This document shows, one piece after another, positions 1-63,499 of a DNA stretch of 63,499 nucleotides. The DNA lies in the NCBI GenBank assembly GCA_039090665.1, contig JAWCSL010000003.1:1-63499 (forward strand). Direction: 5' to 3'. The DNA is from Candidatus Aenigmatarchaeota archaeon. Its GTDB lineage: Archaea; Aenigmatarchaeota; Aenigmatarchaeia; CG10238-14; SCSR01. Positions within the stretch are counted from its first letter, which is position 1, and every line of letters begins with the position of its first letter. The notes beneath the pieces are model-generated. The model saw only the letters and a list, made by a program, of their open reading frames with translations, ran no database searches and had not been told where the DNA came from. A program made the translations under genes and the position numbers.

Positions 1-500
1 ACTTTTTTCATAAGCTCAAGCAATTCATCCAAGCCAGCAAACTGACTTTCTTTTGCCATGGTTTCATAAGCAAGCAAAGTTTTTTTAATTCCTCTTTCTC
101 TTGCTTCTTCCAAAATTTCTTTTGTTATCTCAACCATTTTTTCGAAAGCTTCTTCTCTTGGCAAATTCCCGTAGTAAGCAGCATGTACCACAACAGCCTT
201 GGCTTCCATTCTCTCAGCTCTATCCAAAGACTCCAAAATTCTTTTCTTCGAAGCTTCAACAGTTGTTTTATTGTCTGAAAGCAAGTTTATAAAGTAAGGG
301 GCATGAACAGTAAGACTGATTCCAAGCTCTTTAGCAAACTTTCCAACTTCTTCAGCCTTTTTTTGATCAAGATAAACATTTCTCACAAACTCGATTTCCA
401 TTGCATTTAGCCCAAGCTCAAAAACTTTTTTTATTCCACCTTCAGTTGTTCTATCTTCAGCTACAGTTGGAATTCCAGCAGGACCAAGAAAAATTTTCAT
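1..500 (-). CDS. Endonuclease IV / AP-endonuclease-2 TIM-barrel protein (runs off window start)
   Basis: Manual translation from ATG at 500: MKIFLGPAGIP...NAMEIEFVRNV...LTVHAPYFINL...VVVHAAYY...YETMAK, the archaeal EndoIV-like pattern. Not in ORF track. Confidence 0.85.
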   Translation of the reverse strand, partial: MKIFLGPAGIPTVAEDRTTEGGIKKVFELGLNAMEIEFVRNVYLDQKKAEEVGKFAKELGISLTVHAPYFINLLSDNKTTVEASKKRILESLDRAERMEAKAVVVHAAYYGNLPREEAFEKMVEITKEILEEARERGIKKTLLAYETMAKESQFAGLDELLELMKK

Positions 501-533
501 ATTTTAAGATTTATTTCTAAAAAGAAAAATCTT

Positions 534-689
534 TTAGCCCAGAAGCTTAAGTAATAGCTCTAAGGCTATTATGCTTATAACAATCAAAACCACATGTACA
601 GGTTTTATTTTAAACATTTCTTCTTCTTCATGATATCTTAACAAGCCTCCTGTACCCATAGGCATATAAATGCGATCTCGTTTGGCCAT
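534..689 (-). CDS. secG: Preprotein translocase subunit Sec61beta/SecG
   Basis: Manual translation, 51 aa: MAKRDRIYMPMGTGGLLRYHEEEE...IKPVHVVLIVISIIALELLLKLLG; GGLxRY motif plus one C-terminal TM helix. Confidence 0.85.
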   Translation of the reverse strand: MAKRDRIYMPMGTGGLLRYHEEEEMFKIKPVHVVLIVISIIALELLLKLLG

Positions 690-720
690 AATCTATCTTA
701 CTCCTTTTTAAAAATAAAAA

Positions 721-978
721 GGCGTGCTGGTTGTAGCCCGTCTTTTGTTCCAGGGTAGCATTTGTCTAAGCGTCTCAAACTTGCACCTCATAGGGGGCAC
801 CGATCCGTTTCATCTTTGACAACCTCAACTCAATTTCAATCATCGTTATCGAGGTTGCAAAGTGTCGTTTCTGATATCGGTGCTACCTTCTCAGGTAAGC
901 TTACGCTCCCCTCAAAGGTGGACGGAACTTCCTCAGCCTTTCTTTGATGAAAGGCCGAAGCTACCCAACCAGCTCGCC
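721..978 (-). ncRNA. rnpB: RNase P RNA (compact, 258 nt)
   Basis: Minus strand has GAGGAAGUUCCGUCCAC (CR-I), CAGAAAC (CR-II), UGAAACG (CR-III), UGCAAG, GCUUAGACAAAUG (CR-IV), AACAAAAGACGGGCUAC (CR-V); ends pair as P1 (GGCGAGCUGGUUG / CAACCAGCACGCC). Confidence 0.93.
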
Positions 979-1014
979 TAATAATTTCTAGAGAAACAGT
1001 ATTTATAAAACTTT

Positions 1015-1614
1015 CTATTCTTCTTCAAAATCTTCGATTGTATACTTAAAATCTTTGTCAGATTTTATCTCTTCCCTTTTTTTCAAGATTTCCCTAGCAA
1101 GCAACCACAGTAGTGTTGCCAAAGCTTTTTTGCCTTTATTATTTGAAGGAATCACTAAATCAACATTCTTTGTTTCATTAAAGCTATTGCACACAGCTAT
1201 AACAGGAATTCTTGCCTTAACAGCCTCCTCTAAAGCTTGTTTATCTACCATAGGATCAAGAATGAAAACAGCATCCGCTTCTATGTATTTTTCAAAATAA
1301 GGATTTGTTAGAGTTCCTGGTAAGAACCTTCCAACAAAAGCTTTAGCTTTAATTAGTTCAGCAAATTTTTTCACACCTTTTTGTACAGGACTTTTCTTGC
1401 TAGCTACAACTATATTTTTTGATCGTGCCAAAAAACTTGAAGCAATTCTTATTCTTTCATCAATTTTTCTCAAATTCAAAATAGCTAAACCGTCGGGTCT
1501 AATTTTATAGATGAATTCTTTCATGTCTTTTGTTTTTAATTTCATACCCATATGTATGCCAGAAGCCAAATATTTTTCTCTAGGAATTAAAAGTTTTGAA
1601 GGCATTCTAATCAA
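1015..1614 (-). CDS. rps2: 30S ribosomal protein uS2
   Basis: YLASGIHMG, YKIRPDGL, GRFLPGTLTNP, IPVIAVCNS, IPSNNKG motifs. Confidence 0.96.
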   Translation of the reverse strand: MIRMPSKLLIPREKYLASGIHMGMKLKTKDMKEFIYKIRPDGLAILNLRKIDERIRIASSFLARSKNIVVASKKSPVQKGVKKFAELIKAKAFVGRFLPGTLTNPYFEKYIEADAVFILDPMVDKQALEEAVKARIPVIAVCNSFNETKNVDLVIPSNNKGKKALATLLWLLAREILKKREEIKSDKDFKYTIEDFEEE

Positions 1615-2405
1615 CCTATATAAGTTAATTCTTCTTTTTTTCCAGTTTTTTCGGGCGGTGCTAATAGTTGGCCAAGAGTTCTCCTTTGCGCATCTTCTAC
1701 TTTTTTAATCAACTCTTCCATCTCTTTCACCTTTCTTTCGAGTCTAGAAATATCGATTTTCAAATTCAATATTTTTGTCAAAACATTTAAAATAGCTTCT
1801 GCACCTTTTGGGTCAGGGATAATCGGAAATCCTGGTGTTTCACCAAGCAAACAAACTCCTTTTATTCCCCTGAGTTTACCAAGACCTATAAAAAGGCCTG
1901 AAGCTCCTACTATTGTACCTACTTTATTAACCGATTGAAAATCAATCCCATATTTTTCATACTTTTTTATAAGCTCAGGATCATTTACAGCTCCTACAAC
2001 ATTAGGTTTTTCTTTTTCTTCACCTATACTTAAGCCAGCTAGGGCAAAGATTTCTTTAACTCCAAATTTCTGTATGAAATCAAGAATACTTTCTACAATT
2101 TCATAATGTCCTTCTGGATCTATGCTTTGGCTGTCTCCGATTAAAATGATTAAATCTCTCTGATTTTTTTCTTTAGCTTTCCAATAATAGAATTCGTTCT
2201 TCAATACATGTACCGAAGAATTTTCTTGAAGTAAAACAAAAGGCATGAAGTGAGAAGAAAAAAGCTCGGCAAACTTCTTTGCTTTCAGTTCTTCCACCAA
2301 ATAGCCAGCGGCAATTCTACCTACATTTCCAATTCCAGGCAGACCCTCCACAAATACAGGATTTTTCAACTTTGGTTTTTCAAGTTCAATTATTTTTGTT
2401 ACCAT
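1611..2405 (-). CDS. Proteasome assembly chaperone PAC2 family
   Basis: VEGLPGIGNVGRIAA, GTIVGASGL, CLLGET motifs. CAT at 2403-2405 and TCA at 1611-1613 on the + strand show the gene is on the minus strand (ORF track label is wrong). Confidence 0.92.
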   Translation of the reverse strand: MVTKIIELEKPKLKNPVFVEGLPGIGNVGRIAAGYLVEELKAKKFAELFSSHFMPFVLLQENSSVHVLKNEFYYWKAKEKNQRDLIILIGDSQSIDPEGHYEIVESILDFIQKFGVKEIFALAGLSIGEEKEKPNVVGAVNDPELIKKYEKYGIDFQSVNKVGTIVGASGLFIGLGKLRGIKGVCLLGETPGFPIIPDPKGAEAILNVLTKILNLKIDISRLERKVKEMEELIKKVEDAQRRTLGQLLAPPEKTGKKEELTYIG

Positions 2406-2459
2406 AGGCTCACATATAGATTATCTTCTTTGTCTTTTTATATGTTTCTAAATCAAAAT

Positions 2460-2624
2460 TCATACTAAACCTTTTAATTCTTTGATGGCCTTTCTTCTTA
2501 AATCCCCATACTTATCTTGGGGAGAAAATTTTGGTGGATGAGGAGTAACAGTTTCAGCTCCACATTTTGGACAATTTTTCTTAAAAGTATAATTTTTACA
2601 TGAAAGACATTTCCTCATCTTCAT
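2460..2624 (-). CDS. nop10: H/ACA RNP protein Nop10
   Basis: Manual translation: MKMRKCLSCKNYTFKKNCPKCGAETVTPHPPKFSPQDKYGDLRRK; Zn ribbon plus PPKFSPxDKYG. Confidence 0.95.
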   Translation of the reverse strand: MKMRKCLSCKNYTFKKNCPKCGAETVTPHPPKFSPQDKYGDLRRKAIKELKGLV

Positions 2625-2971
2625 ATAATTTATTTTCAAACTCTAAAATGAAAAACATGAATCCACTACTATTGTTTTTGGGCATAATAGATGCTTGTGG
2701 CGCTTTGTTGATTTATTTTGGTCCAAATTTCCCTATAATTGGTGCTTATACAATTTACTTCGCTTATATGCTTTTGGTTAAAGGAATTTTATCGATTTTC
2801 ACAAGTTTCCCAATAGGAATTTTTGATTGGATGGGAATTCTTGATCTTTTGGCAGGTATAGTTTTGGTTTTGATTTCTTTTGGTGTTAATTTTCAAATAT
2901 TTCATCTCTTTGCAATTCTATACATCTTCAAAGCAGTTTATGTTCTCACGAGAACAATTTTCAACTTTTAA
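2600..2971 (+). CDS. Small four-TM membrane protein with internal repeat (probable start ~2648)
   Basis: Hydrophobic; repeated GIIDACGALL / GILDLLAGIV halves. Confidence 0.6.
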   Translation: MKDISSSSYNLFSNSKMKNMNPLLLFLGIIDACGALLIYFGPNFPIIGAYTIYFAYMLLVKGILSIFTSFPIGIFDWMGILDLLAGIVLVLISFGVNFQIFHLFAILYIFKAVYVLTRTIFNF

Positions 2972-3737
2972 GTAGTTTGATTTTTCCTTCACCACCAAAT
3001 TTTTCAATTTGTTGACATACAGCTTCAAGCTCTTTTATTAGCTTCTTTTCTAAAGATTTAGGGTCTTTGCCTTTAATTTCAATTCTATATTTTGGAGCAG
3101 AAATATACTTAACAGTCCCGCCAGTTTTTTCCTTCAAAGAAGAAAGCAGCTCTTTTATCTTTTTTATTCCATCCTTATCAAAAGATTTCAGTTCAATTTC
3201 AGCTTTAATTTCATATTCTTTTTCTTGAATACTTTCTTCCGCTATTTTAGCTATTGCTTCAGCCCATTCTTTGCTAACACCATTTTTAATCAATTCTTCT
3301 TTACTAGTTTTAGCCACTTCAAAGGCTGTGAATAAGTCACCAAATTTTTCTTGTAGTAAAAAACCAACTTCTTCATAAGCTTGATCCAAATTTTTACCGA
3401 GCTCTTTTGCAGCTTGCTCCAAAAGCTTTTCTGCTCTCTGCTCTTTCCTGAAAGCATTCATCTTTTCTTTTTCATCTTTTTCACTTACTCTTTTTAAACT
3501 CAAGTTCACAAAATTTTTCTGATAATCGATCTTGATAACTTTAGCAACATATTGTTTGTTAATTTTTACAAAATCCCGAATGTCATGAACCCACTTACCA
3601 GCGACTTCTGTCACATGAATCATGCCTTCAACTCCAGGATATTCAACAAGCTTACACCAAGCAGCGTAAGGTGTGAGCTTTTCCACAGTTACCAACACAA
3701 GTTCGCTCCATTGTGGCAAACCTTTCTTCCTTACCAT
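2961..3737 (-). CDS. eif2a: Translation initiation factor aIF2 alpha
   Basis: S1 domain (ELVLVTVEK, EGMIHVTEVA, NLSLKRV); C-terminal YISAPKYRI; usual neighbour of nop10-PAC2. Confidence 0.95.
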   Translation of the reverse strand: MVRKKGLPQWSELVLVTVEKLTPYAAWCKLVEYPGVEGMIHVTEVAGKWVHDIRDFVKINKQYVAKVIKIDYQKNFVNLSLKRVSEKDEKEKMNAFRKEQRAEKLLEQAAKELGKNLDQAYEEVGFLLQEKFGDLFTAFEVAKTSKEELIKNGVSKEWAEAIAKIAEESIQEKEYEIKAEIELKSFDKDGIKKIKELLSSLKEKTGGTVKYISAPKYRIEIKGKDPKSLEKKLIKELEAVCQQIEKFGGEGKIKLLKS

Positions 3738-3868
3738 ACTAATACTAAATAAAACAAACTAATTAAAGTTTGTTGTTTAATTAGCCGGATAGTTTATCTC
3801 TATACATTAGGTGTAGAAAGATACCGCCATAACTTTTTCTCTATCAGTCTTTTTTTGTAGTTTTAGAG

Positions 3869-3954
3869 TGCAGGGGGTGGGATTCGAACCCACGTAGGCA
3901 CTAAGCCACGAGGTCCTAAGCCTCGCGCGATTGACCAGACTACGCGACCCCTGC
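3869..3954 (-). tRNA. tRNA-Leu(UAG)
   Basis: Cloverleaf, stem CGAGG/CCTCG, loop CTTAGGA, long variable arm, TTCGAAT T-loop. Confidence 0.95.
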
Positions 3955-4025
3955 AATATTTGAGATAAGTTTTCTAGAAATTAAATCTTTGATGTTTTTT
4001 TATTCTAAAAGCGAAAAGCCTATTT

Positions 4026-5018
4026 ATGAAGAAATTAATCAAAATTCCAAAAGATGCAGAAATTCCCTTGATAGGCTTAGTCCAAATTGGAATAATTGAT
4101 AGGGGCACGAATCTTTTGCAAATAAGACCAACTTCCATTTGCAACTTGAACTGTATTTTCTGCAGTACAGACGCCGGACCATTTTCAAAATATCATGTTT
4201 GCGAATATCTTATTGAAAACCAGTACTTGATAGATTGGTTGAAAGAAGTGATAAAATTTAAAGGAAGAATTCATGCTTTTTTAGATTCTGTTGGCGAAAC
4301 TTTAACACATCCAAAAATTCTTGATTTGATCTCAGAAATTTCTCAGCTCGAAGGAATAGAAACTGTGGCAATAGAAACAAACGGAACTTTGTTAAATGAA
4401 GAAATAGTTAAAGAAATGGAAGAATTGAAATTAGCAAGAATAAATCTTTCTCTTCATGCTTTAGATGAAGAGTTGAATAAAAAACTAGTTGGTTGTAAAG
4501 AATACAACACTGAAAGAATTTTGGAACTAATTAAATTCATTTCTGATAGCAAAATTGATTTAACTTTGACTCCAGTTTGGGTTCCTGGACTGAATGATCA
4601 AGAGATTCCAAAAATTATAGAGTTTGCTAAAAAAACAATTAGGAACAAAAAGTATCCGATATTGGGGATACAAAAGTACGAGAGCCATAAATTTGGAAGA
4701 AAGCCAAAAAATGTGAAACAAATTTCTTGGTTCAACTTTTACAAACAACTTGAAAAATGGGAGAAAGAGTTTGGCGTCAAACTTAAGCTTCAACCATCGG
4801 ATTTTAATATAAAGAAAACTAATTGGCTACCGATTCAATTCAAGGTTGGAGAGAAAGTTTTGGTTGAACTTAAAACTCAAGGCTGGATGGAAAATGAAAT
4901 GATAGGAGTTGCAAAACAAAGAAGTATAACTGTTGTGGATTGTAAAGAAAGTTCAGGTAAGCTTATCAAAGTAAAAATTTTAAGAAATAAAGACAACATC
5001 TACATAGCTAGAAAATGA
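4026..5018 (+). CDS. Radical SAM protein with C-terminal TRAM-like domain
   Basis: CNLNCIFC motif; IDRGTNLLQIRP N-terminus; beta-barrel-like C-terminus. Confidence 0.88.
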   Translation: MKKLIKIPKDAEIPLIGLVQIGIIDRGTNLLQIRPTSICNLNCIFCSTDAGPFSKYHVCEYLIENQYLIDWLKEVIKFKGRIHAFLDSVGETLTHPKILDLISEISQLEGIETVAIETNGTLLNEEIVKEMEELKLARINLSLHALDEELNKKLVGCKEYNTERILELIKFISDSKIDLTLTPVWVPGLNDQEIPKIIEFAKKTIRNKKYPILGIQKYESHKFGRKPKNVKQISWFNFYKQLEKWEKEFGVKLKLQPSDFNIKKTNWLPIQFKVGEKVLVELKTQGWMENEMIGVAKQRSITVVDCKESSGKLIKVKILRNKDNIYIARK

Positions 5019-5638
5019 GAAAGAAAGAACTAGAACTCATTTTAGAAAAACTCAAGCCCTTGGAAAAACCGAAGATAAGTTTAGAACAATATACGATACC
5101 AGCAGATTTGGCAGCAGAAATTTTGAATATTGCTTTTTTGTCGGGTGATATTGAGAATAAAAAGGTTGCTGATTTCGGATGTGGAAGCGGAAGACTTGCA
5201 ATAGGAGCAGCTTTGCTTGGTGCCAAAGAAGTGGTGGGAATAGATATTGATGAAGATGCGGTAAAGCAAGCGAAAGAAAATTTGAGAATCGCTGAAGGAT
5301 TAGTTGGAAGAAAGCTGAAAGTGAAATTCTTCTGTCATGACATAACAAAATGGAGAGGAAAATATGATACCGTGATACAAAACCCACCTTTTGGGATAAA
5401 AGGAATTTACAATGATAGAATATTTCTGGAAAAAGCATTGAATTCTGCTAAAAGAATTTATTCTCTACATAGGAACGGAAGAAAAGAAACACGAAATTTC
5501 ATAATCAAATTTGTTTCTGATAGAGGAGGTAAAATTGAAAATGTAATCAAGTTTAAATTTCTCTTACCCCATCTCTTTAAGTTTCATAGGAAACCAAAGC
5601 TGAGATTTGATATTGATCTTTATATAATAGGTCATTAA
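5015..5638 (+). CDS. METTL5-like N6-adenine RNA methyltransferase
   Basis: LEQYTIP, DFGCGSG, NPPFG motifs. Confidence 0.9.
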   Translation: MRKKELELILEKLKPLEKPKISLEQYTIPADLAAEILNIAFLSGDIENKKVADFGCGSGRLAIGAALLGAKEVVGIDIDEDAVKQAKENLRIAEGLVGRKLKVKFFCHDITKWRGKYDTVIQNPPFGIKGIYNDRIFLEKALNSAKRIYSLHRNGRKETRNFIIKFVSDRGGKIENVIKFKFLLPHLFKFHRKPKLRFDIDLYIIGH

Positions 5639-5813
5639 ATTCTCTATAAATTTTACATCCACCATAAACTCTTAGCCCAAAAAAAATGCGGTGAAGAAGA
5701 TAAGTACATTTTTGGTTACATGTTGTATAGAAATAAGGACAAATACCAAAAATTTTGTTCATTTTTTCCTTTGCCAATTCACACACCTATGGATTTTTTT
5801 GTAGATAAGCTTG

Positions 5814-5888
5814 TGCCCCCACTGGGATTTGAACCCAGGTTTCAAGCCCGAGAAGCTCGTGTCCTTGACCGGGCTAGACGATGGGGGC
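5814..5888 (-). tRNA. tRNA-Glu(CUC)
   Basis: Acceptor GCCCCCA/TGGGGGC, stem CGAGC/GCTTG, loop TTCTCGG. Confidence 0.9.
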
Positions 5889-5947
5889 AATACTTCCTAT
5901 TAAAATTTCTTTTCAAGATTAAAAATTAATGGGTGCCAACTTAAACT

Positions 5948-6211
5948 TCACTCAAGGATTTTGTAAACAGAATCTCCTTCTCTGACTTTATCAATTACTT
6001 TCAAGCCAATTGCATCTCCTGCTTTTGCTTTTGTGATTTTCTTGTGCTCAATTTCCATACTATCAACAGTTTGTTGGAAGTTTGTTACATTACCTTCTAT
6101 TGAAATTTTGTCACCGACTGAAATTTCATCCAACACTTCAACTACAGCAACCCCAATCTTTCCATAGTAATGAGTGATTTTTCCAACCAACTTTTTTTCT
6201 TGATCTGCCAT
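5948..6211 (-). CDS. Small EF-Tu-domain-II-like beta-barrel protein
   Basis: VGKITHYYGKIGVAVV...QTVDSMEIEH...GDAIGLKV...REGDSVY pattern. Confidence 0.75.
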   Translation of the reverse strand: MADQEKKLVGKITHYYGKIGVAVVEVLDEISVGDKISIEGNVTNFQQTVDSMEIEHKKITKAKAGDAIGLKVIDKVREGDSVYKILE

Positions 6212-6247
6212 AATTTTACCTTTAGCTAACTACTATTTAAATCTTTA

Positions 6248-6333
6248 TGGGCCTGGAGGGATTCGAACCCTCAACCCGAGGTTTCTTCAAAAAACCGAAG
6301 CCTCGTCGGATATCCAAGTTTCCACACAGGCCC
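6248..6333 (-). tRNA. tRNA-Arg(UCG) with 12-nt intron at 37/38
   Basis: Stem CGAGG/CCTCG; CT-TCG-G, intron TTTTTTGAAGAA; BHB central helix CTTC/GAAG. Confidence 0.9.
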
Positions 6334-6422
6334 AATTAAATAAATTGCTTTTTTGTTTAAAATAAGACTAAGAAGGGAAAACCAATTTACAAAAAATATA
6401 AAAAAAGAAAAAGAAGAGGGAC

Positions 6423-6506
6423 TCAGAATTCTTCTGACTCCCCTTCTCCTATAAAAAGTTCTTCGTCTTCAAAAGGATCCCACTGGTCTTCGTTTTCTTC
6501 TTCCAT
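6423..6506 (-). CDS. Very acidic 27-aa peptide downstream of ftsZ
   Basis: MEEENEDQWDPFEDEELFIGEGESEEF with a purine-rich GGGGAGGGAG SD-like sequence just upstream. Confidence 0.5.
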   Translation of the reverse strand: MEEENEDQWDPFEDEELFIGEGESEEF

Positions 6507-6616
6507 CTAAGCTCCCTCCCCTACAAACCCATTTCTTCCAAGGTCCAGAGTGTGAAACACGAGGCTATTTGAAAGAAAGAAATTTACCTGAATGAAGTGG
6601 GTTTGCTTCGGTGTGC

Positions 6617-7783
6617 TTACCTTATGATGTCGATGCCCAAAGTTTGACTGATTTCTCTGGTTACAGGTGTCTCATGGCTAACTGGGCCTAGTATATATGG
6701 AGACTTCACTCCTGTAACTATAACTATCACTTGAACTCTTCCTTCAAACTCTGGCAAAATTCTTGCTCCCCAGAAGACTTGTGCTGAAGGATCTAGATAT
6801 TGAGATACAGTTTCGCCAATCAAGTTTACTTCATCTAATCTTAGATCTGGTCCACCTGTTATGTGAACTAGAGCACCTTGAGCTCCTGTGTAGTCTACTT
6901 CTAGTAACGGATTCTCTAAAGCTCTAGTTATAGCATCTCTAGCTCTATCAGAGCTGTTACTTTCTCCTACTCCAATTGCTGCAACTCCCCCACCTGTATG
7001 CATCACAGACTTCACATCCGCATAATCTAGGTTAACGAGCGACGGTAAAGTTATGGTTTCAGTTATTCCCTTGACCATAGAAGCTATAAGCTCATCTGCT
7101 ACTGCAAAAGCTTGCTGAATAGAAAGATTGCCCGCATACTTTAGCAACTTATCATTCTCTATTACTATAACAGTATCACAAACTTGTCTTAGCCTTGCAA
7201 GACCATCTTCAGCTTTAGCAACTCTTGCTCCTTCTAGTTTGAATGGCATGGTTGCAACAGCTATTACTATTGCTCCCATTGATTTTGCTAGCTCACAAAC
7301 AACTGGTATGCTTCCAGTTCCTGTTCCTTTTCCAAGACCTGCTATTGCAAATAGAAGATCAACCCCTTCTATTGCTTCTTTAATTTCATTTCTACTTTCT
7401 TCAGCAGCTTTCCTTCCAACTTCTGGATAACCTCCACAGCCTAGACCTTTGGTCAATTCCTTCCCGATTAATATTTTTTTGTCAGCTTTTGTCACGGCCA
7501 AAGCTTTAGCATCGGTATTTAAAGCTATTGTAGTAGCACCTTCAATTCCCATTTCTGTCAATCTTGTGACTGCATTACATCCTGCACCTCCACATCCGAC
7601 TACAGCAATCTTTGCTTTTCTTACAGAAAAGCCAAACTCTTGTTCAGCAAGTTTGTAATAATCAACATTACTGAAAGTCGCTCCGCTTGTTGGCTCAAGT
7701 CTGAATCTTGTTTCTGGTCTGTCTTCCCTTTGACTGCCAGTCGTTCTTGCTAGTGCACTTTTAATGAGCGAATCCATCGGCAT
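6617..7783 (-). CDS. ftsZ: Cell division protein FtsZ
   Basis: VVGCGGAGCN, ALNTD, GKGTGTG signature variant, NLDYADV T7 loop, C-terminal LGIDII. Confidence 0.96.
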   Translation of the reverse strand: MPMDSLIKSALARTTGSQREDRPETRFRLEPTSGATFSNVDYYKLAEQEFGFSVRKAKIAVVGCGGAGCNAVTRLTEMGIEGATTIALNTDAKALAVTKADKKILIGKELTKGLGCGGYPEVGRKAAEESRNEIKEAIEGVDLLFAIAGLGKGTGTGSIPVVCELAKSMGAIVIAVATMPFKLEGARVAKAEDGLARLRQVCDTVIVIENDKLLKYAGNLSIQQAFAVADELIASMVKGITETITLPSLVNLDYADVKSVMHTGGGVAAIGVGESNSSDRARDAITRALENPLLEVDYTGAQGALVHITGGPDLRLDEVNLIGETVSQYLDPSAQVFWGARILPEFEGRVQVIVIVTGVKSPYILGPVSHETPVTREISQTLGIDIIR

Positions 7784-7899
7784 TTTCCTCCTCCTATATT
7801 CGACAAAATATATTTTGTCTCATCGAAAACCCTTTATTAAGGGTTTTCAATATTCTTCTTTAGAAATAGGTTGTGTATAAATTACACTGCCTAAATCAA

Positions 7900-7932
7900 G
7901 ACCCGAATTCTGGACCCGAACTTAGACCCGAA
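7900..7932. repeat. Three direct GACCCGAA repeats upstream of ftsZ
   Basis: GACCCGAA at 7900, 7913 and 7925 in AT-rich intergenic DNA. Confidence 0.8.
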
Positions 7933-8318
7933 CTAAACAAAATTTTAACAAACTCTGTGTAAATTTTTTATTAAAATTTTATTTAAAAGCATTTTTTATG
8001 TTTAAAATATATGATGAAAATTGTATGATAGTGAATTTAAATCGTGCAAACTATTTTTTTCTTTATATATCTTTTAAATCAACATCAGTTATATCACAAA
8101 AATTTTCTAGTTTCTCTTTTTATTTTTGTCAAATAAATCTTCCAAAGCACAACGTGCAATCAAAAATTTTAAAAAATCATGATTTCTTACACTTGAACCT
8201 AACTTAACAAAAATTTTCCTCAAGTTGAGACAGTCTTAATGGATAACTTCTATACAAAATTTTAATTATTCTTGTGCTGTAATCAATTTCTTTCACAATA
8301 GGAAACAAAAAAATTAAG

Positions 8319-8404
8319 CGCCCTCGGTGGGATTCGAACCCACGACCTACCGGTTAACAGCTTCACCCTATTCGTCGGGTGCTCTACCACTGAGCTACGA
8401 GGGC
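8319..8404 (-). tRNA. tRNA-Asn(GUU) with 14-nt non-canonical intron at 30/31
   Basis: Loop CTGTTAA, G73; removing ACGAATAGGGTGAA (8362-8375) restores a 72-nt cloverleaf; BHB central helix CACC/GGTG with 3-nt bulges. Confidence 0.9.
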
Positions 8405-8416
8405 ATTTTTCAATAA

Positions 8417-9706
8417 TCATGGATAAACCCTATTCACTAATCTTGGAAATGCAGTAGCATCTCTTATGTGTTTGAGTTTACAAACCCACATCACCATTCT
8501 TTCAATTCCTAAACCAAAGCCTGCATGCTGAACAGAACCAAATTTTCTTAAATCCAAATACCATTTGTATGCTGAAGGATCTAGTTTTTCTTCTTCTATT
8601 CTCTTCATCAATTCTTCAAAATTTTCAATTCTTTCTCCAGAACCAATTATCTCACCATAGCCTTCTGGAGCAAGCATATCAACACTTAAAGTCACATTAG
8701 GATTGGAAGGGTCTGGTTTATGATAAAATGCTTTTATTCCTTTTGGAAAGTGTGTGACGAAGAAAGGTTTATCGAACTGTAAAGCTAAGACTCTTTCTTC
8801 ATCTGCTCCAAGATCATCCCCATATTCTATTTTTACTCCCTTCTCTTGTAAGAGCCTTATCGCTTCTTCGTATCTTATCCTTGGAAAAGGGGGTTTCATC
8901 CTCAATAACTCTTCAGGATCTCTTCCCAACTCTCTCAATTCTAAGCTACATTCTTTAGCGACTTTTTGTAAAATGAAACTCACAAGCTCTTCTTCAACTT
9001 TCATTAATTCTTCAATGCCACAAAACGGCATTTCAGCTTCTAAATGCCAGAATTCTGTTAAATGCCTTCTTGTTCTTGATTTTTCAGCTCTAAAAGAAGG
9101 AGCTATTGTATAGCACTTACCAAAACCAAAAATCATAGCTTCCCCGTAAAGTTGCCAAGATTGTGTCAGATAAGCTTTTGAATCAAAATATTTTACTTCA
9201 AACAAAGTTGAGCCACCTTCACAAGCAGTTCCAACTATTATCGGAACTTGAACTTCAAGGAAACCATTATCCTTGAACCATTCTCTAGCCGCTTCCAAGA
9301 TTTTGGCTCTAATTCTGAGGATTCGATTCATTTTTTTGCTTCTGATCCAAAAGTGTCTGTTATCCAAAAGAAATTCGGGACCATGGTATTTTTTTCCAAT
9401 CGGAAAACCTTCCATAGCTTTGCTTAACACATTAACTTTTTTTACTGCGATTTCATACCCATAAGGTGCTCTTTCATCTTTTCTTACTGTACCAAAAATT
9501 TCTACTGCCGACTCTAGGGGAAGTCTTTCTATTTCATCAAAAGTTTTTTCATCAACTTGATCTTTTTTCAAAGTACATTGAATGAAACCTGTACCATCTC
9601 TTATTATCAAGAATAAAATTCCACCTGAGCTACGCTTGTTGTGAAGCCAACCTTTTATTTCAACTTCTCCTTCTTCTTTACCTTCTAATATTTTTGAAAT
9701 TTCCAT
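8417..9706 (-). CDS. asnS: Asparaginyl-tRNA synthetase
   Basis: OB-fold N-terminus (GWLHNKRSSG), YLTQSWQLY, RTRRHLTEFWHLEAE, HAGFGLGIER. Confidence 0.94.
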   Translation of the reverse strand: MEISKILEGKEEGEVEIKGWLHNKRSSGGILFLIIRDGTGFIQCTLKKDQVDEKTFDEIERLPLESAVEIFGTVRKDERAPYGYEIAVKKVNVLSKAMEGFPIGKKYHGPEFLLDNRHFWIRSKKMNRILRIRAKILEAAREWFKDNGFLEVQVPIIVGTACEGGSTLFEVKYFDSKAYLTQSWQLYGEAMIFGFGKCYTIAPSFRAEKSRTRRHLTEFWHLEAEMPFCGIEELMKVEEELVSFILQKVAKECSLELRELGRDPEELLRMKPPFPRIRYEEAIRLLQEKGVKIEYGDDLGADEERVLALQFDKPFFVTHFPKGIKAFYHKPDPSNPNVTLSVDMLAPEGYGEIIGSGERIENFEELMKRIEEEKLDPSAYKWYLDLRKFGSVQHAGFGLGIERMVMWVCKLKHIRDATAFPRLVNRVYP

Positions 9707-9744
9707 ACAATCACCTAATTTTGTTTTTTAAAAAAATAAAATAA

Positions 9745-9818
9745 CTGCGGCGGGGAGATTCGAACTCCCATCATCCGGGTAACAGCCAGATATGCTAGCC
9801 TCTTAGCACCACGCCGCT
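9745..9818 (-). tRNA. Atypical tRNA or tRNA-like element: GUU anticodon, Asp-like body, A1-A72 mismatch
   Basis: AGCGGCG TG GTGC TAAGAGGCTA GCAT A TCTGG CTGTTAC CCGGA TGAT GGGAG TTCGAAT CTCCC CGCCGCA G; all four stems form; C38 and 4-nt variable loop. Confidence 0.8.
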
Positions 9819-9898
9819 GTAGCTTAATCCAGGTAGAGAAGCAATTTTCAAGAATTTTTTTGAATCTAATCGAGGCTAGCCAAATCTCAGGATAAGAA

Positions 9899-9931
9899 TC
9901 AACAACTATTGTTTTGGCAATCGCCCCTCAT
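9899..9931 (-). CDS. Putative leader peptide MRGDCQNNSC
   Basis: ATG at 9931 preceded by GGTGAAGGA (SD-like); tandem AAC AAT codons; TGA at 9899-9901. Confidence 0.4.
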   Translation of the reverse strand: MRGDCQNNSC

Positions 9932-9963
9932 TCCTTCACCTTGATTATTTATTTAATTCACAC

Positions 9964-9971
9964 TATTTAAA
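9964..9971 (-). promoter_or_regulatory. Candidate TATA box (TTTAAATA) with purine-rich BRE-like upstream sequence
   Basis: Minus strand AGGAAAATATTTAAATAG, ~25 nt upstream of the GGTGA SD of the micro-ORF. Confidence 0.5.
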
Positions 9972-10064
9972 TATTTTCCTTAATTGGCTATCAGATCAGA
10001 AAATTCTTTTTATTCAAATGCAGACAAATGGGGTGTGATTCTTGGATTTGTATTTTGATCCAAA

Positions 10065-11060
10065 TCAAGGCGAGGCTATTCCAGGAACTTTCGGAAAAGG
10101 AACAGCTTCCCATATTTTTTCCAACCCACAAATCCATCTTGTTAATCTTTCAACACCAATACCAAAACCAGAAGAAGGTGGTATGCCAATTTTCAGCATG
10201 TTTAAATACCACTTGTATTTTTTTGGATCTTCTCCAGTTTTTTTCATCCTTTCAACAACTTTTTTGTATTCATGCTCCCTCTCACCACCAGAAATAACTT
10301 CACCAAAACCTTCTGGTAAAATCAAGTCAAAATCTCTTAGTTTTTTCGTTTTGGGATCTTCAAGATAATAAAAACCTCTTGCTTTGAGGGGATAATCTGT
10401 TATCCATAAAGGTTCAGAACTCTGAGCAGACAAAGCTTCTTCAGCTTCCCATGGAATTTCTTCTTCATCACCCATTTTGAATCCAAGTTTTCTTACAATT
10501 TCAACTACTTGCTCATGAGTAAGTCTTTTGAAAGGAGTTTTTGGAACTTTTAATTTTCTGCCAAAAATTTCCAATTCTTTGAAACATTTCTTTTTCACAT
10601 CTTTTACCAAATAAACAATCATTTTTTCTGCCAAATGCATGGAATCTTCATAAGTAGCATAAGCCTCTTCTAGGTCAATTTGTCTGAATTCTGCTAAATG
10701 TCTTCCAGTTTTTGCAGATTTTTTTGGTTCAATTCTTATGTTTGGTGAAAGTGAAAAGATTTTATGGACAGAAGAGATTGCCATTTGTTTATACAAAATC
10801 ATGCTGCTCATGAGCTTGAACTTCTGGCCGTAAAAATCTATCGTAACTTGTTTAGCTCCTCTAATTCCAGGATCTGTAGCAGGACCTATTATTGGAGCAA
10901 GAATTTCTATGAAGCCTTGTTTCCTCAAAAATTCTCTTATAGCAGATAAAATTTCGTCTTGAATTTTAAGCATAGCAACCATTTTTGGATGTTTTAAGGC
11001 TATGTGTCTGTATTTGATTGATTGGATTGAGTTCAAGTTGCTAATTTCCATTATTATCAC
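10065..11060 (-). CDS. Archaeal asparagine synthetase A (AsnRS paralogue lacking the anticodon-binding domain)
   Basis: Class IIb catalytic core only; SMILYKQMAI, SPNIRIE, GRHLAEF, GEVISGGEREHEY, GFGIGVERL, PFPKVPG; no OB-fold. Confidence 0.9.
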   Translation of the reverse strand: MIIMEISNLNSIQSIKYRHIALKHPKMVAMLKIQDEILSAIREFLRKQGFIEILAPIIGPATDPGIRGAKQVTIDFYGQKFKLMSSMILYKQMAISSVHKIFSLSPNIRIEPKKSAKTGRHLAEFRQIDLEEAYATYEDSMHLAEKMIVYLVKDVKKKCFKELEIFGRKLKVPKTPFKRLTHEQVVEIVRKLGFKMGDEEEIPWEAEEALSAQSSEPLWITDYPLKARGFYYLEDPKTKKLRDFDLILPEGFGEVISGGEREHEYKKVVERMKKTGEDPKKYKWYLNMLKIGIPPSSGFGIGVERLTRWICGLEKIWEAVPFPKVPGIASP

Positions 11061-11095
11061 TAAAGTTTTTATATGGAAGCTGACAAATTAAATTT

Positions 11096-11374
11096 ATGCA
11101 ACCTAGCTTAAAAAAAGTTAAGGCTTTTATTCTTGCTTCTTTTACTTACACACAAAAAGGTAAGTTTTTGGACCAAAAAGAAATTTTAGCACAAATAGCA
11201 AAATTCCCAGAAGTTGAAGAAGCTCACATCATAAGTGGTAATTGGGATATTTTAATAAAAGTTGCTATGAATAGTGTGGATGACATAGGAAAGTTTGTGG
11301 TTGATAAATTAAGAAAAGTTAAAGGAATAGAGAAAACAATAACTTGCATGGTTTTCCAAACTGCAAAAGAGTAA
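11096..11374 (+). CDS. Stand-alone Lrp/AsnC ligand-binding (RAM) domain
   Basis: PEVEEAHIISGNWDILIKV...VVDKLRKVKGIEKTIT; no N-terminal HTH. Confidence 0.85.
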   Translation: MQPSLKKVKAFILASFTYTQKGKFLDQKEILAQIAKFPEVEEAHIISGNWDILIKVAMNSVDDIGKFVVDKLRKVKGIEKTITCMVFQTAKE

Positions 11375-11380
11375 ATGTTT

Positions 11381-11680
11381 TCAAACCTCTTCCTCTGGAG
11401 CTTCCTCTGGAATTTCCTCTGGAATTTCTGGTGTGGGTATGTGTTTTATTATCACTATATCACCCACAGCTTGAACCATCGGGTAAGGAACTATTACTCC
11501 TTTCTTTCCACCCAAAGCTTTGCCCAAAAAACCTTCTCTTGCAGCTTCTATAAGCAAGCTTCTTATCTTGAATCTTGCTAGGTCAAGCTCAACATCCGAA
11601 ACCTTACCACAGTAAAAACCTTTTGTAGTGAAGACATCTTTGCCAAACAAATCAGCAATGTCTTTAACATTAAGTGGCAT
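11381..11680 (-). CDS. PRC-barrel domain protein (CdpB-like)
   Basis: GKDVFTTKGFYCGKVSDVELD...IVPYPMVQAVGDIVII; acidic PEE-repeat tail. Confidence 0.85.
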   Translation of the reverse strand: MPLNVKDIADLFGKDVFTTKGFYCGKVSDVELDLARFKIRSLLIEAAREGFLGKALGGKKGVIVPYPMVQAVGDIVIIKHIPTPEIPEEIPEEAPEEEV

Positions 11681-11748
11681 TTTTACATCCTCCTAATAAA
11701 TTGTGGGTTTTAATATTAAATAAACTTTTGTGTATAAATTATTTTAGT

Positions 11749-11844
11749 GCCTAGGTGGCCGAATCTGGTTAAGGCGCCAGTCTGCTAAAGTTGTAGAGAG
11801 CTGGTGGTCGTAAGACCGTGTGGGTTCAAATCCCACCCTAGGCG
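11749..11844 (+). tRNA. tRNA-Ser(GCU) with 11-nt intron at 37/38
   Basis: Stem CCAGT/GCTGG; CT-GCT-A, intron AAGTTGTAGAG; BHB helix CTGC/GTAG; long variable arm. Confidence 0.9.
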
Positions 11845-11935
11845 TATTTTTTCTTTGTTTATTGAGAAAGAAATTTCCCCCTTCTTAATCAAATTTTTAA
11901 TTTTCCCCACCCTTAAAACTATTTTAGTGAGTTCA

Positions 11936-12445
11936 ATGAACTATTTGATGATTATCTTCCTTTTCTTTATTTTGTACTTCTGGATAAGGTTGATTTTTGA
12001 CGAGGCAATTTATGTTCCTTTACCAACTTCAACTATAAGAAAAATGCTCAAGCTTGCTAAAGTCAGCAAAAAAGATTTGCTCTATGATTTGGGAGCAGGA
12101 GACGGAAGAGTTGTGATAATAGCTGCGAAAGAATTTGGTTGTAAAGCTGTTGGCATAGAAAGAAGTGCTTTGCTTGCTGCAATTTGCAGGTGGAGAATTA
12201 AAAGAGCAGGCTTGCAAGATAAAATCAAGATCATAGAGAAAAATTACTTTGATGTTAACTTGAGTAAGGCTACAGTGGTAACAGCTTACCTATCAAAAAA
12301 GCAAAATGAAAAGCTTGTGCCAAAGTTGAAGAAAGAATTGAAGAAAGGAACAAGAGTAGTTTCTGCATCTCATATTTTTCCTGGACTGAAAGAAGTGAAA
12401 AGAATAAAAACAGGGCACTTTTATTCTTATTTATACAAGATTTAA
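11936..12445 (+). CDS. Class I SAM methyltransferase with N-terminal TM anchor (FAM173-like)
   Basis: IYVPLP, YDLGAGDGRVV, ATVVTAYL, GTRVVS. Start moved to ATG 11936 because the track start overlaps tRNA-Ser. Confidence 0.82.
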   Translation: MNYLMIIFLFFILYFWIRLIFDEAIYVPLPTSTIRKMLKLAKVSKKDLLYDLGAGDGRVVIIAAKEFGCKAVGIERSALLAAICRWRIKRAGLQDKIKIIEKNYFDVNLSKATVVTAYLSKKQNEKLVPKLKKELKKGTRVVSASHIFPGLKEVKRIKTGHFYSYLYKI

Positions 12446-12479
12446 TTTTTTTATAGAGAGTCAACAATTTTTTATTAAA

Positions 12480-12550
12480 GGGTCCGTAGTCTAACGGTAG
12501 GACGTCACCCTGACACGGTGAAGGAAGGAGTTCGACTCTCCTCGGACCCA
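12480..12550 (+). tRNA. tRNA-Val(GAC)
   Basis: GGGTCCG/CGGACCC, stem TCACC/GGTGA, loop CTGACAC. Confidence 0.94.
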
Positions 12551-12655
12551 CTTACAAAAACAGCAAAGATAAATTTTACGATTTTACAGAAGAATGGTTA
12601 ATTTCTAGAAATTTTTGTTCTATCAGTAACACTCAAAAGGTTATCTATTTTTAAA

Positions 12656-12742
12656 AGCCCCAGGCGGGATTTGCACCCGCGACCTCATGCTTACCACGCT
12701 TGCGCAATTCTTATGCGCTCTAGCTAGCTGAGCTACTGGGGC
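12656..12742 (-). tRNA. tRNA-Thr(GGU) with 13-nt intron at 29/30 and atypical elbow
   Basis: GCCCCAG/CTGGGGC, U73; removing AAGAATTGCGCAA (12700-12712) restores CATGC/GCATG; loop GTGGTAA; T-loop TGCAAAT. Confidence 0.8.
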
Positions 12743-12887
12743 ACGAACATTTTATTTCTTGTACTCAAAAAACACTTGTTTTTTCAATATAAAAAATTTG
12801 GTTTGGCCAATATTTCAAAACCATTAGTCAAAAATATCATTTCAACTGAAGAAAAAAATTTATAAAAAACTTAGTAACCATTTCTTT

Positions 12888-13502
12888 ATGTCAAAAGGAG
12901 TTTTCATAGTTCTTGAAGGCATAGATGGCAGTGGAAAAAGCTCACAATCAAAACTTCTCTTTGATTTCCTCCAGAAAAACAAAATCCCAGCAATTTTAAC
13001 TCATGAACCAACAGATGGTGAGATTGGTTACTTACTTACAAATAAATACCTTAAAGAAGTTGATTTACCTTTGGTTGATGCTTTTCTCTTCGCTGCTGAT
13101 AGGGAAGAACATTTGAAGAAAACTGTTATTCCAGCTTTAGAGCAGGGCAAAATTGTTATTTCAGATCGCTATTATCATTCAACTCTAGCTTACCAACAAG
13201 CCCAAGGTCTCGAGTTAAAATTTCTTCTTGAATTGAACAAAAAGTTCATCAAACCCGATTTAACCATAATAATTGATCTTGAGCCTGAGATTGCTGTTGA
13301 GAGAATAGAAAAAGATAAGAACAGGAAAATGGAAGAGAGGAAGAAATTTGAGAAGGTTGAATTCTTGAAGAAAGTGAGGAAGAATTTTCTTGAGCTGAAA
13401 GAGATCTTGAAAGATGAGAGAATTGTTGTGATAGATGGCAACAAGACGAAAGAAGAGGTTTTTGAAGCTGTGTTGAGTGAGGTCAAAAAGATTTTATTCT
13501 AA
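12888..13502 (+). CDS. tmk: Thymidylate kinase
   Basis: EGIDGSGKSS, THEPT, ISDRYYHSTLAYQ, KPDLTI. Confidence 0.95.
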   Translation: MSKGVFIVLEGIDGSGKSSQSKLLFDFLQKNKIPAILTHEPTDGEIGYLLTNKYLKEVDLPLVDAFLFAADREEHLKKTVIPALEQGKIVISDRYYHSTLAYQQAQGLELKFLLELNKKFIKPDLTIIIDLEPEIAVERIEKDKNRKMEERKKFEKVEFLKKVRKNFLELKEILKDERIVVIDGNKTKEEVFEAVLSEVKKILF

Positions 13503-14757
13503 AATCCAAATTAATTTTATGGTTGACGAGCTTTTTTTGAAAATAGTTCTTTCTCTTGGGATAGGAGCTTTGGTTGGAATAGAAAGGGAGCAAAGAGCAA
13601 AAGGTGAAGTTGCCCAAGGAATAAGAACTTTCATGCTCGCTTCCTTTTTGGGCTTCCTTTCCACACACTTTTCTTTTCTCTTTCAGTCTTTCTTACCTTT
13701 CTACATAGCTTTTTGTACAGCAGGAGTTTTGACAGCTTTGGCTTACTTGAGAAAAACGAGGGAAAAACATGTCGGTCAAACAACCAACTTTGCTTTTTTA
13801 ATCACATTCTTACTAGGAGTTTTGCTCTATTTTGACACTTTTCCATACTACCTTTCAATCTCTCTTGCAATCTTGCTGACTTTCATCCTTGCTTCAAAAG
13901 AGATTCTCCACACTTTTTCAAAACACTTGACTAAAAAAGAAATTTGGAACGCTGTTTTCTTTGCAGTACTTTCTTTTGTGATCTTACCAGTTCTCCCGAA
14001 TCACACTATAGATCCTTTCAATTCAATAAATCCATTCTTGATTTGGTCAAGTGTCGTCATAGTCCTTTCTCTCAGCTTTTTAGCTTACATCTTGATGAAA
14101 ATCTTTGGACCAAAGAAAGGAATAATTCTTTCGGGAATTTTAGGTGGAATTGTCTCTTCAGTTGCAGTAACCATATCAATGGCAAGTGATGCCAAGAAGA
14201 ACAAGAAAATCTTCTATTCTGCAGTTTTTTCAATTGCTCTTGCTTCTTCCACCATGTTCTTGAGGATGTTTTTTGTCTCGATAATCTTTAACTACAGCCT
14301 TGCTTTCCAAATTTTCGCTCCTCTCGCAATGTTAAGTGTCTTAGGATATTTTTTAACACTAGGTTTCTTGGATAAGATCAAGAAAGAGAAACCTAAACTC
14401 ATCTTGAGATCTCCCCTTGATTTAAAGGTTGCTTTGAGATTTGGCATATTTTTCACGATAGCTATGATAGTGATAAACATAGCCAAAAACTATTTCAGCG
14501 AGACTGTTGTTTACCCCATAGCTTTTATCACAGGCTTGGTAGATGTTGATGCAATTGTCATCTCCCTTTCATCTCTTGCTCTAACTTCAATCTCATCAAC
14601 AGTTGCTATAAAAGGAATAATCCTTGCAGCCATTTCAAACACTTTCTCCAAATGGCTTTTGGCTCTATGGCTAGGCAATAGAAAAGTTGCCTTGGATGTT
14701 GGTAAAGTTTTCTCAGTTTTGATTTTAGTGGGAGCAGCAATTCTATTTTTCATTTAA
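13477..14757 (+). CDS. MgtC/SapB + DUF4010-type membrane protein (probable start ~13519)
   Basis: GALVGIERE, GIRTF, GGIVSSVAVT, GLVDVDAI motifs; many TM helices. Confidence 0.85.
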   Translation: MRSKRFYSKIQINFMVDELFLKIVLSLGIGALVGIEREQRAKGEVAQGIRTFMLASFLGFLSTHFSFLFQSFLPFYIAFCTAGVLTALAYLRKTREKHVGQTTNFAFLITFLLGVLLYFDTFPYYLSISLAILLTFILASKEILHTFSKHLTKKEIWNAVFFAVLSFVILPVLPNHTIDPFNSINPFLIWSSVVIVLSLSFLAYILMKIFGPKKGIILSGILGGIVSSVAVTISMASDAKKNKKIFYSAVFSIALASSTMFLRMFFVSIIFNYSLAFQIFAPLAMLSVLGYFLTLGFLDKIKKEKPKLILRSPLDLKVALRFGIFFTIAMIVINIAKNYFSETVVYPIAFITGLVDVDAIVISLSSLALTSISSTVAIKGIILAAISNTFSKWLLALWLGNRKVALDVGKVFSVLILVGAAILFFI

Positions 14758-14770
14758 ACAAATTATTATT

Positions 14771-15514
14771 ATGGAAGAAGAGTTTCCGATTGTCACTGTA
14801 TCCTTATCAATCTTGCTCCTAGCAATTTTCCTCTTCACTTCAAACTTTGGTGAGAAGCTTTTTAATCCACAAGCCGAAAGCCATTTGGAATATTATGAAA
14901 ACTTGCTTGGTTTCATCCCAGCAAGACCGAAAATCTATTCCCTAATAACTTACACACTGATTCATGCCGATCTCTTCCACCTACTTGGTAACTTGATATT
15001 TTTGATAATTGCAGGTCTTGTGCTTGAAAGAAGAATAGGCAAGATTCCCTTCATCTCGATTTACATCTCTTCTGGCTGCATAGCAGCGATATTTGATATC
15101 ATTAATAGGCTCTTCTTGGGGATTTCCATGCATGCTCCTTTCGTCGGAGCTTCTGGTTCAATTTTTGGCCTGATTGCAATAGCAAGCTTAACAAGACCAA
15201 TGGAAAAAATTCCAACATTCTTGGTTTTGCTCTCTTTCTTACCATTATTTCAACTTTTGGTAAGCGAGGTGATGATGATTTTCACAGACCAAGCCTCTCT
15301 GGCCGCTTTGCTCTTTTTCCTTCCTTTTCTTGCTTTTGGTTTCATATTCTTGCCCCGCCACTTGCCCATATTTTTAGCGACGATTTTGTTCATTTTTTCT
15401 TGGATTATTTTTCTGGCATTAAACTTACCGGTTTTGGTTTCCCATCTTGGGCATCTAGGCGGTCTTCTTGGAGGATTTTTTGGCATGCTACTCTTCCCTA
15501 AACAAAAATCTTAG
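14771..15514 (+). CDS. Rhomboid intramembrane serine protease
   Basis: HADLFHLLGN, LERRIG, VGASGSIFG, VSHLGHLGG. Confidence 0.9.
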   Translation: MEEEFPIVTVSLSILLLAIFLFTSNFGEKLFNPQAESHLEYYENLLGFIPARPKIYSLITYTLIHADLFHLLGNLIFLIIAGLVLERRIGKIPFISIYISSGCIAAIFDIINRLFLGISMHAPFVGASGSIFGLIAIASLTRPMEKIPTFLVLLSFLPLFQLLVSEVMMIFTDQASLAALLFFLPFLAFGFIFLPRHLPIFLATILFIFSWIIFLALNLPVLVSHLGHLGGLLGGFFGMLLFPKQKS

Positions 15515-15545
15515 GTTTTTATATTTTGAGAGAGAAATAAAATTT

Positions 15546-15806
15546 ATGATAGCAAGAACAGGGGCAATACTTATTGGAATAATAGTCTTAAGCTTCATAG
15601 CAGCTTTGTTATTGGTGGATTTGACAAGCTCAGGAGGTTTCAAGCAAGGAGAATCTTTGGCAAGCTTTTTCAGTTTTTTGTCAGGAAATCAAGAAAAATC
15701 GGAATGTGATTGTGAGTTCAGTTCTCAACTTCAACAACACATTTGCAATCCTTTTTGTGGTGAGCTTGCTGGTAAAAGTTGTGAGGAAAAGGCAGATTGT
15801 GTTTAG
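15546..15806 (+). CDS. Membrane-anchored small Cys-rich protein
   Basis: N-terminal TM, C-terminal CDC...CNPFC...C...C. Confidence 0.6.
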   Translation: MIARTGAILIGIIVLSFIAALLLVDLTSSGGFKQGESLASFFSFLSGNQEKSECDCEFSSQLQQHICNPFCGELAGKSCEEKADCV

Positions 15807-18604
15807 CTGCTCCAATATTTTCTAGTTCTTACGAATTTTCTCTCTTCTTCCAGGATATCTCTCAAGAAATCATCTTCATCTCTGTGAAATCTCGCAAGAA
15901 TTCTTTTTGCAGTTTCTGGTCCTACACCTCGGGCTGCTAAAGCTATTGCTGCTTTTTTCCCATACACAAGGAAGAGATCTGCAGCTTGTCTTATCCTTTC
16001 GAATTTTCTCTTTTCCCCTTCAGCCAAAGCTCCTCTCAATTTCTTTTTCACAAGTTTTATTGCTTCCATGTTTCTTGGATGAACTACAGCCAAAAGCTTT
16101 GCTTCACACTTCTTACACTTCACTTTATCAGAAATTTCTTTAACTAAGAAGCTTTGCTGCCATTGTCCGCAATTGACGCAAACAAGCTTCACGCTTGTGT
16201 TCAAAAGCCTTTTCTTGAAAAGTTCGAAGATTTCAAGTTCTGGTCTCGGAGGTCCAACAAGCTCCGCAAACTCGTGCCTCAAACCAATTTTTCCAAGAGG
16301 CGAAAGACCAGGTTTAAATACAACATCAATTTCCCTGTTTTGGATCTTCTTCAAAATTTCTGTAGCTTTTTCTATGTCAAGCTTTTCAGTTTCCAACTCT
16401 TTCAAAGTCTCCTTGAAGATTGGTGTACCAATAAAACTTTCAGCGATTTTTCCTAATCTCACTTTGCTGTAGTCAGCATCTTTTGCTATAGCTCCAAACC
16501 TCTTTGCCACATGCACAAACTTCCACTCGAACAAATTGCTCTTGCTTAAGTACATCTCAATGTAAGTCCTCAAATGCTCTGGGTTTGTTTTGAAGAGAAC
16601 TTCTTTCAAAAGCTCTAGAGCTTTAACTTGGAAGTGTAAGATTATTCGGTAAGGATCTGTTCTCAAGCCAACAGAACCAATCCTTGCTGTCAAAAGAGAA
16701 GATAAAAATCTGCCTAGAGTTTCATTCACGAGAGATCCAAAACAAGCATGAATTATCACAGAATTTTCATAATCTTCTATCAATATTGTCTTATCATCTG
16801 GCACTACACCATACTTCTTCTGCTGTTTTATCGTCTTGATCATCTTCTTGGCACAATTTTCGTCTATCGGATAAGCTGACAAGAGCAAGTTAATAATTTC
16901 ACTTTCACTTTTTTCTTCCAAATATTCTGACAAAATTTTTCTCAACTTTCCAACTTCTTGTGCAACTTCAAAAGGAACTGGAATGAGCTCACCTTCCCAT
17001 CCTGGTATGGCAGCCTCTATGTCCTCAACTGGCTCAACAAAAATTTTGTCTTCTTCAACTGAAATTATCTTGTAAGGTTCACCTTTCAAGATGAAAGTTG
17101 TTCCTGGTTCAGCATTTAATACTACAAACTCTTCATCTAACACGCCAACAAAAGAATTGTCTAAGCTGTTGAAAACTTTGAATTGTTTTGTGTCAGGAAT
17201 TGTTGAAAGCTGGGTGAAGTAATATTCAAAACCTCTCCTCTTCTTCTTGATTTCACCGTTCAAGAAAATTAGTCCAAGTTGTTGCAACTGTTTGCAAACT
17301 TCCAAAAATTCGGTGAAGCTTAGATTTTGATAAGGATAAGCTCTTCTCACGAGCTCGTAAGCTTTTTGAAGCTCAACTTTCCAATTGTCGAGAGTCAAGC
17401 CAACGATCTGGTGAGCCAAAACATCTAAAGAATTTTCATGTAGCTTCAAGCTTTCAATTTCTTCCTTCAAAGCTTTTCTTGCTATCAAAGCTGACTCAAA
17501 AACATCATCTTCATCTGTTGCTATTATTATTCCTTTGCTTACTTTTTCAACACCATGTCCACTCCTTCCTATCCTTTGAATTGCTTGCGTTACAGTACGA
17601 GGAGACATGTACTGAAGCACAAGATCAACACTTCCTATATCAATTCCCAATTGAAGCGAGGAAGTTGCTATTATGCTTTTGATTTTTTCCTCCTTGAAAT
17701 CTTTCTCAGCTTTTATTCTAACTTCTTTGCTTAAACTTGAATGATGAACAGCCACAGGAAAATCTTTATCCAAAGCTTTAATTCTTGAAGCCAAAATTTC
17801 TGCAAACTCCCTCGTGTTGGTAAAAGCTAAAACAGAGCGAGATTTTTTTATGAGTTCCATTATTGTTCTAAGTCTTGCTGCAGTTTCTGGTGTGACGAAA
17901 AGCTTTTTAGCTATTTTCATATCTTCAGCTTTAGGTTCAGGGCTTATGACTTTTATCTCCATGGCTTTTGGTTGAATTGCTTTAATTATTTCGATATTTC
18001 CATTTGGACAGAGAAACTTTGCAACTTTTTCTGGTGAGCCAACTGTTGCTGACAAGCCAATGATCTGAAAATCATGGCCAGCAAGTATTTTCAATCTCTC
18101 TAAAGCTAAAGCAAGTTGAGTTCCACGCTTGCTGTCAACGAGCTCATGAATTTCATCAACCACAACATATCTTACACTCTTCAAATGCTCTCTTATTACC
18201 TTTCCCGGTAAAATTGCTTGTAAAGTTTCTGGTGTTGTTATCAAGAGCTGGGGAGGAAATTCTGCTTGTTGTTTTCTTTCATAAGACGAAGTGTCACCAT
18301 GTCTTACAGAAGCTTCTATTCCAATTTCATTACACCACCAAAGCAACCTATCAAGCAAATCTCTATTGAGTGCTCTCAAAGGGGTGATGTAAAGTATTGC
18401 TATGGGCTTTGGTTTTTCTTGCATGAGAAGATGAAAAAGAGGAAGCATGCAACTTTCTGTTTTTCCTAAGCCTGTGGGTGCAATTATCAAAACGTTCTTT
18501 CCTTCTAAAATTGGTTTAAAAGCTAGCTCTTGGACTAAAGTTGGTTTAACAAATCTTTTTTTCACAATTTTTTGAAGTTCTGGGTTCAAAAACTCGAAGA
18601 CCAT
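15803..18604 (-). CDS. lhr: Lhr-family SF2 helicase with C-terminal Zn finger
   Basis: APTGLGKT, DEIHE, SATV, HHSSLS, QRIGRSGH, CVNC..CKKC, ARGVGPETA. Confidence 0.93.
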   Translation of the reverse strand: MVFEFLNPELQKIVKKRFVKPTLVQELAFKPILEGKNVLIIAPTGLGKTESCMLPLFHLLMQEKPKPIAILYITPLRALNRDLLDRLLWWCNEIGIEASVRHGDTSSYERKQQAEFPPQLLITTPETLQAILPGKVIREHLKSVRYVVVDEIHELVDSKRGTQLALALERLKILAGHDFQIIGLSATVGSPEKVAKFLCPNGNIEIIKAIQPKAMEIKVISPEPKAEDMKIAKKLFVTPETAARLRTIMELIKKSRSVLAFTNTREFAEILASRIKALDKDFPVAVHHSSLSKEVRIKAEKDFKEEKIKSIIATSSLQLGIDIGSVDLVLQYMSPRTVTQAIQRIGRSGHGVEKVSKGIIIATDEDDVFESALIARKALKEEIESLKLHENSLDVLAHQIVGLTLDNWKVELQKAYELVRRAYPYQNLSFTEFLEVCKQLQQLGLIFLNGEIKKKRRGFEYYFTQLSTIPDTKQFKVFNSLDNSFVGVLDEEFVVLNAEPGTTFILKGEPYKIISVEEDKIFVEPVEDIEAAIPGWEGELIPVPFEVAQEVGKLRKILSEYLEEKSESEIINLLLSAYPIDENCAKKMIKTIKQQKKYGVVPDDKTILIEDYENSVIIHACFGSLVNETLGRFLSSLLTARIGSVGLRTDPYRIILHFQVKALELLKEVLFKTNPEHLRTYIEMYLSKSNLFEWKFVHVAKRFGAIAKDADYSKVRLGKIAESFIGTPIFKETLKELETEKLDIEKATEILKKIQNREIDVVFKPGLSPLGKIGLRHEFAELVGPPRPELEIFELFKKRLLNTSVKLVCVNCGQWQQSFLVKEISDKVKCKKCEAKLLAVVHPRNMEAIKLVKKKLRGALAEGEKRKFERIRQAADLFLVYGKKAAIALAARGVGPETAKRILARFHRDEDDFLRDILEEERKFVRTRKYWSS

Positions 18605-18652
18605 AACATCACTTATAGCTTACGCTAAGCAGAAGAGGAATATATATTAAAT

Positions 18653-18674
18653 ATTTCACTCTCATAAGTGAAAT
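18653..18674. promoter_or_regulatory. Perfect 8-bp inverted repeat between divergent lhr and nth
   Basis: ATTTCACT-ctcata-AGTGAAAT. Confidence 0.45.
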
Positions 18675-18712
18675 GCTATACTCTATTATTTCTCCTTACT
18701 TAAATATTTTTT

Positions 18713-19417
18713 GTGAATAAGAGAGAAAAAATGCAAATAGTGATGAAATTCTTGAAGAAAAAATATGGGAAAGAAATAAGAAGCTTTCTCAAAACAAAGC
18801 CAGATATTTTCAAGCTTTTGATAACAACAATCCTTTCCCAAAGGACAAGAGATGAGAACACAAGAAAAGCTGCAAAAATTTTGTTTTCTGTAGCTTCAAA
18901 ACCAGAAGAAATTTTGAAACTTTCTGACAAAAAATTACAAAAGCTGATAAAGCCTTCTGGTATGTACAAACAAAAAGCCAAAAACATCAAGAAGCTTTGC
19001 AAGATTTTGGTCGAAGAGTTAAAAGGAAGAATTCCAAGCTCAAGAGAAGAGCTTATGAAGCTTCCAGGAGTAGGAAATAAAACTGCTGACATTGTTTTAT
19101 CTTATGGGTTTGGACTTCCTGTTATCGCTGTTGATATTCATGTGGAAGTTTGCAACAAAAGATTGGGCTTGGTTGATGAAAAAGCTAACTACATGGAAAT
19201 AAGGAAAAGTTTGGAAAAAATCGTACCAGAGAAAGATAGGTATCTTGTCAATTTAGGTTTTGTTAAATTTGGTCAAGAGATTTGTTTGACGAGAAACCCT
19301 AAATGCTACGCTTGCCCTTTCTTCGATTTTTGTCAGTTCAAAAATAAATTCTCTATAAAGGAAAAATATATTAATGAAGTTTCAAGGAATTGGGATAAAG
19401 GAAGCGAAAAAAGATGA
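18713..19417 (+). CDS. nth: Endonuclease III
   Basis: ILSQRTRDE, HhH LPGVGNKTA, AVDIHV, C-x6-C-x2-C-x5-C cluster motif. Confidence 0.94.
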   Translation: MNKREKMQIVMKFLKKKYGKEIRSFLKTKPDIFKLLITTILSQRTRDENTRKAAKILFSVASKPEEILKLSDKKLQKLIKPSGMYKQKAKNIKKLCKILVEELKGRIPSSREELMKLPGVGNKTADIVLSYGFGLPVIAVDIHVEVCNKRLGLVDEKANYMEIRKSLEKIVPEKDRYLVNLGFVKFGQEICLTRNPKCYACPFFDFCQFKNKFSIKEKYINEVSRNWDKGSEKR

Positions 19418-19868
19418 TTTTGAAGCTTTGCTTAAACTTTGGAAAAAAGCAACGGACTATCATCACAAGCTTGACAAAAAAAGATTTTTGTCTGGAGAAG
19501 AAAGGGAAAATTTTTTAAAGAAGAGGTTAAAAGAGTTTTTGGCTAAGAAGAGAAGAAACAGGAAAATTCTCTTAGCTGTCAAGAAAGAAAAACCAATTGG
19601 TCTTTTTATCGCCTCAATTCGTAAATCTCCAAACTATTTGCGTGAGAGAAAAATTGGTGAAATTGAAGTGGCTTTTATTGAAGAAAAGTTCAGGAGGAAA
19701 GGAATAGGGAAAATGTTGTTTGAAGAATTGGTGAAGTGGTTCAAGAAAAGGAAAATAAACCTAATAGAAGTTTTAGTCGATTCAAGAAATGAGATAGGAA
19801 TTTCTGCTTACAAGAAATATGGTTTCAAAGAAGTTGCAAAGAGGATGGCTTTGACTTTATCAGAATAA
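19374..19868 (+). CDS. GNAT acetyltransferase
   Basis: FRRKGIGKML and AYKKYGF motifs. Confidence 0.88.
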   Translation: MKFQGIGIKEAKKDDFEALLKLWKKATDYHHKLDKKRFLSGEERENFLKKRLKEFLAKKRRNRKILLAVKKEKPIGLFIASIRKSPNYLRERKIGEIEVAFIEEKFRRKGIGKMLFEELVKWFKKRKINLIEVLVDSRNEIGISAYKKYGFKEVAKRMALTLSE

Positions 19869-19896
19869 TATTTTAGAAAAAATTCAAATTAATCTT

Positions 19897-22572
19897 ATGA
19901 ACCAAACCAAGTGGCACATCTTTGAAGCTGAAGATGTGATGAAAATCCTTGAAAGTAGCGAAAATGGCTTAAGTGAGCAAGAAGCCAAGCAAAGACTTGA
20001 AAAATTTGGGTTGAATGAGATAAAAGAAAAGAAAAGAATTTCTCCTTTAAAAATTTTCTTGAGGCAGTTCAAAAGCTTTTTGATAGGTATATTGCTTGTT
20101 GCAGCAATCGTTTCTTTCTTTCTAAAAGAATTTCTCGACGCTTCGGCAATTTTTGCAATCTTGATGATGAATGCTTTTCTAGGATTTTACCAAGAGTACA
20201 AAGCAGAAAAAGCGATGGAATCTTTAAAGAAGATGATGGTTCAGAAAGTTAAAGTGATAAGGGAAGGGAAGCAAACAGAAATTTCTTCAAAAGAGCTTGT
20301 TCCTGGCGATATTATAATTCTCGAAGAAGGTGAAGGAATTCCTGCTGATGCTAGGATAATAGAAGCTTTCGGTTTGGCTACAGATGAATCAGCTTTGACT
20401 GGAGAATCAACACCAGTTGAAAAACAAGTCAAGCCAATTCAAGATTTACCAATAGCTGAAAGAAACAACATGGTCTTCATGGGAACTTATGTTGCTAGAG
20501 GAAGAGGTAAGGCTATTGTGGTTGCTACCGGAATGAACACAGAAGTTGGAAAAATAGCGAAAGAGATTGAAGAAGCAGAAGAAGAAACTCCTTTGCAGAA
20601 AAAACTTGACAAGTTTGGAAAATGGTTGGGCTTGCTTGTTCTTGTTGTTTGTTTCTTTGTCTTTGTTTTAGGCTACTTGGAAGATTTGGATATAGTGGAT
20701 GATTTCTTCACAGCAGTGGCTTTAGCTGTTTCAGCAGTTCCAGAAGGCTTGCCTGCTGTTGTTACAGTAGCTTTGGCTTTAGGCGTGAACAAAATGGCAA
20801 AAAGGAATGCTTTGGTTAGAAAGCTTTCGGCAGTTGAAACTTTGGGCTGTACTACAGTGATAGCTGCGGATAAAACTGGAACGATGACTGTGAATGAGAT
20901 GTGTGTGAAGAAGATTTGGTGTTCTGGCAAAATAGTTGAAGTTTCCGGCACAGGTTTCGAGCCAAGAGGAGAATTTTTCTCGGAAGGAATGAGAATTGAG
21001 CCAACAAAAAACAAAGATCTTATGCTTTTGATAAAAGCTGGTTTGCTCTGCAACAATTCAACTTTAGAATTCAAGGAAGGAAAATGGCATGTGGTTGGTG
21101 ACCCAACAGAAGCTGCTCTGCTTGTGTTAGCTTCAAAAGCTGGTCTTGCAAAACAAGAAAAAGCAGAGTTTGAAATTCCATTTTCTTCTGAAAGAAAGCT
21201 CATGACAGTAGTTTACAAACAAGGAAAAGAATTCGTAGCTTTCACAAAAGGTGCTCCTGAAAAAGTTCTTCAGCTCTCTACTTACATCCTAAAGAAAGGT
21301 AAAACAGAAAGGCTGAGCGAAAAAGAGAAAGTAAAGATAAGCTTTGAAATGGAAGAAATGGCAAAGCAAGGTTTTAGAGTTTTGGCTCTAGCTTACAAGC
21401 GAGTGAAAAAAATTGAAGAGAGCAAGCTTGAGAAAGATTTAACTTTCTTGGGATTTGTTGGGATGATTGATCCTCCTAGACCAGAAGTCAAACAAGCAAT
21501 AGAAACTTGCAAGCAGGCTGGCATAAGGGTTGTGATGATAACTGGAGATCACAAGCTCACAGCTTTGGCAGTAGCTAAAGAAATTGGTTTGGTTGAAGGC
21601 GAGGAAGAAGTTTTAACTGGTGAAGAGCTGGAAAAAATGAGTGAAGAAGAGCTGGAAGAAAAAGTGGAGAAAGTTGCAATCTATGCAAGAGTTTCACCTC
21701 AGCACAAGTCAAGGATAGTTAAAGCTTTGAAGAAAAAAGGCCACATAGTTGCTGTCACTGGAGATGGAATAAATGATGCTCCTGCTTTGAAAAAGTCTGA
21801 CATCGGAGTTGCAATGGGAATTAAAGGAACTGATGTTGCTAAAGAAGCAAGTGATATGGTTCTGCTGGATGACAATTTTGCAACAATAGTTAATGCTGTG
21901 GAAGAGGGAAGGGGAATTTACGACAACATAAGAAAGTTCGTGAGATTTTTGCTCTGCTTGAATTTCGATGAGATAGCTTTGATAACAACTGCAATTATTT
22001 TATCAACTATGTTACCAAATTTACCTTTGCCTTTGTTACCTTTACAAATTCTTTGGCTAAATTTGCTTACAGATGGTCTTCCGGCTTTGGCTATAACCGC
22101 AGATCCGTACGAAGAAGATTTGATGAAAAAGAAGCCAAGAAATCCAAAGCATGGAATCTTGCATGGTATGCTTCCTTTCATACTCATGGCAACTTTAGTC
22201 AATTTCATCTCCACATTCACTATCTTCATCTGGAGCTTTAACTCTGGTTATAGCCCAGAAAAAATTAGAACGATGGTGTTCACTACAGCAGTTTTCTTTG
22301 AGTTGTTCTTTGTTTTCAATTGTCGCTCAGAGAACAAATCGGTTTTCAAGAAAGGTTTTTTAGACAACAAAAAACTTTTGGTTGCTGTTTTAATTTCTTT
22401 CTTGCTTCAGCTTCTTGCAGTTTATCATCCTTTCTTCCAGCAAATCTTCAAAACGGTTGCACTTGGACCAAAAGAATTTTTTGTCATTTTGGCAATGAGT
22501 TCTTTGGGCTTGTTGGTCTTGCCAGAAATTTTCATGAATCGCGATTTAAAATTCAGAAGAATTGAAAGTTAA
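19897..22572 (+). CDS. P-type (P2A-like) cation ATPase, probably Ca2+
   Basis: TGES, VPEGLP, DKTGT, KGAPE, TGDGINDAP, NLLTDG. Confidence 0.95.
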   Translation: MNQTKWHIFEAEDVMKILESSENGLSEQEAKQRLEKFGLNEIKEKKRISPLKIFLRQFKSFLIGILLVAAIVSFFLKEFLDASAIFAILMMNAFLGFYQEYKAEKAMESLKKMMVQKVKVIREGKQTEISSKELVPGDIIILEEGEGIPADARIIEAFGLATDESALTGESTPVEKQVKPIQDLPIAERNNMVFMGTYVARGRGKAIVVATGMNTEVGKIAKEIEEAEEETPLQKKLDKFGKWLGLLVLVVCFFVFVLGYLEDLDIVDDFFTAVALAVSAVPEGLPAVVTVALALGVNKMAKRNALVRKLSAVETLGCTTVIAADKTGTMTVNEMCVKKIWCSGKIVEVSGTGFEPRGEFFSEGMRIEPTKNKDLMLLIKAGLLCNNSTLEFKEGKWHVVGDPTEAALLVLASKAGLAKQEKAEFEIPFSSERKLMTVVYKQGKEFVAFTKGAPEKVLQLSTYILKKGKTERLSEKEKVKISFEMEEMAKQGFRVLALAYKRVKKIEESKLEKDLTFLGFVGMIDPPRPEVKQAIETCKQAGIRVVMITGDHKLTALAVAKEIGLVEGEEEVLTGEELEKMSEEELEEKVEKVAIYARVSPQHKSRIVKALKKKGHIVAVTGDGINDAPALKKSDIGVAMGIKGTDVAKEASDMVLLDDNFATIVNAVEEGRGIYDNIRKFVRFLLCLNFDEIALITTAIILSTMLPNLPLPLLPLQILWLNLLTDGLPALAITADPYEEDLMKKKPRNPKHGILHGMLPFILMATLVNFISTFTIFIWSFNSGYSPEKIRTMVFTTAVFFELFFVFNCRSENKSVFKKGFLDNKKLLVAVLISFLLQLLAVYHPFFQQIFKTVALGPKEFFVILAMSSLGLLVLPEIFMNRDLKFRRIES

Positions 22573-22625
22573 CCTACTTCAGGAGTTACAAATCTTTATA
22601 ATGAGCTTTTTCTCAAAAGCTTCTC

Positions 22626-23036
22626 ATGAAGCTGAAGAAAATTTTAATTGGAACAATAGCAATAGTTTTGCTAGTTTCTTCGGTTCAAGCTTTGAGCGTA
22701 AATATAACAGAAGGTATGATATCAAGCCTTGAGCCAAAAGAGTTTCTCGTGAACTTTGGAATGTTGACAGGAGCTATAACTTTTAGGCTTGGTAATTACA
22801 CTTGGCCTGCTAACGAAGTTTGGCTCGTGCCTGTTGGGACCAATCCAAACCAATTCAAGTCAAATAACACTTACCTTGAAATTCCAGAAAACATAACTTA
22901 CACAACCTGCAAGACAAGTGTTTACTTTAATTCAACCTACGGTTTTGCTTTCAAATCTTTAGCAAAAATTTTACCAGATGGAACTTTTTGCATCTTAGCT
23001 TACAATGGAACTTATGATGTTGTTGCAAAATACTAG
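22626..23036 (+). CDS. Secreted hypothetical protein
   Basis: Signal peptide ending VQA; several N-x-S/T sequons. Confidence 0.7.
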   Translation: MKLKKILIGTIAIVLLVSSVQALSVNITEGMISSLEPKEFLVNFGMLTGAITFRLGNYTWPANEVWLVPVGTNPNQFKSNNTYLEIPENITYTTCKTSVYFNSTYGFAFKSLAKILPDGTFCILAYNGTYDVVAKY

Positions 23037-23257
23037 TGAGCAATATGCGGGCATTGTGTTTAGCTTTAATCCTTTTCCTTCTTCTCTTGATTTTTCTTTT
23101 TGCAAGAAACTTGGAAATTTCTAAAACAGGGAAGTTCTTTGAATCAGTTAAACCTAGTAATGGAGAATGGAAAGTTGTGACAAGAGTTGAAATTCTGAAC
23201 GGGAAGATAGTCAATGTGTCAAAAAATTTGATTGAAATAGAACGAGTTTTTATTTAA
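23036..23257 (+). CDS. Small membrane-anchored hypothetical protein
   Basis: N-terminal hydrophobic helix; packed between neighbours. Confidence 0.55.
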   Translation: MSNMRALCLALILFLLLLIFLFARNLEISKTGKFFESVKPSNGEWKVVTRVEILNGKIVNVSKNLIEIERVFI

Positions 23258-23287
23258 ATTTCGGAAAACAAAATATAAAAAGAGAAG

Positions 23288-23914
23288 ATGAAATTCAAGT
23301 TTTTAGACTGGATTTACAGGATTTTTGGACTGAGAAGAAACATTAAGATAGGAATTTATGGTGAGACAGGAGTAGGGAAAACAACTTTAGCGAATAGAAT
23401 CTCTCTTGATTGGACTGGCGAAGAGATTGGTAAAGTTACGGGAATACCTCATGAAACTAGAGCAGTTCAAAAAAAGGAAAAAATTGAGATAAAGGTTAAT
23501 AAGAAGAAGATCTTGCTAAGCATCTTGGACATGCCTGGCTTGTCCACAAAAGTTGATTATAGAAGTTTCTTGAAGTATGGTCTTTCAAAAAAAGAAGCAA
23601 GGGAAAGGGCAAGGGAAGCAACTGAAGGGGTAATAGAAGCAATTAAATGGTTAAGTAATGTGGATGCTGTTTTGGCAGTTATGGATGCGACTCGTGACCC
23701 GTTGACTCAAGTCAATATTACATTGCTTGGAAACCTTGAAGCCAGAAAAATTCCTGTGATAATAGTGGCAAACAAGATTGATAAGAAAGGAGCCAAACCT
23801 CACTTGATAAAGGAGGCTTTTCCAACTTATCCTGTTGTTGAAATCTCAGCCTTAAAAGGAAAGAACATGGATTCCCTTTACGAAGCTATAGCAAAATATG
23901 CAAGGGGAGGATGA
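23288..23914 (+). CDS. oapA: Small Era-like GTPase (OapA-like)
   Basis: GETGVGKT, GIPHETR, DMPG, NKID, SALKG; followed by DUF2073-like and Zn-ribbon genes. Confidence 0.85.
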   Translation: MKFKFLDWIYRIFGLRRNIKIGIYGETGVGKTTLANRISLDWTGEEIGKVTGIPHETRAVQKKEKIEIKVNKKKILLSILDMPGLSTKVDYRSFLKYGLSKKEARERAREATEGVIEAIKWLSNVDAVLAVMDATRDPLTQVNITLLGNLEARKIPVIIVANKIDKKGAKPHLIKEAFPTYPVVEISALKGKNMDSLYEAIAKYARGG

Positions 23915-24327
23915 TGAAGTTAAAATTCGATTTTGTTTCTTCAGCTGTCTTGGAATCTAAGCCAAGAGATAAAAGAATAAACTTCATCTTGAACAAGGTC
24001 AAAGATGGAACAATTTTGGTTACAGATGGGGTTATGAGTCCAGAAGAAGAAATGGAGCTTATAAAAGAGACGATGAGAAGAGTTGATGAGGGCTTTCCAG
24101 GAATTGAAGTTGCTAGTTTGAAAAAACCTGTGAGTGGAATAGCAAAGTGGATTGAAAAATTTTCGGAACAAAAAGATAAGGTAAAAATTTTCTTTGCGAG
24201 CTTGACTGGAGAGAAAAAAGTTTCCAAAAGTTGGAAAACTGGCTTAACTTTAATAGGGCCTGCTAAATACATCAAACAAGTGAAGAAAAACCCCAATTCT
24301 TTTTCAATTTTAACAGAGGTTAAATGA
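23911..24327 (+). CDS. oapB: DUF2073-type protein (OapB-like)
   Basis: ILVTDGVMSPEEEMELIKETM...FPGIEV...GLTLIGPA. Confidence 0.82.
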   Translation: MMKLKFDFVSSAVLESKPRDKRINFILNKVKDGTILVTDGVMSPEEEMELIKETMRRVDEGFPGIEVASLKKPVSGIAKWIEKFSEQKDKVKIFFASLTGEKKVSKSWKTGLTLIGPAKYIKQVKKNPNSFSILTEVK

Positions 24328-24743
24328 TGCATAAGTGTGTGAGATGTGGAACAATTTATCAGGATGAGGATTCTTCAATATTGAGAGGATGCACAAGTTG
24401 TGGATCAATTTTTTTCCTTTATTTAAAAGATCAACAAGATTTAGCTCAAGTAAAAGAGATAGAGAAAGAGCTTGAAGCTAGAGACACAACACTTGAAAAA
24501 GAAATAGTCAAAAAGATTGAAGAAAAAAAGGAAGAGCAGAGATTTGTTGTTGAAAAAGACAAGAAAAAAGCTAAGAAGGAAAGAAAGATTAAGTTTGGAA
24601 TTGAGACTGTGAGGATACCAAGAGAAGGAGTTTATGAAATAAATCTTGACGCTTTGATGCAGAAGAAACCTTTGATAATTTTGGAAAAGGGGAAAGTTTA
24701 CTTCATTCACTTACCTTCTGTTTTTGAAAGCAAGAAAGAATAA
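24324..24743 (+). CDS. oapC: Zn-ribbon protein (OapC-like)
   Basis: MHKCVRCG...GCTSCGSIFF...ETVRIPREGVYEINL. Confidence 0.85.
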   Translation: MMHKCVRCGTIYQDEDSSILRGCTSCGSIFFLYLKDQQDLAQVKEIEKELEARDTTLEKEIVKKIEEKKEEQRFVVEKDKKKAKKERKIKFGIETVRIPREGVYEINLDALMQKKPLIILEKGKVYFIHLPSVFESKKE

Positions 24744-25376
24744 TTAGCAAACTAATAATTATGTTCAAGATATTGCTTTGGAGTGTAGCTAGTGTAACAT
24801 TTTTTTGGTTTGATATATTATGGTGCACATAGGGAAGATTCACATGAATCCCATGTTTCCTCATTTCAAACTTCTTGATAAACACGCACAACCTCTTCAC
24901 AATCTCTTAAAATGCTAGGATCAATAAAATCTTGATATGCTTTTGGCTTCAAAATGTTGAATTTTATCATCCATGTTCCTTGCTCAATAGGGCACTTCAC
25001 TTTAAACGGTTCAGAAGATGAAAATTGTTTTTAATCTTTTATTTTTCCAAAAAACTGTAAAAGAATTACTTGTTCATACTTTAAAAAGACGGGAAAATAT
25101 CGACGAAATATTAGCTTGAGCTACAATTTTGATCACATAAATTATTCTTTTTGTACCTTGTGGTTCTTCAAACAATCTAAAAAAGTAGAAGAGAAAAAGA
25201 TTTAAGCAAGTAATACCAATAAAAATATAGAAGAAGAATGCAGTCCCTACCTTTGTGGTTGCACAGAATGCTTGTAGCAAGGCTTTTTATTAGTTGCTAC
25301 ACCACAAAGGGTCAATTTGGGATGATTCCTTCTTTTTGATTCCAAAGGATGACCAGAAAATTAATTTCATGTTCTT

Positions 25377-25555
25377 GAATTGGCATGGGTCAATGAGAAA
25401 GGGCGAGACTAACCCCTAAGAGGTATTCTGATAGATCGACACCGGTTTAAGGTCTCCGTCCCCTCAACATTGAGAATGAACTGGAGAATTGAAAAATCGA
25501 CACCGGTATGTAAATCTAATTCTTCCGTTCCTCGAATTTCTCATTGACTCAATTC
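25377..25555 (+). ncRNA. Candidate structured RNA upstream of lysW with twin AUCG-ACAC-CGGU hairpins
   Basis: 14-bp closing stem 25387-25400/25537-25550; ATCGACACCGGT at 25435 and 25496; G-U pairs favour the + strand. Confidence 0.6.
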
Positions 25556-25588
25556 GTGGTAAAATTTAAATAGGGGAGGTTGAGAGAA

Positions 25589-25783
25589 ATGAAAAGCAAT
25601 TATGTTGGAAAATGTGAAGAATGTCTAGCAACAGTAGAATATATGGAAGGGGATCCAATTGTTGGTGAAGTAATAACATGCCCGGAGTGTGGAAGTGATC
25701 TGGAAATTATAACTATAGAGAGAAGCTCTTATACTCTTAACTTTAGAAAAGTCAAGCTGCAGGGAGAAGATTGGGGTGAATAG
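25589..25783 (+). CDS. lysW: LysW-type amino-group carrier protein
   Basis: CEEC...VGEVITCPECGSDLEI...C-terminal EDWGE; GGAGGT SD. Confidence 0.9.
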   Translation: MKSNYVGKCEECLATVEYMEGDPIVGEVITCPECGSDLEIITIERSSYTLNFRKVKLQGEDWGE

Positions 25784-26143
25784 TTAAATCAATCCCCTTG
25801 CTTTATCTTCCCTTGCTTGTTTTTCAAGTTCAGGCTTAATTTTTATTAGTCCTTCAAAAAGTTTTTCATAATATTCTTCAGAAATTAGTCTATCATCTTT
25901 CAATTGTTTGAGGAGAATAAAAGCATCTAGGTTTACTTCGTCCCTTTTTTTCATTTCCTCAGGTTTGCAATTTTCTTTTTTCATTTCTTCTTTTCTACAA
26001 GCTTCGCACAAAACTCTGGCAACAACATTGTAAATTTCAGCAACAACAATTTGTTCAGGATATGGAATTTGCTGGGTTCTTGCTATTTCTTCTTTCATCT
26101 TTTCAATTGTTTCTTTTACGGCTTTAAGAGCACAATCCTCCAT
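25784..26143 (-). CDS. Hypothetical helical protein
   Basis: 119-aa ORF with native-looking composition; no motif recognised. Confidence 0.55.
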   Translation of the reverse strand: MEDCALKAVKETIEKMKEEIARTQQIPYPEQIVVAEIYNVVARVLCEACRKEEMKKENCKPEEMKKRDEVNLDAFILLKQLKDDRLISEEYYEKLFEGLIKIKPELEKQAREDKARGLI

Positions 26144-26182
26144 ATAATCATCTTTTTAAAATTTTTCTTCTTAATTTTATTT

Positions 26183-26620
26183 ATGGAAGAGTCTCAATTC
26201 CAAAATTTTCCTAACCCTCAAATACTCGCTGCTGCTTTAGTAGCTAAGGCTCGAGGTAAACTTAATTTAACTACTTTACAAAAATTACTCTGGGAAGGCT
26301 TTAATTTGAATGATGAAGAATATGAAAAAATAAAACAACTTGAAGGAATTAAAACTTCAGAGCTCTCATCAGAACTAAAAAAACTAGGAGTTGACCATAT
26401 TCCTATAGAGGAAATTGAAAGTTTTCTTAATTTCTATTTCAAACCAGATCTTCCAACACAAAGAGTTTTGAAAATAATTTTTTCTATCCCCCAAGGCATT
26501 TTTTTGTCATATCTTGAAAGGCAAATTGAATTGAATAAAATTGAACTAAAGTTCCCCATACTTGATTACTTGGAAGCGTTAAAGTTAGGTTATAAAAAAG
26601 AAAATATATTTATACCTTAA
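26183..26620 (+). CDS. Hypothetical protein
   Basis: ORF from ATG 26183 (MEESQFQNF); the track's N-terminal extension overlaps the neighbouring gene. Confidence 0.55.
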   Translation: MEESQFQNFPNPQILAAALVAKARGKLNLTTLQKLLWEGFNLNDEEYEKIKQLEGIKTSELSSELKKLGVDHIPIEEIESFLNFYFKPDLPTQRVLKIIFSIPQGIFLSYLERQIELNKIELKFPILDYLEALKLGYKKENIFIP

Positions 26621-26870
26621 TAAGAAAAAAATGCAAAAGGTTTGGAGTTTTCTTAGTGACGAAAACTATAAAGTTACATTTTCTCCAGAGTTTATCTCAA
26701 ACTACTGAAATCCATTTTTCCCTTAAATTTATCCAAATTACTGTCTGAGAAAGAGTTAAAAGTTTTTATAAGTTTTAGTGAAGAGAAAAAAAATCAAGCA
26801 AAAAATGTAACACTAAGCAATTCAGAGTAAATAATTTATACCATCTTTTTCAAATTCTGATAAAGAGAAA

Positions 26871-27107
26871 ATGTTAAAAGAAGAAAACAAAGTGGTTAAA
26901 GATATAATAACTGGCAATGCTGTTCCAAAGAGCATAAGCTTGATTGAACTTGAAAAGAATTATGCCTTACTTGCTGAGATGTTTGCTCGATTGTTAGATA
27001 GAATTAAAACAATAGAAGACGAATTAGATAAGTTGGAAGAAAAAGTTGCGCTACTTCTTATGGAAAAAGAAGAAAATAAAAGAAAGAAAAACAATAGAGA
27101 AGTTTAA
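26871..27107 (+). CDS. Small coiled-coil protein
   Basis: Heptad-like LLDRIKTIEDELDKLEEKV. Confidence 0.6.
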   Translation: MLKEENKVVKDIITGNAVPKSISLIELEKNYALLAEMFARLLDRIKTIEDELDKLEEKVALLLMEKEENKRKKNNREV

Positions 27108-27163
27108 GTCTTGTTTTCTTAATCGAAAAGCTTAAATCTTTTAATTACTTTTAAGTAATCACC

Positions 27164-27469
27164 ATGAACAACTTAAAAATCTTCGAAATAAGTGAAGTGT
27201 TAGCTTCGGCAAAGAGAACTTTGTTACTTTTTTTGCTTAACAACCAACCGATGAGCTACACTCAGATAGAAAAAGGGTTTAGAAAGAATGAAGTGAAAAT
27301 AGGTAGTAGTGAGATTTACAAGCATCTGGATGTTTTGCTTAAATATCGCTACATAGCAAAACGTGGCAAAATGTACATGGTAACACTTAAAGGAAAAAAA
27401 CTGGTAGAAAGCTTGAGTTCTATTGAAAATGTACCACCAACTATTCCAAAGATTGAAATGGTTTTCTAG
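27164..27469 (+). CDS. Winged-helix (ArsR-like) DNA-binding protein
   Basis: SSEIYKHLDVLLKYRYIAK...YMVTLKGKKL pattern. Confidence 0.75.
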   Translation: MNNLKIFEISEVLASAKRTLLLFLLNNQPMSYTQIEKGFRKNEVKIGSSEIYKHLDVLLKYRYIAKRGKMYMVTLKGKKLVESLSSIENVPPTIPKIEMVF

Positions 27470-27664
27470 AGAATTTTTACTTAATTCTCTTCTCCCTATT
27501 ATTTGATGTTGGTTGCTAAGGGTTGATGATTTTAAAATTTCTCCTTTTCGGATAACTATTTAAATCTTTTCCCAATTTTTTCTATTAGATAGATAAAAAG
27601 CTACTATAGCTTATCCATATACTCTTAAATCTTTTAACTGTTTATTAGTTAATAGGTAGGAAGA

Positions 27665-28642
27665 ATGAAGAAAAAATTGTTGTTGCTAGTAATTTTGGTT
27701 GCAGGAATAATAGTTTTGACAAATTTTGTTCAATTCGTTCAAGCTCCGAGACCATTAAGAGGTTTTGTAATAGATTTACCGTCTACGGTTGACGCTTCTC
27801 CTGGAGAAACTATAACTATAAATGGAACAATTTTGAACATTGGTTATTATTGGCTTCGCAATTTTAACATTTCAGTCTCAGGCTTGCCAGAAGATTTTAA
27901 GGTTAAAGTTATTCCTGAAAAATTTGATGCTGTTAGGATTTTAAGGGAATGGAATCCTGAGCAAGGAGTTTATCGAGTTCCTGAGAAATTCTGGATTGAA
28001 ATAAAAATACCTGAAGGTAAAGTCGGGGCTTTTCTTGTTGAAGTTAAAGGGAAAGAATGGTGGAGTTTTAAGAAAGTGGAAAACTCAACTAAATTTGTTT
28101 TAAGAGTTTCTGCACAACCAAAGCTTTCTATTTCTGATATAGAAGTTCCTGAAAAAGTAGTCGAGTTTAAACCTTTTAACATAAGTTTTGAAGTCAAGAA
28201 CGAGGGAGCTGGTAATTGGCCAGTTTCTTTAAGAGTGATTGCTCCGGAAGACTGGAAAGTTGAACCTGAAGTTCAGAATTTCACGATAAATGCAAGTTCA
28301 TCTGAAAAAGTTGTTTTCACTTTAACACCAACAAACACAAGCGGAAACATTTCAATTTTCATGGAATATCCTTACAAATCAGAAATTTTGAATTTAACCA
28401 AGATTGGGCCAATGATAGTTCCAACTAAGGAAGAAGTTGTTGAAGGAATAAAAATACCAACTGCTTTAGCAGCTTTGACAGAATTTGTTAAAGCAAATCC
28501 AGTTGTTACATTGATTGCAATCATTCTTTTGGCTATAATCTTCTGGAATGTTTGGCAAATAGTGAAGCAGATCAAGTTCAAAAAAGTGAGGAAGAAGCCT
28601 GAAGAGATTGTTGAGACGAACGCAAAAGTAAAACCGGTTTAA
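27665..28642 (+). CDS. Membrane-anchored surface protein with Ig/CARDB-like domains
   Basis: Signal peptide; two beta-rich repeats (PGETITINGTILN; FNISFEVKNEG...PEDWKV); C-terminal TM with basic tail. Confidence 0.75.
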   Translation: MKKKLLLLVILVAGIIVLTNFVQFVQAPRPLRGFVIDLPSTVDASPGETITINGTILNIGYYWLRNFNISVSGLPEDFKVKVIPEKFDAVRILREWNPEQGVYRVPEKFWIEIKIPEGKVGAFLVEVKGKEWWSFKKVENSTKFVLRVSAQPKLSISDIEVPEKVVEFKPFNISFEVKNEGAGNWPVSLRVIAPEDWKVEPEVQNFTINASSSEKVVFTLTPTNTSGNISIFMEYPYKSEILNLTKIGPMIVPTKEEVVEGIKIPTALAALTEFVKANPVVTLIAIILLAIIFWNVWQIVKQIKFKKVRKKPEEIVETNAKVKPV

Positions 28643-28934
28643 ATTAGTTTGAATAAAAAACAAAAATCTTTTACAATCTCTTTTCTGCTTCTCTTGCTTC
28701 AAAGCCAATCTTAAAGTTATCAGCAATTTAATAATCTCAAATAAAGAGTGTGGAATCCAGCCTGTGGAATATTCTTTCTATGAATCTTACACAACAAACA
28801 ATTCATTTTTCAGCAACTTCTTGAATAATTCAAAAAATGTTTGTTTTTGCGATTGGAATTGCTACTGCTTCGCATACTTTTCAAGAAAAGTTCTCCTTTA
28901 ATCTTTTTATATTTTCAAAAAGCAAAATAAAATC

Positions 28935-30137
28935 ATGAAAAAGCTTTTAGCTTTGCTGCTTCTAGCTTTGCTTTTGCCTTTGCTTGCTACAGCTCAATCT
29001 CCAAGATCAAGATTCATAGCCAGGACAAACTTAAGATTCATTCCAGTTTTGCACGGCTGCAAAATTTTGCATGAATTGAATGATGCCACAGCAGTAGAGT
29101 GCTCAGAAGCTGCAGTGGAATTAATGAAAAAATTTGTTTCAGTTGAGGAAGATCAAATTTATTACATCATGGATCTTCAAGCTGATGTGCAAATAGGAGC
29201 AGATAAAGTTTGGGCTCAAGGCTACACAGGCTCAGGAATTGTGATAGCAATTTTGGACACAGGAGTTGATTTGAATCATCCGGAGCTTGTTGATAGCATA
29301 GCAGGAGGCAAAAGCTTTGTTTCTTACACTGAAAGCTTTCAAGATGATAATGGTCATGGGACTCATGTTGCCGGAATAATAACTGCTAATGGTTTAAATG
29401 AGCAAGCAAAGGGTGTTGCACCAGATGCTTTAATTTGGGCAGCAAAAGTTTGTGATTCTTCCGGCTCTTGCTACAGCAGCGACATTGCTGCTGCGATAGA
29501 ATATGTGGTTAACAATAGAATAGCTAAAATCATCAGCATAAGCTTAGGTGGAGGTGGCACCACAAAAGCAAATTGTGATTCTGACTATTTAGCTCAAAAA
29601 GTGAATTGGGCTGTTAGCAATGGTGTGACAGTTGTGGCTGCTGCCGGCAACACTGGTGGTAAAGTTGCTTCACCTGCATGTGCTTCCAAAGCCATAGCAG
29701 TAGGGGCAGTTGACAAGAGCGATAAAAGACCGAGCTGGTCAGGCTCAGGCTCAGCTTTAGACATAGTTGCTCCTGGAGTCAGCATTTATTCTACTATTCC
29801 AGGTGGCTATGCTTCTTGGTCTGGGACAAGCATGGCAACTCCTCATGTTTCAGCTGTTGTTGCTCTGCTTTTACAAGCAAATTCTGCTTTAACTGACAGC
29901 CAAATAAAAGATGCTTTGTACAAAACTGCAAAAGATTTAGGCTCAGCAGGTTGGGACAAATATTATGGTTACGGAAGGGTTGACGCTCATGCTGCCTTGA
30001 ATTATGTTTTGGCACCACCAACCACAACCACCACAACTTTACCATGCTTACCAAGGCTTAGCTCTTGCACTTCAAATGAGCAGTGTTGCTCAGGCTATTG
30101 CAGAAGAATAAGCTCTAACAGAAGCATTTGTTGGTGA
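28935..30137 (+). CDS. Secreted subtilisin-like S8 protease with Thr linker and Cys-knot-like tail
   Basis: ILDTG, GHGTHVAG, AAAGN, GTSMATPHV; PPTTTTTTLPC then C-x6-C-x5-CC-x3-C-x8-C. Confidence 0.93.
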   Translation: MKKLLALLLLALLLPLLATAQSPRSRFIARTNLRFIPVLHGCKILHELNDATAVECSEAAVELMKKFVSVEEDQIYYIMDLQADVQIGADKVWAQGYTGSGIVIAILDTGVDLNHPELVDSIAGGKSFVSYTESFQDDNGHGTHVAGIITANGLNEQAKGVAPDALIWAAKVCDSSGSCYSSDIAAAIEYVVNNRIAKIISISLGGGGTTKANCDSDYLAQKVNWAVSNGVTVVAAAGNTGGKVASPACASKAIAVGAVDKSDKRPSWSGSGSALDIVAPGVSIYSTIPGGYASWSGTSMATPHVSAVVALLLQANSALTDSQIKDALYKTAKDLGSAGWDKYYGYGRVDAHAALNYVLAPPTTTTTTLPCLPRLSSCTSNEQCCSGYCRRISSNRSICW

Positions 30138-30215
30138 AGATGAAAAAGCTTTGTTGTTTTGATTTTCAGAGGAATTCTAGAGAATTTACTTGCTGACAAG
30201 GAAAAAATTTTTTAT

Positions 30216-30650
30216 TTAAATTTCATCAGTTAAATAACCTTCTTTTTTGCTTGGGTTTACAAATAAAGATAATTTTGTTTCTGCAAGAAAATCCAATCCC
30301 AAAATAGATATGCTGGAATATATCATGCCTGCTCTTTTCCAAGCCGTTTCAGCAACTTTTAGATTACTAAAATCTATTGATGCCAAATTACCATTAATAT
30401 CTTTGAAGTTAATTTTAACTTTACCTAACTTGAATAGAGCAATTTTTGTTCCACCCATTATCATATAATGATCCAATTGTAAATTTTTTGTCAAAATTCT
30501 GAATTTTGAGGTTGTGAATTCATCAACAAATGTTTCTGGACTACCAGTGTCAACTATAAAAACAACTGGTATACAACGACCAGAAAAATTCACAGTTGCA
30601 ATTACAGATAATCTATTTCCTTCTTTGTTGAAATCTAGCGGTATCTTCAA
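30216..30650 (-). CDS. Single-domain retropepsin-like aspartic protease
   Basis: FIVDTGSPETFV and ILGLDFL. Confidence 0.8.
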   Translation of the reverse strand: MKIPLDFNKEGNRLSVIATVNFSGRCIPVVFIVDTGSPETFVDEFTTSKFRILTKNLQLDHYMIMGGTKIALFKLGKVKINFKDINGNLASIDFSNLKVAETAWKRAGMIYSSISILGLDFLAETKLSLFVNPSKKEGYLTDEI

Positions 30651-30663
30651 TAAAACCCCGGAT

Positions 30664-30909
30664 TTAATACAAAATTACTGTATTTTTTTCTGGTATAAAA
30701 TACACAAGAATTGTAGTCAAATCTTTTTCTTTTGTTTTGAGTCTATCTCTAAGTTTTTCTATTTCAGTATCATGATCGATAACTTTCCCGTTTTTTATGG
30801 CAATAAATTCATTTTTATATTTCTTTTGTAGTTCTTCATAGTTTTTTCTCACAAGTTCGTCGTTCTTGTCCATTTTTTCTATGAGTTGTAATTGTTTTTG
30901 ACATTCCAC
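30664..30909 (-). CDS. DUF5678-like small protein
   Basis: NYEELQKKYKNEFIAIKNGKVIDHD pattern; directly upstream of the retropepsin. Confidence 0.7.
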   Translation of the reverse strand: MECQKQLQLIEKMDKNDELVRKNYEELQKKYKNEFIAIKNGKVIDHDTEIEKLRDRLKTKEKDLTTILVYFIPEKNTVILY

Positions 30910-31043
30910 AATTTAAATATAAAGGGAGTAATGATTTAAACTTTTTGAATGATTTAATTGAAGTTAGTTCAAATAAAATATTTTGTAACTCCAAGAGTGT
31001 TAAGCTCACAAGAATTAAATTTCCCTAGTCTTTAATTCAACCT

Positions 31044-31871
31044 TCAGCTATATATTTCTCTTGCATTTCTTATAATCAGTTTCAATTTCTTCTTAGAAAT
31101 TCCAGTCTTTCTTTGCAGCTCATCAACATCTTCCTCCAAGAGTTGCTTTATAGTAACAATTCCGGCATCACCAAGCTTTTGCTCTGTCTTAAAATCAAGA
31201 TTTTTCAGTAAGGTTATTGGGTAAAGCTTTTTCTCTTCTATCATGTCTTCAAGACCAGCATCTGCAGGTGCTTTCCACCCAATGTAATCTATTCCCTTGC
31301 ACTCAGCATAAATCAAAGCATGGTCAGAAAATTTCGTGTTGCAGATTACCAAAGCTTTTGAAAAATTGTAGCCATGTCTTCCAAGCTTGAAACCCTCCTT
31401 CAAATCTTCCAGCCTTGCTTGTGTTTCAAGCATGACATCAACTCCAGTGTAAGTGTGAGGTTGAAAGTGGTGCTTGACTTCGACAAAAAAAGTTTCAGTA
31501 CCACGAATTGCAATAGCATCCACTTCATGTGTTATACACTTTCCAGGAACAAGCAAATTCGTTTGTACAGAATAACCATACTCTTTCAAAAGCAAAGCGA
31601 CAAAAATCTCAAAATCTGGTTTTGGTCTTAACCTGCTTATAGCTTCTCTCAAATCTATTCTGTGCTTGAGTTCAGGCTTGAAATCTTTTAGGTAAGTGAA
31701 GATCATCTTCAAGATTTTTTTGGTCGGTATTCCATCGTAAACCTCTTTTTCAATTTTGTTGGCAACAGCTTGGGCTTGCTCCAAGCTAGCATGAAGCCTT
31801 AAACAAGTGTTTATGATTTTGCTCTTGTCGAAAGGCTGTCTTCTTCCGTCAAACTTTGTAACAAAAACCAT
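31044..31871 (-). CDS. ATP-cone + Mrr-like restriction-endonuclease fold + HhH protein
   Basis: VTKFDGRRQPFDKSKI (ATP cone); FEIFVALLL...EVDAIA...VEVKH (PD-D/ExK); C-terminal AGIVTIKQLL. Confidence 0.82.
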   Translation of the reverse strand: MVFVTKFDGRRQPFDKSKIINTCLRLHASLEQAQAVANKIEKEVYDGIPTKKILKMIFTYLKDFKPELKHRIDLREAISRLRPKPDFEIFVALLLKEYGYSVQTNLLVPGKCITHEVDAIAIRGTETFFVEVKHHFQPHTYTGVDVMLETQARLEDLKEGFKLGRHGYNFSKALVICNTKFSDHALIYAECKGIDYIGWKAPADAGLEDMIEEKKLYPITLLKNLDFKTEQKLGDAGIVTIKQLLEEDVDELQRKTGISKKKLKLIIRNAREIYS

Positions 31872-31943
31872 TTCAATTCTTTTTAAAATTTTGGATTTTG
31901 TGTAAAAAATATTTAAGTTATTTTAGCCAACAAAATAACAAAT

Positions 31944-32390
31944 ATGGCCAAATTTTCACAAGAAGCCCTAAAACTAATTTTGCGGTATGGTATGGGATGC
32001 ATTCCTGAAGAAAAAAGGGAGAAAGCAAAAGAGGCTATCTTTGAAAACTGTACAGAAGAACTTGTGAAGGAATTGCTGCCAGAAGCATGCCAAAATTTGG
32101 AAGCTCTTGTGCCAAATGAAATAAAAGAAAATCATGTGAGAAAATATTTTTTAGATCTACACACAAAAATAGCAAGTATAACTGAGAAGATGAATTGCAC
32201 AGCTTTCAAAGCTAAAATCATCAAGTCTTACGGCGATGAGTGTGTAGTAGTTTACAACAACAGAACAGAAAAAGTTAAGTGTTTAGAAAAATTTGATGTT
32301 GGCGATGTGGTTATAGTGCATCGTAGCTATGTGGTTGAAAAATATGATGAAAATCTACACGCTTGGCAATCCTTTGTTGAAAAAAGATAG
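31944..32390 (+). CDS. Hydrogenase-locus protein with HypC-like C-terminal OB segment
   Basis: DVGDVVIVHRSYVVEK resembles HypC VGDYVLVH; adjacent to hydrogenase genes. Confidence 0.6.
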   Translation: MAKFSQEALKLILRYGMGCIPEEKREKAKEAIFENCTEELVKELLPEACQNLEALVPNEIKENHVRKYFLDLHTKIASITEKMNCTAFKAKIIKSYGDECVVVYNNRTEKVKCLEKFDVGDVVIVHRSYVVEKYDENLHAWQSFVEKR

Positions 32391-32712
32391 GTTGGCTCTT
32401 GAAGTAGCAGAAGAGCTTAAAAACAAACTGGAAGTCGAGTTTGTGGAATTCGATCCAATAGAAACAATTGAAGGTGATGTTTGGTTAATGGATGTGGTCA
32501 AAGGAGTAAAAGATGTGGAATTGATAACTGAAGACCATTTTGAGAAAAACAAAGTTTATTCAATGCACGATTTAGACTTATCACACATGCTTGCTCTTTT
32601 GAAAAAGACAGGAAAAATAAAAAGCTTTAAACTGATAGCAATTCCTTTTGGAATGAAGAAAAAAGAAGCAGCAAAGAAAGTGGAGAGATTGCTCAAATCT
32701 TTATCCATTTAA
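32344..32712 (+). CDS. Divergent hydrogenase maturation protease-like protein
   Basis: LGNPLLKKD, LMDVV, SMHDL motifs align with HycI/HyaD-type motifs. Confidence 0.7.
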   Translation: MMKIYTLGNPLLKKDRLALEVAEELKNKLEVEFVEFDPIETIEGDVWLMDVVKGVKDVELITEDHFEKNKVYSMHDLDLSHMLALLKKTGKIKSFKLIAIPFGMKKKEAAKKVERLLKSLSI

Positions 32713-33982
32713 TCTTAAGGAAGTGACTTGCACAGCTGAAGCAAGGATCATAAGCCCTTATCAACCTTTCAATAGCATGCTGCATTTCATGTTTGTCTTT
32801 TCCTTCATCCAGAAGCTTTTGAACCAAATCTTTTATATCTTTTTCCATCTGTATCTGGTTTTGGGCAGTCGGTATTATGAAATTCGCATACTTGACTTTA
32901 CCTTCTTCATTCAAATAGACCATGTGATACAATGTGCCGCGCGGTGCTTCAACCACACCTATCCCTTCAGTTGCTTTAACTGAAATTTTTGGCAAATCTT
33001 CTTGCTTGAAACTAAAGTTTTCGAATATTGATATACAAGAATCTATCGAGTGCAATATTTCTATCGCTTGAGCAAGATTGTTGTCGTAAATGTTGTGAGA
33101 AGGAAACCTTTCCAAGATATTTCCAACACTTTTTATTGTTTTCGGATGTAAAGCTACTTTGTTGAGATTCAGTCTAGCCAAGGCACCAACCATGTATTCT
33201 TTACCTTCAAACTGAAAGCTTGTTGCTTGTGAATAAGGTATGACAACACGGTCAACAAAATCAGCAAAATTTTCTTCAGGGATTACAGTCCCTTCAAAAG
33301 TTCTTATTTCGCCTTCTATGAAGTTGAAGCTTGGGCTACAGAGTGCCACATAATTTCTTTCTTTTTCAAAACTCAATTTACATTTAGCCAATATATCTAT
33401 TAGCTCTAGAGCTTTTTTCCTCACATTTTTCAATTTGCTTACGGCTTCTTCTATTTCTTCTTCAGATGGAACTCTTGAAAAACCACCAATTCTCACTTCA
33501 GTTGGATGCACAGCCCTGCCGCCTATAATTTTGCACACAAAGTTTCCAGCATCTTTGACATCAAAAGCATCTTTTATCAAGTTTGGTTGCTCGTCTGAAA
33601 GCTCAAGCAAAGAATCTTTTTCAAAGATATCTGGAAGAGTGAAAAAATAAAGATGCATGGCATGGTCTCTTATCATTAAGCCAAACGCTAAAAGCTTCTT
33701 CATCACCATCGCTTGTTCACTAACTCTCACCCTCAAGCCTTTCTCTAAAGCTTCTGTTGATGCAAGAACATGTGCTATACTACATGTTCCACAAATTCTA
33801 GAAACGAATTGAGGCACAGCCAAATATTCTTTCTTTCTAGTTGCTTGTGTGAAAAATCTCTTGTTTTCTGCAACTTTCAGTTTAACATCTTTAACTTTTC
33901 CTCCAGAAACTTCTACTTCTAACTTAGCATGTCCTTCTGTCTTGCTTATCTTCTCTATTCCTATTTGGAAATCAGTGTGCAT
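32693..33982 (-). CDS. NiFe hydrogenase large subunit (group 3b-like alpha)
   Basis: KTEGH, SRICGTCSIAH, GGRAVHP, EAPRGTLYH, RAYDPCFSCASH plus a 9-aa extension. Confidence 0.93.
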   Translation of the reverse strand: MHTDFQIGIEKISKTEGHAKLEVEVSGGKVKDVKLKVAENKRFFTQATRKKEYLAVPQFVSRICGTCSIAHVLASTEALEKGLRVRVSEQAMVMKKLLAFGLMIRDHAMHLYFFTLPDIFEKDSLLELSDEQPNLIKDAFDVKDAGNFVCKIIGGRAVHPTEVRIGGFSRVPSEEEIEEAVSKLKNVRKKALELIDILAKCKLSFEKERNYVALCSPSFNFIEGEIRTFEGTVIPEENFADFVDRVVIPYSQATSFQFEGKEYMVGALARLNLNKVALHPKTIKSVGNILERFPSHNIYDNNLAQAIEILHSIDSCISIFENFSFKQEDLPKISVKATEGIGVVEAPRGTLYHMVYLNEEGKVKYANFIIPTAQNQIQMEKDIKDLVQKLLDEGKDKHEMQHAIERLIRAYDPCFSCASHFLKIKWIKI

Positions 33983-34457
33983 TCAAAACACCAAACTCTT
34001 TCAGATATTTTTCAATCACAGCTATCATTTTATCTTCCAGCATAGGGCATCCAGGTACTTCTTCATCTATTTTTACTAAATTTTTTGGAGCAATCGCTTT
34101 TTCCATATGTCCAAATTTCTTCATGATAGGTTTTATCTCTTCCATTTCTTCCTTATCCAAGAAATTCCTTGCATTTGAAGGCGAGCCAGTGATAGCACAA
34201 CTACCAACTGCCACAACCTTCTTGCTCACTTTCCTTATCTTTTCAAGTAACTTTTTTTCTTTTTCAGTAGAGATAACACCTTCTACAAAAGCTACATCTA
34301 TTTCAGAAAGTTCTTCTCTTGTTTGGATTAAACGAAAAGCTTTGAAATCTATCAAATCTTTCCATTCCCTATATTTTTTGTTCAATAGTTCCAAGAAGCT
34401 TATGCTACAGCCTTCATCACATGTGAAAGAAATGAATGCAATTTCTAACCTTTTCAT
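33972..34457 (-). CDS. NiFe hydrogenase small (delta) subunit, proximal-cluster domain only
   Basis: FTCDEGC, VEGVI, AVGSCA, VPGCP; ends 23 aa after GCP. Confidence 0.88.
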   Translation of the reverse strand: MKRLEIAFISFTCDEGCSISFLELLNKKYREWKDLIDFKAFRLIQTREELSEIDVAFVEGVISTEKEKKLLEKIRKVSKKVVAVGSCAITGSPSNARNFLDKEEMEEIKPIMKKFGHMEKAIAPKNLVKIDEEVPGCPMLEDKMIAVIEKYLKEFGVLNAH

Positions 34458-34529
34458 ATTTAATTTTTTACTTCTCTATTTTATTTCTTTTGAGTCAATC
34501 TTATCAATTTTTAAAGCTAAATTTATTCT

Positions 34530-35024
34530 ATGAATCCGAAAGCCTTACTTGAGGCTGCCCTTTTTGTTTCTGATAAGCCTTTAAGCGTAGAAAAGCTTTC
34601 GAAAATTCTGAACATAAGTTCTGAAGAAGTGAAAAAGTTTCTGCTTAAGATTCAAACTGAGCTTCAGCAAGAAGACCATGGTATAGAGCTTGTGGAAACT
34701 CCAGAAGGTTTTGAGCTAAGGGTGAAACAAGAATATAGAGAAAAAGTTGCTAAACTTGCTCCTTTTGCTGATTTGAGCGATGGTATGATGAGGACTTTAG
34801 CGATAGTTGCTGCCAAGCAGCCTATAAAGCAATCTATAATTGTGAAAATTCAAGGAAACAAAGCTTACGGTTACATTGCTAGCTTGGAAGAAAAAGGTTT
34901 GATAAAGAGTGAAAAATTTGGAAGGACAAAGCTTCTCTCAACTACTTCAGACTTTGAAAAATATTTCGGCAAGAGCAGCGAGGAGATAAAGAGGATTTTG
35001 AGCGAAGCTGAGAAGAAAGCTTAA
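34530..35024 (+). CDS. scpB: SMC-Scp complex subunit ScpB
   Basis: LEAALFVS, METLA-like MRTLAIVA..QPI, GRTKLLSTT..FEKYFG. Confidence 0.92.
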   Translation: MNPKALLEAALFVSDKPLSVEKLSKILNISSEEVKKFLLKIQTELQQEDHGIELVETPEGFELRVKQEYREKVAKLAPFADLSDGMMRTLAIVAAKQPIKQSIIVKIQGNKAYGYIASLEEKGLIKSEKFGRTKLLSTTSDFEKYFGKSSEEIKRILSEAEKKA

Positions 35025-35048
35025 ATCTTTTCTTTTTAAGTAAAAATC

Positions 35049-35314
35049 ATGTTAGAAGAGTTAAGAAAGGGTTTTTTTTGATATTGATATATCCTTTACC
35101 AACTTTGTTTTTGCTAGTTTATGCTGGAAAAGAAAAAGCGATAAATATTTTGAAAGAGCATTCAGACACATACTATCAATTTTATAGGAGCAACAGACTG
35201 AGAGGATATGGGATAAAAACTTCTGTAGAAAGATCGATAGCTGGTTATGGTTGCTTCAAAGGCTTTAGAGCTAAACAAATAGATAAGGTTGGGATTCTTC
35301 ACCACTTGATTTAA
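35049..35314 (+). pseudogene. Small ORF interrupted by a frameshift at G-GGT-TTT-TTT-TGA
   Basis: ATG 35049 hits TGA at 35079; the -1 frame continues to 35314. Confidence 0.35.
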
Positions 35315-35346
35315 GAAATTAATTTTGCTTAAGCCAACTTATTATC

Positions 35347-35982
35347 ATGAGCAAAAAATGGTACGAGCGCTATCATTGGTTTTTCTCGAGCAACAACATT
35401 TTGGTTATCCTTGGCAAAAATTCAAGAAATGATGAAACCATTCTCAAAAGATATACAAGACCACAAGACTTGGTTTTACATTCAGATTTGAAATCAAATT
35501 TCGCTGTGATAAGAAATGATTCTGCTCAAGTTTTACCAGCAGAAACAATTTATGAAGCTGCTGTTTTTCTTGCTTGTTACTCAGAAGCTTGGGATAAAAA
35601 GCTGGAGAAAGAGCAAGTTAGTGTTTTTTATGTCAAGCCTGAGCAAGTTAAGAAGCAAGAAGGAACAAAAGGGGTTTTTGAAATTATTGGAGAAAAGAAA
35701 TATCTGGAAAAAATTGAACCAAGGCTTTCTATTGGAATAAAACAAGAAGAAGTTTTTAACGCCAAGCTAATTTATGGTCCACCCACAGCAGTTAAAGCTC
35801 ACACTCCTTATTTAGTAACTCTTGTTCCAGGCGATACTCAAGCTAAAGCTTTGGCTGAAGAAATAAAGAGAGAATTGTTGCTAAAAGTTTGTCCTGAAAT
35901 TTCAAAAGCTACTGAAGAAATAGAACTGAAAGAAATAGAGAAGATAATTCCTTTCAAGAAAGGCGAGCTTGTTAAGCTTTAA
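35347..35982 (+). CDS. Stand-alone NFACT-R (Rqc2/NEMF C-terminal) domain protein
   Basis: KWYERYHWFFSS...LGKNSRNDE...LHSDL...EAAVFLACYSEAW...YVKPEQV. Confidence 0.82.
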   Translation: MSKKWYERYHWFFSSNNILVILGKNSRNDETILKRYTRPQDLVLHSDLKSNFAVIRNDSAQVLPAETIYEAAVFLACYSEAWDKKLEKEQVSVFYVKPEQVKKQEGTKGVFEIIGEKKYLEKIEPRLSIGIKQEEVFNAKLIYGPPTAVKAHTPYLVTLVPGDTQAKALAEEIKRELLLKVCPEISKATEEIELKEIEKIIPFKKGELVKL

Positions 35983-36013
35983 ATTTTTATTTTGATAACA
36001 CCAAAAGAATTTA

Positions 36014-36423
36014 ATGCAGTTCATCTTTAGTGAGCTGATAGAAAGGTTTCACGAGCTTTTAGGAACGCCTAAAGATCTTATTTTGGAAACATTCAAAGGC
36101 CTGATGCTACAGATTTTGTTTTGAATAAATGCATCTCGATAAAAAACTTCGGCAATTTTTATCTCTTAATAATATTTGAGATGGATGACCAGCTTGTGAG
36201 ATTTTCAAATGCTTACAGAATCTATCCACAGCTTTTGAATGGCTTTGATATAAGCAAGATGAAGCCTGTTGAAATTCTGGAAGAATTCATGAAAAAGTTT
36301 GGTATTCTTAAGCTGATACCAGCTTATGGCGAATGCAAATTCCTAATAGACAAAAAGAATAAGATTTTCTTTCCAGGAATTTTAGACATAGAGAAATATT
36401 TACAAGCACTTAAAAACTTGTAA
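36014..36423 (+). pseudogene. Probable frameshifted gene
   Basis: ATG 36014 frame stops at 36122-36124; the -1 frame is open from 36073 to 36423. Confidence 0.45.
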
Positions 36424-36446
36424 ATAGTTGGCAACAATAGATAATT

Positions 36447-37199
36447 ATGGTTAATTTGTTGCAAGCTTTGATTTTAGCAATAATCCAAGGCTTGACAGAA
36501 TGGCTTCCAATCTCAAGCTCTGGCCATTTGGTCATAGCCCAGCAGCTTTTTGGAATTAAAGCTTCTGTTTCTTTTAATGTCATACTCCACTTTGGTACTT
36601 TGCTTGCTGTAATTTATTTTTTGAGAAGAGATTTGCTTAAGCTCTTGAAATTTGATAGAGAAAGCAGGCAACTACTTGCCCATATTATAATAGGGAGTTT
36701 GCCTCTCGCCTTTTTTGGCCTTCTTCTCAAAAGCTTCTTCGAATCTCTCTTCTCAAGCTTACTTGCTGTTGGCTTAGCATTGCTTGCAAACGGAACAATT
36801 CTTTACTCAACAAAATTCTTCAGGCCAAAAAGAAAGCTCAATTTGCTTGATTCTTTTGCAATAGGTTTGGCTCAAATTTTCTCTCTAGCTCCAGGAATTT
36901 CAAGAAGTGGGATAACAATTTCTACTGCTTTGATGAGAAAGCTGGAGAAAAAAGAAGCTTACAAATTTTCCTTCTTGCTTTCCATAATTGCAATTCTTGG
37001 AGCAAGCTTGCTTAAGTTTGGCAAAATTGATTTTTCTCAAGAGCCGATCGAAATTGTTTTGGCAGGAATTTTGACTTCTGCTATTTTTGGCTACATTGCT
37101 CTAAAAACCATAGCCAAAACTGTTTTGGAAGGAAACTTTTACAAGTTTGCTTACTATTGTTGGATTGTTGGGGCAATAATTCTTTTGTTAAGCTTATAA
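36447..37199 (+). CDS. uppP: Undecaprenyl-diphosphate phosphatase (BacA/UppP)
   Basis: QGLTEWLPISSSGHL, LHFGT, PGISRSG. Confidence 0.92.
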   Translation: MVNLLQALILAIIQGLTEWLPISSSGHLVIAQQLFGIKASVSFNVILHFGTLLAVIYFLRRDLLKLLKFDRESRQLLAHIIIGSLPLAFFGLLLKSFFESLFSSLLAVGLALLANGTILYSTKFFRPKRKLNLLDSFAIGLAQIFSLAPGISRSGITISTALMRKLEKKEAYKFSFLLSIIAILGASLLKFGKIDFSQEPIEIVLAGILTSAIFGYIALKTIAKTVLEGNFYKFAYYCWIVGAIILLLSL

Positions 37200-37221
37200 T
37201 TTTTTATTTTCTCAATAAAAT

Positions 37222-37935
37222 TTAAGTTTCATAAAGTTTTTTCTCCAACCCTTTTTTAATGAATTCAATTTCCTCTTTTGTTGGGTCATATCTCAAGAAA
37301 GGATCTTTAATACCTTGTTCGTATGGATTGTCCTCGCCTCCTGCTATGTGATATAATTCATGTAGAACTTGCCTTTTAATTCTTACATCTCTAGGAATTT
37401 TTGAGTAAACTGCATCAAGACTTTTTATAGATATTACAATATTATTGCCAGAAAAAATTCCGTGTGGGTCATAAGTGTCGGAAGCCATTCTTCTTAATTT
37501 TTCATCTATATCTTTTCCAGTGAAACGAATTACAATCATATTTTTACCATAAGGCATTTCCTTAAGATCGTCAAGAGAAAAATTTTCTCCGCTTTCCTTA
37601 ACAATTTTTTTATAAACCGCTCTAGGAAAATAACTTTTAAGAAGCTTGTATACCTCTTCTATATCTTCCATATAAGACATACTTTCTGGAATCTCTATCT
37701 GAATTGTAGAAGGTATCTCTCCCTTACTCCACTCTTTCACTTCCTTTACTTTTGGCCCCCTGGCAAATAGCGTAATTGAAACTAAAGAAATTAAGATAAA
37801 TGAAAAGACTAAAGTGAAATTTTTTGGTGATGGAATAAGCATAAAACTTCCTGTAGTCGAATCAAATATTAAAATTAAGGCAAGAATCAGCATTAAAATC
37901 AAAACAAAGATTTGGAGCTTTTTCATTTTTATCAA
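37222..37935 (-). CDS. Membrane-anchored protein with zincin-like HExxH motif
   Basis: Two N-terminal hydrophobic helices; VLHELYHIAG near the C-terminus. Confidence 0.65.
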   Translation of the reverse strand: MIKMKKLQIFVLILMLILALILIFDSTTGSFMLIPSPKNFTLVFSFILISLVSITLFARGPKVKEVKEWSKGEIPSTIQIEIPESMSYMEDIEEVYKLLKSYFPRAVYKKIVKESGENFSLDDLKEMPYGKNMIVIRFTGKDIDEKLRRMASDTYDPHGIFSGNNIVISIKSLDAVYSKIPRDVRIKRQVLHELYHIAGGEDNPYEQGIKDPFLRYDPTKEEIEFIKKGLEKKLYET

Positions 37936-37999
37936 TAATACTTTTGTTTAATAAACTAAATAATCTTACTTGAATTAAATTCACAAGAAAAAAAGAAAG

Positions 38000-38303
38000 C
38001 TAAACTTTTTCCACTTTCTCTTTTTTCAGCGCAAACTTTGCTATCAAGAAGACAACAAAAGCTATTATCACAAGTTTATCACTGCTGACAAGAAAGACCC
38101 TAACTTTAAGACCACTGGTCCTTGGCGAAAGTTGCGGTTTTCCAATCTTCTCCTGGCAGTACTGGCGTGAGAATTGGCATTATTATGTCATTCACTAGAG
38201 ACTGAATCAAAGCAGTTATGGCAACACCCATGAGGAATGCTATCGCTAGTGGCAAAACCTTGTATTCCTTCAAGAAATCCAAAAATTCTTTCAACAAACC
38301 CAT
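38000..38303 (-). pseudogene. mscL: Large-conductance mechanosensitive channel with two single-base frameshifts
   Basis: EFLDFLKEYKVLPLAIAF...SLVNDIIMP in frame 1; GPVVLKLGSFLSAVIN in frame 2; VIIAFVVFLIAK...KEKVEKV in frame 3. Confidence 0.85.
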
Positions 38304-38383
38304 TTTCTCACTAATTATTATATTTGGTTAATAAATAAAAATTAACTGTAATGAAAATAGAACATAACCGTTTTTTGAATAAA

Positions 38384-39079
38384 TCATGACTTGTTTTCTT
38401 CAATTTTTCTGATCCAAATTTCTTTGAAGTAGTCTTCTTGCTCAGTTTCTATTTTTTTGTCATTCTCCAAATGTAACAGAGGAACAAATTTTTCTACAAT
38501 TCTCTTTCTCTCCCACTTCTTCACTATCTGGCTAAACCCAACTTTTTCACTCTTCATCTTCTTCATCAGCTCATCTATTTCTCTCATCATCTCTTCTATT
38601 CTCTTTGTGATGTCTTCTTCTGTTATTTGCAATTCAATCCTTTCTCTCCACCTTCTGCTTCTTTCAATCCTCCTTTCTCTCACAGCCATGGCTTTCCTTA
38701 AAGCCAAAATTAGCTCGTCTAGTGTTATTTGCCTTTTTGGTATTCTTCTTATAGGAATACCAAGCTGAACTAGGTTGGGATCTATACCTAAATCAACAGG
38801 TTGTTGTTGAGCAATTTGTTCTATTGTTTCTTCTTCTTCAAAAATTGAAAGATAATCTGCTTTTAATCTTAATAGAACAGCAGCAACAAACACAACACGG
38901 GCAGGAATTCTGAAATCTAACTCTTCTATTTTTTTCAAATAATTCAGGAAGCTGTCAGTTAGTTTGATCAAATCAATATTCCAAGGATCAAGCTTTTCTA
39001 TACTGACTATGTGGTAAATTATTTCTTCCCAATTTTCCTTTTCAAGAACAAGTTGGAGAATGTTTTCTTCTTCCGTCAT
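38384..39079 (-). CDS. scpA: Kleisin ScpA
   Basis: LDPWNIDLIKL, AAVLLRLK, ITLDELI, FVPLLHL...EQEDYF. Confidence 0.9.
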   Translation of the reverse strand: MTEEENILQLVLEKENWEEIIYHIVSIEKLDPWNIDLIKLTDSFLNYLKKIEELDFRIPARVVFVAAVLLRLKADYLSIFEEEETIEQIAQQQPVDLGIDPNLVQLGIPIRRIPKRQITLDELILALRKAMAVRERRIERSRRWRERIELQITEEDITKRIEEMMREIDELMKKMKSEKVGFSQIVKKWERKRIVEKFVPLLHLENDKKIETEQEDYFKEIWIRKIEENKS

Positions 39080-39149
39080 AATAATAATTTGGTTTTTTGT
39101 CTGAATAAAGCTTGAAAAGATTTAAATCTTTTTTAAATAAAGTTAATTT

Positions 39150-39819
39150 GTGAATTTAAAAAATTTAATAAAAAAATTTAAGAATTTTGAAAAAGCGATT
39201 TATGACCTTGATTTAAAAGAAAAAATAAAATCCTTACCTTATCCATCCGCTGTCGCTACTCCAATTGCAAATATTGTTGTTACTTATTTGGGATTGAAAC
39301 TTCCTACAAAAATAATAAGAATAAAAGAAGCATATATTCCTGCTCAAAGATTCATAGATATATATGGTTTAGAAAGAGGACTTTTGCTAACTTATATATA
39401 CAATCTCCCCAACTTAGTATTTTCTACTTACTGCCAATTCCATCTATGGTTATTGAAAATTTAATTTCTCGAGAGTTCAAAAAGATATAACTGGCACAAT
39501 TTCTGCTCTACCTTTAAATTCTTTGACACTTTTGGGAAGCTACATCATAGCTAAAGATGTTTACAACATTACTCGTGTACTTTTATATGAAAGCTGCGGT
39601 CTTTTGCCTCCATTTCGTGAAATTGTTGGAGCCATTTCGTCTACAGCAATGGTTTTTCCATTTTTCTATACATTTTTCAAAAGAAATTTTTCGAAGGATA
39701 TGAGAGAAAAATATAAAAATCTTTACAATTTTTTCGTGGACATAAAAAAAAGACATAGAAGAAGAGATTTATGGTATGCGTACGGTAGGGAAGAAAAAGA
39801 AATAACTCTCCTAATTTAA
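39150..39819 (+). pseudogene. Opposite-strand insert between smc and scpA: two ORFs, possibly one broken gene
   Basis: ORFs 39150-39464 and 39457-39819 overlap in different frames, with a third short open frame bridging them. Confidence 0.4.
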
Positions 39820-39823
39820 GAAG

Positions 39824-42313
39824 TTAAGTTTCTTTAGGCAACTCAATTCCCAAAATTTTCGTTTCTCCCCTATCCATAGTACAACCATAAACCCTGTCAC
39901 CATAAGTTATTGTTGTATCATTGTGTGTGATCACAATGAACTGAGCTTCTTTCGAGAGCATTTTCAACAATTCGGCAACCTTCTTGCTATTCTCTTTATC
40001 CAAAGCAGCATCCACTTCATCCAAGATGTAAAAAGGAGCTGGTTTGTATTCTTGAACAGCAAACAAGAATGCTAAGGCAGTCAAGCTCTTCTCCCCACCA
40101 GACATAGCATCTATGTTCAAAAGCATCTTGCCCCCAGGATTTGCTTGAATTAACAACCCACTTTCTAAATTGTTTGGATCCTCAAGTTCCAAACTTGCAT
40201 TACCACCAGTCATCTTGTTGAACATTTCATTGAACTTCTTGCTGACATCTTGCAAAGTCTTAAAGAAAACTTCTCTTCTCTTTTGCTCTATTTGTTCAAT
40301 CATCTCAAGTACAGCTTTTTTTTCTGCCAATATCTTTTCATACTTTTGTTTGTATTCATCAAATTCCGTCTTAAACTTCTCGTATTGCTCTATTGCTTTA
40401 AAATTCACAGCTCCTAAGCTTAAAAGCTCATTTTGGGCTTGTCTTATTGCTATTTCCAAACTTCTCACACTTTTTTCAATAGGCTTAATTTCACCATATT
40501 GCTGAGCTTCCACTTTTAATGTCTCAAGTTCGGCTTCTATTCTTGCTTTTTGAATGGAAAGTTTATTGAGTTCTGTCTGAACCGCAAGTCTTTGTTCATA
40601 TGCAATTTTTCTCTTTTGTCTTAAGGAATCAAGCTCTTGTTCAGTATCAATTTTTATTTTTTCCAAATCAACCAGTTCTTTTGTTTCTTCAGATTTTGAA
40701 AGTTCTTTTAATCTTGCTTCACATTCTTGAATTTCTTTTTCGAAAGTTTGAATTTCTTCCTTTAATTTTTCCCTCAGTTTGAGATATTCTTCTATTTCAG
40801 CTTCGGTTGGTACAACTTTTGTAGCTCTTAAATAATAGCCTCCTATCATTGCTCCGCTTTTTTCAGCTAAATCTCCATCTAGGCTGACCATTCTAACTTT
40901 TCCTATGCCAATTTTTCTCATTGTTTCTAAATCTTCAACCACAAGTGTATTACCAAAAACAAACTCAATGGCAGGAGAAAACTTTTTATCAAACTCTATG
41001 AGTTTGCTTGCAACACCAATAACACCTTCCTCTTTGAGCAGATCTTTTTCTTCAAGTTCAACTGGTTTTATTTTGTTTAAGGGCAAGAAAGTAGCCCTTC
41101 CTATTCTTTCTTTCTTCAAAAATTCTATGCAGTTTTTAGCAGTTTCATCAGAATCAACAACTAAATCGTTTAAGTGAGGTCCGGCAGCAACTTCTATTGC
41201 TGTTTGATATTTTTCCGGAACTCTTATTAGGCTAGATATGACACCAAAAACACCTTTTATTTTTTGGTCTAAAATAGCTTTCACAGCTCTTGGTAATCCC
41301 AATTCACTTCTGGCTTCAATTTCCCTTAGCTTTTGAATCAAAGAATCTATTCTTTCAATTTCTTTTTTGTTTGAGTCAATTTTATCTTTATTAATCATTA
41401 TTTTAGTTCTCAGGTAAGAAATTTCTCTTTCAACTTCAACCTTCTTTGATAATGTTACAAGTTTGGCAGCAATCTCTCTTATTCCTTTTTCTCTTCTTTC
41501 AAGCTCAGCCTCTAAGGCTTCGATTTCTTTCTGTAGCAATTCATTTTCTTTTTCTTTCTTTTCAATTTCTTTGTTTAAATCTTCTATGGCTTTGTTGAAC
41601 TCTTGAATTTTTCTATGAACTAAGGAAGCTTTTAATAATTGCAATTGGGCTTGAAGTTCTTGGTATCTCAAAGCAGCATTTCTCTCTTCTTCTAACCTCT
41701 TAAAAATTTCATATCTTTCTGTAATCACTATTTCAGCTTCTTTTAACTTTGCATCCACTTCGGCCAAATCTTTCATCGCTTTTTCTTTCTTTTCATTGTA
41801 TTCAGCTATTCCTGAAATCTCATCTATTATAGCTCTTCTTTCTATAGGATTCATCTCTATCACATTGGTGACATCTCCTTGCAACACAATGTTATGACCA
41901 TCAGGGTAAATTCTAGCCGTGGCCAAAACTTCTAATATTTTTTCTCTTGTTGTAGTTTTTCCATTTAGCTTGTAAACAGAAACTCCTTTTCTGTTTATTT
42001 TTCTTGTTATAGAAATTTCAGGCTCTTCAAAAGGAAAGACCTTTTCACTATTGTCAAAATAAATGGTAACCGAAGCTATTTCAGCTGGAGGTTTTCCATT
42101 TCCCCCATGGAAAATTAGCTCGTGGAGCCTTCCCGCTCTGAGAGATTTAACAGAAGTGCTTCCTAAAGCAAAAGCTATTGCGTCAAGTAGATTTGATTTT
42201 CCACTTCCATTCGGTCCACATATTATTATTAATCCAGGTGAAAGGGGAACTGCAATTTTTTTATTAAAACTTTTGAATCCTTGTAACACAATTTTTTTAA
42301 TGTAAGTTTTCAT
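39824..42313 (-). CDS. smc: SMC protein (short, 829 aa)
   Basis: GPNGSGKSN, LQGDV Q-loop, hinge GVFGVISSLI...GRATFLPL...LDGD...GAMIGG, MSGGEKS, ILDEVDAALD, ITHN. Confidence 0.95.
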   Translation of the reverse strand: MKTYIKKIVLQGFKSFNKKIAVPLSPGLIIICGPNGSGKSNLLDAIAFALGSTSVKSLRAGRLHELIFHGGNGKPPAEIASVTIYFDNSEKVFPFEEPEISITRKINRKGVSVYKLNGKTTTREKILEVLATARIYPDGHNIVLQGDVTNVIEMNPIERRAIIDEISGIAEYNEKKEKAMKDLAEVDAKLKEAEIVITERYEIFKRLEEERNAALRYQELQAQLQLLKASLVHRKIQEFNKAIEDLNKEIEKKEKENELLQKEIEALEAELERREKGIREIAAKLVTLSKKVEVEREISYLRTKIMINKDKIDSNKKEIERIDSLIQKLREIEARSELGLPRAVKAILDQKIKGVFGVISSLIRVPEKYQTAIEVAAGPHLNDLVVDSDETAKNCIEFLKKERIGRATFLPLNKIKPVELEEKDLLKEEGVIGVASKLIEFDKKFSPAIEFVFGNTLVVEDLETMRKIGIGKVRMVSLDGDLAEKSGAMIGGYYLRATKVVPTEAEIEEYLKLREKLKEEIQTFEKEIQECEARLKELSKSEETKELVDLEKIKIDTEQELDSLRQKRKIAYEQRLAVQTELNKLSIQKARIEAELETLKVEAQQYGEIKPIEKSVRSLEIAIRQAQNELLSLGAVNFKAIEQYEKFKTEFDEYKQKYEKILAEKKAVLEMIEQIEQKRREVFFKTLQDVSKKFNEMFNKMTGGNASLELEDPNNLESGLLIQANPGGKMLLNIDAMSGGEKSLTALAFLFAVQEYKPAPFYILDEVDAALDKENSKKVAELLKMLSKEAQFIVITHNDTTITYGDRVYGCTMDRGETKILGIELPKET

Positions 42314-42483
42314 TTTTTCTTCACCTCGATTTCATGTTTTTCCATCAACAGTCTTAACCCAGCTCTTATCGCTTCAGCTTTTGTAGCGTAAAGTCCGCTT
42401 TCGACAAGAGTATCGAGAAGCTCTAGCAAGGCGCCATCAAACTTTATCGGAATTATTTTGGTTTTGTTTTTCAAGTTTTTCAT
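42310..42483 (-). CDS. Ribbon-helix-helix protein (CdrS/CopG-like) overlapping the smc start
   Basis: Manual translation, 57 aa: MKNLKNKTKIIPIKFDGALLELLDTLVESGLYATKAEAIRAGLRLLMEKH; ATGA overlap with smc. Not in ORF track. Confidence 0.8.
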   Translation of the reverse strand: MKNLKNKTKIIPIKFDGALLELLDTLVESGLYATKAEAIRAGLRLLMEKHEIEVKKK

Positions 42484-42519
42484 ATATAAATATTATATCT
42501 TTTTTATATATAGCCTAAA

Positions 42520-43743
42520 CTACACATCAAAATACTTTTCAATTTCCCAGTCCGTGATTTTTTTCCTGTTGTATTCTTCTACTTCTGCTTTCTTTAATTC
42601 AATGAATTTTTCAAAAGATGGTCCTAACAAGTTTTTCATCAGCCCATCTTTTTCTAATTCTTTTAAAGCCTCTTCAAGAGTCGACGGCAAGCTTTCTAGA
42701 GTTTTGTACTTCCCATTTTCATAAATATCTTCTTCTATAGCTTTTTCTAGTTGAAGTTTGTCTTTTATTCCTTCAAGCCCAGCTTCAATAAGAGCAGCAA
42801 GAGCTAGATATGGGTTTGCACTCGCATCCGAAGCCCTAAACTCTATCCTTGCAGAAGCTTGGCTAAGAATTTCAGGAATCCTTACTAGAGCATCCCTGTT
42901 CTTACTTCCCCAGTAAATATACTTTGGAGCTTCAAATTCACCTAATCTCTTGTAGGAATTTATTGTTGGATTTGTTATTGCAGCTATTGCTTTAACATGT
43001 TTGAAGATACCTGCAATAAAAAATTTTGCTGTTTGTGAGAGCTTATGCTCATCATTTTCATCGTAAAACAAATTTCTTTCTTTACTCCAAAGGCTTATGT
43101 GTAAGTGCATACCATTTCCAGGTAATCCAAAGAAAGGTTTTGGCATGAAAGTAGCTCTAAGACCAGAAGATTCTGCCACCAGCTTTATAACATTTTTAGC
43201 AAACAAAATTTTGTCTGCTGTGGAGACAGGATTATCATACTTTATGTCAATTTCATTCTGTCCAGGACCTACTTCATGATGTCCTGTATCCCATTCTATC
43301 CCAGCTTTTGTTAGAGTTTCGATTATTTTTATTTTGATTTCGTGTGCTTTATCTTTAGGTGAGACATCAAAATAACTTCCTTTGTCAATTTTTTCTCCAT
43401 TTTTCAAAAGATAAAACTCAAGCTCACCAGCGGCAAAAGTTCTAAATCCTAAAGATTCAACCTCCTTTAAAACTTTTTTTAAGATGACTCTTGGATCACC
43501 TTCATAGGGTTTGTCCCCTGAATAAATATCACAAAAATATACTTCTGAATCATTTAATTTGAATCTTGAATTTTCATCTGGCTTGAGTCTCATGTCGCTT
43601 TCAAACCTTCTTGCTAAGCCAAGAATAGAAGAACCATCAAACCATATCCCCTTTTCTTTAGATTCTCTAAATTTTCTTTCAGAAACAAGAACTTCTTTTA
43701 AAGTTCCATTCATGTCAGAAAATCTTAGGCTGACGAAATCCAT
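42520..43743 (-). CDS. glnA: Glutamine synthetase type I
   Basis: FDGSSI, GELEFY, HHEVGPGQNEI, TFMPKP, GNGMHLH, NSYKRL, NRDALVRIP, RIEFR. Confidence 0.94.
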   Translation of the reverse strand: MDFVSLRFSDMNGTLKEVLVSERKFRESKEKGIWFDGSSILGLARRFESDMRLKPDENSRFKLNDSEVYFCDIYSGDKPYEGDPRVILKKVLKEVESLGFRTFAAGELEFYLLKNGEKIDKGSYFDVSPKDKAHEIKIKIIETLTKAGIEWDTGHHEVGPGQNEIDIKYDNPVSTADKILFAKNVIKLVAESSGLRATFMPKPFFGLPGNGMHLHISLWSKERNLFYDENDEHKLSQTAKFFIAGIFKHVKAIAAITNPTINSYKRLGEFEAPKYIYWGSKNRDALVRIPEILSQASARIEFRASDASANPYLALAALIEAGLEGIKDKLQLEKAIEEDIYENGKYKTLESLPSTLEEALKELEKDGLMKNLLGPSFEKFIELKKAEVEEYNRKKITDWEIEKYFDV

Positions 43744-43776
43744 ATTTTTTCTTTGAATTTAATCTTTAAAAACTTT

Positions 43777-44085
43777 TCAAGAGGTCTTAAATTTTGACAA
43801 GATGTATGTGAGGAAAACTGTAATAAAACTTATCGCTAAAGCAACATAAAACTTATAGTAAACTTCACTTTGTGAGGGCAAAAAAGTTGTTATTGCACTT
43901 CTTATAGCTTCATTCCAACTTAAGGCTGCAACAAGAGTGAAGGAAGAGATTAGTAGTGTGATTAAATTTTCCTTGAAAACTTTCCTGAATTTTCTCAGTT
44001 CATTTTTTATAGCAATTCCTCTACTTTGGAGCTTCCACTTGTTGTTGTTTTTGAACCTTTTGATAAGATAGACAAGAGGACTCAT
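43777..44085 (-). CDS. DUF5654-type small membrane protein
   Basis: LISSFTLVAALSWNEAI motif. Confidence 0.7.
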   Translation of the reverse strand: MSPLVYLIKRFKNNNKWKLQSRGIAIKNELRKFRKVFKENLITLLISSFTLVAALSWNEAIRSAITTFLPSQSEVYYKFYVALAISFITVFLTYILSKFKTS

Positions 44086-44234
44086 AGAGAAATAGTTTTG
44101 TTTTCTCTATTTTTAAAATTTTATCTTTTTTAGAAAAATACAAAAAATTCATTAATGGATTTCTCCAAATCTTCAATTTTTTAATTTTTCCCATTCACAT
44201 AAAGAATTAGTTTTATAAAAAAATTTGAGCTTTA

Positions 44235-44308
44235 TGGGCCCGGAGGGATTTGAACCCTCGACCAACTGGTTAAGAGCCAGCTGCTCTACCATGCTGAGCT
44301 ACGGGCCC
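44235..44308 (-). tRNA. tRNA-Lys(CUU)
   Basis: GGGCCCG/CGGGCCC, stem GCTGG/CCAGT, loop CTCTTAA. Confidence 0.95.
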
Positions 44309-44383
44309 GATAAAAGATATCTCTGTTTTCACAAATTAATTTGTTTAAACTTTTATTATAAAACAACAAAAAGTTTTTCTGAT

Positions 44384-45364
44384 ATGGAAAAGCTTACAAT
44401 AGATCAAATTACAAGAAAGAAATTGAGGAATGCCAAGTACGGAGTTTTCGGACACTCCACAGTTCATATTTGTAACTGGACAAAGAGAGCTTTACGCAAT
44501 CAAGGCACATGCTACAAAAACAAGTTTTATGGTATAGAGACACATAGATGCATGGAATTCTCTCCAGCTGGAATGTTTTGTCAGAATCGTTGCATTTATT
44601 GCTGGCGCCCCACAGAATTTTACAAGCTTTTGGAGATGAAAGTTGAGCAGGTTGATGAGCCGGAGCAAATAATCCAAGCTTTGATTAAAGAAAGAAAAAA
44701 GCTCTTGACAGGTTTCGGAAGCAATAAAAAAGTGAAAAGAGAGAAGCTGAAAGAAGCTTATGATCCAACGCATTTTGCAATTTCTCTTAGCGGGGAGCCG
44801 ACTATATATCCCAAGCTTCCAGAAATGATAAAGTATTTAAAAACCTTACCTCAAACAAAATCAATTTTTTTGGTGACAAACGGTCAAGAGCCAAAAATGC
44901 TTGAAAGACTGGAGAGAGAAAGCGCTTTACCTACTCAAATTTACTTGAGTATGAATGCTGGCACAAAAGGAACTTTTTTTAAAGTGAATTGTCCTTTGCT
45001 AAAAGATGCTTGGAAAAGGTTCGACAAGAGCTTGAAATTTTTAAGCAAGACAAAAACAAGGACTGTTATAAGGATAACTTTAATCAAAGGTTTTAATGAT
45101 TCTGAAGAAGAGATTCCAGAATTTGCAAAACTGGTGAAAAAAGCAAATCCAAATTTTGTTGAAGTAAAATCTTACATGCACGTTGGTAGCTCTATAACAA
45201 GACTTTCGGCTCAACACATGCTTGAACAAAATGAAGTAAAAAATTGGGCCGAAAAATTGCGTAATTTCTTACCAAATTTTGAATATATGGATGAGCAAGA
45301 AGAATCAAGAATTGTGGTTATGCAGAACAAAGAAAGATTTGTGGATAGATGGATAATCAAATAA
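44384..45364 (+). CDS. taw1: 4-demethylwyosine synthase (Tyw1/Taw1)
   Basis: HSTVHICNW, YGIETHRC, CQNRCIYCWRP, AISLSGEPT, VTNG, EVKSY. Start moved past the tRNA. Confidence 0.93.
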   Translation: MEKLTIDQITRKKLRNAKYGVFGHSTVHICNWTKRALRNQGTCYKNKFYGIETHRCMEFSPAGMFCQNRCIYCWRPTEFYKLLEMKVEQVDEPEQIIQALIKERKKLLTGFGSNKKVKREKLKEAYDPTHFAISLSGEPTIYPKLPEMIKYLKTLPQTKSIFLVTNGQEPKMLERLERESALPTQIYLSMNAGTKGTFFKVNCPLLKDAWKRFDKSLKFLSKTKTRTVIRITLIKGFNDSEEEIPEFAKLVKKANPNFVEVKSYMHVGSSITRLSAQHMLEQNEVKNWAEKLRNFLPNFEYMDEQEESRIVVMQNKERFVDRWIIK

Positions 45365-45386
45365 AATCTAGAATAAAATTTTATTT

Positions 45387-45731
45387 ATGAAGATTGATTC
45401 AACAGACTTCGGGTATATTATAGTGGAAGGCAAAAAATATGAGCATGATGTTCTGGTAAGCTATAGAGGAAAAGTGTCGAAAGTTCAACTACAAACAAGA
45501 CATTTAATTTCAAAGAAAGAATTTTCGGATTTTCTGAAGGAAGCTCCAGAAATTATCGTCATAGGAAATGGACAATACGGTGCTTGTGAAGTTTCTGAAG
45601 AGTTTTTAAATTTAGCAAAAGAGAAAGGGATAGAAGTTATAATTAAAGAGACACCAGAAGCAATTAGCTATTTTAATGAGTTTTTAAAAGCGGGCAAGAA
45701 AGTGGTTGCTTATATGCATGTAACTTGCTGA
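45387..45731 (+). CDS. Mth938/DUF498-like protein
   Basis: FGYIIVEGKKYEHDV, IVIGNGQYG, TPEAI, HVTC terminus. Confidence 0.88.
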   Translation: MKIDSTDFGYIIVEGKKYEHDVLVSYRGKVSKVQLQTRHLISKKEFSDFLKEAPEIIVIGNGQYGACEVSEEFLNLAKEKGIEVIIKETPEAISYFNEFLKAGKKVVAYMHVTC

Positions 45732-45745
45732 CTCTTATTTTTGAA

Positions 45746-45857
45746 TGGGCCTACCGGGATTTGAACCCGGGACCAACGGGTTTCTTTCATCTTTTTAATC
45801 AAAGCTTTTAGCTTTAAGCTAAAAGCCCGCTGCTCTACCATGCTGAGCTATAGGCCC
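45746..45857 (-). tRNA. tRNA-Lys(UUU) with 38-nt intron at 37/38
   Basis: Stem GCGGG/CCCGT; intron 45782-45819; BHB helix CTTT/AAAG. Confidence 0.9.
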
Positions 45858-45923
45858 TTTTTTATTTATATTCAATTTTTAGTTTTTTTAAATTAAAATT
45901 CATGAGATGAGGTTTAAAACAGT

Positions 45924-46112
45924 CTAAACCACTCTTTTCTTTCTTGTCACATTATGGGTTTTCCAAGAATATGCTTTTATTTTACTACTCCTTCCATAGC
46001 CACAAGCAGCACAAACTTTTGTCTTAAGATTGTAAGATGTTCTTCCGCAGCGTCTACATCTTATGTGTGTAATCTTATGTTTTTTGCCCATCGATGGTGT
46101 TCCTTTTGTCAT
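45924..46112 (-). CDS. rpl37e: 50S ribosomal protein eL37
   Basis: [20 protein letters not shown]...CAACGYG. Confidence 0.96.
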
Positions 46113-46153
46113 GATACCACTAAAAGAATTTGTAGGCTAAGATTTAAATTTGT

Positions 46154-46723
46154 TCAAAACTTGATTTCAACATCTTTCCTTTCTTCTTCTGTTGCTTTGA
46201 AAAGTTCTATTGGTTTATAGCCTAATAAGCTGGCTATGAATTTATCTGGTATTGATTGAATTCTTATGTTGTAGTTATTAACACTATCATTATAAAATTC
46301 TCTTCTGTCAGCGAGCTCATTTTCTAATCCAGTTATTCTCGATTGTAACTGCAAGAAATTCTCGTTTGCCTTTAGTTGAGGATAATTTTCAGCCACAGCA
46401 AACAAAGTCTTCAAAGTGCTGGAAATAGCATCAGATATTTTTGCTTTTTCTGTTATGGTTGTAGCGGAAGCCCATCTCGTCCTAAGTTCTGTAATTTTTT
46501 CCAAAACTTCTCTTTCATACTTCATATATCCTTTACAAGCTTCCACAAGCTTTGGGATTTCATCATGCCTTTGTTTCAATATAACATCTATATTAGACCA
46601 AGCTTTATTAATGTTGTTCCTTAACCTTACTAGGCTATTGTATACTATAACAAAATAAGCGACTAGTGCAACAATAATCAAAGCCAAAGCAGTGCCAATT
46701 ATCATCCAAATCATTTTTATCAA
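46154..46723 (-). CDS. lemA: LemA family protein
   Basis: YNSLVRL...QRHDEIPKLV...AENYPQLKAN...RREFYND. Confidence 0.94.
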   Translation of the reverse strand: MIKMIWMIIGTALALIIVALVAYFVIVYNSLVRLRNNINKAWSNIDVILKQRHDEIPKLVEACKGYMKYEREVLEKITELRTRWASATTITEKAKISDAISSTLKTLFAVAENYPQLKANENFLQLQSRITGLENELADRREFYNDSVNNYNIRIQSIPDKFIASLLGYKPIELFKATEEERKDVEIKF

Positions 46724-46764
46724 AAAATTTTTTATTCATTTTAGAATATAAAGCTTTTAAAGCT

Positions 46765-47502
46765 TTATAGTATAATAAAACTGGCTACAGCAACAATTAT
46801 AAGTAACCCACCAATAAACATAATACCAAGTGATTTCCACATTAACTTCTTAACAACTTCCTTTTCACTTCTATTTGAAATGTAGTAAATGTTTTCACCT
46901 TTTTGGATCATCACATCTTCCACCCCACTTTGTGCCCACCCTTCCTTTACGAAAGGATTATCACCAGCAGTTCCTATTATATATAGCTTGTCTCCTGGCC
47001 TAATACAAAATTCTCTAAATCTCATGGTTTTATTCATTCCAAAAAAATCTTTAGACCTTATGTTGTTTGCTTCGAGGAAACTTTTTACCGATTCGGGCGG
47101 GTCCTTACCGGGCCCGGACTCAAAAGTAAAGGTTGCAACCAAATCTATTTCAGCCCATTTTGGATCTACCAAAACACTTCCGGTCTCATCTTGAAGATAA
47201 AAGTAAGTTCCATTCTCCCCAACTTTTATTATCACCCATTTTGAACTTTCTTCAGATTTTTTCAATTCTTCAATCAGATATTTATAATACACACACTCCG
47301 TTTGTGTAAGAGGACTTTTCAATATTCTATCTTTTATCGGTACCACTTTACCATAAATTTCAACAAGACCCATTGCTATGGATCGAATTTTAGATGTTGG
47401 TATATCTTCTATCAGTCTTTTCTTCTTGAAGTAATGTATTCCTAAACAGAAAATGAAAATACCAAAGAGGAGAGTTAAGATAGAATATTCTAAGCTCATC
47501 AA
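46765..47502 (-). CDS. GIDE-domain-like membrane protein
   Basis: IEDIPTSKIRSIAMGLVEI, FYLQDETGSVLVDP, GDKLYIIG; terminal TMs; next to lemA. Confidence 0.75.
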   Translation of the reverse strand: MMSLEYSILTLLFGIFIFCLGIHYFKKKRLIEDIPTSKIRSIAMGLVEIYGKVVPIKDRILKSPLTQTECVYYKYLIEELKKSEESSKWVIIKVGENGTYFYLQDETGSVLVDPKWAEIDLVATFTFESGPGKDPPESVKSFLEANNIRSKDFFGMNKTMRFREFCIRPGDKLYIIGTAGDNPFVKEGWAQSGVEDVMIQKGENIYYISNRSEKEVVKKLMWKSLGIMFIGGLLIIVAVASFIIL

Positions 47503-47551
47503 CTGAATTTTTGTTTTATAAACAAAAATTTTTTGATTTTTAGTTTTGATC

Positions 47552-47776
47552 TCAAACAGTCACTGGAGAAGCGTAAACTATTGTATCTCCTCTTACTAAT
47601 ACAGTCCCAAGTCTTATTTTTGTTTCATTTTTTGAAACTTCCGCTTCATCTAACCAAAGGTTCAGGTGTAGATCTAAAGCTCTGAGCACACCACTTATTT
47701 CTTCCCCATTTTTAAGTTTGACTATGATTTTCTTCCCTTTTGCTTTATCCAAAGCATCTATCGGTCTTTCTGTCAT
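47552..47776 (-). CDS. Sm-like archaeal protein (SmAP1)
   Basis: RPIDAL...VKLKNG...GVLRALDLHLNL...LVRGDTIVY. Confidence 0.93.
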   Translation of the reverse strand: MTERPIDALDKAKGKKIIVKLKNGEEISGVLRALDLHLNLWLDEAEVSKNETKIRLGTVLVRGDTIVYASPVTV

Positions 47777-47853
47777 TTTGTTCCCTTTTTTAATTGACTT
47801 TAAATTAATATAAACCTTTAACTTTTTAAGCTTATTTTACCAAAATTTATTGA

Positions 47854-48303
47854 ATGGAATATTTAGGCTACCTTTCAGCCTTTGTTGGTAATATGTTAGC
47901 TTCTTCTACACTACTCTTCCCTGTACCTTTCTTTGCAGTTTATGCTTATTTAGCTACTTTCCTCAATCCTCTATTGTTGGCACCGATTTCAGCTTTAGGC
48001 TCGTCCCTGGGAGAGTTAATTACTTATACTATAGGATATGCTAGTGGCGATTTGTTAAAGAAGAATAAATATTTCAAATTCGCAAAAAAATGGTTCAAGA
48101 GGAATGGTGCTTTCACTATTTTTCTCTTTGCAGCTACTCCACTACCTGATGATGTAGTAGGCTTAATAGCAGGTGCTACTGACTACAATCGATCCAAATT
48201 CTTTTTAGCTTGTCTAGCAGGAAAACTCTTGTTATTCTTACTAATAGCTTTTGCGGTTCGCTATTCCTATACAAATTTGCCTACTTTTTTCCACTGGATG
48301 TAA
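47854..48303 (+). CDS. VTT/DedA-family membrane protein
   Basis: ALGSSLGELITYTIG, ATPLPDDVVG, GKLL. Confidence 0.85.
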   Translation: MEYLGYLSAFVGNMLASSTLLFPVPFFAVYAYLATFLNPLLLAPISALGSSLGELITYTIGYASGDLLKKNKYFKFAKKWFKRNGAFTIFLFAATPLPDDVVGLIAGATDYNRSKFFLACLAGKLLLFLLIAFAVRYSYTNLPTFFHWM

Positions 48304-48342
48304 GTTTTAAATTTTTTCTAAGAGAATAATTAAAGTGATTTC

Positions 48343-48741
48343 ATGTCAGTTTGGCATGGTGAAAAAGGGAGAAAAAAGACCGGTGGAAAAATAATTTTGG
48401 CCAGAAAAAAGAAGAAAAGGGAGCTAGGGAACTTACCCGTTTACACAAAAATAGGAAAAGAGAAAAGAGAAAAAGTAAGAACTAAAGGAGGGGGAGAAAA
48501 AATAAAAGCTTATCGAGTAGAATTTGCAAATGTTATTGATCCCAAGACCAATCTCACCAAAAAAGTAAAAATTTTAGATGTGGTAGAACATCCTGATAAC
48601 CCACACTTCACACGTAGAGGCATAATCACAAAAGGATGTACAATAAAAACAGAGCTAGGTCTTGCAAAAGTTACAAGCCGCCCTTCCCAACATGGTGTAG
48701 TTAATGCTATTTTACTTGAAACTAAAGAAGGTTCAAGCTAA
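48343..48741 (+). CDS. rps8e: 30S ribosomal protein eS8
   Basis: RKKTGG, RTKGG, NPHFTRRGIITKG, VTSRPSQHGVVNA. Confidence 0.96.
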   Translation: MSVWHGEKGRKKTGGKIILARKKKKRELGNLPVYTKIGKEKREKVRTKGGGEKIKAYRVEFANVIDPKTNLTKKVKILDVVEHPDNPHFTRRGIITKGCTIKTELGLAKVTSRPSQHGVVNAILLETKEGSS

Positions 48742-48763
48742 AACTTTTTAAAATCAAGAAAAA

Positions 48764-50101
48764 ATGTTTTCTTTTACTATGAATGAAAGAAGTTTTTACA
48801 TTTCCCAATTTTTCCGTTCTTTGGCAGAAGCCATGATTTCACCATTTCTTTCTGTTTACTTCCTATTCTTAGGAGCAACAAAATTTTTAATTGGTTTGGC
48901 TTCAACTCTCCCAAACCTAGCCCACTTATTCTTCCAACTTTTCTGGAGCAGTTTCAGCGAAACCACTTACAAGAAAAAATTTTTCATAATTTTTGGTGGT
49001 ATTGCCTGGGGTTTGATGTGGATACCTATAGCTTTAGTCAAAGACCCTTTCTTGCTGATAATTTTGCTTGTGATCCAATCTGCAATTTCGGCAGCTTCCA
49101 CTCCTGCTTGGACTACACTTTTGATTCGCATAACTTCGGGTTACAAAATAGCTTATGTTCAGGGTAACTTAAATGTCATAGGAAAGTTTGCCTCTTTGAT
49201 AGGAAATTTGATAGCAGGTTTAATTTTGAACACGTTTGGCTTTATTCCTTTCATTTTTTACATAATAGCTTTTTTCGGCTTGATGAGTAGAATTCCATTT
49301 TTCCCCATGAGAGAACCATTAATGCCTTGCAGTGACAGAAGCTTGAAAAGTATTCTCAAAAGAACTCTTGAGTTGTCAAACATAAAAAAAGAGAAGAATT
49401 TGGTTAAGATAATAATTGCAATAACTTTTTTGAACTTTTCAGTTTCTCTTTCTTCCCCATTCCTTTCAGTTTATGTTATAACAAACTTGGGTGGAAATCT
49501 CATAAACATTACTATGCTTTCAATAATCGAAGCTATAATCATGATAATCTTTTCTAGGCCTTGGGGCAGTGTGATTAACAAAATAGGTAAAAAATTCGTG
49601 ATGCTTGCCTGTATTTTACCTATCTCTTTCATTCCTTCCGTGTACGCTTTGGCACCAAGTATTGAATGGATTTACCTATATCAAATCCTTGGTGTGATGT
49701 CTTGGACAGGATTTAACCTTGCTGTTTTCACTTATCTTGCAAGTATTTTACCAAAAGATAAAACAGATTCTTCCATAGCTTTCTACAATCTCTTTGTAGG
49801 TTTGGGTTCGGCCATTGGTCCAGTTATAGGGGGAATTTTCTCAGAATTCATCGGTTTCAGAAGCTTATTTTTCCTTTCAACTATCCTAAGGTTTTTATCA
49901 ATTTTTTTGATAGAAAGGCTAGAAGAAAAGGAAGAACAAAAACCAAAACTTGTGGGTTTTCCTTTTGAATTATTCGATTTGAGCTATAGGATAGAGAATT
50001 TTGTGAACACATATTCTCTTGTAATGATTGAAACTTTGAGACAGAGCACAAGTTTGTTCAAAAAACCTAAGTTTTCTTTGCATAAAGCTTCCAAGCTTTG
50101 A
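48764..50101 (+). CDS. MFS transporter
   Basis: About 12 TM helices; WGSVINKIGKK motif-A-like loop. Confidence 0.85.
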   Translation: MFSFTMNERSFYISQFFRSLAEAMISPFLSVYFLFLGATKFLIGLASTLPNLAHLFFQLFWSSFSETTYKKKFFIIFGGIAWGLMWIPIALVKDPFLLIILLVIQSAISAASTPAWTTLLIRITSGYKIAYVQGNLNVIGKFASLIGNLIAGLILNTFGFIPFIFYIIAFFGLMSRIPFFPMREPLMPCSDRSLKSILKRTLELSNIKKEKNLVKIIIAITFLNFSVSLSSPFLSVYVITNLGGNLINITMLSIIEAIIMIIFSRPWGSVINKIGKKFVMLACILPISFIPSVYALAPSIEWIYLYQILGVMSWTGFNLAVFTYLASILPKDKTDSSIAFYNLFVGLGSAIGPVIGGIFSEFIGFRSLFFLSTILRFLSIFLIERLEEKEEQKPKLVGFPFELFDLSYRIENFVNTYSLVMIETLRQSTSLFKKPKFSLHKASKL

Positions 50102-50255
50102 GTTCTAAAGTTCCTGTTTCTAGAAATAAGTTGAAAAAATGTTTATGCCAATCAAAAATTGTCCAGTAACTATCAGCGCAAGTAATAAAATACTTAATGT
50201 ATTTCAGCACCATAAAACTAAATTTAATTTAGAATTTAGAAATAAAATTATCTTT

Positions 50256-50549
50256 ATGGATATGAGAAAAATTTTGTTTTTCATAGGTTTGATGTTTTCT
50301 AATCCGATAATTCCGGATTACGGTTTACAATTTCTTGTTTCTTTGGGAATAGGACTTTTGCTACCAGATTTCATAATCAATCCCATAGACAAGCTCGTAA
50401 GGAAAATTCCTGGTGTGGAAAAATTCGTGAAATTGTTAGGAAAGAACAAGAGAATAAAGACGATAATCCCAAGGATTCTTGCAGGCTATTTCTTCACTTA
50501 CTTAATTGGCTGGACTTTTTTGTTAATCAGCTGGCTTTCCTGGTTTTAA
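50256..50549 (+). CDS. Small membrane protein
   Basis: Hydrophobic ORF from ATG 50256. Confidence 0.55.
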   Translation: MDMRKILFFIGLMFSNPIIPDYGLQFLVSLGIGLLLPDFIINPIDKLVRKIPGVEKFVKLLGKNKRIKTIIPRILAGYFFTYLIGWTFLLISWLSWF

Positions 50550-50588
50550 GCTCCATAAAGGTTTTATTTTAAGTTTTATCAATTAATT

Positions 50589-51347
50589 TTGATGATTGAT
50601 GTTCATTGTCATCTAGAGCAATCCGATTATAATTCAGACAGAGAAGAAGTTATAGAAAAGTGTAAAAAAGAGCTAAAAGCAGTTATCACTTCTTGTGCTC
50701 ATCCAAAAGATTTTGAATTAACTATGAAGCTAGTTGAGCAACATAAAGGCTTTGTTTTTGCCACTGTTGGAATTCATCCAGAGTACATAAAAGAAGTAGG
50801 CAAAGAAGAGAAAGAAGAATTTTTTGAGCTTGTTAGGAAAAATAAGGAGAAAATAGTTGGTATAGGCGAAGTTGGTCTAGATTTTTTGATAGAAGAACAG
50901 GAATGGAGGGAAAAACAGAAAGAGTTGTTCTTAGAATTTATCTCTTTGGCAAAAAAGCTAAACAAGCCTCTTGTGATTCATGCTAGAAAAGCTTTTGGAG
51001 AAGCTATTGAAATTTTGGAAAATCAAAATGCAAAAAATGTTTTGATGCATTTCTTTTCTGCTAAAGAACTTTTGGAGAGAGTGAAAGAAAATGGTTGGTA
51101 CATTTCTGTTAATACCACGCTACTTACAAGTAAGAAGATAAAGAAAATAGTTAGGGATATGCCTTTGGAAAGAATTCTCACAGAAACAGACTCACCTTGG
51201 TTGGGATTAGAACATAAAAGAAATGATCCTCTATCTGTAAAGATTGTTATTCAAAGAATTGCTGAAATAAAGAAAATTGACGAGAGAAGAGTTGACGAAG
51301 TAACTACAGAAAATGCTTATAAACTCTTTAGTCTAAAGGTTGAATAA
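50589..51347 (+). CDS. tatD: TatD-family nuclease
   Basis: IDVHCHL, GIHP, GEVGLD, VIHAR, HFF, TETDSPW. Confidence 0.94.
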   Translation: MMIDVHCHLEQSDYNSDREEVIEKCKKELKAVITSCAHPKDFELTMKLVEQHKGFVFATVGIHPEYIKEVGKEEKEEFFELVRKNKEKIVGIGEVGLDFLIEEQEWREKQKELFLEFISLAKKLNKPLVIHARKAFGEAIEILENQNAKNVLMHFFSAKELLERVKENGWYISVNTTLLTSKKIKKIVRDMPLERILTETDSPWLGLEHKRNDPLSVKIVIQRIAEIKKIDERRVDEVTTENAYKLFSLKVE

Positions 51348-51372
51348 AAAAAGAAGGAAAAATTGACAAAGT

Positions 51373-51702
51373 TTATTTCTTCTTAGCAAGGTCGAATATC
51401 GTTTTTAAAGCAACTACTACAACAGCCGGTGCGACAAACGCTTGTATGTTGGCAATTATTGGTTCAAGATAAACTCCAAATATAGGAATTTTTTCTAGAC
51501 CCGCAGAACCAACGATCAGTAAAGCTACTGCAGCCAGTAAGAAAGATATAGTTTCTTTAGAGGTTATGTTCATTAGTCCAACCACTAACCCCAAAAGTAC
51601 GAGGAGTACTGAAATCCAACCTCCTGTTTGCATCAGCAAGCCGGCTACTACTGCTAATCCTATGCCTAGAAGGAAGGCATATTCTCCAACATTTCTTTTC
51701 AT
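51373..51702 (-). CDS. Small multi-TM membrane protein
   Basis: 109-aa hydrophobic ORF (GLVVGLMNI, FVAPA). Confidence 0.7.
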   Translation of the reverse strand: MKRNVGEYAFLLGIGLAVVAGLLMQTGGWISVLLVLLGLVVGLMNITSKETISFLLAAVALLIVGSAGLEKIPIFGVYLEPIIANIQAFVAPAVVVVALKTIFDLAKKK

Positions 51703-51771
51703 TTGGTCACCCTTAAGAAAAAGTTATAAGTTTAAATTAATATATCTTTAGCTTGAATTCGTATAAGAAGA

Positions 51772-52701
51772 TTGGAAGTGGTGGAGTTGGATAGCCGAAG
51801 TGAAGTGTTCAAGATGAAAATAAATGAAGCTTGGGAAGCCTCTAGAGAATTAATTGAAAAAGGAAAAGAAAATAAACTTTCTCAAAAAGAAGTAGCAAAA
51901 GTTTTAGCTCGAACACTTTTTCTAACTAAGCTTGGACAAATAAGAGATTATGAACAAATTGCAAAAGAAGGACCTTTCAAATATGAGGGCAATTTAGAAA
52001 GAATGAGGAATGAAAAATTAATTCCTGAAGATGTTTATGAAATACTCAAAAATAGAATAAAAAAAGACCCTAGAATGGTAGGTCCTCTAGACTTGAAGAT
52101 CGAAAATCTTCTTACATTTTTGCATGTAAAAAATTTTTATGCCAAACAATTATGTTTTCATATTCTCGATTATCTTAACATTTCTTATGATGAGAAATGT
52201 CTAATTTTACGAATAGCTCCTGGTGGTATGGATTTAGGTGGCGAAATTCTTGAACAACTCAAAAACACAAGCAATAAATACAATTTTTGGTCATTCTCCC
52301 CCTACATCAGAAATACAAGAAAACCAGTTGGTTCATCTTCTTTTGAAGATTCAAGCGAATATGTAGGTCCTCCTTTGCCCCCATCCAATAAAGTTTTTTT
52401 AATAGATGATGTGATTAATTATGCAGAAAATATCTTCGATTCTATAAAAATTCTTAGAAATTTCGGATATGATGATGTAGAAATAATCCCGACTTGCATA
52501 TTAGATTATGAAAATCCGATAGGTAAAAAAAGACTTGAAAAATTGGGCATAGTTAATACTTTGTATCTCTCAACAGCAAAGGATTTAATAGAAGCGGCAA
52601 ATGATCTTTGGCTTATTACTGAATCTCAATATAAAACAGCAAAATCTTTTTTAGAAGATCCTTTTGAATTTTGCCTAGAAATAGCACCATATATAAAGTA
52701 G
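51772..52701 (+). CDS. Divergent type I phosphoribosyltransferase-like protein (PyrE-like)
   Basis: VFLIDDVI motif and PyrE-like C-terminus (ILDYENPIGKKRLEKLGI...LSTAKDLI). Confidence 0.55.
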   Translation: MEVVELDSRSEVFKMKINEAWEASRELIEKGKENKLSQKEVAKVLARTLFLTKLGQIRDYEQIAKEGPFKYEGNLERMRNEKLIPEDVYEILKNRIKKDPRMVGPLDLKIENLLTFLHVKNFYAKQLCFHILDYLNISYDEKCLILRIAPGGMDLGGEILEQLKNTSNKYNFWSFSPYIRNTRKPVGSSSFEDSSEYVGPPLPPSNKVFLIDDVINYAENIFDSIKILRNFGYDDVEIIPTCILDYENPIGKKRLEKLGIVNTLYLSTAKDLIEAANDLWLITESQYKTAKSFLEDPFEFCLEIAPYIK

Positions 52702-52712
52702 AGTTAAATAAT

Positions 52713-53939
52713 TCAATCAATCTTATATCTTAAGAAAGCCCCAATTCCGCCAAGCTCCTTGAACTGAATTCCTTCGCTTGTTTCTGTAGAAATGTATTCA
52801 ACTCTTGTTCCCAAACAAGAAGCTTTTTCCACAAGCTCGTCCAAAAGTTCATAGCTCTCTTCTTCAATCAATCTTTGTCCACAATTTGGGCACTTCTGTT
52901 TTTCTACCAAGAACCTTGGTAAATCTTTTTCTTCAGAAAAACCACAAACACATTTGAACTTAACATGAAGCCAATTGAATTCTTCTGAAATAAGCAACAA
53001 ATCAACAGCTCCAGCTTCCAAAGCTTTTTTTGTTTCTTCAAGTCCATAAACCACATTACCATTGTTTTTGAGTTCAGTGAAAAATTTTTGCATGATTTCT
53101 CTCTCTTTTGAGATGGTTGCCTCTTTCAACAAGTCTTGAGATTTGAAAACAAGCTCTTCCAAACCATACTCATCAGTTGAACCTATATCCTTAACACCCA
53201 AAACTTTCTTTTGAAGCTGGTAATGTAAATAATTTTTGTCATAAAAAGTTTCTTTTACCGGACCAGGACCACCTATAAGCACTCCTTTCAAATTTTCTTG
53301 TTTGAGCAGAAGATTTGAAGCTTCTTCTCCAACTTTTACCAAAAATTCATTTAAGGCGTCATCCCTAAGTCTATCATACCTTTTTTGCGACATCCCGCCT
53401 TTTACGGTCTTGCTCGGTACGGTTGACTCAAAACTTTTCAATTTTTCAACTTTCTTTCCTTTCAACAAGCCTATTGTAGCTTCTTTTGCATCCAAAACTA
53501 TCAACCCATAAACTTCTTTTTCAGAAATCAAATCTTTCAAAGGATCGAGCACAAAAGTTTGGTCGCACCAATAAATTTTTTGAGAAATTGGAATTGGAGG
53601 CTCATAGCTCCAAAGCCTTATATCTTCCTTTCCCTCAACTTCAGAAACATTACCACAAAATATTACCAAACCATTATCAGGAGTTTTCCTGAAAAGCTTC
53701 AAGTGTTGCAAGATTTTTTCTAAAGCTGCTAATACATTTTTTCGTGTGGTCTTGCTTTTTATGTTGTTTGCAGTACCCTTTTCTTGAAAAATCTGGTTTA
53801 CAGCTTCGGCTAAATTGTAGCCAGCAGGAATATAAACACTAACCAATTCTGTATGTCTTCCTTTAATTTTTTCAAGTTCTTTTATCAGTTTTTTCAGTTT
53901 CAGCTTTTCTTCCTCTTTTATTTCATTCATTAAAACCAC
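52713..53939 (-). CDS. prf1: Peptide chain release factor aRF1
   Basis: GRHTELVSVYIP, TANNIKS, YWCDQTF, C-terminal LGGIGAFLRY; GGM at the GGQ position. Confidence 0.95.
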   Translation of the reverse strand: MVLMNEIKEEEKLKLKKLIKELEKIKGRHTELVSVYIPAGYNLAEAVNQIFQEKGTANNIKSKTTRKNVLAALEKILQHLKLFRKTPDNGLVIFCGNVSEVEGKEDIRLWSYEPPIPISQKIYWCDQTFVLDPLKDLISEKEVYGLIVLDAKEATIGLLKGKKVEKLKSFESTVPSKTVKGGMSQKRYDRLRDDALNEFLVKVGEEASNLLLKQENLKGVLIGGPGPVKETFYDKNYLHYQLQKKVLGVKDIGSTDEYGLEELVFKSQDLLKEATISKEREIMQKFFTELKNNGNVVYGLEETKKALEAGAVDLLLISEEFNWLHVKFKCVCGFSEEKDLPRFLVEKQKCPNCGQRLIEEESYELLDELVEKASCLGTRVEYISTETSEGIQFKELGGIGAFLRYKID

Positions 53940-53996
53940 CTTATTTCAATAAAAATTCTGGAGTAATATTTAAAAACCTATGTAAAAAGGATATGA

Positions 53997-56327
53997 TTAG
54001 TGGATTATATTGTGCATTGCTTTCAAATCTTTTTCAAAAACTTTGAGTTCTTCAGGAATTTCAACTTCAATATTATCTTTGAGAGAAAGTCCTTTTTCTT
54101 TCTTTAAATTCCAAACTTTAGAATTAAACTCAACAATCTTTTCAGTAAGCTTTTCTAGTTCACTTTTCCACTCAGGTTTTGGAAAGTTTTGCAAGTGAAT
54201 CGATTCTTTGTTGTAAAGTTCTAACCATATCTTTTCTGTTATGAAAGGAGTTATGGGGGCAAGCAGAAGCAAAATGTTCTTAAGACAAGTATGTAAAGTG
54301 AACCAAGCAGCCTCTTGCTCTTCTTTTGTAAAACCTTGACCATAAGCTCTTGGTTTAACCATTTCTAGATAGTGGGAAGCAAACAAATTCCAAGCAAATT
54401 CTCTTATTTTTGTGGCAGGAATAAAGAAGTTGAAATCTTCGTATCCTTTCAGACATTCTTCTATCAATTTGCTGAGTTCAGCCAAAATCCATTTATCAGT
54501 TTCGGTAAGATTTGCTTTTTGTGGTTGTGGGAAGGAAGAAATAAACCTTGCTATGTTCCAGAGCTTGGTCAAAAACTTTGAAGCAGAAGCGATTCTTTCT
54601 TCCGAACATCTGAAATCATATCCTAGGCTAACTTCAGAAGCACTCCAAAATCTGAAGTTGTCCGCACCATATTTCTCCAAAATAGGCAAAGGATCTATAA
54701 CATTGCCTTTACTTTTACTCATCCTTTCTCCTTTTTCATCAACACCATATCCCATTATCCAGGCATGTTGCCAAGCCTCTATTCCTGTGAGTTGGTAGCA
54801 TCTTAGCAAAGTATAATATAGCCAAGTCCTTACTATATCTTTTGCTTGTGGTCTTAAACTATTTGGGAAAGTTTTCTTAAAGAATTCCTCATCTCTTAAA
54901 AATTTTGAAATGAACAAGGGTGTGATGCTTGAGTCAAACCAAGTATCAAAAGTTCTGGTTTCACCTTCAAATTCTTTCCCATCACAATATTTACACTTCT
55001 CGAAAGGAGGTTTTTCTTTCCAAGGTTGGTAATATTTTCCAGGTTTTGGTAGGTTCGGCTTACCACATTTCTTGCAATACCATACAGGAACTTCTGTTCC
55101 ATAGTATCTTCTCCTAGAAATTGGCCAGTCTATGGTAACAGAATTAATCCAGTTATAAAGGATTTGTCTATGTTGCTCAGGATGAAATATAATCCTTTCA
55201 GCTATTTTTTTCACATCTTCCAAAAAAGGTAATTGTTTGAGATAAAATTCATCTAAAGATATAATTTCTATTGGTGTTTTGCTTCTTTCACAAACTGGCG
55301 TGCGGTGGAGTATATTTTCTTTCTTTTCAATTAGTCCTTCAGCTTCTAAATCTTCGATGATCTTCTTTCTTGCTTCTTTGACCTCAAGTCCAGCATACTT
55401 TCCAGCATTTTCATTCATCTTTCCCTCCAGGTTTATAGCTATTATCTCTTTCAAACCAAGCTCTCTAAATAGTCTCACGTCTGTGGTATCACCATAACTA
55501 CAGATCATCACAATTCCAGAGCCAAACTCAGGATTCGCTGCCGGATTTGCGAGAATAGGAACCTCTCTATTATATATAGGTAATACAGCCCTTTTTCCAA
55601 CTAAATGTTTATATCTCCCATCTTCAGGATGGACTAGAATCGCTTGACAAGAACAAATGAGTTCTGGTCTTGTTGTCGCTATTGTTATATACCCCTCTTC
55701 ACCAGCAAGCTTGAACTTAACATAAACAAGTTGTGTTGGCAATTCTTCATAAACAATATCGGCATCTGCTATTGTTGTTCTACAATCCGGACAATAATTG
55801 TTGGGTCTTGTTGCTTGGTATATCAAGCCCTTTTCCCAAAGAATTAAGAAAGTTTCTTGTGTTAGCTTTCTATATTCTTCTGAATCTGTTCTGTAGTAAT
55901 TTTCAAAATCTCCACTCAACCCCATTCTTTTCATTATTTGTATTAGCTCAGCTTCTAAATCATCCAAAGCTGTTTTTGCTAAAGCAATGAATTTTTCTCT
56001 TGGGGTTTCGTGCATTTTTATGTTGAATTTTTTCTCTGTGTATCTTTCGACTGGTACACCATTCCTATCAATCCCAATTGGGAAGAAAACTTCAAATCCA
56101 AACATTCGAGCGGTTCTTGCTATCATGTCTATTTGGGAGTAGTGGGCTGCAGCTCCAATATGCCATGGTCGGCCTGAAGGATAGGGTGGTGGAGTATCTA
56201 TGGAAAAAATCTTTTTGTTAGTTTTGAGGTTGAAAGAGAAAATCTTTTCCTTTTCCCACTTCTTAAATATCTCTTTTTCAATTTCAACATTCCATCTATT
56301 TTCCTTTATTTTTGGTTCAAATGACAT
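53997..56327 (-). CDS. valS: Valyl-tRNA synthetase
   Basis: SIDTPPPYPSG..HIGA, ATTRPE, DWPISRRRYYG, DTWFDSS, RMSKSKGN. Confidence 0.94.
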   Translation of the reverse strand: MSFEPKIKENRWNVEIEKEIFKKWEKEKIFSFNLKTNKKIFSIDTPPPYPSGRPWHIGAAAHYSQIDMIARTARMFGFEVFFPIGIDRNGVPVERYTEKKFNIKMHETPREKFIALAKTALDDLEAELIQIMKRMGLSGDFENYYRTDSEEYRKLTQETFLILWEKGLIYQATRPNNYCPDCRTTIADADIVYEELPTQLVYVKFKLAGEEGYITIATTRPELICSCQAILVHPEDGRYKHLVGKRAVLPIYNREVPILANPAANPEFGSGIVMICSYGDTTDVRLFRELGLKEIIAINLEGKMNENAGKYAGLEVKEARKKIIEDLEAEGLIEKKENILHRTPVCERSKTPIEIISLDEFYLKQLPFLEDVKKIAERIIFHPEQHRQILYNWINSVTIDWPISRRRYYGTEVPVWYCKKCGKPNLPKPGKYYQPWKEKPPFEKCKYCDGKEFEGETRTFDTWFDSSITPLFISKFLRDEEFFKKTFPNSLRPQAKDIVRTWLYYTLLRCYQLTGIEAWQHAWIMGYGVDEKGERMSKSKGNVIDPLPILEKYGADNFRFWSASEVSLGYDFRCSEERIASASKFLTKLWNIARFISSFPQPQKANLTETDKWILAELSKLIEECLKGYEDFNFFIPATKIREFAWNLFASHYLEMVKPRAYGQGFTKEEQEAAWFTLHTCLKNILLLLAPITPFITEKIWLELYNKESIHLQNFPKPEWKSELEKLTEKIVEFNSKVWNLKKEKGLSLKDNIEVEIPEELKVFEKDLKAMHNIIH

Positions 56328-56659
56328 TTCCTCTACCTCTCAATTAGAATTAATTTTATAAATAGAAGTAGATAAAAGTCAAAGCTGTACCCGACGATCG
56401 CCCTTCATTTGCCTCAAAATAGTTTTAGTGTTTTAGAAAATTTAAATCTTTTAGTTTTTTTAAGAGATGCAAAAAGAAATTGTCTTTATTCAAAGCTTCT
56501 TAGCGCTTTCAATCTCTTTCTTAACATTCCTATTAAGTTGAATGTGCTTCAAAAATATCTCTTTAGCTCTTGAGCCATTCATCATGTTTGAGCCAAATTT
56601 TCTCAGAAATTTATCATTTCTTTCTCAACTATTTTAATTTGAAAATCAAAATTAAAATT

Positions 56660-57136
56660 GTGAAACATCCATTCAAAATAGGCTTCAGCTTTGGTTTGAC
56701 TTCAGGAATAATCACAACTCTGGGCTTAATAGTTGGTCTTCACTCAGGAACTCATTCTACTCTAGCAATAATTGGAGGGATTCTTACAATAGCAATAGCT
56801 GACGCCTTTTCAGATGCTTTAGGAATTCACATTTCAGAAGAATCTGAGAACAAGCATAGTGAAAAAGAGATATGGCAGTCAACTGCTTCAACTTTTCTTT
56901 CCAAGTTTGTTTTTGCTTCAACTTTCATCGTACCAGTACTTCTCTTTGAGCTCACGACTGCAATTCTTGTTAGTGTGGCTTGGGGATTGTCTTTGTTAAG
57001 TTTGCTTAGTTATCATATGGCAAAGAAACAGAAGAAGAAAGCCTGGAAAGTTATAGCAGAGCATTTAATCATTGCTTTTGTTGTCATTATGGCAACACAT
57101 TTAATCGGTGATTGGGTTAGCTTAACTTTTGGTTAA
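56660..57136 (+). CDS. VIT1/CCC1-like membrane protein
   Basis: FGLTSGIITTLGL, IADAFSDALGIHISEES; GTG start at 56660 inferred. Confidence 0.75.
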   Translation: MKHPFKIGFSFGLTSGIITTLGLIVGLHSGTHSTLAIIGGILTIAIADAFSDALGIHISEESENKHSEKEIWQSTASTFLSKFVFASTFIVPVLLFELTTAILVSVAWGLSLLSLLSYHMAKKQKKKAWKVIAEHLIIAFVVIMATHLIGDWVSLTFG

Positions 57137-57792
57137 GTTTGTTCCAGATTAAAAATAGCAACTTTGCCATACATATTGTCATAAACAGTTAAAGATGAGG
57201 GCTTTTCTCCGATATTTTTTAGTTCTTCAATATCAACAATTTTTGGAGAAGAATAAATGGAAACACTATAACTCCTATTATTTTTTATCGGAGTTTCTTT
57301 CAATTCAGTTAATTTATAGCCCATTTCTTCTAGCTTTTTGATAGTTTTCTCGAACTCTCGATTTTTTGGCACAAAAGTCTGAGAAGGTTGTGTAAAAAGA
57401 GTAGTAGTGTCCATTAAAATATCTTCTAAAGTGCCCAATGTCGTGGGAAAGACAAACCCAGAGCTTCTCATTCTTTTGGAAAAAAGGGTTTCAAATCCCT
57501 CCCACAAAGCTAGACTTAAGAGAGTCAGCATCTTTGGAGAATATCTATGAAAATTGCTAGGATAAGTAAGGAAAAGTTTGTTGAATATTGAAGAATTAGA
57601 AAAAAGGCTATTCCCAAAAGAAGTATCTTTGAGTTTAATTGCAATTTCGTCAATTTTATATACAATTCTCTCTACAGCTCTATAAAGAAGAGAAGCAAGC
57701 ATCGGTCTAAATATTTCATCGATTTGTGGGGTAAACACTTTTAGAGAGCTGATCGTTCTCAAAATAATGATTAATAATTCTCCTAAACCCAA
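57133..57792 (-). CDS. Hypothetical protein
   Basis: 219-aa ORF; no motif recognised. Confidence 0.55.
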   Translation of the reverse strand: MGLGELLIIILRTISSLKVFTPQIDEIFRPMLASLLYRAVERIVYKIDEIAIKLKDTSFGNSLFSNSSIFNKLFLTYPSNFHRYSPKMLTLLSLALWEGFETLFSKRMRSSGFVFPTTLGTLEDILMDTTTLFTQPSQTFVPKNREFEKTIKKLEEMGYKLTELKETPIKNNRSYSVSIYSSPKIVDIEELKNIGEKPSSLTVYDNMYGKVAIFNLEQT

Positions 57793-57926
57793 ATCCCGAG
57801 ATAGAGCCAGCTACAGGTGATATAAGATTGCTTAAGTGTTTCAATTTCTCTAACATTTTCACCAACAGGCTAAAAGAAATAATTGGAGTAAAACTTTTTA
57901 TTTCTTTTCAACTTTAAAATATAATT

Positions 57927-57995
57927 GCCTTGCTCTTAACGCCTCTGTCAAGCGATGAGTCGAGCAAGCAAGGAAACAGATGCACGAGGCAAGGC
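57927..57995 (-). other. GC-rich extended hairpin 5 nt after the stop codon of the large surface-protein gene
   Basis: GCCTTGC/GCAAGGC, GTGC/GCGT and TCTGTT/GACAGA helices on the minus strand. Confidence 0.5.
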
Positions 57996-58000
57996 CACAC

Positions 58001-60262
58001 TCAACAATCTCTTCCAAACCATTCAGGTTTTCTTCTATTTCTCCTGAATTTCATTAAGTCTAGAAGCCAAAGAATCAGTAAAGCTAGCAAGAAGACTATC
58101 AAAATTATTAAGACAACCCAGGCAACATCTGATAAAACAAAGCGGCCAGTTGGTGCTACTTCTTTTTTCTCAACCTCCGCTTCAACACAAGGTAAAGTTG
58201 TTGTAGTTGTGGTAGGTTTAGGCAAACAATTCCCACTTAAACAACCATAGCCACAATATTCCACATAAACCCAACCAGTGGAGCAGTCTGAATATCTATA
58301 AAGCTGGAGCTTCCAATTGCCTGAGCACTTGAACTCTTCCAAGAATTTAGCAACACATTTAGCTTCTTTTTCTCTTACTGAAAAAACTCCTGAATAAGCT
58401 ACACCACTTTTATCACAACCAGTATAAGAAACTTTAACTTCATAGTTGCCAGCTTCATAAACTCTGGCACTACATGTAAAACTTCTACTGCTTTGGCCAG
58501 GAACATAAACCGTTGGGTCGATAGAACCATCACAACTCATAGGTATGCAGTAAGGATCAGATTTGCAAACATAAGCATCAAAGCTCACATAACCACCAGC
58601 ATCACCTGAATTGCTTATTTTTACTGTAGCACTCACTGTCTCACCAACTTTAACATTAGCAGGTGTTGTAACGCTTATGCTTATCTTACAAGGCTCTTCC
58701 GGCTTAGGTAAGCAACTTCCATCTGAGCAGCCATAGGCACAGTATTCCCAATTCACCCAGCTTGTTGAACAATCTGAATACTGGTATTTTCTTTGGACCC
58801 AACTTCCTGAGCATCTGTACTCATTCAAATATCTAGGCTCACACTCGATTGTTTTCACACAGTATCCTGCTTGACATGTGTAGCCTGAAGCACAACCTTG
58901 GTAGCAAGTGCCTATAACAACCCATCTCCTTTCTCTAACAACATAAGTGCAAGTTACTCCAATGCAAGTGTAATCCCTATATTCTTGCTCTTTTTCTTTT
59001 GTCCCTACTCCACATTCTAAGCCGTAAAGATTACATCTCTCCCTACCAGTATCATACCATCCATCTTTCTCTAAAACACAATAACCATTTTCACAAACAT
59101 AGCCTGAAGGACAGTTTTCAACAACAGTGTACCAACCTGAGCCATCTTCTTTACACTTTTCATAGGCGACTTGTGTTGAAGAAACACAATATCTATTCCT
59201 AATTTCTCCTGGAATACAGACTTGAATTGAGCTCAAGACTAAATCAACCCTTCTAGTTTCACCACAAGAACAACTCACGATCTTACTATCAGAGTTGTAT
59301 CCAGGTTTACTCCCACTAACAGTATGAGTGCCAACAACAACTTGTTGTGTTGTGTGGGAAGTGTAGGCTATGTAGTTTCCATCAACATAGACATTAGCAC
59401 TCAAAGGATTTCCATATTCATCTTTGACATAAATATCAAGGTAGCAATACTGAATTGTTGTTGGTTGATAAACTAAAAAACTTGCTATAGAAGAACCTTC
59501 TGTACAACCGTCTATCTTTGAAACAGCTTTTACAGTATGTGAGCCAGGAGAAATTGAATAAGGAGTTTTGTAAGAGTATGAATAATAACCGTAAGAGTCT
59601 GTGTAAGTTGAGCCTATGTAATTACCATCAAGGTAAAGGTAAACTGTTGGGTCAATTTGGAAAGTAGAAACTGTAACTCTTCCAGAAATTTGTATGTAGT
59701 CTCCTTGATAAATTGTGGTTGGATTTACTGCAACTGTAACAACAGTGTTACAAGGTTGTTGATAAGATTCGACAACCTCAACTTTAGCAGTCCAACAAAA
59801 ACAAGGATCTACTTGAGCAACTTCATAGCAATCGCTGCTTACTCTCACTTCAACTATCCCAGTATAAGGAGAATATTCTCCCAAATCGTATTCAGCATAA
59901 CCAAAATCACTTGCAACTCTATAGCCAGAAGAATAGCAGCTTGGAGCTGTGGAAGCCCATGCTTGCTGCCAGTTTTCTGGTGAATAAGGAAGACCGTCCA
60001 AATTCACATACTTTCCATTGACTTTTATCCACGCAGTGAAACATCTCGGATATCTATCACCCATTGAATTGTATACTGTAACACCAATTCTTCTAGCATT
60101 GTTAACATAAAACACAGCAGACTTACTTCTATAAGTTTCATGACTCGCATCACAAACAGCTCTTCCTACCTCTGGTAAAATCAAGAGGATAACTAAAGCT
60201 AAAATCAAAGCTTTAATTTTCATGATTATGGTATGGAAAGAAAACTTTAAATCCTTTACCAC
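58001..60262 (-). CDS. Large Cys-rich membrane-anchored surface protein (probable start 60223)
   Basis: Signal peptide, Ig/PEGA/CARDB-like segments, repeated CSG.W..Q.Y.YSDCS..WV..EYC.YGC modules, Thr linker, C-terminal TM. Confidence 0.85.
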   Translation of the reverse strand: MVKDLKFSFHTIIMKIKALILALVILLILPEVGRAVCDASHETYRSKSAVFYVNNARRIGVTVYNSMGDRYPRCFTAWIKVNGKYVNLDGLPYSPENWQQAWASTAPSCYSSGYRVASDFGYAEYDLGEYSPYTGIVEVRVSSDCYEVAQVDPCFCWTAKVEVVESYQQPCNTVVTVAVNPTTIYQGDYIQISGRVTVSTFQIDPTVYLYLDGNYIGSTYTDSYGYYSYSYKTPYSISPGSHTVKAVSKIDGCTEGSSIASFLVYQPTTIQYCYLDIYVKDEYGNPLSANVYVDGNYIAYTSHTTQQVVVGTHTVSGSKPGYNSDSKIVSCSCGETRRVDLVLSSIQVCIPGEIRNRYCVSSTQVAYEKCKEDGSGWYTVVENCPSGYVCENGYCVLEKDGWYDTGRERCNLYGLECGVGTKEKEQEYRDYTCIGVTCTYVVRERRWVVIGTCYQGCASGYTCQAGYCVKTIECEPRYLNEYRCSGSWVQRKYQYSDCSTSWVNWEYCAYGCSDGSCLPKPEEPCKISISVTTPANVKVGETVSATVKISNSGDAGGYVSFDAYVCKSDPYCIPMSCDGSIDPTVYVPGQSSRSFTCSARVYEAGNYEVKVSYTGCDKSGVAYSGVFSVREKEAKCVAKFLEEFKCSGNWKLQLYRYSDCSTGWVYVEYCGYGCLSGNCLPKPTTTTTTLPCVEAEVEKKEVAPTGRFVLSDVAWVVLIILIVFLLALLILWLLDLMKFRRNRRKPEWFGRDC

Positions 60263-60316
60263 CAGAAGTTAATAAAACTTTTTTTGATGGAAAAAACCAA
60301 TTAATCAATAGAGAAA

Positions 60317-61027
60317 ATGATAATAGCTGCAACTAGCGATGTTCATTCACCACGCTACTTTGAAGATTTTGTTAAAGCTGTTGATAATCTTCAAGCTAAA
60401 CCACAGCTCATGTTTTTGCTAGGTGATATGATAGACAGAGGTCAAGTAGAAGAATATGAAAGAATTCTCAACGCTTTTTTCGGAAAAATCACTTGTCCCA
60501 TAATAGCTTGTTTTGGAAACAATGAATATGGGGAACTAAGAGAGCAGCTAAAACAAAAGTATAGAGAAGTGAAATTCTTGGATGATGAAGCTACTATGGT
60601 TCAGGTCGGTTCTCTTACCGTGGGAATAGTAGGAACAACAGGAAGCTTAGATGAGCCAACAAGATGGCAAAAAGCGAATATTCCAAACATAGAGAATATT
60701 TACCGTTCAAGAGTTGCCTTGGTTGATAACTTACTTCAGAGGATGAAGACGAACATCTCAATTCTACTAACTCACTATGCACCAACTTACAAGATTTTAG
60801 AAGGAGAAAATCCAAATTTCTACAAAAACATGGGCTCAGTAGCTTATGAGCAAGTTTTGATAAAAAGGAAGCCAACCTTAGTTTTAACAGGCCATTCTCA
60901 CAAGGGTTTAAAGAGCACTTGGGTAGATACAGTGCCAATATTCAATGTAGCTTTGCCCTTGAACAAACAGATAGTAGTTATAGACACTGAGAAAGATTTG
61001 AAACCAGGGATAGCAAAGTTCATTTAG
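60317..61027 (+). CDS. Calcineurin-like metallophosphoesterase
   Basis: SDVH, GDMID, GNNE, THYAP, GHSH. Confidence 0.9.
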   Translation: MIIAATSDVHSPRYFEDFVKAVDNLQAKPQLMFLLGDMIDRGQVEEYERILNAFFGKITCPIIACFGNNEYGELREQLKQKYREVKFLDDEATMVQVGSLTVGIVGTTGSLDEPTRWQKANIPNIENIYRSRVALVDNLLQRMKTNISILLTHYAPTYKILEGENPNFYKNMGSVAYEQVLIKRKPTLVLTGHSHKGLKSTWVDTVPIFNVALPLNKQIVVIDTEKDLKPGIAKFI

Positions 61028-61304
61028 ATTTCTTCAAAAATTTAGAAATTTTGTCTTTCAAGTGGCAAAATAAATCATTAGCTATAGTACCGAGGCTTAT
61101 GTTCAATAATGCAACTTGACCTGTTAAACTGGCAAAAAAAGCACCTACTGCTCCAATATAAGCATGATGGATCTTAATCTTTTTCTTACCGTTTGCTATG
61201 AATAACCTAAGCTTGGGAAAATTTCTTGTCACAATTTCTGTTATTATAAAGCCTAGGCTGAAGATGAGAAAATCAAACTGAAAGCTTTCAGCTAAGCTTA
61301 TCAT
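61020..61304 (-). CDS. Small membrane protein
   Basis: Hydrophobic; IHHAYIG motif. Confidence 0.6.
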   Translation of the reverse strand: MISLAESFQFDFLIFSLGFIITEIVTRNFPKLRLFIANGKKKIKIHHAYIGAVGAFFASLTGQVALLNISLGTIANDLFCHLKDKISKFLKKSK

Positions 61305-61409
61305 TTAAAATGGAATTTAGTTTTTGAGAATATAAAATTTAAACTTTACTTTTCTTCTATAACTCGACAGTAGTAAAGGATTTAAAGTTAAGTGTATATT
61401 GAAATATGT

Positions 61410-61748
61410 ATGGCAGAAGAAAGAGACTGGAAAGATTGCTTGAATGAAGCTGATAGAGAAATCTTAGCTCAGCTCATAGATTCCACTAAAAAACACAAGT
61501 GTGCTTTCATGCAAGCTGAAGACGTGAAGGTGGCTCAGCTCTGGTGTGCCCTAGTTGAGATGAGAAAGCAAATGATAGAGCTTGAGCAGCTTGTTGGAAA
61601 AGTTGCTGAGCCTTTCAGGGCAATAGTGGAGATGGGCGAAATAGAGAAGAGGAAGACAATAGACAGGATGGTAAGAGAGATTTTGAGACCAGAGCCTGAT
61701 CACGAAGAGGCTACCAAAAAGCTAGTAGACAGCTTGATGAAATTCTAA
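61410..61748 (+). CDS. Hypothetical helical protein
   Basis: DWKDCL...AEDVKVAQLWCAL; native composition. Confidence 0.7.
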   Translation: MAEERDWKDCLNEADREILAQLIDSTKKHKCAFMQAEDVKVAQLWCALVEMRKQMIELEQLVGKVAEPFRAIVEMGEIEKRKTIDRMVREILRPEPDHEEATKKLVDSLMKF

Positions 61749-61796
61749 GCTTTAAAGCTGGGCAAAAATTGAGATTTTGCTAGCTCTTTTTGTTTT

Positions 61797-61958
61797 TTAG
61801 CTTTTAACTCTAAAGCAAGCAGGCAAAGGCCATTGCTTGCTCTTCAAATGATACCTTATGCAAAGGCAACAGATACCATGTCTTTCACAGCTTGTTTCTT
61901 CACAAGGGCAATCTTTTTCATTGATTTCCTTGTTTGGACAAGCTTTCCTCTCAGCCAT
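61797..61958 (-). CDS. Small Cys-rich metal-binding protein (DUF6485-like)
   Basis: Manual translation, 53 aa: MAERKACPNKEINEKDCPCEETSCERHGICCLCIRYHLKSKQWPLPACFRVKS. Not in ORF track. Confidence 0.75.
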   Translation of the reverse strand: MAERKACPNKEINEKDCPCEETSCERHGICCLCIRYHLKSKQWPLPACFRVKS

Positions 61959-61982
61959 AAAATTAATTTTGAAACTTTTAGT

Positions 61983-62318
61983 TTAAAAACACCATTGGGG
62001 ATTTTCTTTTATGACCAAATTTCTTCCTAAGGCTGAAGCAAAATCTTTAAGGATTTCTTCTGCTTCTTCCTTTTCATACCAATAAACTGCAAGCCCGTTT
62101 TTACCATAGAGCAAAGAAAGCAAGCCCGGCTTTACTTTATGTTTAAATTTCCTTTCTACAGTTTTTCTTTCATCATCATATTCTTCTTTCAACTCTACTG
62201 CTTCCTCAAACCCATACCTTTTCAAAATTTCTACTAAAAGTTCAACTTTCTCTTCTATTTTCTCCTCTTCTATTTCAAAACTAGAGTGTGAAATATGGTA
62301 AATAACTTTGAGACTCAT
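61983..62318 (-). CDS. Hypothetical acidic protein
   Basis: 111-aa ORF; no motif recognised. Confidence 0.55.
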   Translation of the reverse strand: MSLKVIYHISHSSFEIEEEKIEEKVELLVEILKRYGFEEAVELKEEYDDERKTVERKFKHKVKPGLLSLLYGKNGLAVYWYEKEEAEEILKDFASALGRNLVIKENPQWCF

Positions 62319-62348
62319 TTTTAATTTTTTGTTAAAAAACTTTAAATT

Positions 62349-63011
62349 ATGAAGTGGGACAAAAGAGCTTGGGATAAAATCTTCAAGAAAGAGGGAAAAC
62401 CGTATAAGAAGATCCTCAAGGATATGAGGAAAATTGTGAAATTTTTCAAGAAAAGAAATGTAAAAAGAATTCTTGATCTAGGCTGTGGCACAGGAAGGCA
62501 TTTAGTTTACTTGGCAAAGCAAGGTTTTGAAGTTTATGGCCTTGATATTTCTGAGCAGGGAATAAAAATAGCTAGGAAATATCTTAAAAAAGAAAAAGTT
62601 GAAGGAAAGCTTAAGGTTGGTGACATTTACAAGAAGCTACCTTATGAAGATGATTTTTTCGATGCCATAGTTAGCACTAAAGTCATACACCACGCTGACA
62701 TAGAGAACATAAGGAAATTGATAAGAGAAATGGAGAGAATTCTCAAGCCAAGTGGCTTAATTTTCATAACCGTTGATAAAAAAAAGCCAAAAAAAGAAAT
62801 ACCAAAAGAAAAGCTTTGGAAAATAAAATTCATAGCACCGAGAACTTTCATGCCATTAACAGGTCCAGAGAAAGGAATGATTCACTTTTGGTTCAACAAG
62901 AAACTTTTGAGAAAAGAGTTCAAGAATTTCAAGATTTACGATATTTGGATTGATTCAGAAGACCATTATGCTTTATTAGGAGAGCTAAAAGATGGACCGG
63001 CCGGGATTTGA
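62349..63011 (+). CDS. Class I SAM methyltransferase
   Basis: ILDLGCGTGRH, LPYEDDFFDAIV, ILKPSG. Confidence 0.9.
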   Translation: MKWDKRAWDKIFKKEGKPYKKILKDMRKIVKFFKKRNVKRILDLGCGTGRHLVYLAKQGFEVYGLDISEQGIKIARKYLKKEKVEGKLKVGDIYKKLPYEDDFFDAIVSTKVIHHADIENIRKLIREMERILKPSGLIFITVDKKKPKKEIPKEKLWKIKFIAPRTFMPLTGPEKGMIHFWFNKKLLRKEFKNFKIYDIWIDSEDHYALLGELKDGPAGI

Positions 63012-63064
63012 ACCCGGAGCCCTCTCCTTGCGAAGGAGACGATCTACCATTGATCTACCGGCCC
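62993..63064 (-). tRNA. tRNA-Ala(CGC)
   Basis: G3-U70, stem TCTCC/GGAGA, loop TTCGCAA. Confidence 0.95.
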
Positions 63065-63128
63065 CTCAATAAAACATAAGTAAAAATAAGATAATATAAG
63101 ATAATATTAAAATCTATCTATGGAAAAA

Positions 63129-63203
63129 GGGCTCGTAGCTTAGCCTGGTTGGAGCGTTCGCCTGATAAGCGAAAGGTCGGGAGTTCAAATCTCCCCGAGC
63201 CCA
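63129..63203 (+). tRNA. tRNA-Ile(GAU)
   Basis: GGGCTCG/CGAGCCC, stem TTCGC/GCGAA, loop CTGATAA. Confidence 0.95.
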
Positions 63204-63381
63204 CTTGAGCTTAAATTCTTTTCTAAAGTATCTTAAATTATGAAGCTGAGATATTGCTCGCGTTTAGAAAAAAAAAGGCCAGAAGGCAAAGATATAGAGA
63301 AAGAAGTAAATATAGAAAGCTGGAAGAGAAAATAATGGAAAGGTTAAGAAAAGAGATTGAAGAAAAATATGGGGTGAAGCT

Positions 63382-63499
63382 GTGAATTTAAGAATAAACG
63401 GCGAAAGAATTTTTTTGAAAATTCCTGAGATGAAAGATGCGAAAGCAATTTGCAAGTACGCAAACGATAAAGCAATAGCAAGATATACCACAATTCCTC
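63382..63499 (+). CDS. RimJ/RimL-type GNAT, N-terminal part (runs off window end)
   Basis: GTG after GGGGTGA SD: VNLRINGERIFLKIPEMKDAKAICKYANDKAIARYTTIP. Confidence 0.65.
   Translation, partial: MNLRINGERIFLKIPEMKDAKAICKYANDKAIARYTTIP

Follow-up and report, generated by a model that had tools for sequence, protein, structure and literature searches.

A tRNA-Thr(GGU) gene with a candidate A18-G55 elbow in a family of Aenigmatarchaeota

In the normal tRNA elbow, G18 is stacked between purine 57 and A58 and touches pseudouridine 55 (Psi55), with the pair G19-C56 forming the outer face, and G18 and Psi55 are described as virtually universal in tRNA in reviews (PMC7912444, PMC4810234). The contact between positions 18 and 55 is reported to matter for folding and for ribosomal translocation, and E. 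coli 18-55 mutants are cited in one of these (PMC4810234). In the deep mutational scan of the yeast suppressor SUP4oc, no single change at G18-U55 is tolerated and G18A is rescued only by U20G (PMC4117946). The same tertiary pair, with its evident relevance to function in both organisms, is the subject of this report, but here it carries a natural double change, A18 with G55. The change is found in a tRNA-Thr(GGU) gene on the minus strand of the window (the whole stretch of DNA analyzed, 63,499 nt, corresponding to contig C9), which also encodes the archaeal RNase P RNA (722-977) and many intron-bearing tRNAs. The window belongs to a Candidatus Aenigmatarchaeota assembly of 620,606 bp in 15 contigs, with a G+C content of ~34% and an estimated completeness of 90.6%. 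The question raised by this locus is whether a tRNA that has lost both partners of so conserved a contact is a gene in decay or a working tRNA with a different elbow.

The tRNA-Thr(GGU) gene, its intron and its codons

The gene scores 45.7 bits against the Rfam tRNA model RF00005 (gathering score 29), covering model positions 1-71, and its features are collected in Table 1. Parsed by hand, it has a 7-bp acceptor stem, the dinucleotide UA, a D stem GCUC/GAGC and G26, an anticodon stem in which CAU and GC, separated by the intron, face GCAUG, and a 7-nt anticodon loop G32-U33-GGU-A37-A38, followed by the variable loop AGGUC, the T stem GCGGG/CCCGC, the T loop and U73. All stems are completely paired once the intron is removed. 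At the elbow, A18-G19 replaces G18-G19 and G55 replaces U55, leaving the tRNA without the canonical combination of G18 and U55 or Psi55. The rest of the elbow is intact, as G19, C56, U54, A58, G53 and C61 are all present, and the G19-C56, reverse-Hoogsteen U54-A58 and G53-C61 pairs are probably kept. Both U73 and an acceptor stem beginning with GCC are common to the Thr(CGU) and Thr(UGU) genes of this genome, indicating a Thr-type body, and the entire acceptor stem is that of the Thr(CGU) gene. The hand parse agrees with the original prediction for this locus, which had described a D loop without GG (A18-G19), a TGCAAAT T loop (G55), intact stems and U73. A different register of the D loop, in which the G would be G18 and the next base position 19, was considered and rejected: C56 is kept and requires G19, and type II D loops show U, not C, after the G.

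Table 1. Coordinates of the tRNA-Thr(GGU) gene and its parts in the window
Feature	Positions	Strand	Details
tRNA-Thr(GGU) gene	12656..12742	-	87 nt including intron, 74 nt spliced; CCA not encoded; from Rfam, hand parse and orthologues
5' exon, tRNA positions 1-29	12713..12742	-	acceptor 5' strand, D arm, G26, C27-A28-U29
D loop AGCUAGCUA	12721..12729	-	9 nt, without GG; A18 = 12725, G19 = 12724
Splicing helix, exon strand G24-C25-G26-C27	12715..12718	-	5' splice site 2 nt downstream
Intron	12700..12712	-	13 nt, between positions 29 and 30; relaxed bulge-helix-bulge (BHL) type
Splicing helix, intron strand GCGC	12702..12705	-	intron bases 8-11, then AA, then 3' splice site
3' exon, positions 30-73	12656..12699	-	G30-C31, anticodon loop, variable loop, T arm, acceptor 3' strand
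Anticodon GGU	12695-12693	-	G32 = 12697; U73 = 12656
T loop UGCAAAU	12669..12675	-	U54, G55, C56, A57, A58; G55 = 12674
U run	12653..12655	-	directly 3' of U73 (4 U including U73); likely transcription stop, judged from sequence
A/T-rich TATA-like box	12787..12795	-	putative promoter, from sequence only; ~45-53 nt upstream of mature 5' end

The Rfam score is at the low end of those for the tRNAs of this genome owing to the intron and the two non-consensus bases, and the intron at 29/30 keeps ARAGORN from making a call at this locus. The genome yields 38 Rfam tRNA hits, of which this gene alone has no GG in the D loop and alone has G55. Its D loop, AGCUAGCUA, is unchanged in three congeners (G002, G004 and G007), and both D and T loops are identical in the three independent congener assemblies. 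Position 32 of tRNA is normally a pyrimidine. The G32 that had been singled out together with the elbow bases is indeed present, but it is not conserved: the 95%-identical genes of the three congeners have A32, and A, G, U or C can be found at this position across the family, which makes G32 a substitution at the species level. Many Thr(GGU) genes of the family, of either elbow type, have a purine (A or G) at position 32 facing A38.

Archaeal RNA polymerase terminates at oligo-T, and the A/T-rich box upstream of the gene and the U run following U73 are consistent with an expressed archaeal gene. Other features of the neighborhood include a tRNA-Val(GAC) at 12480-12550 and plus-strand genes for a DOT1-like class I methyltransferase (11804-12445), a thymidylate kinase (12888-13502) and an MgtC/DUF4010 membrane protein (13477-14757).

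Introns of the bulge-helix-bulge type have a 4-bp central helix and are cut 2 nt 3' of each helix strand, within 3-nt bulges that lie between outer helices. We placed the splice sites by this helix rule together with the anticodon stem that results, and cutting out 12712-12700 yields a perfect 5-bp stem. Both sites then lie exactly 2 nt 3' of the strands of a GCGC/GCGC helix, which is the bulge-helix-bulge spacing, and the helix is included in the minimum free energy fold of the precursor (-40.6 kcal/mol, z = -3.2). The intron at 29/30 with its GCGC/GCGC helix, as originally predicted, agrees with both parse and precursor fold. The motif is a relaxed one, in that the 5' site is located in a 7-nt hairpin loop and not in a 3-nt bulge, the 3' site falls in an internal loop or bulge, and two D-stem bases are taken into the splicing helix. 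The intron lies at the same site in G007, G015, G011, G012, G022 and G076, and the changes within the helix are compensatory or wobble; for example, in G015 both strands are changed to give GCAC/GUGC, and several other genomes have G-U or U-G pairs. A single EndA gene was detected in the genome (G000, C12:23832-24110), of the simple kind and encoding 188 aa. We predict that EndA removes the 13-nt intron at this relaxed bulge-helix-loop motif and that CCA is then added.

Bulge-helix-bulge introns at non-canonical tRNA positions have been described in Crenarchaeota and DPANN. In most respects the gene resembles a canonical archaeal intron-containing tRNA-Thr, with which it shares the cloverleaf, U73, the GGU anticodon, the G19-C56, U54-A58 and G53-C61 pairs, a short intron in the anticodon stem and the presence of an EndA gene in the genome. 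It differs from such a tRNA in having A18 for G18 and G55 for U55 (Psi55), and in an intron whose motif is relaxed, with the 5' site in a loop and a helix that overlaps the D stem. Orthologues of this one gene within the family have introns at no fewer than six positions, with up to two per gene, indicating rapid turnover of intron sites in the family. These sites include the D loop (L033, L142), the 3' strand of the acceptor stem (L141), position 37/38 (L335, L020) and the 3' side of the anticodon stem (L011, L034, L038, L041, L066). Elsewhere in the window, two minus-strand genes at 6247-6334 and 8318-8404 are reported by ARAGORN as tRNA-??? with 4-nt or 2-nt anticodons, while Rfam calls both tRNA; here non-canonical introns mislead ARAGORN. 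On contig C15 of the same genome, at ~1700-1760, there is a T arm with an acceptor 3' strand and an A discriminator and no recognizable 5' half upstream, which may be the 3' half of a split tRNA or part of a tRNA, missed by Rfam, whose intron is large.

The normal GG and UUC are found in both of the other threonine isoacceptors, Thr(UGU) (C12:30006-30100) and Thr(CGU) (C12:15936-16020). Searches of the 90.6%-complete assembly with an anticodon stem-loop motif, with a 3'-half motif and by BLAST, for which the queries were 47 family Thr(GGU) exon sequences, found no second tRNA with a GGU anticodon. In 348 long open reading frames, ACU and ACC account for 2842 of 5861 Thr codons (48%). By standard wobble, and within an assembly of this completeness, the gene at 12656-12742 is the only reader of ACU and ACC, and it is apparently indispensable. 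The presence of a further tRNA-Thr(GGU), together with a lack of expression or splicing of this one, had been named at the outset as the finding that would speak against a functional elbow; no further copy is found in the assembly, and nearly half of the demand for threonine falls on ACY codons. The genome also contains a Pus10 gene. Despite this, position 55 of the predicted tRNA, being a G, certainly cannot be pseudouridylated.

Covariation of positions 18 and 55

If A18 and G55 form a functional unit, the two bases would be expected to change together. We examined Thr(GGU) genes in 69 genomes of the family, representing 27 genera. A pattern for G55 Thr(GGU) genes matched 17 genomes, and a search with the A18 D arm returned the same genes and those of two further genomes (G059 and G082), for a total of 19 genomes from 7 genera. 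All 19 have A18-G19. A twentieth A18 gene, in an eighth genus (G047), has its T loop beyond the end of the contig. The U55 pattern matched 31 genomes, and all 29 of the in-family U55 genes that were parsed have G18. No mixed state, be it A18 with U55 or G18 with G55, is seen among the parsed Thr(GGU) genes of the family, and no genome matches both the G55 and the U55 search pattern. Among the G55 genes, the T, acceptor and anticodon stems vary by compensatory changes. Position 57 is A or G in Thr(GGU) genes of the family, and we saw no other position specifically linked to it; G26 and A44, for instance, often accompany G55 but occur in U55 genes as well.

The swap is restricted to the Thr(GGU) isoacceptor, both in the four genomes that we examined across their tRNA complement and in the family-wide A18 D-arm search, which returned no other tRNA type. 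In the four genomes, all other tRNA hits with a parsable T arm have U55 and GG (37 in G000, 26 in G012, 40 in G016 and 23 in G083), and across G012, G016 and G083 the only tRNAs with G55 are the Thr(GGU) of G016 and that of G083. It is also largely a property of the family, as the G55 Thr(GGU) pattern matched 17 of 69 genomes within it compared to 1 of 301 outside it in a sample of 370 genomes from the phylum, and the single outside match is probably due to chance. G083 carries a second Thr(GGU) gene (L192:338-445) of the U55/GG type, located on contig C16 of only 4328 bp. In this copy, the T loop is interrupted by an intron of ~33 nt and the acceptor stem contains a C5-A68 mismatch; it could come from a contaminating strain or be a copy in the process of being lost. 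In the latter case, it would show a way across the two-step change.

In order to look beyond the family, we searched for an A18 D arm (a GCUC stem with the 8-nt loop AGUYAGUA) in ~186,000 species genomes and obtained at least 120 loci, from which 92 tRNA genes were parsed. Among the matches listed, position 55 is G in 85 of these 92 genes, U in 6 and C in 1, and the sample, having been selected on A18, is no measure of how rare the pair is. The rule that A18 goes with G55 holds over both prokaryotic domains. For example, among the matches listed, A18 tRNA-Phe genes are carried by many Patescibacteria, by Mycoplasmatota and by a Pacearchaeota MAG, tRNA-Thr(CGU) genes by Planctomycetota and Omnitrophota, and tRNA-Thr(GGU) genes by Peregrinibacteria. 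The 85 G55 T loops among the matches listed begin with U54-G55-C56 (48), C54-G55-C56 (27), G54-G55-C56 (8) or A54-G55-C56 (2). Some of these loops are also altered at the 54-58 pair. Among the matches listed, A18 occurs together with C54-G55-C56-R57-C58 in tRNA-Met of CPR bacteria and in tRNA-Phe-like genes of Bacillota, and with G54-G55-C56-R57-G58 in actinomycete tRNA-like genes with Arg anticodons, C1-G72 and G73. The loci with changed 54-58 are from Patescibacteria (L193, L201, L223, L242, L248), Bacillota (L215, L219, L226, L230, L233) and Actinomycetota (L196, L197, L206). A virus-borne origin of the archaeal gene was considered and rejected, as a scan of IMG/VR gave only two unrelated bacteriophage tRNA arrays.

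Recurrence and allele exchange at one locus

On a species tree inferred from 14 ribosomal proteins (L3-L5 cluster, 2265 columns; IQ-TREE in quick mode, LG+G4), the G55 genes lie in separate clades and 8 state changes are needed to account for them. All 8 phylogenetically independent contrasts are concordant for positions 18 and 55 (sign test p = 0.008), although these species-tree contrasts overstate the number of independent mutational origins, because tRNA alleles have been exchanged between genera. The tRNA-Thr(GGU) locus is syntenic over most genera, located beside the same gene of ~230 aa. At this locus, the U55 genome G006 is the fully supported sister of the G55 genome G007, and their Thr(GGU) genes lie between the same flanking genes. 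Nevertheless, the G006 allele has a different acceptor stem, anticodon stem and intron site from that of G007 and is nearly identical to that found in G075, a genome from a different genus. The comparison of these loci took in positions 11156-14242 of the window. Thr(GGU) alleles therefore appear to have been exchanged by replacement in place.

Given this exchange, we compared the genes directly by exon distances computed with columns 18 and 55 omitted. The g1 type shows 7-10 differences to its nearest U55 genes compared to 11-13 to the other G55 types. The genes of g5, g6 and g33 constitute one type, with 2-7 mutual differences, even though these genera lie in different parts of the species tree, which suggests either transfer or an old polymorphism. 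The G016 gene, on the other hand, departs from the U55 genes of its sister clade at only 4 sites and from every other G55 gene at no fewer than 10, suggesting that the swap arose locally. The gene shared by G083 and G082 is a further distinct type. Taken together, at least three and perhaps four origins of the swap in the family are likely. The original prediction had taken the joint change of positions 18 and 55 as a sign of a functional alternative elbow and not of decay, and had proposed a comparison of orthologues as a check. The 19 of 19 and 29 of 29 covariation supports that proposal, and the orthologues show an absence of intermediates, compensated stems, three or more gene types and contrasts that are concordant throughout.

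A proposed elbow and its alternatives

We consider it probable, at roughly 85%, that 12656-12742 encodes the working and sole tRNA-Thr(GGU) of this ~0.62-Mb DPANN archaeon, and that an A18-G55 elbow keeps its L shape and allows it to read ACU and ACC. Points that weigh against this reading are the intolerance of single changes at G18-U55 in yeast SUP4, the relaxed splicing motif overlapping the D stem alongside a lone EndA gene of the simple kind, the completeness of 90.6%, which leaves some room for another Thr(GGU) gene, and the second Thr(GGU) gene of G083. A structural precedent is available in the T-loops of the L1 stalk, RNase P and T-box stem I, in which Lehmann and colleagues describe a conserved G at position 2 (PMC3664808). 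In these double T-loop modules, an adenine from outside the loop fills the gap between positions 4 and 5 and forms a trans Watson-Crick/sugar-edge pair with the position-2 G (PMC3664808). The archaeal sequence matches this UG..A arrangement, with U54, G55 and A58 corresponding to U1, G2 and A5, and with A18 in place of the intercalating G18; we propose the same pairing for A18 and G55. There is one difference of context, in that double T-loop modules bind tRNA elbows, whereas here the motif would be inside the tRNA elbow and the adenine would come from the D loop.

Under our proposal, the intron-bearing precursor would be spliced by EndA, CCA would be added and the tRNA would be charged with threonine. 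During folding, A18 would intercalate between A57 and A58 and pair with the G at the second position of the T loop, so that the inner layer changes from G18-Psi55 to A18-G55, and the outer layer of G19-C56 together with the reverse-Hoogsteen U54-A58 pair would be kept. A general T-loop solution would in this way substitute for the tRNA-specific G-Psi contact. Because A18-G55 would use the UG..A arrangement and the outer layer is kept, the L shape would be preserved, the outer face presented to the ribosome, RNase P and other partners would be unaltered, and the tRNA would decode ACU and ACC. A full-text literature search found no description of an A18-G55 elbow pair in tRNA, with a mention in older papers being possible.

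A natural G55 is documented in the staphylococcal non-proteogenic tRNA-Gly species (Ia/Ib of S. epidermidis, NP1-3 of S. aureus), which have UGC/UGU in the T loop where UUC is usual and no pseudouridine 55, and which function in cell-wall synthesis (PMC7826273). By this analogy, the archaeal tRNA might have been diverted from translation. However, the staphylococcal tRNAs are extra copies that coexist with proteogenic isoacceptors, whereas the archaeal gene is the only ACY decoder found in a 90.6%-complete assembly and serves codons that make up 48% of those for threonine. Only G083 has a second Thr(GGU), which was missed by the search patterns and lies on a small contig. We therefore regard a role outside translation as very improbable. 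Even less credible is that the gene is decaying or that two of its positions were misassembled, as the low-end Rfam score and the lack of an ARAGORN call might seem to suggest. The D and T loops are identical in three independent congener assemblies, the swap occurs in 19 genomes with stems that are intact and compensated, which led us to reject the gene as a pseudogene, and the intron helix is preserved through compensatory changes.

Accepting a working tRNA with an A18-G55 elbow leaves the matter of why the swap recurs. The sober reading is drift followed by compensation in small populations, made easier by second copies that were short-lived or by tRNA-Thr(UGU) taking over part of the decoding. 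A more adventurous reading, which we think rather unlikely, is that the swap was selected because A18-G55 allows Thr(GGU) to evade, or to be targeted by, a factor recognizing the U54-U55/G18 corner, such as a T-loop modification enzyme like Pus10, a tRNA-cleaving toxin or a viral or host nuclease. Selection of this kind would account for recurrence in a single isoacceptor of a single family: the swap is found in at least three gene types yet solely in Thr(GGU), within the phylum it is restricted to a single family, and with Pus10 present the other tRNAs can acquire Psi55 but Thr(GGU) cannot. Nevertheless, we identified no candidate partner and no gene that tracks the swap, and the occurrence of the swap elsewhere in tRNA-Phe, tRNA-Met, tRNA-Pro and tRNA-Thr(CGU) fits a generic structural alternative equally well. 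Furthermore, the same pattern could result from allele exchange together with drift in small populations.

If the A18-G55 elbow forms as proposed, the corner of tRNA has at least two natural designs, and an A-G pair of the type seen in rRNA and RNase P T-loops should be present inside a tRNA, a structural prediction that can be tested. Transfer RNAs with A18 and G55 are necessarily without Psi55. For annotation, the case is a warning, as ARAGORN missed the gene and covariance scores fall. Among the matches listed, the same solution is present in many bacteria and archaea, chiefly of small-genome lineages. To these the present case adds a family of Aenigmatarchaeota, a cellular isoacceptor that is both sole and intron-bearing, a covariation test that works from both sides, and repeated origin together with allele exchange at one syntenic locus. 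Should selection prove to be the cause, the swap would make Thr(GGU) invisible, or specifically visible, to a factor acting through the U54-U55/G18 corner. A change that arose repeatedly within a single isoacceptor and family provides a natural system in which to ask what selects the swap.

What the first reader, a model, noticed from the sequence alone, without database searches (positions are those of the whole stretch)
25377..25555. Candidate new structured RNA with twin AUCG-ACAC-CGGU hairpins upstream of lysW
Seen: a 14-bp closing helix (25387-25400/25537-25550) enclosing two arms, GGGCGAGAC/GTCTCCGTCC (25401-25461) and GAAC.GGAGAATT/AATTCTTCCGTTC (25478-25530). Each arm displays the same 12-mer ATCGACACCGGT (25435, 25496), which folds as a 4-6 bp stem with an ACAC tetraloop. 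G-U pairs work only on the + strand, and the element ends ~33 nt before the lysW ATG. Established: tandem identical loops occur in ligand-binding RNAs (guanidine-II uses two ACGR hairpins). Inference: an undescribed riboswitch-like or protein-binding RNA.
Basis: partly seen in the sequence, partly recalled or inferred. Interest (0 to 1): 0.8.

Follow-up and report, generated by a model that had tools for sequence, protein, structure and literature searches.

The report
Structured small-ORF RNA, not lysW riboswitch
The twin hairpins are real, but they are the tail of a separate RNA gene of about 330 bases (own promoter, tiny reading frame, a protein-binding kink) that a group of small archaea keep whether or not lysW lies beside it, so this is an undescribed RNA of unknown job, not a lysine switch.

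Summary
The lysW riboswitch reading fails. The element is the 3' domain of a transcript of about 330 nt (window ~25230-25556, + strand). A conserved archaeal BRE/TATA promoter sits at 25190-25207.

I found 11 homologous loci, and NCBI names their neighbour proteins Candidatus Aenigmatarchaeota. Only one of the 11 has lysW. In several, the RNA abuts a convergent gene, so no gene follows it on the same strand.

The transcript starts with a conserved small ORF of 25-35 codons. The ORF is in frame and free of stops in all 12 sequences. In 11 of them its stop lies 6 nt before an invariant box C/D-type kink-turn hairpin. That hairpin is a presumed L7Ae site.

The finding's region is two tandem copies of one hairpin module. 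Each module has a UUGAG/CUCAA clamp, a 3-nt A-rich bulge, a covarying stem and an apical GACACC motif. Module and motif numbers vary between lineages.

No Rfam family matches in any locus. My best reading is a new lineage-specific small-ORF RNA or RNP. Its GACACC loops probably bind a partner that is not yet identified. The function is inferred, not shown.

The parts
25190..25207 (+). Archaeal promoter: purine-rich BRE-like run (AGAGAAAAAG) followed by a TATA box (ATTTAAGC)
   Evidence: AGAAAA..ATTTAA is invariant in the alignment of 7 homologs. A TATA-like octamer starts 31-38 nt upstream of the conserved AUG in all 12 sequences. The expected TATA-to-start distance in archaea is established knowledge.
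25230..25556 (+). Whole transcript, about 330 nt. The 5' end is inferred from promoter geometry. The 3' end is not defined here, because no oligo-T run precedes lysW.
   Evidence: An nhmmer profile covers 25214-25563, and there is a single copy in the window. Homologs are 280-335 nt long.
25238..25339 (+). Small ORF of 33 codons (MQSLPLWLHRMLVARLFISCYTTKGQFGMIPSF). At the position of the conserved stop (25313-25315) this genome has CAA, so the frame runs on to UGA 25337-25339.
   Evidence: In all 12 homologs the AUG-to-stop interval is a multiple of 3, with six different lengths. There are 0 in-frame stops against 1-4 in each other frame. In 11 of 12 the ORF ends in UAG or UAA exactly 6 nt before GGGAUGA.
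25250..25310 (+). Helix P2 (25250-25259 with 25301-25310, 10 bp) with a variable apical part. It lies inside the small ORF.
   Evidence: Inverted repeat I3, 100% complementary. Different complementary sequences replace it in L120 (GUGAGGCAU/AUGCCUCAC), L145 and L180.
25243..25323 (+). Helix P1: GUCCC 25243-25247 with GGGAU 25319-25323. It cannot form at the same time as the K-turn C stem.
   Evidence: RNAalifold pairs columns 31-35 with 118-122 in 7 of 7 sequences. The helix extends to 7-11 bp in L120, L142, L145, L179 and L180 (read).
25316..25357 (+). Box C/D-type kink-turn hairpin.
- C stem: 25316-25320 with 25353-25357.
- Bulge: G25321 A25322 U25323.
- Sheared pairs: G25324.A25352 and A25325.G25351.
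- U25326.U25350.
- NC stem: 25327-25331 with 25345-25349.
- Loop: 25332-25344.
   Evidence: Pair table over 12 sequences. The G.A and A.G pairs and the GAU bulge are invariant. 3b.3n is U.U in 11 and U.G in 1. 7b.7n covaries (UA, GC, GU, AU). C-stem pair -3 covaries (UA, GC, GU, CG). The K-turn consensus is established knowledge.
25387..25550 (+). Closing helix of the 3' domain (25387-25400 with 25537-25550).
   Evidence: Five of its pairs change on both sides among 7 relatives (helix 5). The inner part (UGAGAAA/UUUCUCA) exists as a continuous helix only in the window, L121, L137 and L138. It is interrupted in L141 and largely missing in L120 and L139. Other lineages close the domain with unrelated helices.
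25394..25466 (+). Module 1.
- Clamp: UGAG 25394-25397 with CUCA 25463-25466.
- Bulge: AAA 25398-25400.
- Stem: 25401-25410 with 25451-25461.
- Inner hairpin: ACC/GGU 25412-25424.
- Apical 12-mer: AUCGACACCGGU 25435-25446.
   Evidence: RNAalifold on 7 modules selects this fold, with covariation at 12/72, 13/71 and 14/68. Covariance model R1 scores it 91.5 bits and finds one strong copy per homolog. Single-sequence folds agree.
25470..25535 (+). Module 2.
- Clamp: UUGAG 25470-25474 with CUCGA 25531-25535.
- Bulge: AAU 25475-25477.
- Lower stem: GAAC/GUUC 25478-25481 with 25527-25530.
- Upper stem: GGAGAAUU/AAUUCUUC 25483-25490 with 25518-25525.
- Apical 12-mer: 25496-25507.
   Evidence: It has the same design as module 1. 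Compensatory replacements occur in relatives: UUCGGG/CCCGAA and GAAA/UUUC in L120, UGGAUUGA/UCAAUCCA in L138, and GAAGAUUAA/UUAAUCUUC in L141.
25589..25783 (+). lysW (64 aa, zinc ribbon, C-terminal EDWGE). It is a neighbour, not part of the element. An SD-like GGAGG lies at 25575-25579.
   Evidence: Pfam Zn_ribbon_LysW, E 2e-9. It is present next to the RNA only here and in L121.
25784..26143 (-). Convergent 119-aa gene of unknown function. I used it as the anchor to collect homologous loci.
   Evidence: 55 homologs, and those NCBI names are Candidatus Aenigmatarchaeota. The model is a five-helix protein (pLDDT 84) with no PDB fold match at E<=0.001. There is no Pfam family above cut-off.

Best explanation
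The region 25377-25555 is the 3' domain of an independently transcribed RNA of about 330 nt that also carries a small ORF. The RNA is specific to a clade of Aenigmatarchaeota (DPANN archaea).

Shown by comparison with relatives:
1. A conserved BRE/TATA promoter is placed so that the transcript starts 0-8 nt before a conserved AUG.
2. A reading frame of 25-35 codons is kept open in every lineage.
3. A canonical box C/D-type kink-turn hairpin begins 3 nt after that frame's usual stop codon.
4. A closed 3' domain is built from one to two (in some lineages a third, clamp-less) hairpins. Each hairpin displays GACACC at its tip.

Inferred mechanism:
- The kink-turn recruits L7Ae. Its 3b.3n U.U pair is the type that folds only when the protein binds.
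- The K-turn C stem (UUUGG/CCAGA) and helix P1 (GUCCC/GGGAU) compete for the same G residues. P1 pairs codons 2-4 of the small ORF. L7Ae binding would therefore switch the 5' domain between two folds and so affect translation of the small ORF.
- The repeated, unpaired GACACC loops act as a multivalent docking site for a trans-acting partner. A protein is more likely than an RNA. This would resemble a scaffold or sponge RNA.

lysW was inserted downstream in one sublineage. It is not what the element is for.
For: Independence from lysW:
- There are 11 homologous loci and lysW is in only one.
- In L120, L137 and L138 the RNA's 3' end abuts or overlaps a convergent gene.

Promoter:
- The AGAAAA..ATTTAA block is invariant among the 7 close sequences; a BRE/TATA-like box in the same position occurs in all 12.
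- The TATA box starts 31-38 nt before the AUG.

Small ORF:
- In 12 of 12 sequences the AUG-to-stop interval is a multiple of 3, with six distinct lengths.
- There is no in-frame stop, against 1-4 stops in each other frame.
- Per sequence, shuffles stay open with probability 0.09-0.28.
- The stop sits at a fixed position in 11 of 12.

Kink-turn:
- The G.A/A.G pairs, the 3-nt bulge and U.U are invariant.
- Both flanking stems covary.
- The rule that such K-turns need L7Ae to fold comes from the abstracts of PMC5689011 and PMC6298567.
- L7Ae is universal in archaea (PMC5539422 abstract).

Structure of the 3' domain:
- 84% of cells pair against 32-52% for slid partners.
- Eleven pairs have double changes, reached by 2 of 500 shuffles.
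- The covariation score is 0.159 against 0.104, reached by 0 of 500 shuffles.
- All 21 modules fold on their own into a clamp, a 3-nt bulge and a stem.
- RNAalifold and model R1 recover the module in distant lineages.

GACACC motif:
- There are 1-3 copies per RNA, always in the sense strand at hairpin tips.
- No complementary GGUGU(C/U) occurs in any of the 12 RNAs.
- GGUGUC does not occur in the window's tRNA or RNase P genes.

No known family:
- Rfam 15 gives nothing at E<=10 on the window region or at E<=1 on 11 loci.
Against: - No expression, 5'/3'-end or ribosome-profiling data were available. The transcript ends, the translation of the ORF and L7Ae binding are all inferred.
- There are only 12 sequences, perhaps 8-9 independent lineages. 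All but two were fetched through one neighbouring gene. Distribution and synteny are therefore biased by how the loci were collected.
- The peptides are poorly conserved. Only M(Q/S)SLPL at the N-terminus and KG at the C-terminus recur. In this very window the conserved stop is lost.
- The most conserved nucleotides (clamp, K-turn, GACACC) never vary, so they carry no covariation signal.
- P1 and the K-turn C stem conflict. One of them could simply be wrong rather than part of a switch.
- No partner for GACACC was identified.
- Three related loci (L143, L144, L181) lack the RNA at this position.
Confidence: 0.55

Rival explanations
1. One reading: a riboswitch-like cis-regulatory leader of lysW. 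Two identical ACAC hairpins would bind a small ligand, as in guanidine-II.
For: The element ends 33-38 nt before the lysW ATG. No oligo-T terminator lies in between, and lysW has an SD-like GGAGG. The TTTAAATA at 25565 lies too close to that SD to include it in a transcript. Read-through transcription into lysW is therefore plausible in this genome and in L121 (inference).
Against: Ten of 11 homologous loci lack lysW, and several have no downstream gene on the same strand at all. Module number varies from 1 to 2. ACAC loops are not self-complementary. The tetraloop hairpin is not kept in distant relatives.
Confidence: 0.04
2. The transcript is essentially an mRNA for a small protein of 25-35 aa. 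The K-turn hairpin and the twin modules are only a stabilising or terminating 3' UTR with no trans function.
For: The ORF is conserved, and the promoter spacing gives a leaderless or near-leaderless message. T-rich tracts follow the last helix in several homologs.
Against: The nucleotide motifs of the 3' part are invariant across lineages in which the peptide has diverged almost completely. That pattern is the opposite of what a protein-centred gene would show. In the window the stop codon is lost without loss of the RNA motifs. A phmmer search of 1.84 billion proteins finds no relative of the peptide.
Confidence: 0.2
3. A type I toxin-antitoxin-like locus. A small toxic peptide would be made from an mRNA kept inactive by extensive folding, including a 3' fold-back.
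For: The ORF size is 25-35 aa. The mRNA is heavily structured. Alternative, mutually exclusive helices surround the start region. In some lineages a 3' tail folds back on an upstream segment.
Against: The peptides have no membrane-spanning hydrophobic stretch and are polar and N-rich in several lineages. No conserved antisense promoter or antisense RNA is evident. The locus is single-copy and syntenic, not mobile.
Confidence: 0.06
4. A DNA-level element. The twin 12-mers contain the palindrome ACCGGT and would be operator sites for a transcription factor. Alternatively the region would be part of a replication origin, because the neighbouring genes carry the 'origin-associated protein' Pfam names OapB and OapC.
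For: The 12-mers are direct repeats 61 bp apart and each contains a 6-bp palindrome. The oapABC (= arvABC) genes lie upstream.
Against: Stems around the repeats keep pairing through compensatory and G-U changes that work on one strand only. The motif always lies in the sense strand at hairpin tips and shrinks to GACACC, which is not palindromic, in distant relatives. No Orc1/Cdc6 gene or ORB-type repeats were seen next to it. The oap genes have been re-assigned to vesicle formation (PMC10927574).
Confidence: 0.04
5. A very divergent copy of a universal or known archaeal RNA that the Rfam models miss. Candidates are SRP RNA, 5S rRNA, an RNase P paralogue, or a box C/D or H/ACA guide RNA.
For: The size of about 300 nt and two hairpins closed by a helix recall the SRP S domain. 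The three-way shape recalls 5S rRNA. The K-turn recalls guide RNAs and RNase P RNA. These are resemblances from my own knowledge, treated as leads only.
Against: No hit to any of these families appears at E<=10. RNase P RNA is present elsewhere in the window at 133 bits. No conserved AGCA/GGAA helix-8 motif is present. The 5' and 3' ends do not pair. No D-box/guide arrangement or pseudouridylation pocket with a conserved guide is present. The family is absent from related loci.
Confidence: 0.05

Closest known systems
Box C/D-type kink-turns bound by archaeal L7Ae (in C/D sRNAs, RNase P RNA and the l7ae mRNA leader)
   Same: The hairpin at 25316-25357 has a C stem, a 3-nt bulge, tandem sheared G.A/A.G pairs, a U.U at 3b.3n and a Watson-Crick NC stem. 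These are invariant in 12 sequences. Like the l7ae leader K-turn, it sits in an mRNA-like transcript where protein-dependent folding could act as a switch (PMC6298567 and PMC5689011 abstracts).
   Different: There are no guide sequences and no D'/C' boxes. The K-turn lies just after a stop codon, not in a 5' leader. The RNA has no similarity to C/D, H/ACA or RNase P families. L7Ae binding was not tested.
Dual-function (coding plus regulatory) small RNAs of bacteria, such as RNAIII/hld, SgrS/SgrT and SR1/SR1P (from my own knowledge)
   Same: A short transcript combines a conserved small ORF with RNA structure that is better conserved than the peptide.
   Different: This one is archaeal and leaderless or near-leaderless. 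It carries a K-turn and repeated hairpin modules. No antisense target region was identified, and neither function has been demonstrated.
Protein-sponge or scaffold RNAs with repeated hairpin loops, such as CsrB/RsmZ with GGA loops (from my own knowledge)
   Same: The same short motif (GACACC) is displayed in the loops of several hairpins. Copy number (1-3) changes between lineages through duplication and loss. No internal complement exists.
   Different: There are only 1-3 copies, against up to about 20 in CsrB. The motif and its partner are unknown. The RNA also has a coding part and a K-turn.
   Same: Two small hairpins carry an identical tetraloop closed by C-G pairs.
   Different: Guanidine-II loops (ACGR) pair with each other and sit directly before a regulated gene. 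Here ACAC cannot self-pair. The hairpins are embedded in larger modules about 60 nt apart. No regulated gene is conserved, and Rfam gives no hit.
SRP RNA S domain (helices 5, 6 and 8)
   Same: A long helix closes two side-by-side hairpins with similar apical loops. The total length is about 300 nt.
   Different: There is no helix-8 SRP54-binding motif, no GNAR loops and no 5'/3' terminal pairing. The Archaea_SRP model finds nothing.

Membership tests
Kink-turn (box C/D type) RNA motif | Three-nucleotide bulge followed by tandem sheared G.A and A.G pairs | tested here: met
   The GAU bulge, G.A and A.G are found in 12 of 12 sequences. In the window these are 25321-25325 with 25351-25352.
Kink-turn (box C/D type) RNA motif | Watson-Crick C stem on one side and NC stem on the other, with 3b.3n = U.U | tested here: met
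   C-stem pairs -1 and -2 are G-C in all sequences, and -3 covaries (UA/GC/GU/CG). The NC stem is U-A, C-G, C-G plus a covarying 7b.7n pair. U.U occurs in 11 of 12 and U.G in 1.
Kink-turn (box C/D type) RNA motif | Binding by L7Ae | not testable with these tools
   This needs a gel shift or RIP experiment.
Box C/D guide sRNA | C, D', C' and D boxes with 10-12-nt guides ending 5 nt upstream of D and D' | tested here: not met
   Only one C/D-like pair exists, and it encloses a 9-21-nt loop. There is no conserved CUGA with an adjacent conserved guide. There is no Rfam hit.
H/ACA guide sRNA | Hairpin with a pseudouridylation pocket, a K-turn in the upper stem and an ACA box 14-16 nt from the pocket | tested here: not met
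   The sequence 3' of the K-turn C stem is not conserved among close relatives. The modules lack an internal K-turn. The A-rich triplet after each clamp is not at the required distance.
Guanidine-II riboswitch (mini-ykkC) | Two hairpins with ACGR loops able to form loop-loop C-G pairs, directly upstream of a regulated gene | tested here: not met
   The loops are ACAC or ACAU. No conserved downstream gene exists. There is no Rfam hit.
Lysine (L-box) riboswitch or any lys/arg leader | Conserved position upstream of lysine or arginine biosynthesis or transport genes | tested here: not met
   lysW is adjacent in 2 of 12 loci only. There is no match to RF00168.
Archaeal SRP RNA | Helix 8 with conserved loops (AGCA...GGAA type), helix 6, and pairing of the 5' and 3' ends | tested here: not met
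   No such motif is conserved. Archaea_SRP gives no hit at E<=10.
Dual-function small RNA | One transcript with a translated small ORF and an RNA-level function | tested here: inconclusive
   Conservation of the ORF and of the structure is shown. Translation and an RNA function are not.
Type I toxin mRNA | Small hydrophobic membrane peptide and a cis- or trans-encoded antisense RNA | tested here: not met
   The peptides lack a transmembrane stretch. No antisense unit was seen, although no dedicated search for one was made.

The most novel reading that the evidence does not exclude
A previously unknown class of archaeal ribonucleoprotein. It would be a leaderless small-ORF RNA in which L7Ae binding to a K-turn placed at the stop codon toggles two mutually exclusive helices. 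That toggle would gate translation, while tandem GACACC hairpins capture a specific cellular partner. This would be an archaeal counterpart of bacterial dual-function and sponge RNAs, found in genome-reduced DPANN symbionts.
Probability: 0.2. Interest if true: 0.8.

Novelty: new variant of a known kind. Interest (0 to 1): 0.6.

Why it matters
Very few structured non-coding or dual-function RNAs are known from archaea, and to my knowledge almost none from DPANN lineages, whose biology is read almost entirely from protein genes.

This family pairs a kept-open tiny reading frame with RNA motifs conserved to the nucleotide, including a textbook kink-turn. That makes it directly testable with L7Ae binding, reporter translation and pull-down of the GACACC-loop partner. 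Such tests could reveal a new layer of regulation in these organisms.

There is also a practical lesson.

Tried and rejected
1. Rfam at gathering threshold on the window, and at E<=10 or E<=1 on the region and on 11 loci. The only hits were noise (SCARNA24, RyhB, MIR396, IS009).
2. Metagenome scan with TCGACACCGG N30-60 TCGACACCGG. The pattern was too loose. 
3. Viral-contig scan with the K-turn pattern. The 33 hits were all unrelated GC-rich or coding sequences.
4. 5S rRNA, SRP RNA, an RNase P paralogue, U3-like, H/ACA, C/D and SECIS/PYLIS-like readings. I considered each from resemblance and dropped them because defining features are missing (see the membership tests).
5. Module clamp as a K-turn. 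Rejected because no G.A pairs follow the AAA bulge.
6. Internal pseudoknot partner for GACACC. None was found. GGUGUC is also absent from the window's tRNA and RNase P genes.
7. Function of the 119-aa neighbour. It has no Pfam family. The AlphaFold model is good (pLDDT 84), but the best Foldseek E-value against PDB was 3.8.
9. MAFFT plus RNAalifold on module 2 failed to align the stems. I used single-sequence folds and manual comparison instead.
10. The bacterial-type promoter and terminator scan is not informative for an archaeon.
11. The 450-nt spacer 24744-25190 has no similarity to any homologous locus.
Full report
**Observation.** The window comes from an AT-rich archaeon. It holds an archaeal RNase P RNA and 12 tRNA genes. 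The proteins nearest to its genes are named Candidatus Aenigmatarchaeota by NCBI.

- The 14-bp closing helix is at 25387-25400/25537-25550.
- The exact 12-mer ATCGACACCGGT lies at 25435 and 25496.
- The 12-mer is unique to this spot in the window.
- The + strand MFE fold reproduces the drawn structure with z = -2.35. The minus strand gives z = -2.06, so thermodynamics alone is weak evidence.
- G+C rises to 0.42-0.43 inside the element.
- No Rfam 15 family matches, even at E<=10.

**Relatives, and the end of the lysW link.**
- A protein-guided scan for LysW found an Aenigmatarchaeota MAG contig (L121). It carries an 86%-identical copy of the element, also in front of lysW.
- The DNA-pattern scan of metagenomes yielded one further sequence (L120, identical to L017) at 74% identity. 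There the element runs directly into a convergent 118-aa gene, with no lysW.
- That convergent gene (window 25784-26143, minus strand) has 55 homologs. I used them as anchors and fetched 12 more loci.
- Profile searches found the RNA in nine of these loci. It was absent from three: L143, L144 and L181.
- tblastn finds lysW only in L121.

The element is therefore conserved independently of lysW. lysW looks like an insertion in the window/L121 sublineage.

**The element is part of a larger gene.**
- When I extended the alignments upstream, conservation increased instead of fading.
- An invariant AGAAAA..ATTTAA block (window 25190-25207) has the form of an archaeal BRE plus TATA box.
- Across 12 sequences a TATA-like octamer starts 31-38 nt before a conserved AUG.
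- By the established archaeal geometry (TATA centred near -26/-27), the 5' end falls 0-8 nt before that AUG, near 25230.
- The profile match spans 25214-25563, and the gene is single-copy in the window.
- The distant homologs L140, L142, L145, L179 and L180 are found mainly through the 5' half.
- Rfam finds nothing in any of the loci.

**A conserved small ORF.**
- The conserved AUG (25238) opens a reading frame. In 11 of 12 sequences it ends with UAG or UAA exactly 6 nt before the invariant GGGAUGA.
- The frame is 25-35 codons long. Its interior takes six different lengths (72-102 nt), all multiples of three.
- It contains no in-frame stop, while the two other frames carry 1-4 stops each.
- Shuffled interiors stay open with probability 0.09-0.28 per sequence.
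- Allowing for only about 8 independent lineages, chance is an unlikely explanation. This last step is my inference.
- In the window the stop position reads CAA, and the frame continues to UGA 25337-25339 (33 codons).
- The peptides are poorly conserved and have no relatives among 1.84 billion proteins.
- Either the act of translation matters more than the product, or the peptide evolves fast.

**A kink-turn.**
- The invariant strings GGGAUGAUUCC and GGAUGACC flank a short hairpin and fit the box C/D-type K-turn consensus position by position.
- The fit comprises a C stem, a GAU bulge, G.A, A.G and U.U, then U-A, C-G, C-G. Pair 7b.7n covaries (UA, GC, GU, AU). C-stem pair -3 also covaries (UA, GC, GU, CG).
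- In the window this is 25316-25357.
- K-turns with U.U at 3b.3n are reported to fold only when L7Ae binds. An L7Ae-dependent K-turn is the basis of L7Ae's own translational autoregulation (abstracts of PMC5689011 and PMC6298567).
- The 5' strand of the C stem and the bulge (UUUGGGAU) can instead pair with codons 2-4 of the ORF. This is helix P1, GUCCC/GGGAU. It extends to 7-11 bp in L120, L142, L145, L179 and L180.
- The two helices exclude each other, and both are conserved. I read this as a possible protein-driven switch, but one of the two could simply be spurious.

**What the twin hairpins are.**
- In L180 two clean units follow each other. Each unit has this form: UUGAGAAAGG, stem, GACACC-bearing tip, stem, CCCUCAAAAA.
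- All 21 units from 12 RNAs fold on their own into the same design. That design is a UGAG/CUCA clamp, a 3-nt A-rich bulge and a stem.
- RNAalifold chooses this fold for seven module-1 sequences, with covariation in the stem.
- A covariance model built from those seven recovers one strong copy per RNA, including the distant lineages, and none elsewhere in the window.
- In the window, module 1 is 25394-25466 and module 2 is 25470-25535.
- Module 2 keeps pairing through wholesale compensatory replacement in L120, L138 and L141.
It has one compensatory and two wobble-consistent changes.
- In L142, L145 and L179 the conserved unit is GACACC, sometimes doubled, inside 13-15-nt loops.
- GACACC copy number ranges from 1 to 3.
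- None of the RNAs contains a complement to it.

**The closing helix.**
- Its outer pairs covary (helix 5).
- Its inner part (UGAGAAA/UUUCUCA) competes with the module-1 clamp. It exists as a continuous helix only in the window, L121, L137 and L138, is interrupted in L141 and largely absent in L120 and L139; other lineages close the domain with unrelated helices.
- For the window, the fold with the full closing helix is -52.4 kcal/mol. The fold with both clamps plus the outer 8 bp is -43.5 kcal/mol.
- Eleven pairs change on both sides (2 of 500 shuffles), and the covariation score is 0.159 against 0.104 (0 of 500).
- The tool's own caveat applies: related sequences can beat shuffles without any structure.

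**Context.**
- Upstream lies the oapA/B/C operon (23288-24743; Pfam OapB and OapC plus a small GTPase). In Haloferax this operon has been renamed arvABC and shown to drive extracellular-vesicle formation (PMC10927574).
- The RNA sits between this operon and the convergent 119-aa gene in most loci. Other genes are sometimes inserted.
- In L179 the RNA stays near the 119-aa homolog without oapABC.
- I draw no functional link from this, because the loci were collected through that neighbour.
- The 119-aa protein is a five-helix protein with no detectable relatives of known fold.

**lysW in this genome.**
- lysW (25589-25783) has an SD-like GGAGG at 25575-25579.
- The A/T-rich TTTAAATA at 25565 lies too close to include that SD in a transcript that starts about 25 nt downstream of it.
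- No oligo-T run separates the RNA from lysW.
- Read-through from the RNA's promoter is therefore plausible here and in L121. This is my inference and was not tested. Even if true, it would be a secondary use of an older RNA gene.

**Verdict.**
- The best-supported description is a lineage-specific RNA of about 330 nt with a small ORF, an L7Ae-type K-turn and tandem GACACC-presenting hairpin modules.
- The mechanism is inferred: an L7Ae-dependent switch at the ORF, and multivalent docking of an unknown partner.
- All the building blocks are known kinds. The family and the combination are new.

Noticed in passing
window 25313-25315 (CAA), compared with the same position in L121, L137, L138 and the other homologs: In this genome the otherwise conserved stop codon of the small ORF is a sense codon. 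The frame therefore reads through the 5' strand of the K-turn to UGA 25337-25339. It is the only such case among the 12 sequences.
   Followed up: partly
window 25589-25783: lysW appears as an orphan here. It lies between the RNA gene and a convergent gene, with no lysX/Y/Z/J/K partner adjacent. Its closest relatives (59-67% identity) outside Aenigmatarchaeota are in Brockarchaeota and Thermoproteota MAGs, which suggests acquisition or relocation. I did not screen the rest of the window for the pathway.
   Followed up: no
window 24744-25190: About 450 nt between oapC and the RNA promoter has no counterpart in L121, where the gap is about 60 nt. It has no similarity to any fetched locus. Two short minus-strand ORFs (24703-24900 and 24866-25000) could be fragments of a decayed gene.
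   Followed up: partly
window 23288-24743: This is the oapA/oapB/oapC (= arvA/B/C) operon: a small GTPase, a DUF2073 protein and a Zn-ribbon DUF2072 protein. It is the set shown to drive extracellular-vesicle formation in Haloferax (PMC10927574). It is syntenic with the 119-aa gene across all fetched loci except L179.
   Followed up: partly
L143, L144 and L181 (whole loci): In one sublineage the 119-aa homolog lies directly against oapC, or is separated from it only by a PBP-family gene. The RNA gene is missing from the 6-8 kb fetched. Loss, or relocation elsewhere in those genomes, was not resolved.
   Followed up: partly
L180 2860-3010 (minus strand): Two perfectly formed clamp modules lie in tandem. 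Each starts UUGAGAAAGGAU and ends AUCCCUCAAAAA. This is the clearest evidence that the twin arrangement arose by duplication of one unit.
   Followed up: yes
L140 ~3640-3650 (minus strand): In this homolog the GACACC motif also occupies codons 2-4 of the small ORF (AUG UCG ACA CCC). Other homologs have UCAUCCC at that position. UCAUCCC is also the 3' clamp sequence of the modules and is complementary to the K-turn strand GGGAUGA. The meaning of these recurring complementary heptamers is unexplained.
   Followed up: no
window 722-977 (minus strand), and the tRNA hits listed: An archaeal RNase P RNA scores 133 bits. There are 12 tRNA genes, and several are 86-112 nt long (for example 45746-45857 and 11749-11844). 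They are probably intron-containing or long-arm tRNAs.
   Followed up: no
window 26871-28642: A three-gene block is conserved next to the 119-aa gene in L120, L137, L138 and L141. It comprises a 78-aa coiled-coil-like protein, a 101-aa winged-helix protein (HTH_45/ArsR-like) and a 325-aa CARDB-domain membrane protein.
   Followed up: no

Follow-up and report, generated by a model that had tools for sequence, protein, structure and literature searches.

To our knowledge, DPANN archaea are unable to make amino acids, and how they acquire them from their hosts is largely unknown. A small gene in one such genome raises the question of what a carrier protein of lysine and arginine synthesis could be doing where the enzymes that act on it are not found. 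The gene lies in the window, by which we mean the whole analysed stretch of 63,499 nucleotides, corresponding to contig C9 of a MAG of a tiny symbiotic archaeon from hot springs, a member of the Aenigmatarchaeota (DPANN; 620,606 bp in 15 contigs, estimated to be 90.6% complete). The solid result of the analysis is that this DPANN genome holds an orphan carrier that is under selection and derives from a host lineage. Its horizontal acquisition is what is new, and we found no description of such a carrier in the full-text literature on LysW and DPANN.

A LysW-type carrier and the search for its enzymes

The open reading frame extends on the forward strand from an ATG at 25589 to a TAG at 25781-25783 and encodes 64 residues (Table 1). 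This ATG is the likelier start because an upstream TTG (25580) overlaps the Shine-Dalgarno-like box GGGGAGGT, which ends 8 nt before the ATG. Together with the TATA-like box that precedes it, GGGGAGGT may serve as promoter and ribosome-binding site, going by the sequence, and an A/T box and GGAGGTGA are the equivalents upstream of lysW at two related loci, L093 and L013.

Table 1. Features of lysW and its upstream region, in window coordinates
Feature	Position	Strand	Basis
LysW-type amino-group carrier gene	25589..25783	+	ORF, PF21344, fold, tree, dN/dS
First zinc knuckle, C9-E-E-C12	25613..25624	+	C9 and C12 invariant in the 44-sequence LysW alignment A2
Core VGEVITCPECGSDLEI, residues 25-40, including the second zinc knuckle C31-P-E-C34-G	25661..25708	+	codon comparison
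Tail G-E-D-W-G-E, with the terminal Glu64 at the acceptor position	25763..25780	+	invariant in alignment A1
TATA-like TTTAAATA (25565-25572), then Shine-Dalgarno-like GGGGAGGT (25573-25580)	25565..25580	+	read from the sequence

Several lines of evidence place the product in the LysW family. With the Pfam model Zn_ribbon_LysW (PF21344) it scores 37.4 bits (E 2e-9), the cut-off being 27, and phmmer against the PDB sequences matches it to solved LysW proteins (3wwl, 5k2m, 3vpb). An AlphaFold2 model built from a 44-sequence alignment has a mean pLDDT of 86.4, and a Foldseek search of the PDB with this model returns LysW chains at all of ranks 1-6 (probability 0.99-1.00). The zinc-ribbon fold is that of the LysW proteins of Thermus thermophilus (PDB IDs: 3WWL, 3WWN, 5EIO), Sulfurisphaera tokodaii (3VPB) and Thermococcus kodakarensis (5K2M), with target-normalised TM-scores of 0.69-0.81, though these characterised proteins are only 28-36% identical to the window LysW in sequence. 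The zinc-binding cysteines follow the pattern C9-x2-C12 and C31-P-x-C34-G, and the C-terminus reads G59-E-D-W-G-E64. In the 44-sequence alignment A2 the residues C9, C12, C31, C34, W62 and G63 are invariant and E60, D61 and E64 nearly so. The family is defined by its zinc-binding cysteines and by the motif EDWGE, with the substrate attached to the Glu at the C-terminal end (PMC10433800). Three or four Cys ligands, an acidic pI and EDWGE with its Glu acceptor are accordingly common to the window LysW and its characterised counterparts in Thermus, Sulfurisphaera and Thermococcus (PMC10433800). Among the family criteria tested, only the curated NCBIfam cut-offs are missed, by models that nevertheless align end to end (NF041070, 45.4 bits against 75; TIGR01206, 25.7 against 53.2). 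By sequence, fold, motif and phylogeny the gene thus encodes a genuine LysW/ArgW-type amino-group carrier, and a sequence-only reading of this DNA, which had called it a clear LysW from its two CxxC pairs and EDWGE tail, was correct in this respect, far beyond what chance would give.

The characterised LysW proteins have their partners LysX or ArgX, LysZ, LysY, LysJ and LysK in their own genome, whereas here none is present: lysX, lysZ, lysY, lysJ and lysK were not found in the 90.6%-complete genome. We word the absence as not found in the 90.6%-complete genome or in the genus, because the genome is not closed. The RimK model (PF08443) and TIGR00768 match only a 1055-residue ORF on contig C11 and, weakly, a 479-residue ORF on C8. 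The latter is PurD by Pfam; the former is probably CarB, as read from its size and twin ATP-grasp halves and not from the Pfam scan. ATP-grasp_4 has no match in the genome and ATP-grasp_3 matches only the C11 ORF. Similarly, AA_kinase (PF00696), Aminotran_3 (PF00202) and Peptidase_M20 (PF01546) have no match in the genome at E <= 1, and Semialdhyde_dh (PF01118) has a single sub-threshold match of 18 bits. A tblastn search of the genome with ArgG, LysX, LysY, LysZ, LysJ and LysK of the closest donor-type cluster (see below) gave nothing below E 0.01. LysX and ArgX recognise EDWGE and the C-terminal Glu of LysW through a GSWGR motif (PMC10433800). This motif is at residue 133 of the donor LysX, and G[STA]WG[RK] is absent from all six frames of the genome. 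A hidden LysX-type ligase was sought with RimK, TIGR00768, ATP-grasp_3 and _4, the donor LysX and the GSWGR scan, and only the putative CarB and PurD came up.

No RimK-family match at E <= 1e-10 was obtained in the seven other genomes of the genus, and the window lysW is the sole ORF of its genome to end in an EDWGE-like tail. The observation that lysW has no lysX, lysZ, lysY, lysJ or lysK neighbours consequently extends from the flanks to the whole assembled genome; the complete set of these genes elsewhere in the genome that the sequence-only reading had named as decisive against it was not found, and nor was the ligase in the seven related genomes. If the LysW pathway is taken to require LysX, LysZ, LysY, LysJ and LysK encoded alongside the carrier, the window LysW does not belong to one.

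In Streptomyces a LysW homologue is used outside primary lysine and arginine synthesis, in secondary metabolism of the DADH/vazabitide type, and such carriers cluster with a LysX-type ligase and with LysZ and LysY homologues. The present genome differs in having no cluster of ligase, LysZ and LysY. RimK-family ligases above the TIGR00768 cut-off do occur elsewhere in the family and order, in other genera (L179-L184; genomes G015, G018, G022, G027, G036 and G041), several of them as tandem pairs of about 300 residues. We considered these pairs as LysW partners and rejected them, since no LysW-like ORF adjoins them. The Aenigmatarchaeota also hold a second, unrelated LysW-like lineage, found in another genus of the family (genome G030, L009:1498-1791, minus strand), with an N-terminal extension of about 30 residues and a GEDWGE tail; its gene, likewise without LysX, has an MFS transporter gene and a methionine aminopeptidase gene next to it. 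A relative of this protein (P0034) has lost the tail and ends in ..AIEKRE.

Horizontal origin, selection and loss

Few close relatives of the window LysW turned up in word-based and profile searches, and close homologues carry the source label Candidatus Aenigmatarchaeota. Scanning genome and metagenome contigs sorted the relatives into two groups. The low-GC group (31-38% GC) consists of the window, L013 (from G002, an Aenigmatarchaeota MAG), L093 and L009 (G030), and no Lys/Arg genes lie near any of these LysW loci. The second group (42-51% GC) consists of L014-L029 and L094-L101, from contigs labelled Brockarchaeota, Thermoproteota, Crenarchaeota or Nitrososphaerota. Its LysW proteins are the nearest non-DPANN relatives, with 58-67% identity to the window LysW and a core, VGEV(I/V)TCPECGSDLEI, and GEDWGE tail that are essentially those found here; the window core VGEVITCPECGSDLEI differs from the donor lineage by one I/V change. 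At every locus of this donor group argG lies upstream of lysW and lysX downstream, followed by lysY, lysZ, lysJ and lysK wherever the contig is long enough, so that the order is argG-lysW-lysX-lysY-lysZ-lysJ-lysK. The donor gene sits in an argG-lysX cluster in DNA of 42-51% GC, whereas the window lysW stands alone in a genome of 33.8% GC.

Maximum-likelihood analysis of 76 LysW sequences unites the six DPANN-type proteins in one clade (support 100/99), which is nested in a larger clade of 23 rows that also holds the Brockarchaeota/Thermoproteota LysW (100/99). The internal nodes that nest the DPANN clade within the donor diversity have moderate bootstrap values of 87-91% on 64 columns, too few to fix the exact sister. 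The DPANN stem is 0.46 long, compared to 0-0.08 for the donor tips. Across the phylum, full-length LysW with the tail occurs in 3 of the 301 genomes sampled (0 at the curated cut-off). DPANN-type (L093) and donor-type copies (L097, L099) occur side by side in a single metagenome, Ga0078972. The GC content of lysW (37.4%, with GC3 at 26%) fits the recipient genome (33.8%) and not the donors (48-54%), and the transfer is therefore old. Aenigmatarchaeota of hot springs have been reported, in general terms and with no mention of LysW, to receive genes horizontally from TACK archaea (PMC8407114). An ancestor of the genus captured lysW horizontally from a hot-spring archaeon of the Brockarchaeota/Thermoproteota. 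A virus as the vector finds no support, as IMG/VR gives a single distant (40%) relative only. An assembly chimera was also rejected, because the same flanks are shared by three independent assemblies and the GC content matches that of the genome.

Purifying selection acts on the copies. The three that are available as DNA give pairwise dN/dS values (Nei-Gojobori) of 0.13, 0.29 and 0.22, with codon-bootstrap 95% intervals of 0.06-0.32, 0.11-0.75 and 0.09-0.51 that all lie below 1, though these values are rough because dS (0.7-1.9) is near saturation; neighbouring genes give 0.01-0.16. The frame is intact in the three DNA copies and in three further proteins. The core VGEVITCPECGSDLEI is identical at the protein level in the three Aenigmatarchaeota copies despite differences in 8 of its 16 codons, all synonymous, and the same holds for the GEDWGE tail, where 3 of the 6 codons differ. 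The four cysteines are unchanged in all six DPANN-type members, and GEDWGE is kept in five, the other (P0007) having GPDWGE. Variation is found in the N-terminus and the linker, where the DPANN clade conserves features of its own that are absent in the donors, namely (E)LKY-x-GEC at the N-terminus and, in a linker that is longer, Y-x-(L/M)-(N/K)-F-(R/K)-K. The net charge of the DPANN-type proteins is -6 to -9, compared to -10 to -11 in the donors, with new basic residues in the linker; for the window LysW it is -7 (pI 4.39), which is acidic but less so than the donor LysW at -11. Relative to the latter, the window protein has evolved much faster, and its linker is longer and more basic.

The gene order around lysW is shared by the window, L093 and L013: a P-type ATPase, two small genes, oapA, oapB, oapC, a non-coding element and lysW, with a convergent 119-residue gene and then further genes in common on its 3' side. 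Proteins of the neighbouring genes are 75-93% identical among these loci, compared to only 62-69% for LysW. Among seven further genus members examined, five lack lysW; three of these (G004, G006, G007) have the same locus without it, and two (G001, G005) are rearranged after oapC. In G004, which by its Oap proteins (92% identity) is the closest to this genome, a stub of lysW (L173, about 2283-2340) retains the TATA-like and Shine-Dalgarno-like region, about ten codons (..ELKYVGE) and the stop, and runs straight into the final bases of lysW, which amounts to an internal deletion of about 165 bp. The junction lies at a GGAGAAT repeat, which the intact gene has at codons 9-11 and in the tail, and the deletion possibly took place between the two repeats. 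G007 tentatively keeps a shorter stub. A tree of OapA, OapB and OapC, meant as a species tree, is star-like, and gains and losses beyond G004, the sole demonstrated loss, can therefore not be ordered. The simplest history is one acquisition followed by repeated loss, because the LysW proteins are monophyletic and sit at one site. In this genus, lysW is a stand-alone accessory gene that is intact in some species and deleted in others.

Possible roles of the carrier

Since all LysW hallmarks are kept under purifying selection, some carrier-type or LysW-type role is plausible. Use in trans is the most likely, because the symbiont has no partner enzymes and yet the zinc knuckle and the EDWGE tail are preserved; we put at about 35% the probability that the carrier works with the LysX-family Lys/Arg enzymes of a host that has the LysW pathway. 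Host LysX-family enzymes would load and process the symbiont LysW, and lysine or ornithine would thereby be diverted to the symbiont; alternatively, the symbiont LysW might bind and titrate the Lys/Arg enzymes of the host. The specific form of "carrier piracy", in which the symbiont encodes the carrier only and siphons lysine or ornithine from a Brockarchaeota-type host by way of the host's enzymes, is rather doubtful. Use in trans agrees with the fact that selection keeps exactly those parts, zinc knuckle and EDWGE tail, that LysX-family enzymes read, and with the derivation of lysW from a LysW-pathway lineage that also co-occurs with it in one sample (Ga0078972). The patchy retention of the gene would fit species with different hosts. 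However, no case of a protein passing between this group and a host has been documented, and LysW has no signal peptide. Release of lysine or ornithine needs a LysK-type deacylase, and the symbiont is without LysK. Further points against use in trans are the absence of lysW from five of the seven related genomes, including its deletion in the closest one, and its much faster evolution than donor LysW (stem 0.46 against tips of 0-0.08). The lower acidity and basic linker residues could weaken electrostatic docking, and the nesting within donor diversity has the moderate bootstrap (87-91%, 64 columns) given above.

The captured protein may instead have taken on a new function within the symbiont, as the carrier for an unrecognised ligase or as an acidic zinc-ribbon binder of a basic partner. 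We regard this as possible, if on the unlikely side. It would account for purifying selection in a genome without LysW enzymes and for the conserved DPANN-specific N-terminus and linker with their less negative charge, and the second LysW-like lineage in G030 is an orphan too. On the other hand, the genome has no spare ATP-grasp ligase, no neighbour tracks lysW (oapABC, the non-coding element of about 330 nt and the 119-residue gene are present either way), and the tightest constraint falls on the parts that LysX-family enzymes recognise. Absence of lysW from most of the genus, the deletion of about 165 bp in G004, and the low identity of the copies relative to their neighbours (62-69% against 75-95%) would all be expected of a functionless relic of a larger transferred fragment that is slowly being lost, its apparent constraint being a small-sample effect. 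We consider such a relic unlikely: the frame is intact in three DNA copies and three more proteins despite a dS of 0.7-1.9, the bootstrap intervals of dN/dS exclude 1, the four cysteines (6/6 members) and GEDWGE (5/6) persist among many synonymous differences, and a GC3 of 26% speaks for long residence in the genome and not for recent arrival. It is very improbable that the pathway genes simply lie in the unassembled 9% or so of the genome. A completeness of 90.6% in 15 contigs leaves room for them, but the searches of this genome detected none of the five enzyme families, no lysX/RimK-family gene was found in the seven other genomes of the genus, canonical LysW is found in 0 of the 301 phylum genomes, and lysW stands alone at three syntenic loci.

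The suggestion of the sequence-only reading that the protein serves a non-canonical carrier role fares less clearly than its identification. Its premise is sound, in that the orphan status is real and the hallmarks are under purifying selection. Nothing points to a secondary-metabolism or in-genome carrier pathway, because the genome has no such ligase and no linked enzyme. The gene is a transferred LysW of the canonical pathway that is dispensable and deleted in the closest relative, and a non-canonical role is therefore something that we infer and do not observe.

A carrier that is selected without the enzymes that act on it offers a concrete biochemical handle on amino-acid acquisition, and the donor lineage provides this uncultured genus with a specific candidate for its host. 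If lysine or ornithine is indeed siphoned off through this protein, it would name the host lineage of this Aenigmatarchaeota genus. With a new partner in the symbiont, it would exemplify how a metabolic carrier is recruited for a different task, and as a relic it would document the erosion of transferred operons in reduced genomes.

The surrounding locus

The sequence-only reading described the flanks of lysW as hypothetical genes only, which does not hold for the upstream side. Directly upstream (23288-24743) lies the "origin-associated protein" cluster of oapA (a GTPase), oapB (PF09846) and oapC (PF09845), followed by the conserved non-coding element. The long intergenic region after oapABC could be near a replication origin, though no ORB-type repeats or cdc6 gene were identified there. 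Between 24744 and 25190 this genome has about 400 bp of extra intergenic DNA that is found in it alone when compared with L093, L013, G004, G006 and G007; it contains only short minus-strand ORFs of 44-68 residues without Pfam matches.

The non-coding element (about 330 nt, at 25195-25555) is highly conserved in six genomes of the genus, with or without lysW downstream, and has no match in Rfam. Two identities for it were rejected: a riboswitch or leader RNA for lysW, given its presence in genomes without the gene and the lack of an Rfam match, and the SRP RNA, which sits on contig C12. The element begins with a BRE/TATA-like AAAGATTTAAG, contains two inverted repeats (25250-25259/25301-25310 and 25386-25400/25537-25551) and carries twin TGAnAnATCGACACCGGT repeats at 25429 and 25490.

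Follow-up and report, generated by a model that had tools for sequence, protein, structure and literature searches.

The window analysed here, 63,499 nt of a single contig, comes from a hot-spring DPANN archaeon of the Aenigmatarchaeota whose genome spans 620 kb (0.62 Mb) on 15 contigs and is 90.6% complete. Positions 31944–34457 encode a compact four-gene [NiFe]-hydrogenase cassette, apparently mobile, of a clade that has already been published as hyd2. The features of the locus are:

31044..31871, nuclease gene flanking the cassette
31900..34505, approximate limits of the cassette (2.6 kb), a presence/absence difference within the genus
31944..32390, + strand, two-domain HypC-like chaperone (148 aa; PF01455 below cut-off)
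32329..32712, + strand, HycI/HybD-like maturation endopeptidase (127 aa; PF01750 and TIGR00072 below cut-offs)
32693..33982, − strand, [NiFe] large subunit (429 aa; PF00374)
33972..34457, − strand, small subunit (161 aa; PF01058)
34530..35024, scpB flanking the cassette on the other side

The small-subunit gene overlaps the start of the large-subunit gene by 11 nt. The protease-like ORF is convergent with the large-subunit gene, and the 3' ends of the two share exactly 20 nt (32693–32712). An initial annotation of the sequence had described a two-subunit enzyme and, convergent with it, a HypC-like fusion and a reduced protease overlapping by 20 nt; the ORFs bear out both descriptions, and Pfam and NCBIfam confirm the 429-aa large subunit and the single-cluster small subunit of 161 aa. 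The locus was found in hot-spring metagenomes of five studies, and no RNA run is listed as containing it.

Subunits of the hydrogenase

The large subunit has kept all metal ligands, with RICGTCSIAH near the N-terminus and DPCFSCASH at the C-terminus, and its PF00374 score (104.4 bits against a cut-off of 25.8) identifies it as a [NiFe] large subunit. Residues E16, R62, C64, C67, H71, P347-R348-G349, D412-P413-C414, C417 and H420 are invariant in 16 family members, as are F421, L422 and W426 in the nine-residue tail beyond His420. This tail would be the part cut off by the maturation protease. The best NCBIfam models are ShyA (277 bits) and HydA (223 bits), both below their equivalog cut-offs (277 against 700), and the best PDB matches are the group 3b alpha subunits 5yxy_A and 9nez_D (E about 1e-61).

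In the small subunit, PF01058 is the sole Pfam domain (71.8 bits). The protein matches only the N-terminal half of the NCBIfam SHI and SHII delta models; it covers positions 4–151 of the 261-position SHI delta model and therefore lacks the medial/distal Fe-S domain. The observation that it stops soon after GCP was correct (residues 136–138, with 23 residues remaining), but the short form is not a local truncation, as had been proposed, since it is standard in hyd2: in each of 80 related loci, which come from DPANN archaea, CPR bacteria and Nitrososphaera, the small subunit has 151–190 aa, and almost all of 183 small-subunit homologs measure 155–165 aa. The AF2 model of the protein (pLDDT 95.8) finds its best structural matches in the single-cluster proteins 7t2r_E, which ranks first (TM 0.81/0.74), and 5xf9_C, and in the N-terminal half of P. 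furiosus SHI delta.

The first motif of the small subunit, annotated initially as C-D-E-G-C, reads F-T-C13-D14-E15-G16-C17, and the candidate cluster ligands are C13/D14/E15/C17, C87 and C137. In the alignment, Asp14 takes the place of the first Cys in the canonical C-x-G-C motif, and the position of Cys13 is that of the tandem Cys pair in relatives carrying CCEDS. The cluster could have an Asp ligand but does not need one, because Cys13 beside Asp14 leaves four cysteines (13, 17, 87 and 137). Judged from the alignment, the cluster would be held by C17, C87 and C137 together with either C13 or D14, C13 being slightly more likely. Of the altered proximal cluster with an Asp ligand that had been suggested, the replacement of the canonical first Cys by Asp14 thus stands, but a need for the Asp does not. 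A family-wide change from Cys to Asp, read from 120 homologs, was dropped when the wider alignment returned several variants of the motif (CCEDS, CDEGC, [SGA]DEGC, CSEDS and CCEGC). The same fold is found in NuoB/PSST of complex I and in group 4 small subunits, and many hyd2 small subunits contain a tandem C-C-E, with the extra Cys at the Cys13 position, an arrangement presumably akin to CCxxE in NuoB, where tandem cysteines ligate cluster N2. The cassette protein differs from NuoB in having C-D-E-G-C instead of CC and in pairing with a true Ni-Fe-binding large subunit.

Relation to hyd2 and group 3b

The clade was described as hyd2, CPR [NiFe] hydrogenases with a truncated small subunit of 164 aa on average, by Jaffe et al. 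(2020, BMC Biol 18:69, PMC7304191). We assign the cassette enzyme to hyd2 by comparison with this description and with CPR loci of the same architecture, whose large subunits are 48–55% identical to that of the cassette and form one clade with it. As far as hyd2 is described in the passages of PMC7304191 that bear on it, the likenesses are a long large-subunit branch beside group 3b, the truncated small subunit (164 against 161 aa), beta and gamma genes that are not co-located, a HypC-homologous family nearby and, in some contexts, PF07992 flavoproteins. These passages treat hyd2 as CPR-specific, whereas the present cassette comes from a member of the Aenigmatarchaeota, and further representatives of the clade occur in Micrarchaeota, Iainarchaeota, Nanoarchaeota and Nitrososphaera. 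They contain nothing on ligand-motif variants, absence of Hyp proteins, the two-domain HypC-like protein, fusions of the small subunit with thioredoxin reductase (TrxR) or the cassette indel, and the word "maturation" is absent from the text of that paper. In a FastTree tree, hyd2 is monophyletic with respect to canonical four-subunit 3b loci from the same phylum.

The initial comparison with group 3b holds for the large subunit, which is nearest to 3b alpha subunits although its scores are well below the equivalog cut-offs. It does not hold for the rest of the enzyme: enzymes of group 3b have beta (Fe-S) and gamma (FAD/NAD(P)) among their four subunits, and their delta subunit, of about 240–260 aa, carries three clusters and C-x-G-C, in place of which the cassette has 161 aa and D14. 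Because beta, gamma and a three-cluster delta are missing despite the 3b-like large subunit, the label is only approximate on sequence grounds. SHI and SHII of Pyrococcus furiosus and Thermococcus kodakarensis (9nez, 9e15, 5yxy) rank first in sequence similarity to both subunits and share the length and motifs of the large subunit and the flavodoxin-like proximal-cluster domain. However, they are alpha-beta-gamma-delta tetramers with a delta of about 260 aa, three clusters, C-x-G-C and a FAD/NADPH gamma subunit, whereas the cassette has no beta or gamma, its delta ends 23 residues past GCP and Asp replaces the first Cys of the motif. In architecture, the small subunit corresponds to HoxY (NAD-reducing group 3d hydrogenase, 5xf9_C) and HydS (electron-bifurcating NiFe-HydABCSL, 7t2r_E), which have 160–190 aa and the proximal cluster only. 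In these enzymes the proximal cluster can pass electrons directly to a flavin/Fe-S partner module, but they dock on NuoE/F/G-type diaphorase subunits of their own operon, and the cassette has no such neighbours.

Maturation proteins and redox partners

The HypC-like protein (AF2 model pLDDT 93.7) is composed of a five-helix N-terminal domain with invariant Y15, C19, Y68 and H73 and a HypC OB-fold domain in which C85 and H126 are invariant among 23 relatives. By position, these two residues look like the equivalents of Cys2 and His51 of HypC. PF01455 matches residues 85–137 with 23.5 bits (cut-off 28.5), and the OB-fold is established by Foldseek (probability 1.00, TMt 0.62–0.90) and by alignment of residues 86–148 with T. 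kodakarensis HypC (2z1c_A; Z 8.5, rmsd 2.5, 63 residues aligned). HypC, HybG and HupF have this fold, with the conserved Cys and His, in common with the cassette protein. It differs in that Cys85 is internal, preceded by an 84-residue domain where HypC has an N-terminal Met-Cys, in that the helical domain adds the invariant Cys19 and His73, and in that the genome has no HypD. The N-terminal domain had no usable match in the protein atlas, and in fold searches with the whole protein the matches were filled by the OB-fold domain. The two-domain family comprises 414 clusters at E<=1e-10, mainly full length and of 150–190 aa.

The protease-like ORF encodes 127 aa from the first ATG, or about 121 aa if the start is MKIY at 32347. 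It scores 18 bits with PF01750 (cut-off 23) and 27.3 bits with TIGR00072 (cut-off 47.45), and phmmer gave no match to the PDB. Endopeptidases of the HycI/HybD family are marked by an acidic/acidic/His nickel-sensing triad; among the relatives of the ORF, read by eye, GNPL..(E/K)D, (L/M)D(V/T)V and S.HD.D are common. A homolog is convergent with and adjoins the large-subunit gene in almost every one of the 20 + 80 related loci; in locus L034 it is fused to the HypC-like gene.

The initial annotation had noted the absence of hypABDEF from the window, and this extends to the 620-kb genome. Profile and sequence searches detected no HypD, HypA or HypB; since the genome is 90.6% complete, the absence of any single gene is not absolute. 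A "HypE" match was rejected as an AIR-synthase-like protein that scores below cut-off and has no C-terminal Cys, and a "HypF" match (27 bits) covered the Kae1-like part only. The genome thus does not encode the canonical Hyp-dependent route, in which a HypC-HypD scaffold acts with HypE and HypF, the proteins of cyanide synthesis. The same pattern recurs across the family: HypD is present in 0 of 35 DPANN, 3 of 11 CPR and 4 of 4 Nitrososphaera genomes bearing hyd2, and neither HypD nor HypF occurs in any of the 43 large-subunit-bearing genomes of the phylum. HypD-positive genomes in the same phylum sample carry a different NiFe large subunit. No Hyp genes, HypD included, were detected in a closed 853-kb hyd2 genome or in four further genomes. 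This family-wide pattern argues against hyp genes hidden in the unassembled part of the present genome, but not against a hidden redox partner. In Nitrososphaera, by contrast, genes for HypD, a HypE-like protein and HypF adjoin hyd2, and HypD also adjoins it in three CPR loci (L077, L116 and L126), together with HypE-like and HypF genes in the latter two. The two-domain HypC-like protein was present in 23 HypD-negative genomes and in none of 7 HypD-positive ones. Its confinement to HypD-negative genomes and the distribution of HypD over hyd2 genomes are reported here as new.

According to the review PMC12134894, every [NiFe]-hydrogenase examined to date is considered to depend on the six Hyp proteins. 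A limited literature search brought up no mention of DPANN or CPR [NiFe] hydrogenases that do without Hyp proteins, and such a mention may still exist. As candidate partners or maturases, we considered an EamA-family transporter, whose gene and the HypC-like gene form a pair in about 20 related loci, DUF6390 and a neighbour of the small subunit of ~200 aa and no Pfam domain found in six related loci (L030–L034 and L043); all three were discarded, the present genome containing no homolog of any of them.

No beta or gamma genes are present within the window, in agreement with the initial annotation, and tblastn with the beta and gamma sequences of canonical 3b loci in the phylum gave no match elsewhere in the 620-kb, 90.6% complete genome. 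That annotation had named two things together as counting against it, a short small subunit as the standard form of its clade and partner and hyp genes at other sites; the former proved to be the case, but the latter were not found. Adjacent beta or gamma genes are likewise absent from all 80 related loci, two CPR loci having a distant, weakly gamma-like ORF 2–8 kb off. No 4Fe-4S dicluster motif occurs in any ORF. No ORF of at least 40 aa in the genome contains CxxCxxCxxxC[PGA], a classic motif that excludes atypical ferredoxins, rubredoxin and flavodoxin from the search, and the genome has no POR_N (pyruvate/2-oxoacid:ferredoxin oxidoreductase alpha domain).

In relatives of the cassette, the small subunit is associated with a TrxR-like flavoprotein. 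The two are fused in L042/L108 (502 aa), L115 (483 aa), P0122 and P0123, fusions accounting for two of the 80 related loci; the TrxR-like gene immediately adjoins the small-subunit gene in L039, L079 and L089 and lies within 3 kb of it in six more loci. The association, reported here as new, comprises about 12 of 80 loci, all of them from Aenigmatarchaeota lineages. The hydrogenase-linked copies are extra paralogs that do not reach the TIGR01292 cut-off and have no HRR motif, and some have also lost the CxxC. NADPH-independent TrxRs without the HRR motif are known as ferredoxin- and deazaflavin-dependent flavin thioredoxin reductases (FFTR/DFTR). The paralogs resemble these in the loss of HRR and differ in that their electron donor would be the fused hydrogenase small subunit. 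No such paralog is encoded in the present genome, which contains only a housekeeping NADPH-TrxR (L134:3130-4107, contig C15) that is not linked to the cassette and, with 357 bits against the TIGR01292 cut-off of 343.45, CATC and HRREEFR, classes as a thioredoxin-disulfide reductase. Given the lack of the paralog here and the restriction of the association to Aenigmatarchaeota lineages, the TrxR link may not extend to the cassette.

Distribution and proposed function

The cassette is carried by one of the eight genomes of the genus. In six of the other seven, sequences matching both flanks lie 88–702 bp apart with no cassette between them, and in the seventh (G208) the right flank alone was matched, at a contig end. 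These joined flanks without the 2.6-kb cassette are reported here as new at the genus level. No target-site duplication was readable at the junctions against the empty sites of the sister genomes, where alignment of the AT-rich intergenic DNA is uninformative. The closest cassette (G048) has 76% large-subunit identity, an identical gene order and unrelated flanks. Against it, dN is 0.16–0.24 and dS is saturated, for which reason the dN/dS ratio is not computable for three of the four genes; the low dN with saturated dS indicates that the cassette is under purifying selection. Within the phylum the large subunit is patchy, being present in 43 of 201 genomes.

The data presented above lead us to propose that the locus is probably a self-contained cassette of four genes that encodes a heterodimeric, cytoplasmic hyd2 [NiFe]-hydrogenase related to group 3b. 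The catalytic subunit retains every Ni-Fe ligand and would lose its tail on maturation, and the small subunit would carry the proximal Fe-S cluster alone; with this cluster only, electrons would pass straight from it to a separate carrier instead of along a beta/gamma wire. Maturation would be assisted by two dedicated convergent helpers, a HypC-type chaperone with an additional Cys/His helical domain and a small C-terminal endopeptidase. Since members of the clade in Nitrososphaera and some CPR sit inside hypDEF clusters, we infer that the enzyme is active and has the standard NiFe(CN)2CO site. Its Fe(CN)2CO unit may be obtained without genome-encoded HypD/E/F, either supplied by a host or made by an undescribed pathway with the two-domain HypC-like protein as scaffold or receiver. 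As redox partner we tentatively put forward a TrxR-type flavoprotein, which would tie H2 into thiol/NADPH redox balance and for which the fusions in relatives provide a concrete hypothesis of hyd2 function; for this organism the step is doubtful, because its own genome has the housekeeping NADPH-TrxR only. A wider reading, which we regard as possible rather than likely, is that hyd2, the present cassette included, is active throughout DPANN without HypD/E/F, that the two-domain HypC-like protein, with its own invariant Cys/His pair and its restriction to HypD-negative genomes, replaces HypC-HypD, either receiving ready-made Fe(CN)2CO from outside or joining an undescribed assembly route, and that the cassette is the smallest transferable unit conferring [NiFe]-hydrogenase activity; in Aenigmatarchaeota it would feed TrxR as an H2:thioredoxin/NAD(P) oxidoreductase.

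The absence of HypA/B/D/E/F could also mean that the pair never becomes an active hydrogenase, for want of Fe(CN)2CO, and is decaying or neutral cargo of horizontal transfer, a view with which its presence in one of eight genomes of the genus and its patchiness in the phylum (43/201) agree. We know of no chemistry that yields Fe(CN)2CO without HypE/F, so that an inactive or differently metallated protein is possible. Nevertheless, the metal ligands, the proton-transfer Glu, the Arg of PRG and the cleaved tail are invariant across orders, dN is low where dS is saturated, two conserved dedicated maturation genes travel along, one of them from the 414-cluster two-domain family, and 35 DPANN genomes, the closed one among them, repeat the Hyp-less arrangement. 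Such recurrence in genomes of 0.6–1 Mb is hard to reconcile with repeated neutral carriage, and we consider mere passage of the cassette very improbable. If the enzyme is active, its Fe(CN)2CO unit might instead stem from a Hyp-positive host, which would hand it, or reduced carriers, to the symbiont by cell-cell contact or transport; apo-subunits, HypC-like receiver and protease would be products of the symbiont itself. DPANN archaea with 0.6-Mb genomes are generally host-dependent, the Hyp-less state tracks reduced-genome lineages whereas free-living Nitrososphaera keep hypDEF beside the same enzyme, and the pairing of the EamA-family transporter with the HypC-like gene in about 20 loci would suit such a supply; host dependence of hot-spring Aenigmarchaeota is treated in PMC8407114. 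We nonetheless judge host supply unlikely. To our knowledge, no transfer of the organometallic Fe(CN)2CO unit between cells has been described, and the present genome has no EamA homolog.

With regard to the electron carrier, other minimal DPANN hydrogenases, the ultraminimal [FeFe] enzymes, have been read as ferredoxin-linked (PMC11216029), and a single surface-near cluster would fit a diffusible carrier. A plain H2-evolving fermentative enzyme whose exposed proximal cluster is fed by a small soluble ferredoxin is nevertheless improbable here, as the genome has neither an ORF with the classic 4Fe-4S ferredoxin motif nor the alpha domain of a pyruvate/2-oxoacid:ferredoxin oxidoreductase, and what is naturally fused to the small subunit in relatives is a TrxR-like flavoprotein, not a ferredoxin.

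Were the enzyme inactive, the finding would be an ordinary one, another copy of a known, patchily distributed clade. As a further member of that clade the cassette raises the question of maturation, since hyd2 is well conserved and occurs in dozens of tiny genomes without HypD/HypF, one of them closed, yet lies inside hyp clusters in Nitrososphaera. A parallel is found in archaea that have active [FeFe] hydrogenases but no HydEFG, which is unexplained (PMC11216029). The cassette itself, four genes on 2.6 kb that one species has and its sister species cleanly lack, makes a very small test object.

The four-gene cassette and its insertion site

The source genome comprises 620,606 bp in 15 contigs (90.6% completeness, G+C ~34%), the window being contig C9. 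Its hydrogenase locus, which occurs in hot-spring metagenomes, is arranged as follows.

Hydrogenase cassette and flanking genes
31044-31871, minus strand: nuclease gene, ATP-cone/Mrr-type (left neighbour)
31944-32390, plus strand: HypC-like gene, 148 aa, converging on the hydrogenase genes
32329-32712, plus strand: protease-like gene, 127 aa
32693-33982, minus strand: large subunit, 429 aa
33972-34457, minus strand: small subunit, 161 aa
34530-35024, plus strand: scpB (right neighbour)

The two hydrogenase genes share 11 nt, and the end of the protease-like gene overlaps that of the large-subunit gene by 20 nt. ORF and domain analysis bore out all that the initial annotation had read from the sequence of the locus. 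Opposite the small-subunit gene runs an antisense ORF of 136 aa (34123-34533, plus strand), whose low-complexity composition suggests a by-product of AT-rich sequence, not a gene.

Matches to the flanks, at 70–95% DNA identity, occur in seven other genomes of the genus. Six have the two flanks within 88–702 bp of each other and no intervening cassette; in the seventh, G208, the match is confined to the right flank and lies at the end of a contig. The cassette limits fall in intergenic DNA at ~31900 and ~34505. The nearest cassette, in G048 (a genome of another genus), has the four genes in conserved order among unrelated neighbours, with a 76% identical large subunit, dN of 0.16–0.24 and saturated dS. 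The empty sites, the unrelated flanks in G048 and the low dN indicate that the four genes are transferred and retained together, and from this we infer that the unit is functional in cells of this kind. The nuclease gene forming the left flank of the insertion site encodes a 275-aa protein with an ATP-cone, an Mrr-type restriction-endonuclease core and an AF1548-like/HhH C-terminal domain.

The short small subunit and its proximal-cluster motif

The large subunit scores 104 bits against PF00374. Among NCBIfam models it comes closest to those of two group 3b alpha subunits, ShyA (277 bits) and HydA (223 bits), at scores far below the equivalog cut-offs, and the closest solved structures are the 3b alpha subunits of T. 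kodakarensis and P. furiosus (E ~1e-61). The proton-transfer Glu16, R62-I-C64-G-T-C67...H71, P347-R348-G349 and D412-P-C414..C417..H420, together with three short C-terminal tail residues, are invariant in a 16-member alignment. Scanning one genome per species yielded 512 loci with large-subunit relatives, the best 80 of which (48–76% large-subunit identity) are spread over five DPANN phyla, many CPR lineages and Nitrososphaera(ceae). Canonical four-subunit 3b loci, also present in the phylum of the source genome, encode a beta subunit with Fer4_22, a gamma subunit with NAD_binding_1 and DHODB_Fe-S_bind, and a delta subunit of 248–329 aa, and their large subunits are only 33–40% identical to that of the cassette. 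The short-subunit clade comes out as monophyletic in a FastTree large-subunit tree rooted on these canonical loci.

The small subunit contains PF01058 as its sole Pfam domain, and its alignment to delta models of 240–261 positions covers the initial ~150. Its AF2 model (pLDDT 95.8) best matches the single-cluster small subunits HydS (7t2r_E, TM 0.81/0.74) and HoxY (5xf9_C), together with the N-terminal half of the P. furiosus SHI delta subunit. These matches indicate that the protein is a complete proximal-cluster domain with nothing beyond. A homolog search returned 183 proteins; among the 120 matches listed nearly all are 155–165 aa long, and those listed come from Aenigmatarchaeota, Micrarchaeota and Diapherotrites. 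A small subunit of 151–190 aa adjoins the large subunit in 80/80 of the best loci (of 512), two being fusions to a thioredoxin reductase (TrxR)-like protein; at least 66 of these 80 have a convergent protease, and none has adjacent beta or gamma genes. The truncation pointed out by the initial annotation is therefore the norm of a clade and no one-off, and the enzyme belongs to hyd2, the group-3b-related clade with shortened small subunit, as that clade is characterized in Jaffe et al. 2020 (PMC7304191). Li et al. 2021 (PMC8407114) listed "3b-type" hydrogenases for hot-spring Aenigmarchaeota. In two CPR loci (L095, L125) a distant ORF is 27–28% identical to gamma. In P0121 (548 aa), a short-type small subunit, the sequence is split by an intein that carries a LAGLIDADG domain (PF14890, PF14528).

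Residues T12-C13-D14-E15-G16-C17 align to T-[GS]-C-x-G-C, both by phmmer against the SHI delta subunit and by MAFFT with the phylum's canonical deltas; by this alignment Asp14 takes the place of the canonical first Cys, and Cys17 is the second. A survey of positions 13–17 in 197 short small subunits found CCEDS/N in 57, CDEGC (the motif of the window's protein) in 48, [SGA]DEGC in 62, CSEDS/N in 11 and CCEGC in 8. The Cys retained vary by lineage (13+14, 13+17, 17 alone or 13 alone), and only Glu15 (188/191), Cys87 (192/197) and Cys137 (197/197) are near-invariant. The basal Nanoarchaeota branch of the large-subunit tree carries CCEGC, the canonical pair plus an additional Cys at position 13. 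Where only one motif Cys is left, a carboxylate (Asp14, Glu15 or Asp16) would have to complete the site, or the site would have to have three ligands. The Asp ligand proposed earlier for the window's protein fits the position of Asp14, but such ligation would be possible rather than required, because four Cys (13, 17, 87 and 137) remain available.

A two-domain HypC-like protein in genomes without HypD

Searches of the whole assembly found neither partner subunits nor genes for HypA/B/D/E/F. In the source genome tblastn gave no match to beta or gamma, no ORF of at least 40 aa contains CxxCxxCxxxC[PGA], and POR_N is absent. HypD, HypA and HypB were not found there; the best "HypE" match (122 bits, cut-off 251.6) scores about equally on ThiL and has no Cys at its C-terminal end, and the "HypF" match (27 bits) covers the Kae1-like part, both falling below the cut-offs and pointing to paralogous families. 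The sole HypC-type gene is that of the cassette.

The absence of hyp genes extends to relatives, which argues against an assembly gap. A large-subunit relative is present in 43 of the phylum's 201 genomes, none of which has HypD or HypF. HypD occurs in 7 of the 201, five of these also having HypF, and in 5/5 HypD-positive genomes checked the NiFe large subunit is a different one. Neither HypD nor HypF is encoded by a closed archaeal chromosome of 853 kb that carries hyd2 (OY969902.1), or by four other genomes. Among 50 further hyd2-bearing genomes HypD was found in Nitrososphaera (4/4) and CPR (3/11), and in none of 35 from DPANN. In Nitrososphaera loci and CPR loci L116 and L126 hyd2 lies among HypD, AIR-synthase (HypE-like) and HypF domain genes, which suggests that the clade is built for the standard cofactor; CPR locus L077 has HypD only, within the stretch fetched. 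The different large subunits of the Hyp-positive genomes G197, G025, G058, G187 and G192 (loci L129-L133) are ORFs of 387–489 aa, in G058 and G197 on one contig with HypD and HypF.

The AF2 model of the HypC-like protein (pLDDT 93.7) combines a five-helix N-terminal domain with an OB barrel that resembles T. kodakarensis HypC (2z1c_A, Z 8.5) and the HypC of HypCD(E) complexes (Foldseek TMt up to 0.90). Y15, C19, A48, Y68, H73, C85, H126 and E132 are invariant in 23 relatives; C85 and H126 we take, by position, to be equivalent to HypC Cys2 and His51 (E. coli numbering), and C19 and H73 sit in the extra domain. At E<=1e-10 the family profile picks up 414 clusters in a set of 1.84 billion representatives, most of them full length at 150–190 aa. 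Of the 50 hyd2 genomes 23 encode this two-domain protein, all 23 HypD-negative; in HypD-positive hyd2 genomes the sole HypC is a short canonical one adjoining HypD. The exclusion pattern crosses phyla and domains, the relatives being non-independent samples. What remains surprising is that the DPANN part of the clade has conserved, transferable [NiFe] cassettes without HypD/E/F and with a special two-domain HypC, of which we found no description in the literature searched.

The protease-like protein is short and scores beneath family cut-offs; in related loci, however, no other gene accompanies the large subunit as constantly. A single 279-aa ORF at L034:9312-10151(-) joins the two-domain protein to the maturation protease. 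In several Hyp-less genomes a short second HypC-type ORF (54–78 aa; none in the window) directly adjoins the two-domain gene, at sites including G211:C3:8930-9130, G223:C11:7938-8126, G231:C1:101366-101536 and G235:C18:7943-8116.

Candidate redox partner and other hyd2 contexts

In related Aenigmatarchaeota a TrxR-like flavoprotein (PF07992, ~310 aa) is linked to hyd2 in three arrangements.

Arrangements of the TrxR-like flavoprotein
Fused to the small-subunit N-terminus: L042/L108 (502 aa; L042:9279-10787(-) = L108:8506-10014), L115 (483 aa; L115:8544-9995), P0122, P0123
Directly adjacent: L039, L079, L089
Within ~3 kb: L050/L030, L054/L032, L055/L031, L034, L061-L063/L037

The fusions keep CxxC and have lost the HRR motif. 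Hydrogenase-linked copies lack this NADPH motif, three also lacking CxxC; they fall under the TIGR01292 cut-off and are extra to the housekeeping TrxR of the same genomes. Of these two types the source genome encodes the housekeeping one alone (contig C15; CATC and HRREEFR; 357 bits, cut-off 343), a dedicated paralog being absent. Loci of Micrarchaeota, Nanoarchaeota and Nitrososphaera showed no such link, and CPR loci L093 and L120 have only a ~415-aa flavoprotein 25–27% identical to the TrxR-like query. The links in relatives and the lack of ferredoxin-type genes make a TrxR-type flavoprotein the best available candidate electron partner, a tentative and rather doubtful assignment for the source organism.

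In MAGs of the ammonia-oxidiser lineage (Nitrososphaera/Nitrososphaeraceae; L060, L064-L068, L070, L072, L073, L117) hyd2 with a CCEDS short small subunit lies among HypD/HypE-like/HypF domain genes, a binning error being possible; a review of AOA metabolism from 2023 (PMC10432482) goes no further than four-subunit 3b enzymes for Nitrosocaldus and Ehr complexes for other AOA. In ~20 DPANN and CPR hyd2 loci (for example L062:13462-14938, L080:8124-9532, L097:11620-13037 and L110:11691-13141) the two-domain HypC-like gene comes paired with an EamA-family (DMT) transporter gene, which has no homolog in the source genome. DUF6390 (PF19927) stands beside a second EamA gene type in ten hyd2 loci (L081, L083:7728-8534, L086, L090, L093, L101, L102, L120, L121, L127); since 5/5 such genomes tested had neither HypD nor the two-domain HypC-like protein, DUF6390/EamA may represent a third accessory context. 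Finally, six Aenigmatarchaeota loci encode, immediately next to the small-subunit or protease gene, a conserved 188–212-aa protein that has no Pfam match and is absent from the source genome (L030:7042-7662, L031:4414-5052, L032:9642-10265, L033:6935-7510, L034:6953-7573 and L043:7115-7681).
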